From Eledone cirrhosa (lineage: Eukaryota), in the NCBI GenBank assembly GCA_964016885.1, contig CAXHJY010000439.1, positions 1-16,076 of the forward strand: a stretch of 16,076 nt of DNA, read 5' to 3'. The first letter of the stretch is position 1; every line of letters begins with the position of its first letter. This document shows positions 1 through 16,076 of the stretch, in pieces. The position numbers and the translations under genes were made by a program. A model generated the notes under the pieces. It was not told the DNA's origin and did not search any database. It saw nothing but the letters and a program-made list of their open reading frames with translations.

Positions 1-70
1 CGTAAGGAAGAAACATTGTTAGCCAATAAAAACCTTTTGATGTTGTAGACGCTCTTGTGTTCTTTTTCAT
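1..70 (+). mobile_element. Probable 3' terminus of a Penelope-like element continuing upstream of the window
   Basis: GAAACATTGTT-AGCC resembles the 3' half of a hammerhead. It is followed by AATAAA (25-30) and ...TGTTGTA...CTCT...TTTTTCAT running into (TA)n, the same layout as the PLE end at 12398-12450. Confidence 0.4.
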
Positions 71-79
71 ATATATAGA

Positions 80-111
<32 letters not shown>

Positions 112-125
112 GAATATATATATAT

Positions 126-258
126 ACTCTTTTACTCTTTTACCTGTTTCAGCCATCCGGCTGAGGCCATGCTGGGGCACCGCCCTTGAAAGAAAAAGAC
201 GCATCACATTTATCACAAAACCTTTTGTCTAACGCGCTACCGTTTCTGCCATCAAACA

Positions 259-261
<3 letters not shown>
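126..261 (-). mobile_element. Internally deleted tRNA-derived SINE (head joined directly to tail)
   Basis: Minus strand has an A-box-like TGGCAGAAACGGTAG but no B box. The tail GGCGGTGCCCCAGCATGGCC-CAGCCGGATGGCTG-AAACAGGTAAAAGAGTAAAAGAGTA ends in a 7-nt tandem repeat and resembles octopus SINE tails as I recall them. Confidence 0.65.
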
Positions 262-336
<75 letters not shown>

Positions 337-457
337 GATATATTATATATATATTATATATATATATAATATATATATATATAATATATATATATATATA
401 TAATATATATATTATATATAATATATATATTATATATTATATATAATATATATATAT

Positions 458-502
<45 letters not shown>

Positions 503-526
503 ATATTATATAATATATATATATAT
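262..526. repeat. Imperfect (TA)n microsatellite
   Basis: Direct reading. Confidence 0.97.
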
Positions 527-710
527 AATTGTTTCTACTTTTGGCACAAGGCCAGCAATTATTCCAGTATATTACTGGTACTTTATTTTATCGACCCCGT
601 ATGGATGAAAGGTAAAGTTAACCTCGGCGGGATTTGAACTCAGATCGTAAAGGGACGTAACTATGCTGGAAAGCATGTCCGACACTCTACCGATACTGCC
701 AATTCACCGC

Positions 711-714
<4 letters not shown>
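527..714 (-). mobile_element. tRNA-derived SINE, copy 1 (full length)
   Basis: Minus strand has A box TGGCAGTATCGG, B box GAGTTCAAATCC and a central CCTTTCATCC..CGGGGTCGATAAAATAAAGTACCAG domain (Meta/MESC-like from recall). Four more close copies lie in the window. Confidence 0.9.
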
Positions 715-779
<65 letters not shown>

Positions 780-838
780 ATTATATATATATATATATTA
801 TATTATATATATATATATATATTATATATTATATATAA

Positions 839-870
<32 letters not shown>

Positions 871-912
871 TATATTATATATATATATTATATATTATAT
901 ATATATATATAA

Positions 913-950
<38 letters not shown>

Positions 951-1389
951 TATATAATATATATTATATATATAATATATATATATTATATATATTATAT
1001 ATATATATATATATATTATATATATTATATATATATATTATATATATATATATATATATTATATATATTATATAATATATATTATATATATATTATATAA
1101 TATATATTATATATATATTATATAATATATATTATATATATATATATATAATATATATTATATATATATATATATAATATATATTATATATATATATATA
1201 TATTTATTTATATATATATATATATTATATATATATAATATATATATATTTATTTATATATATATTTATATAATATATATTATATATATATATATATATT
1301 TATATAATATATATTATATATATATATATTTATTTATATATATATATATTATATATATATATATTTATTTATATATATATATATATAAT

Positions 1390-1464
<75 letters not shown>

Positions 1465-1541
1465 ATATATAGAATATATATATATAGAATATATATATAT
1501 AGAATATATATATATAGAATATATATATTTATATATATATA
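715..1541. repeat. Imperfect (TA)n microsatellite
   Basis: Direct reading; source of spurious YIYI ORFs. Confidence 0.97.
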
Positions 1542-1955
1542 TATTCTCGTGTAGCACCCATCCACCATCTGAGTGAGTTCCTTGGTCAGTGTCCAAGTCT
1601 CAGACCCATACAGCAGCACAGACTCCACTACAGCAATGAGGATGGCTCTGAACATTAATCAGTATACACTGAGGAAGGAAAACTCAGAGCTGTATGGGAG
1701 CATCCCAAATGTCAGCTCAAAAGTGACACAGAGGAGACTGAGGTTAGCTGGACATGCTCACCGACATCCATATTGCACTAAGTGCTCCTTTGGGAGCCCC
1801 TACATGGACACACTAGAAGAGGAAGACCAAGGTTAACGTATGTTGATGCCCTAAGGACAGACACTGGTCTGTTGGAGATGCAGGACATGGCAGCGATAAT
1901 GAGGGACAGAGACCTCTGGAGAGAACTCGTCCATGGATCTCGGGAACTTTTCCCG
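1542..1955 (+). mobile_element. RTE-clade LINE 3' fragment with inverted 5' segment (1542-~1636 on minus, ~1636-1955 on plus)
   Basis: Minus strand reads AVVESVLLYGSETWTLTK...DGCYTRI. Plus strand reads RMALNI...RRLRLAGH, then a frameshift near 1770, then LLWEP..RRGRPRLTYVD...DRDLWR. All are typical RTE ORF C-terminal motifs. Confidence 0.88.
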
Positions 1956-2092
1956 CTTTATTTTATCGACCCCGTAAGGATGAAAGGCAAAGTCAACCTC
2001 GGCGGGATTTGAACTCAGATCGTAAAGGGACGTAACTATGCTGGAAAGCATGGCGTCCGACTCTCTACCGATACTGCCAATCCACCGCCCTT
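1956..2092 (-). mobile_element. tRNA-derived SINE, copy 2 (3' tail missing, abuts the RTE fragment)
   Basis: Near-identical to 581-714 but lacks the ~55 bp tail seen in the other copies. Confidence 0.9.
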
Positions 2093-2150
2093 ATATATAT
2101 ATATATAATATATATATATATATATAACATATATATATCTATATATATAT

Positions 2151-4265
2151 CTTGGAAGTGTCACTACGAAAGGCTACTAAATGAGGAGAATAAATGGGAG
2201 AAAGACAGTCTACCCCACATCGACCCAATAGAGGGACCAGCAGTGTAAGTCGAAGGTAGTATAATAAGTAAGGCAGTCAAAGATATGAAGACGGGTAAGG
2301 TGGCTGGGCCTTCGGAAATAGTTGCTGAGATGCTGAAAGCCTCTGGAACGGTGGGACACACCATGTTCACCCGGATAGTAAACCAAGTCATACAGAATGG
2401 GGTTGTTCTGAAGGACTGGCGTAGCAGCATCATCATTAACTGCTACAAGGGTAAAGGAGACGCCCTAGATAGGAGTAACTATAGAGGCATTAAATTAATC
2501 GACCAGGTCATGAAGGTCACGGAAAAAGTAATAGCGCAACTAATCAGAGAGAATCGATCTAGATGAAATGCAGTTCGGGTTTGGCAAAGTACCACAGACG
2601 CTCTTATCATTGTACGACAACTACGGGAGAAGTACCTAGCTAAAAGTAAACCCCTATACTTAGCTTTCGTCGACTTGGCGAAAGCCTTCGACAGAGTCCC
2701 CCGTTCCATTATCTGGTGGTCTCTTAGAAAACTAGGTGTTGATGAATGGCTTGTGAGAGCTATACAAGCCATGTATAAAGAAACAGTCAGCAAGGTTAGA
2801 ATTAACAACGAATATAGTGAAGTGTTTAGCGTAAAAGTTGGTGTTCATCTGGGCTCTGTTCTTAGCCCCCTACTATTTATTATTGCCCTTCAGGCTGTAA
2901 CAGTGGAGTTCAAGACCAGCTGCCCATGGGAACTCCTATACGCAGATGATCTAACGCTCATAGCTGAATCAATGGCCGAGCTAGAGAAGAAATTCCAAAC
3001 ATGGAAGCACGGCCTAGAATCAAAAGGCCTTAAAATTAACCTGGCTAAGACTAAAGTTCTAGTTTGTAGGAAAGAAAATAAGGCGTCGGTCCCTTCCGGG
3101 AAATGGCCATGCTCAGTGTGTAGGAAAGGCGTAGGTAGAAACTCCATTTTATGTCCAAAATGCAAAGTATGGGTGCATAAAAGATGTAATGGGATCATAG
3201 GTAAGCTAACTAAGAACATAGATTTTACATGTGGCCGGTGCTCTGGTGCAATAAGTAGCAGGCAAGTGCCTACAAATACTAGCTCTTTCAATTGCGCAGA
3301 GGGTTCTATAGAAATAGTGGACAGCTTCCGTTACCTGGGTGACAAAATCAGCAGTGGGGGAGGGTGCTCTGAAAGTACAGTAGCTAGAGTCAGAACTGGA
3401 TGGAAAAAGTTCAGAGAGCTTATACCACTATTAGCCGCTAAAGGGTTCTCCCTAAAAATGAAAGGCAGGCTGTATGATGCCTGCATACGAACAGCAATGT
3501 TGCATGGCAGTGAGACCTGGGTATTGTGCGCAGAGGATATACGTAGACAAGAGAGGAACGAAGCTTGCATGCTCCGCCGGATGTGTAATAGTAATATACG
3601 CGAACGGCAAAGCATAAACGAACTAAGGGAAAAATTAGAAATAAGAGGGATCAGATGTTGTTTACTCGAGAGAAGGCTACGTTGGTATGGTCACGTAATG
3701 CGCATGAAAGACGACAGCTGTATAAAAAATGCAGGGCAATAAAGATAGACGGTAGCCACGGAGGAGGCAGACCCAGAAAAACCTGGGACGACCCGATAAA
3801 CTCCGACCTCACACACTTACACCTCTCCAAGACAATGTCACTGGACCGAGATCTTTGGCGGCACTCAGTAATAGAGAAGACCCGCCTTACCTAAATACAA
3901 ACTAAAACCTACTACAGTCAGTAGGTATCTCTAACAAAATACACCCCACCCCATCCACACCGCCCCTTTCAATGTAAAGTTATGTTGGTGCCACAACATC
4001 CAGGCCGAAACAAATGAGATCGTGTAGGTGTCACGACAAAAAAAACACACAGTCCACGCTGTAATGTGGCCGTGTAGGCAACACGGTAAAAACCTCCCAG
4101 TCCCACACTGTAAATGTGGTTGGTGTTAGGAAGGGCATCCAGCTGTAGAAAACCCGCCAGACAGTCCTATGCGAGCAAGACAACCACTCTTGCCTCAAGT
4201 GGGAAAACTCCCGTCCAAACCCATGCAAGCGTGGAACATGGGCGTTAAACGATGATGATGATGAT
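2151..4265 (+). mobile_element. 5'-truncated RTE-clade non-LTR retrotransposon with 3' UTR and (GAT)n tail
   Basis: Degenerate RT ORF at 2153-3894, 3' UTR at 3895-4250 and a (GAT)5 tail at 4251-4265. Flanked by (TA)n on both sides. Confidence 0.93.
2153..3894 (+). pseudogene. Disrupted RTE reverse transcriptase ORF with embedded PHD-type zinc finger
   Basis: Motifs KGKGD..NYRGIKL, MQFGF, FVDLAKAFDRVP, GVHLGSVLSPLLF, YADD (2939-2950), FRYLG, HGSETW, RLRWYGHV and GRPRKTW. In-frame stop at 2246-2248; frameshifts or deletions near 2552-2590 and ~3730. Confidence 0.92.
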
Positions 4266-4350
4266 ATAATATATATATATATATATATAATATATATAAT
4301 ATATATATATATAATATATATATATAATATATATATAATATATATATATA

Positions 4351-4382
<32 letters not shown>

Positions 4383-4446
4383 ATATATATATATAATATA
4401 TATATAATATCTATATAATATATAAATATATAATATATATATATAT

Positions 4447-4624
4447 AATTGTTTCTACTTTAGGCACAAGGCCAGCAATTACCCAATGCATTACTGGTAC
4501 TTTATTTTATCGACCCCGTAAGGATGAAAGGCAAAGTCAACCTCGGCAGGATTTGAACTCAGATCGTAAAGGGACGTAACTATGCTGGAAAGCATGGCGC
4601 CCGACCCTCTACCGATACTGCCAA
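4447..4624 (-). mobile_element. tRNA-derived SINE, copy 3 (lacks first ~12 nt)
   Basis: High identity to 527-702. Confidence 0.9.
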
Positions 4625-4817
4625 TATATATAATATATATAATATATATATATAATATATATATATATAATATATATATATATATATAAATGTAGGAGGT
4701 GAGTTTTATTGTAGTACAATAAAGCAATGCAGATATCGGATAAGAAGCACTCTACAGTTTGTAGGACTGGAGTATAAATAATATATAAGATCAAAAGATG
4801 GTTAAAAGGGTTCCATG

Positions 4818-4888
4818 TATTTTATTATGCGCATTTCAAAAACAAATATCATCATACAATAACATTTGCGTTTTCGTCAGATAAAATA
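4818..4888 (-). ncRNA. Type I hammerhead ribozyme
   Basis: UAUUUUAU-CUGACGA-[16-bp stem II with 1 mismatch, GUAU loop]-GAAA-UGCGCA-UA^AUAAAAUA. Stem I is 8 bp and stem III is the palindrome AUGCGCAU. Predicted cleavage between 4826 and 4825. Confidence 0.88.
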
Positions 4889-5252
4889 GGGAGACATGAT
4901 ATGAGGGTTAAAACACACTTGTGAATAGTGCAGTTTTAAATCAACATATGAAAAGTAGTTTTAGATTGATGTGTGATATTGGGAAAAAAAATGTTGAGGT
5001 GGGGGGGAGGTTGGAAAGGATGAAAAAGAGGAGGAGATGAGAGTAAAAAGTGGAGGGGGAGGAGTATAATGAGGAAGAATGAGATAGGAGGAGAGATGGG
5101 TGATATACAGAGAGAGATAGCTTTTATAACTGAGAAAAAATATATTGTTTTACATAGAGAGGTTGAAAAACCGTTGGAAGATAATATATAAATTAAAAGA
5201 ATTTGAAAATGAACGAAGAGAAAAATAATGTTAAGTTCAGGTTTGTATATTG

Positions 5253-5362
5253 AAGGGTTTAATAATATGTGCGATGAAAAGAAATTGTTAATATGTATTA
5301 AGAATAATATTTAAAGGTTTTTAATAATATGTGCGTTGGAAAGAAATTGTTGATATGTATTA
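5253..5362 (+). repeat. Two imperfect ~50 bp direct repeats, period ~62 bp
   Basis: AAGGGTTTAATAATATGTGCGATGAAAAGAAATTGTTAATATGTATTA versus AAGGTTTTTAATAATATGTGCGTTGGAAAGAAATTGTTGATATGTATTA. Confidence 0.85.
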
Positions 5363-5405
5363 TTAAAAAAATATAAAAATATAGCAATAGTAATGTAAGT
5401 AAGGA

Positions 5406-5479
5406 TTTATATATATATATGTATTATATATTATATATATATTATATATATATATATATGTATTATATATATATATATG

Positions 5480-5550
<71 letters not shown>

Positions 5551-5633
5551 TATATATATATATATATATATGTATTATATATATATATATATGTATTATA
5601 TATGTATTATATATTATATATATATTATATATA

Positions 5634-5671
<38 letters not shown>

Positions 5672-5710
5672 TATATATATATATTATATATTATATATAT
5701 ATATATATAA
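5406..5710. repeat. (TA)n array with recurrent TATGTATTA interruptions
   Basis: Direct reading. Confidence 0.95.
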
Positions 5711-6122
5711 AAACAAATAACGAAACGAAATTAAATTTCGTTTCGTTTGTAACTCACTTTTGTATGACTGACGCTTAAACAATTAAGTTAAAAATGAACA
5801 TCCACATATGTATACTGAAATACTAGTATGCATATGAATACACACACGTATACATATGTAGATGTACCGAGTTTTTCACTGGTCACTTTACTGTGAGTGT
5901 CCAGCTATTCTGTATGTAAACACACAGACAAACCGGTTTTTAGAGTCATACTGGTTTTTGAGGAAACACCTTTCCTCTATTCTCCAGAAATCCAGACAAG
6001 GAATATTGAACTAGTTTCGATGTTGTTACATCTCATCAGCAATATTTACCTATCTTCCGGCCTTTCTAGAGAATCGTAAAAGCACATATCGTTATATGCT
6101 TTTTCTATGATTTAACTTAATT

Positions 6123-6126
<4 letters not shown>
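5711..6126 (-). mobile_element. ~415 bp non-coding hammerhead-bearing element (PLE terminus or retrozyme-like)
   Basis: Island between TA arrays containing a canonical HHR (6046-6002) and a terminal 14-bp-arm palindrome. Confidence 0.6.
6002..6046 (-). ncRNA. Minimal type I hammerhead ribozyme
   Basis: AAUAUUG-CUGAUGA-GAUGU(AACA)ACAUC-GAAA-CUAG-UU^CAAUAUU. Perfect 7-bp stem I, 5-bp stem II and palindromic stem III ACUAGU. Predicted cleavage between 6009 and 6008. Confidence 0.92.

Positions 6127-6210
<84 letters not shown>
6127..6210. repeat. Perfect compound microsatellite (TA)n(GA)n
   Basis: Direct reading. Confidence 0.97.
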
Positions 6211-6216
<6 letters not shown>

Positions 6217-6268
6217 AGATGAAATCGAAAATGCAACTGGAGTCTTATTTTTTTTTTAAATATATATA

Positions 6269-6394
6269 TTTATTTGGTTCCTTTACCGGTTTCGCAGTTC
6301 TTCTGCTTTTCAAAAGGTGAGTTGAGATGGAGGGTCTGTGGTTTTTCTTTGGAAAAGCAGAAGAACTGCGAAACCGGTAAAGGAACCAAATAAA
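6269..6394. mobile_element. 126-bp fold-back mini-element with 43-bp perfect inverted repeats
   Basis: 6269-6311 is the exact reverse complement of 6352-6394. After one mismatch 4 more bp pair, leaving a 30-nt spacer. TA repeats flank both sides. Confidence 0.85.
6280..6317 (-). ncRNA. Minimal type I hammerhead ribozyme, U3-A8 core variant
   Basis: CCUU-UUGAAAA-GCAG(AAGAA)CUGC-GAAA-CCGG-UA^AAGG followed by AAUAAA. Stem III is the palindrome ACCGGU. Confidence 0.75.
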
Positions 6395-6403
6395 TATATA
6401 TAT

Positions 6404-6448
<45 letters not shown>

Positions 6449-6711
6449 TATATATATACATATGTATTATATATATATACATATGTATTATATATATACA
6501 TATGTATTATATATATACATATGTATTAAATATATACATATGTATTATATATATACATATATATTATATATATACATATATACTATATATATATATATAT
6601 ATTATGTATATACATATATATTATATATATATTATATATATACATATATATTATATATATATATATATTATATATATATATAAATATTATATATATTATA
6701 TAACGAAGGAA
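6395..6711. repeat. (TA)n array with CATATG interruptions
   Basis: Direct reading. Confidence 0.95.
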
Positions 6712-6794
6712 ATGTGGTAAGGAACCAGGTGGACCATAACGCACCAAAGTACTCAATACTTAGGGTAGTAGAGTGGGTAATAGGAACGCGTAAG

Positions 6795-6888
6795 ACCTCG
6801 ACGGCTGAGCTCAAGCCGTTTCGACGGCTAATTCTTGACTAAATGAAAATTTATCCTGGTATTTGAATAGCCGAGCTTCTCAAGGGGT
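6795..6888 (-). ncRNA. Type I hammerhead ribozyme, U3-A8 core variant
   Basis: ACCCC-UUGAGAA-G(CU)CGGCUAUUC...GAAUUAGCCG(U)C-GAAA-CGGCU(UGAGCUC)AGCCG-UC^GAGGU. Stem III is 6 bp, the cleavage triplet is GUC, and stem I has 4 of 5 pairs. Confidence 0.72.
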
Positions 6889-7392
6889 AATTCCATATAT
6901 GGTCAAAGTGTTTGTCACAAAGTCAAAGTTTGTAGTTGAGACATAATAATTCTATGATGGCAAATTAGTGGGGGGAAGGGGTATCTAAACCTGCCAGTAG
7001 GAGAAAGAGGGAGAGGGGTGGAGTAGACCCATTCATGCGTTGGTAGTGCCGGCTACAGCTGGGCGTGAGGTCAAAGAAGATGCTAGGGTGGGGGAGGGGG
7101 AGGAAGTCGAAACAGTAGGTAGAACAATGAAGGGTAAAAATATAAAGAAAATACTGAGTGTTAAAAAGCGAATAAATGTAAAAAAAAACAACAATTTCTG
7201 GTTACTACGACCTAAGTCTATCGCTATTGCTAGGCTAAATAAATAAATAAGTAAATAAATAAATAAATATAAACTATGTGGGACGGAATAAAAAAGAGAC
7301 CCTTTTAAGAGGTATAAGTACGTATATCATACGGTGACGGGTCAACAAAGGAGGGGCCAAAATACTAAAGAAGCTACCACGAAATAATTAAT

Positions 7393-7455
7393 AATAGTTT
7401 CTACCCCATGCACAAGGCCAGCAACCACCCAGTGCAAAAAAGTAAACTAGTACGA
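7393..7455 (-). mobile_element. Highly diverged relic of the SINE 3' tail
   Basis: AATAGTTTCTACCCCATGCACAAGGCCAGCAACCACCCAGTGC...ACTAGTAC aligns with AATTGTTTCTACTTTAGGCACAAGGCCAGCAATTACCCAATGC..ACTGGTAC. Confidence 0.7.
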
Positions 7456-7991
7456 AAAAATAATTCAGAGTCCCGAAAAAGAATACTAATACTAACTCTA
7501 AGGGTACCGCCAAGATACAAAAGTTCTTATACAAGCTACATGAAAGTTCGTACGAAGTAAAAGTAAAATACGGAAAATTAATTCAGACGAGAAATTAAAG
7601 CAAAGATGCCACTGAGAAATATAGAGGGCACGGAAAAAAGATGCAGCGGTCGGATAAGGAGGGCAAGTATCCGGGGTCTAACACATCTGCTATAAAAAGC
7701 AGAGTCGGCCAAATCTATCATAGAATAGGGGAAGGGGGTGGGGGTACTGAGGCTACAAAGGACCGAGTGACTGCTTCGGGTGGGCGAGAAAAAGACGACG
7801 ATAAAGGAAAAGAACTGGGGTGGACTAGGGAGGGATGGGGGAAGAAGGAAATATAGAGGAAGCGATAAAAAAATATAAAAGAAGATCTTACGTCTCCCTT
7901 AGCAAGCAGGGGTTACCCAATACAAAATCGGCAAGTGGGGTGTTATAGCCCTAGTCTACCTCCCAGGGTCATTATGGGGTTTGAGGGCGAG

Positions 7992-8048
7992 GTAAGTCCT
8001 ACGTAATCTGTGTTTACATGCAGTAACCAGTTCATCTTTCTTGTTTAG
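7992..8048 (+). other. Candidate 57-nt spliceosomal intron in the PLE 5' leader
   Basis: GAG|GTAAGT donor, a GTAAC branch-like motif at ~8023-8027 and a TTCATCTTTCTTGTTTAG| acceptor, 71 nt before the ATG at 8120. Confidence 0.45.
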
Positions 8049-8119
8049 GAATTGGTCCGTCGAAAACAGCATTTGTAAATGTTGTAAATGCTTTCTCATC
8101 CCTCCCCCTTCTTTCACCC

Positions 8120-10861
8120 ATGCCCAGCCTGAGATCCTTTCTCCACCAACTACACACCAGCCTCAAACTTTTCCTCACCCCCTCCTCCCACCCTGCTATC
8201 TCCCCTCTGCCCTTCAACTCTCCTACCTTCTCTTCGCCAAAACCCGGCACTCCAGCCACATCCATTTCCTCAGCCACTACCTCCGCCTCCACCTTATCCC
8301 CCTCGGCTTCCGTCTAAACTTCCACACTTCCCCCGCCACTTCCCCCTCCACGCAACGTATCCTCACCCGATCCTCACGCCTCCTAATGCGCAACACCATC
8401 CGCGCCTCCCGTTCCACCCTCCGCCAACTTGACCACCCTCCTCCGCCTTAACACCACCTGCCACTCCCTCCTCGCCCAAGCCATCCTCTCCTTCATCCAA
8501 AACCTCAACCACGACCTCTTCTCCTTCCTCACCTCCACCAAAGCCCGCAAGCTATACTCACTTCTCCCAACCACACCCATCTACCACCACCCGCCCATCC
8601 CCATGAGCCCACCACTCTCCACCCCTCCCTCGAAACACACCCCTACCCAATCTCCCCCCTCCACCACACCCTCCCTCCCCCCACACCCAAACCCCACCAC
8701 TTGTTGTCACCATACCCCCTGACCTCCCCCTCTCCGCATCTGAGCGCTCACTCCTTAGTAGAGGCCTTCGCTTCATACCCCACACTCCGCACAGCGACGA
8801 GTTCCGCACCCGAACGGAAGTCGAGCGATTCGTGCGTGGCACGAAGCTACAGGCACATTTCGGCCGAACGCCACCGGCTCCGGACGCCCCAGACCCGTTT
8901 CTCGCCCTGGGCCGACGACCATCTTCTTGGACGCCGGCCCAGGGCAATTTAGCACCATGGACGCGTTCGTCGATGCCAGCCGTAGCGCCGTAAATCGTTT
9001 CGACTTCCGCCACCGTTCCAAACGGAATAACATCTCACGGGGCGAACTCCTCGCTCTCCGCTCCCTCCGTAGCCGAGATGACATCGTCATCAAACCGGCG
9101 GACAAGGGAGTCGCTGTGGTGGTGTGGCGCGCGGACCTCTACACGGCCGAAACCCTCAGGCAGCTCCGTAACCCCCTCTTCTACCGCCATCTACTCTCCG
9201 ATCTCACACCCCTCTACCAACAACAAGTTTCCTCCACCATCCAACACCTTGTCTCCTCCTCCCTCCGACCCCCCCACCGCTTCCCACCTCATCGTCCGCA
9301 TCCCCCGCACCCCCACCATCTACTTCCTCACCAAACTCCACAAACCCGACAACCCCGGCCGCCCCATCATCTCCGCTTGCAACTGCCCCACCGAACTCAT
9401 CTCCGCCTTTCTCGACTCAATCCTCGCCCCCCTTGTCACCACCCTCCCCTCCCACATCTCCGACACCAACCATGCCCTGCGCCTTTTCGACTCCTTCACC
9501 TACCCACCCGGCCCACAGCCCTTCCTCTTCACCCTAAACATCAAGTCCCTCTATACCGTCATCCCCCACGCCGACGGCCTACGCGCCCTCAAACACTACC
9601 TCGACCTTCGCCCCTCCCCATTCCCTCCACCCCCACCCTCCTTCGCCTCGTCGAGCTGGTCCTCACCCTCAATTGTTTCTCCTTCTCGGGTGAGTTTTAC
9701 CAACAGGTCACGGGGGTAGCCATGGGTACAAGAATGGGCCCAAACTATGCCAACCTTTTTGTTGGTCATGTTGAGGCCCAAATCTTTGCCCAGTACACAG
9801 GCCCCACGCCCGAAATGTACGGTCGTTACATCGACGACTGTATCGGAGCCACGACCCTCACCCGAGAACAGCTCGACTCCTTTCTCTCCTTCTTCTGCTC
9901 CTTCCACCCCTCCCTCCACTTCACCACCTCTATCTCCACCACCCACGTCCACTTCTTAGACATCTCCGTCGCCTTCTACCCCTCCCACCACTCCCTCGTC
10001 ACCTCTGCCTTCTTCAAACCCACCGACTCCCACTCTTACCTCGACTTCACCTCTTCCCACCCCACTAAACGCTCTATTCCCTACTCCCAACTCCTCAGGA
10101 TCCGCCGCCTCTGTAGCCGAGATGCCGACTTTGAGTCCCAGGCCCTTTCCCTAGTCAGCCATTTCATCCGCAGAGGTTACCCCCCCCCCTCTCTCTCTCG
10201 TCCACACCGCTCTCACCCGCGCCCGTGCTGTCCACCGCTCCACAACCCTCACCCCACGCCACCGCACAGCCACCCACCGTCTCCCCTTCCCCATCACCTA
10301 CCACTCCTCCACTATACCCCACCACCGCACCATCCTCCGCCTCTTCCGACGCCTCCAGTCCGACCTCTCCATCTCCCACATCTTCCCAGCCCCACCACTC
10401 TCCTCCTTCAAACGCGCACGCAATCTCCGCACCCTCCTCGTCCACAGCTCCCTACCCCCCAACCCACGCTCTCTTCTCCCCCCCATTCCTTTCCCTGTTC
10501 TAGGCCCCGCTGCAACACCTGTCCCCACATGACCAACACCACCACCTTCCAGGGTCCCAACGGCCACGCTCTCTCTGTCCGGCATGCCTTCCGCTGCACC
10601 TCCTCCAACCCAGTCGGACAGACTGGTCGTCGCCTGGCGGACAGATTCACTGAGCACCTCCGGGATATTCGTCTCGGTGGTAGTTCCCCCATCGCGCGCC
10701 ACTTTGGTGCCCCTGGACATTCCGCACGCCATCTCACAGTCTGTGGCCTACTCCAATGCCACGGAACACCCGCCAATCTCCTAAGAGTTGAACAACGAAC
10801 CATCTTCATCTTACAGACCCACACTCCCCCCGGCCTGAACTCCCCACCCTTATTCCTTTAG
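8120..10861 (+). pseudogene. Penelope-like element polyprotein (RT + GIY-YIG endonuclease), Neptune-type, multiply frameshifted
   Basis: N-terminal HIHFLSHYLRLHLIPLGF and LLSRGLRFIP. RT motifs IKPADKG, KLHKPDNPGRPIIS, NIKSLYT, GVAMGTRMGPNYANLF, RYIDD (9827-9838), FLDI and KPTD. Linker CSRPRCNTC. Endonuclease motifs VGQTGRRLADRFTEH, ARHF and EQ..IF.L.T..P.GLN. Stop at 10859-10861. Confidence 0.93.
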
Positions 10862-11536
10862 CTTTCGACCGCCCCCCCTCCACCCACACATATCCCCCAC
10901 TAACACAACTAACACACCCCTCCTTTTCACCGCCCACCCCACAACTAACAATACTAACACCTCCACTCCACCCCACATCCGACCACCATTCCCCAACTAA
11001 CATACTAACATCCCTCCCTTCTTCTCATCCCCCCTCCTTATCACATGAACACACCCACCGGCACATATATACACGCGCTCACACTAAACACACACCCTAC
11101 TACCACCACAAACCCTCACCCCCACCCATCCACCCCACCACCCCGCAACTAACATCACTAACACCCCCTGACCCCAAGCACACGAACACACTCACTCTCT
11201 TACACCACCCACCCTACACGCAACTAACATCACTAACACCCCCAACCCTACGCACACGTACACACACACCCACTCTACACATCCTACCACCACTGACCCC
11301 CACTCACACCCGCACTCAACCTTTTCTCCACCTCCTGTATACTAACACCCACTAACACCCCCTTCACCAAACACACACACCAGTACACCACACTCCCTCC
11401 ATCGACCCCACACCCTTCTCTCCCCGCTCCACCCACACCCTTTCTCAAACACTCGCTCATCCCACTAACACCTACTAATACACACACAAACCCCCTCCTC
11501 ACTCCAACTTTCACACCTACCCATCCTCTCCCCCTT

Positions 11537-11643
11537 ACCATTCTACCCTACTGCTGCTATGCCCTCTGACCACCTCCCCGCACACACAGACACACAACAC
11601 ACACTCACCATTTTACCCTACTGCTGCTATGCCCTCTGACCAC
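11537..11643 (+). repeat. 37-bp direct repeat x2, period 70 bp
   Basis: ACCATT(C/T)TACCCTACTGCTGCTATGCCCTCTGACCAC at 11537-11573 and 11607-11643. Confidence 0.92.
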
Positions 11644-12329
11644 AGACACACCACACTCCTCCTGCCTTGACTACTTCCTTTTGCGCGCGCAGTCCACATC
11701 TCCCCTCTTCCGACCAATCTCTTCACGGTTTACACGTATGTGAACCGTGATCCCGGAATCAACCACAATCAAGGATTTTACCAAGCATCCCACCACATCT
11801 TCTTACGGAATCACCTTCATGACTCACCCACACACACACCCCAACAAAATTTTTTTCCCACACGCCACCTACACCCACAACACGCTTAAACACCACACAC
11901 ACACGTGCGTACCACCACATATTTACACATTCAGCCTCCGGATTGCTCTCCCCCCCACCCCTCTATCCACACACGCACACACACTCCGACTACACCCCAC
12001 CCCACACACACCTCTTCCTGAACATGCAACCCCGTTCTTCCCCAAACCTTTGCTTTCACATACACACACGCACACACACACACGTACACCTACACACACA
12101 CACACCACCTTCAGCCCTCCCCGCTCGGACACCCCGTCTCCCTCTCCCCACTCCACCCGCCACCACCCCTACACGCCCCACACCCTTCCACCACCTGTTT
12201 TACCCCATTTTAATTTGATCATGCCTTTATTTTTTTTTTATTTGCACCGTTTCCTCTCACCCCCTTTTTGCTATATGTCTCTCCACCACCCCCAACACAC
12301 CCTTTGAACTCTCTTCCCACACACTTTTC

Positions 12330-12361
12330 ACCCGAAGAAGGCCTTATGCCCGAAACGTCGT
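12330..12361 (+). ncRNA. Degenerate hammerhead motif at the PLE 3' end
   Basis: AC-CCGAAGA-AGGC(CUUAU)GCCC-GAAA-CG-UC^GU. The core has U4>C and stem I is only 2 bp. Confidence 0.55.
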
Positions 12362-12450
12362 TCCCCACCACCACCCCACTCTGAAGAGCGTGAAATTAAT
12401 AAACATTTGTTGTACTGCCTCTCTGTTTTGTTCCCGTTCAATTTTTCATT

Positions 12451-12461
12451 ATAATATATGT

Positions 12462-12492
<31 letters not shown>

Positions 12493-12697
12493 CTAATATA
12501 TATGTATATATCTAATATATATATATCTAATATATATGTATATATCTAATACATATATATATATATATAATATATATATATATATAATATATGTATATAT
12601 ATAATATATGTATATATATAATATATGTATATATATAATATATGTATATATAATATATGTATATATATAATGTATATATCTATATATATATATATAT
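12451..12697. repeat. Imperfect (TA)n array
   Basis: Direct reading. Confidence 0.95.
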
Positions 12698-12875
12698 AAT
12701 TGTTTCTACTTTAGGCACAAGGCCAGCAATTACCCAATGCGTTACTGGTACTTTATTTCATCGACCCCGTAAGGATGAAAGGCAAAGTCAACCTCGGCGG
12801 GATTTGAACTCAGATCGTAAAGGGACGTAACTATGCTGGAAAGCATAACGTCCGACCCTCCACCGATACTGCCAA
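12698..12875 (-). mobile_element. tRNA-derived SINE, copy 4 (lacks first ~12 nt)
   Basis: High identity to copy 3, with the same truncation point. Confidence 0.9.
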
Positions 12876-12903
12876 ATATAATATATATATATATATAATA
12901 TAT

Positions 12904-12948
<45 letters not shown>

Positions 12949-13137
12949 TATTATATATATATATTATATATATATATATATATAATATATATATATATAT
13001 TATATATATATATTATATATATATATATATAATATATATATATAATATATATATATATATATTATATATATTATATATGTAATATATATATATATATATA
13101 ATATATATATATATATATTATATATGTAATATATATT

Positions 13138-13172
<35 letters not shown>

Positions 13173-13199
13173 ATAGATATATATATATATATAATATAT

Positions 13200-13248
<49 letters not shown>

Positions 13249-13262
13249 TATATATATAATAG

Positions 13263-13296
<34 letters not shown>

Positions 13297-13676
13297 TATA
13301 TAATAGATATATATAATAGATATATATATATATATATAATATATATATATAATAGATATATATAATATATATATATAATATATATATATATATCTAATAT
13401 ATATGTGTATATATATAATATATATGTATATATATGTATATATATAGATATATATTATATATATATACATATATATTATATATATATACATATATATATG
13501 TATATAGATAATATATATATATATATCTAATATATATGTATATATATATATTATATATATATACATATATATATGTATATAGATAATATATATATATATA
13601 TATATATAATATATATATATATAATATATATGTATATATCTAATATATATATATAATATATGTATGTATATATCTA

Positions 13677-13707
<31 letters not shown>

Positions 13708-13929
13708 GTATATATATATTATATATATATATAATATATATGTATATATATATTATATATATATATAATATATATGTATATATATATTATATATATATAT
13801 AATATATATGTATATATCTAATATATATATATATATAATATATATATATAATATATACATATATATAATATATGTATATATATAATATATATATATATGT
13901 ATATATATAATATATATATATAATATATG

Positions 13930-13960
<31 letters not shown>

Positions 13961-14043
13961 ATATATATATATATAATATATATATATATAATATATAATA
14001 TATATATATATATATAATATATATAATATATATATATATAAAT
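12876..14043. repeat. ~1.2 kb imperfect (TA)n array
   Basis: Direct reading. Confidence 0.97.
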
Positions 14044-14232
14044 AATTGTTTCTACCTTTGGCACAAGGCCAGCAATTACCCAGTACATTACTGGTACTTT
14101 ATTTTATCGACCCCGCAAGGATGAAAGGCAAAGTCAACCTCGGCGGGATTTGAACTCAGATCGTAGAGGGACGTAACTATGCTGGAAAGCATGGCGTCCG
14201 ACCCTCTACCGATACTGCCAATCCACCGCCTT
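14044..14232 (-). mobile_element. tRNA-derived SINE, copy 5 (full length)
   Basis: High identity to copy 1; A and B boxes intact. Confidence 0.9.
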
Positions 14233-14422
14233 ATATATATATATATATAAATAATATATATATAAATAATATATATATATAAATAATATATGCAAAAGTT
14301 TTATTTAAGATTGTTGGGTTACAACGAGTAAATATTTTATAACTGATATAAAAGCACTCGACAGTTTCTGGAGTAGGTTTACGATATTAAACAAATGGAA
14401 ACTATATTTATAAAACCATATT

Positions 14423-14488
14423 TATTTCGTTATATATATTTCTGGGATATCATATTAAAAATATGTTATGCCTTCCTCAGACAAAATA
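14423..14488 (-). ncRNA. Type I hammerhead ribozyme
   Basis: UAUUUUGU-CUGAGGA-AGGCAUAACAUAUU(UUU)AAUAUGAUAUCCCA-GAAA-UAUAUA-UA^ACGAAAUA. Stem I is 8 bp with one GU pair and stem III is the palindrome AUAUAUAU. Predicted cleavage between 14431 and 14430. Confidence 0.82.
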
Positions 14489-14624
14489 CAATACATAAGC
14501 TGTTTTATAAATAATTAGTGACATACCTTTTGAGAATGCAACTTCCTTTTAAAAAAGTTGATTTGGTAGTGAAACTGTTATGATAGTTATATAGAAAGAA
14601 AACGAAGATGAGAAGAAGAAGGTG

Positions 14625-14691
14625 AAGAGATGTATGTAAATAAAAAAGAAGATGAAGAGATGTATGCAAAGAGAAAAGAGATGTATGTAAA
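14625..14691 (+). repeat. 16-bp direct repeat x3
   Basis: AAGAGATGTATG(T/C)AAA at 14625, 14655 and 14676. Confidence 0.85.
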
Positions 14692-16076
14692 GAAAAACAA
14701 CGGAGCGAGATAGAGAGACAAGGATAGAGAGAAATACATTGATGGTGAAAAAAAAACATAGTAGGCTGCATTTTGACAGATGATCATCGTATATGTGAGA
14801 GGTTAAGGGAAGGGATACAGTTAGATTAGTGTATAGGAGAAAAAGAAAGAAAGATGATATATTTAAAATATATTAAAAATATATTATGTCTCATCCATTT
14901 GAATTATCAATTTTTATGAATTAGGCACTATAATGTAAATACCAGTATTCATGAATGAGACACATATCTATAATGTGTAAAAAAAATGACCACATGCTCA
15001 GTTTAAAAATTCTTAGGTCTATAAGCAAAATCTGAGACAAAACTTCAAACATAAGTATATATGCATTCTCGTGAAAAATGAGAAAAGAGAAGGTTATCTC
15101 AAATTCAAGTTGATAAATAAAGACGCACATGTGAACCTAGGTGATACGCTGCACTGATTCTTATATTTCATGAAAAACTTCAATGTGTCAGAAAAGAAAA
15201 ACTTCAATGCGTTAGAAGAGATTCCACCCTACATACATTTACATACATATATACATATATATAGACACAAAACATATAAGATATACATTAACATCTAAAA
15301 CAATCATCGATCAAGCATAGAGTAGACAACAGATATCAATATTAAAATTAAAAACGCCAAGAATATCTTCGTCACTCCACAGAGTATCTAGGGACGCAAG
15401 AGAACATAGTATGCCACGCATATTGGTCATAGAATCAGAGTCAAAGCAAACAGGACCAAAATTGCTCACCAAGCCTTATTTATCAGAAATCATTCAAAAC
15501 TTATTCTACAAATGCTCTTATATTCATTATAGAAGTTTATCCAGCTTAAAAATCTATTCAAAAGATTGGGACCAACGCCAATTTTAGGGTAGTTTATTTA
15601 ATCTCATTAATTATATATTCATGCGGAAAGGTTTAAAATAAAAAAAAAAAAATAAAAAAAAAATTAATTAATTAATTAAAGGAATCGAAAGATTTATCGC
15701 CAAGTATCACAAATAGTCAAATATCTTAAGTAAATATACTACATTTTATACTACATTTTAAATTTATATTTATATTTAAATGTTGAGTTCAATCTATGTC
15801 TGCAACAGCTGAATAAATTGGTTCGTAAATTAAGGGAATTTTTAGATTTTAATATAAAGAATATCTATCTTCCTCTGTGTTTTTTCCTCTCTCTATATAT
15901 CTCTCTCTGTTTTTTTACATGAATTTCTTCTCTCTATCTCTCTCTCTATATCTATCTCTCTCTATTTAGTTGCATGCATTTCTTCTTTTTCTCCGTTTTT
16001 CTTTTTTCTTTCTTTCTTTTTATAACTGTCCCTAATATTTTTTCCACTACCAATTCAACTTTTCAAATTTGAAGTC

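Follow-up and report, generated by a model that had tools for sequence, protein, structure and literature searches.

Head-to-head pseudo-LTR pairs are the commonest insertion of a hammerhead-bearing Penelope-like element family in Eledone cirrhosa

The stretch of DNA analysed here (the window) comprises 16,076 nucleotides of contig CAXHJY010000439.1 from the Eledone cirrhosa assembly GCA_964016885.1. At positions 6269–6394 it contains a palindrome core of 126 bp whose 43-bp arms match perfectly and can be lengthened by a further 9 bp of TA, an inverted repeat for which the chance expectation in the window is about 1e-18. The first-pass annotation had described this repeat correctly, yet had taken the 126 bp as the unit; the whole element is larger, spanning 6209–6404, and its intact relatives measure ~365 bp and are asymmetric. 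The left arm (6209–6348, minus strand) is a short-type copy of a pseudo-LTR (pLTR) that covers +8 to +149 of the family (numbering begins at the junction edge) and aligns over 142 nt at 95.8% identity with a natural full-length copy at locus L072. The right arm (6347–6404, plus strand) is a remnant covering positions +40 to about +97 (58 nt, 96.6% identity to the same copy), which starts inside stem I of the hammerhead motif, carries a U4>G change at 6351 and stops in an internal TA run. Further family sequence was not found in the window beyond 6209–6404. At the junction (6346–6351), the normal palindrome centre is missing and the arms overlap in a 2-nt microhomology, comparable to the junctions at L002, L003 and L008. 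The left target consists of (TA)n and then an (AG)n run (6126–6219), the right target of a degenerate (TA)n array (6390–6702). The TA repeat at 6260–6268, assigned earlier to the flanks, is internal to the element.

The window copy is likely a secondary deletion product that lost its centre and had its right arm shortened. A deeply shortened arm on one side is found at 214 junctions and, given that about 40 of the 100 listed keep a piece of the standard junction (judged by eye), the centres of such deep junctions are often secondary deletions. With the window copy understood as a deletion product, the U4>G variant and the possible stem I of the right arm, both present as first described, become by-products of the deletion junction. 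The copy is a damaged and probably inert member of its family.

On the minus strand, the left arm has at 6280–6317 a minimal type I hammerhead motif with a U3-A8 core and stems I and II of 4 bp each, exactly as initially read. The features by which minimal type I motifs were defined (C3 or U3, UGAN, G8 or A8 followed by A, GAAA, UH, stems I and II, and a palindromic helix III) are all present in this arm; the right arm departs from them at U4. The motif proceeds from the 5′ strand of stem I (6317–6314) through the core UUGAAAA (6313–6307), stem II (6306–6294), GAAA (6293–6290), CCGG (6289–6286) and UA (6285–6284) to the 3′ strand of stem I (6283–6280), with the palindromic ACCGGU as helix III and a predicted ribozyme cut site between 6284 and 6283. 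Searched with Rfam, the palindrome was not called as a hammerhead and gave only miRNA-hairpin matches below the gathering score. The predicted fold of one arm alone is weak (−6.4 kcal/mol), that of a dimer is better (−20.3 kcal/mol) and that of the full palindrome amounts to −260 kcal/mol. Dimeric variants of the hammerhead of Penelope-like elements (PLEs) have reportedly been described in a 2017 paper. The proposal that a transcript of the palindrome could fold alternatively as long hairpin or as ribozyme does not hold up well: in the minus strand of the window, the ribozyme stems are predicted to cost 52 kcal/mol relative to the hairpin, and the antisense arm is transcribed first. The motif is thus understood as a credible candidate for a PLE hammerhead, predicted to be off inside the palindrome.

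In the family of the window copy (family A), the hammerhead core shows 3 changes in 396 positions compared to 19 in 924 elsewhere, 10 of the latter falling on two subfamily sites, and conservation of the core positions is not clearly above that of other positions. The arms span the ribozyme cut site, and a pile-up of arm starts at this site was not found among the 100 listed (about 5, by eye). An AAUAAA hexamer (6269–6274, minus strand) lies 3′ of the hammerhead motif. Its suggested role as poly(A) signal is without support, considering that the arms continue about 65 and 130 nt beyond it to end in TA with no A-tail and that a sister family (B) lacks the hexamer at the matching place. The family A arm also has a donor-like GTGAG at about +5 and a pyrimidine tract ending in TAG at about +168. 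From their sequence, these sites could delimit an intron in the 5′ UTR, with the hammerhead inside it; a splice joint for such an intron was not seen in the contigs (of unrecorded kind) of five out of six other public runs.

The window contains various other repeats. Within a stretch of ~410 bp between TA arrays (5710–6125), there is on the minus strand a second type I hammerhead with canonical core (5986–6057), matched by Rfam model HH9 with 37.3 bits (E = 2.1e-6), below the gathering score of 52; it is probably the remnant of another PLE or of a retrozyme. A different, frameshifted PLE with 24–37% identity to the family A protein occupies ~8000–12430 on the plus strand, with a hammerhead-like motif near 12331 (core start CCGAAGA) that is followed by AAUAAA and a TA array. 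The LINE remnant at ~2150–4250 (plus strand; RVT_1, E = 3e-22) has an inserted PHD-like finger and is presumably RTE-like. Mostly between TA arrays, a SINE-like repeat of ~190 bp, which we take to resemble an octopus SINE, is found at 521–714, 1956–2089 and 4441–4633, with further copies at 7387–7436, 12692–12884 and 14038–14230. The TA-flanked repeat at 6704–6850, present also at L020 and L043, has a UUCG-capped hairpin and forms head-to-head palindromes elsewhere; it is possibly a further PLE end. An open frame on the minus strand (4936–5310) contains a KPELN stretch that we assume to be like the end of a PLE endonuclease.

A DNA search of the 3.0-Gb genome returned 343 candidates, of which 40 were scored. 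The 38-nt hammerhead motif has 6,009 exact matches in the genome compared to 0 for the reversed control, and a looser pattern, with two other families included, has 23,395 (control, 1). In the usual unit of ~365 bp, a long arm is paired with a short one, and (TA)n terminates both. Past the short TA run, one arm continues outward to about +154 and its partner to about +217, with the effect that the two ends differ by a 63-nt tail; the outer ends of the unit are buried in (TA)n. Among 50 palindromes with a spacer below 200 nt (query-biased and position-ordered samples pooled, duplicates removed), 42 are short+long, 4 short+short and 1 long+long; in the remaining 3, an arm is cut. The first 100 exact matches by position include 26 head-to-head pairs closer than 6 kb, 18 of these closer than 128 bp, together with 2 tail-to-tail and 2 direct pairs (3–5 kb apart) within the same limit. 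Counted by hand, the first 30 exact matches by position represent 22 insertions, and 13 of the 22 are minimal palindromes. The head-to-head junction pattern, with arms within 25 nt, occurs 1,851 times per strand (a few junctions counted twice), as against 3,255 arms that retain native upstream DNA. The minimal inverted pair with a fixed edge is the commonest insertion of the family.

Four junction forms dominate. Each is found in two to three subfamilies, and those that are asymmetric occur either way round. In 16 pairs chosen for one exact arm, the two arms differ at 16 of 1,901 positions and are identical in 10 pairs, compared to a difference of 1.7% between palindromes; of 37 pairs, 34 share both diagnostic sites between their arms. 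Arms of almost the same length are seen in several of the longer pairs (−241/−269, −721/−695 and −19/−23). An A/G difference between arms near the edge was dismissed as query bias, being absent from the position-ordered sample. In contigs from other runs, loose ends were seen at the two outer ends in all five and at the edge in two (X1, X2); read depth in these contigs is unusable as copy number.

That the arms originate from a PLE is virtually certain. The same genome contains a ~5-kb PLE of which each arm is the pseudo-LTR, the unit at L072 measuring 4,979 bp, and some arms extend inward by hundreds of bases (L030, L031, L036). The copy search proposed with the first-pass annotation places the arm at the terminus of a longer element. 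A probe taken from beside one arm proved to be reverse transcriptase (RT) sequence (1,133 candidates, 40 scored); the neighbour of the L022 arm, considered for a time as an unrelated repeat, is the RT region of the parent on the opposite strand. Among 20 loci fetched by the RT probe, 19 have the arm downstream of pieces of the RT–endonuclease ORF and in the same sense. The parent protein shows RVT_1 just under the cut-off (28.7 bits compared to 29.6; E = 1.3e-6), the RT motifs DKG, GTAMG and YLDD, together with a GIY-YIG domain at its C-terminus (PF01541; 27.3 bits, cut-off 22.6) preceded by the linker CX4CxxC. By inspection, the endonuclease has a CCHH arrangement, with CxxC inside the core and two histidines. 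The longest natural ORFs have 775–938 aa, the N-terminal part lying in a different frame in the copies inspected. With E ≤ 1e-20, 799 protein relatives of up to 75% identity were found; the 120 listed are annotated mostly as RT and often as GIY-YIG, and none bears a clade name. The parent matches the Neptune/Nematis type when its linker and (TA)n targeting are compared with the published description.

Partial tandems with a direct arm at the 5′ end occur at 6 of the 20 loci (L062, L065, L067, L070, L072, L074), three of them (L062, L070, L072) showing the order pLTR–ORF–pLTR, and the ORF in tandem copies starts just past the long end. An inverted 5′ arm is present at 7 of the 20 (L060, L065, L068, L069, L071, L074, L079). 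In the ORF-bearing copies at L060, L065, L068, L071 and L079, and likewise at L125, the body ends short and the inverted 5′ arm is long. The three subfamily signatures of the palindromes are found in the ORF-bearing copies, too.

The C of a CAGAT motif is the limit of the junctions, and none of 50 junction matches listed passes this edge by more than 1 nt (by eye). Upstream of the edge is a TATA-like box, at −29 in family A and −30 in family B. Further upstream in both families are CCAAT, E2F-like and E-box motifs. The distance between edge and hammerhead is constant at 41–42 nt in A and B. Since the TATA-like box is spaced as expected of a transcription start, the edge may represent the start of the element RNA. 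Against this, family C is without an edge near its hammerhead. The promoter of Drosophila virilis Penelope is described as internal and TATA-less (PMC2377424); to read the upstream motifs as a promoter may therefore not carry over to this family, and some promoter activity may remain in the arms.

Family B, whose protein is 57% identical to that of A over 275 aa, resembles A in its long and short ends, promoter-like motifs and edge (L130–L163, L170–L183), and at 6 of 6 loci those of its arms that lack upstream DNA begin between about −4 and +11 (by eye). It has GCAA fixed in place of the GAAA core of A (A13>C), thus offering a natural test of the importance of the ribozyme core. Compensatory changes, affecting both sides of one stem II pair and of one stem I pair, distinguish A from B. 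Family C (L184–L207; 299 exact motif copies) has U at N7 and a weak stem I in most copies, or its main subfamily; its 5′ ends form a loose cluster about 270–300 nt upstream of the hammerhead (by eye). Just past the short end, all three families have the motif ACTCGTGT (L072, L155, L203), the region of which folds in A and B as a GUGU/ACAC hairpin reminiscent of the AC-rich stem-loop found where RT starts in the Anolis element.

Based on this collective evidence, we favour, as the more probable course of events, that two pLTR copies were joined head to head by twin priming in (TA)n, likely in a single insertion, with a deletion of the centre following in the window copy. The GIY-YIG endonuclease of the element would cut both strands of (TA)n, and each target end would prime reverse transcription at one internal site, at about +154 or +217. 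With priming at these sites near the RNA 5′ end, both cDNAs would stop at the transcription start and then be joined through a microhomology of 1–2 nt. Use of the downstream pLTR of a more-than-unit RNA for priming would give the longer copies, and the window copy would have been shortened later by central deletion. Run-off and joining would explain why long arms pair with short ones, why the edge is hard and why the same junction forms recur. Templates cleaved by the ribozyme are not expected, because the arms span the cut site. The arms are then better read as copies of the RNA 5′ leader; from the first-pass view of joined PLE 3′ ends, the head-to-head PLE termini stand and the 3′ assignment probably does not. 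The palindrome is without the upstream promoter motifs, and read-through from a host promoter would yield a long hairpin with the ribozyme off; if acting at all, the hammerhead would do so as a dimer in RNAs with a single arm. A precedent exists in vitro for a Poseidon PLE, which is described as nicking and extending each of the two strands of AT-rich DNA, with uncut RNA as template and with initiation at two internal positions of this RNA, the genomic tail lying between them (PMC11167929). The start sites in that description (PMC11167929) are without target homology, whereas both ends here are TA-rich. The long+short rule is broken by 8 of the 50 palindromes, which counts against twin priming.

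The near-equal arms of several longer pairs would suit instead a single cDNA that folds back at its 3′ end, or a self-priming antisense template, with the hairpin being opened by replication. In a rotifer, self-priming has been put forward to explain head-to-head junctions of Penelope (PMC3846280), and the strong likeness of arms within a pair, in sequence and at the diagnostic sites, agrees with it. The same likeness is also expected, however, when both arms are copied from one RNA template, and fold-back cannot produce the short body combined with an inverted arm having the 63-nt tail that is seen at six loci. We therefore regard self-priming as unlikely. Still less probable is that the ~365-bp palindrome is itself a non-autonomous unit, copied by PLE enzymes from read-through RNA and changed in its centre only afterwards. 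Copying of palindromes would also preserve the long+short pattern, it would fit with the minimal palindrome being the commonest form (13/22) and with the predominance of four junction types, and pLTRs are described as mobilisable in trans (PMC3846280). The main junction types, however, each recur in two to three subfamilies, the asymmetric ones both ways round, the ORF-bearing copies share the three subfamily signatures, and the template would have to be the hairpin of −260 kcal/mol predicted stability.

As regards the edge, a site of RNA processing, a stop of the RT or the deletion boundary of once longer palindromes would each be compatible with its constant distance from the hammerhead in A and B, and centre deletions do occur in long palindromes, as the deep junctions indicate. 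Deletions alone do not produce a hard outer limit, though; the edge is a poor splice acceptor, lacking a pyrimidine tract before it, and the canonical spacing of the TATA-like box in two families speaks for a start. An origin of the edge other than transcription start is accordingly considered very unlikely. MITEs are short, palindromic, high in copy number and flanked by TA. The present elements share all of these properties, and the GCAA core of family B could be taken to mean that the likeness to a hammerhead is incidental in a DNA-transposon MITE, or in a foldback element, that duplicates a TA target. This reading is regarded as extremely unlikely, being contradicted by the structure of the parent. 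The ends differ by 63 nt and the centre is variable, the arm belongs to a retroelement encoding RT and GIY-YIG in which it occurs also as direct tandem, transposase was not seen in the family ORFs of the 20 parent loci, and stems I and II have changed in compensatory fashion between families. The distinction from a DNA-transposon MITE drawn in the first-pass annotation, which had named arms matching the termini of a transposase-encoding element as the observation that would overturn it, is thus borne out.

Returning to twin priming, we suggest, with somewhat less than even confidence, that the minimal palindromes are a genomic record of twin priming on one capped RNA, run-off at the cap and end-joining. 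If true, DNA alone would suffice to map the start of transcription and the two RT start sites in any such family, and a single scheme would cover why pLTRs are inverted, why the tail is one-sided and why tandems are needed. The ~2,000 or more perfect hairpins of ~150 bp could then be substrates for editing or for small-RNA silencing directed at the parent. The thousands of young minimal cases with a common edge could serve to separate twin priming from self-priming. For annotation, a warning is due that such pairs resemble MITEs or miRNA hairpins.

The family is of a known PLE kind, in which inverted pLTRs, one-sided tails, the U3-A8 core and opposite-strand hammerhead pairs have already been published. 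EN+ PLEs are described as forming partial tandems, with a 5′-truncated inverted copy and with the tail confined to one end (PMC8557442). Shared with the Neptune/Nematis PLEs of that description are the RT and C-terminal GIY-YIG, the CX2-5CxxC linker and the CCHH motif, as well as the pLTR hammerhead, (TA)n targets and one-sided tail (PMC8557442). The tail, however, has 63 nt in family A compared to 30–40 in the canonical EN+ PLEs and, unlike in these elements as described, the ORF-less inverted pair with a fixed edge is the commonest form here (PMC8557442). In the open-access article texts searched, we found no PLE family whose insertions are predominantly minimal inverted pairs sharing a fixed edge; the supplements of PMC4209133 and PMC8557442 may list the family or relatives. 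The minimal hammerheads described for metazoan PLEs have a U3-A8 core, a G10.1-C11.1 pair and a small palindromic helix III that needs a dimer, all three features of sequence being common to family A, and opposite-strand pairs about 100–700 bp apart are reported (PMC4209133). Like family A, the Poseidon element PAc of Anolis has two internal end points bounding the tail and AT-rich targets, and an AC-rich hairpin lies between the two ends, as it does in families A and B (PMC11167929). The start sites of PAc are inside the ORF, as opposed to TA-rich spots before the ORF here, and its clade is described as being without the linker zinc finger (PMC11167929). The Penelope elements of Adineta vaga likewise have head-to-head inverted pLTRs, palindromic junctions and an optional tail, and TATA and Inr-like motifs in the pLTR; copies are few there and thousands here, and self-priming is the mechanism proposed (PMC3846280). 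Non-LTR retrozymes are likewise short non-coding PLE derivatives with type I hammerheads (bioRxiv 10.64898/2026.07.22.740005). These form head-to-tail tandems in which dimer cleavage is possible (bioRxiv 10.64898/2026.07.22.740005), whereas the pairs of E. cirrhosa are head to head, with the motif sequestered.
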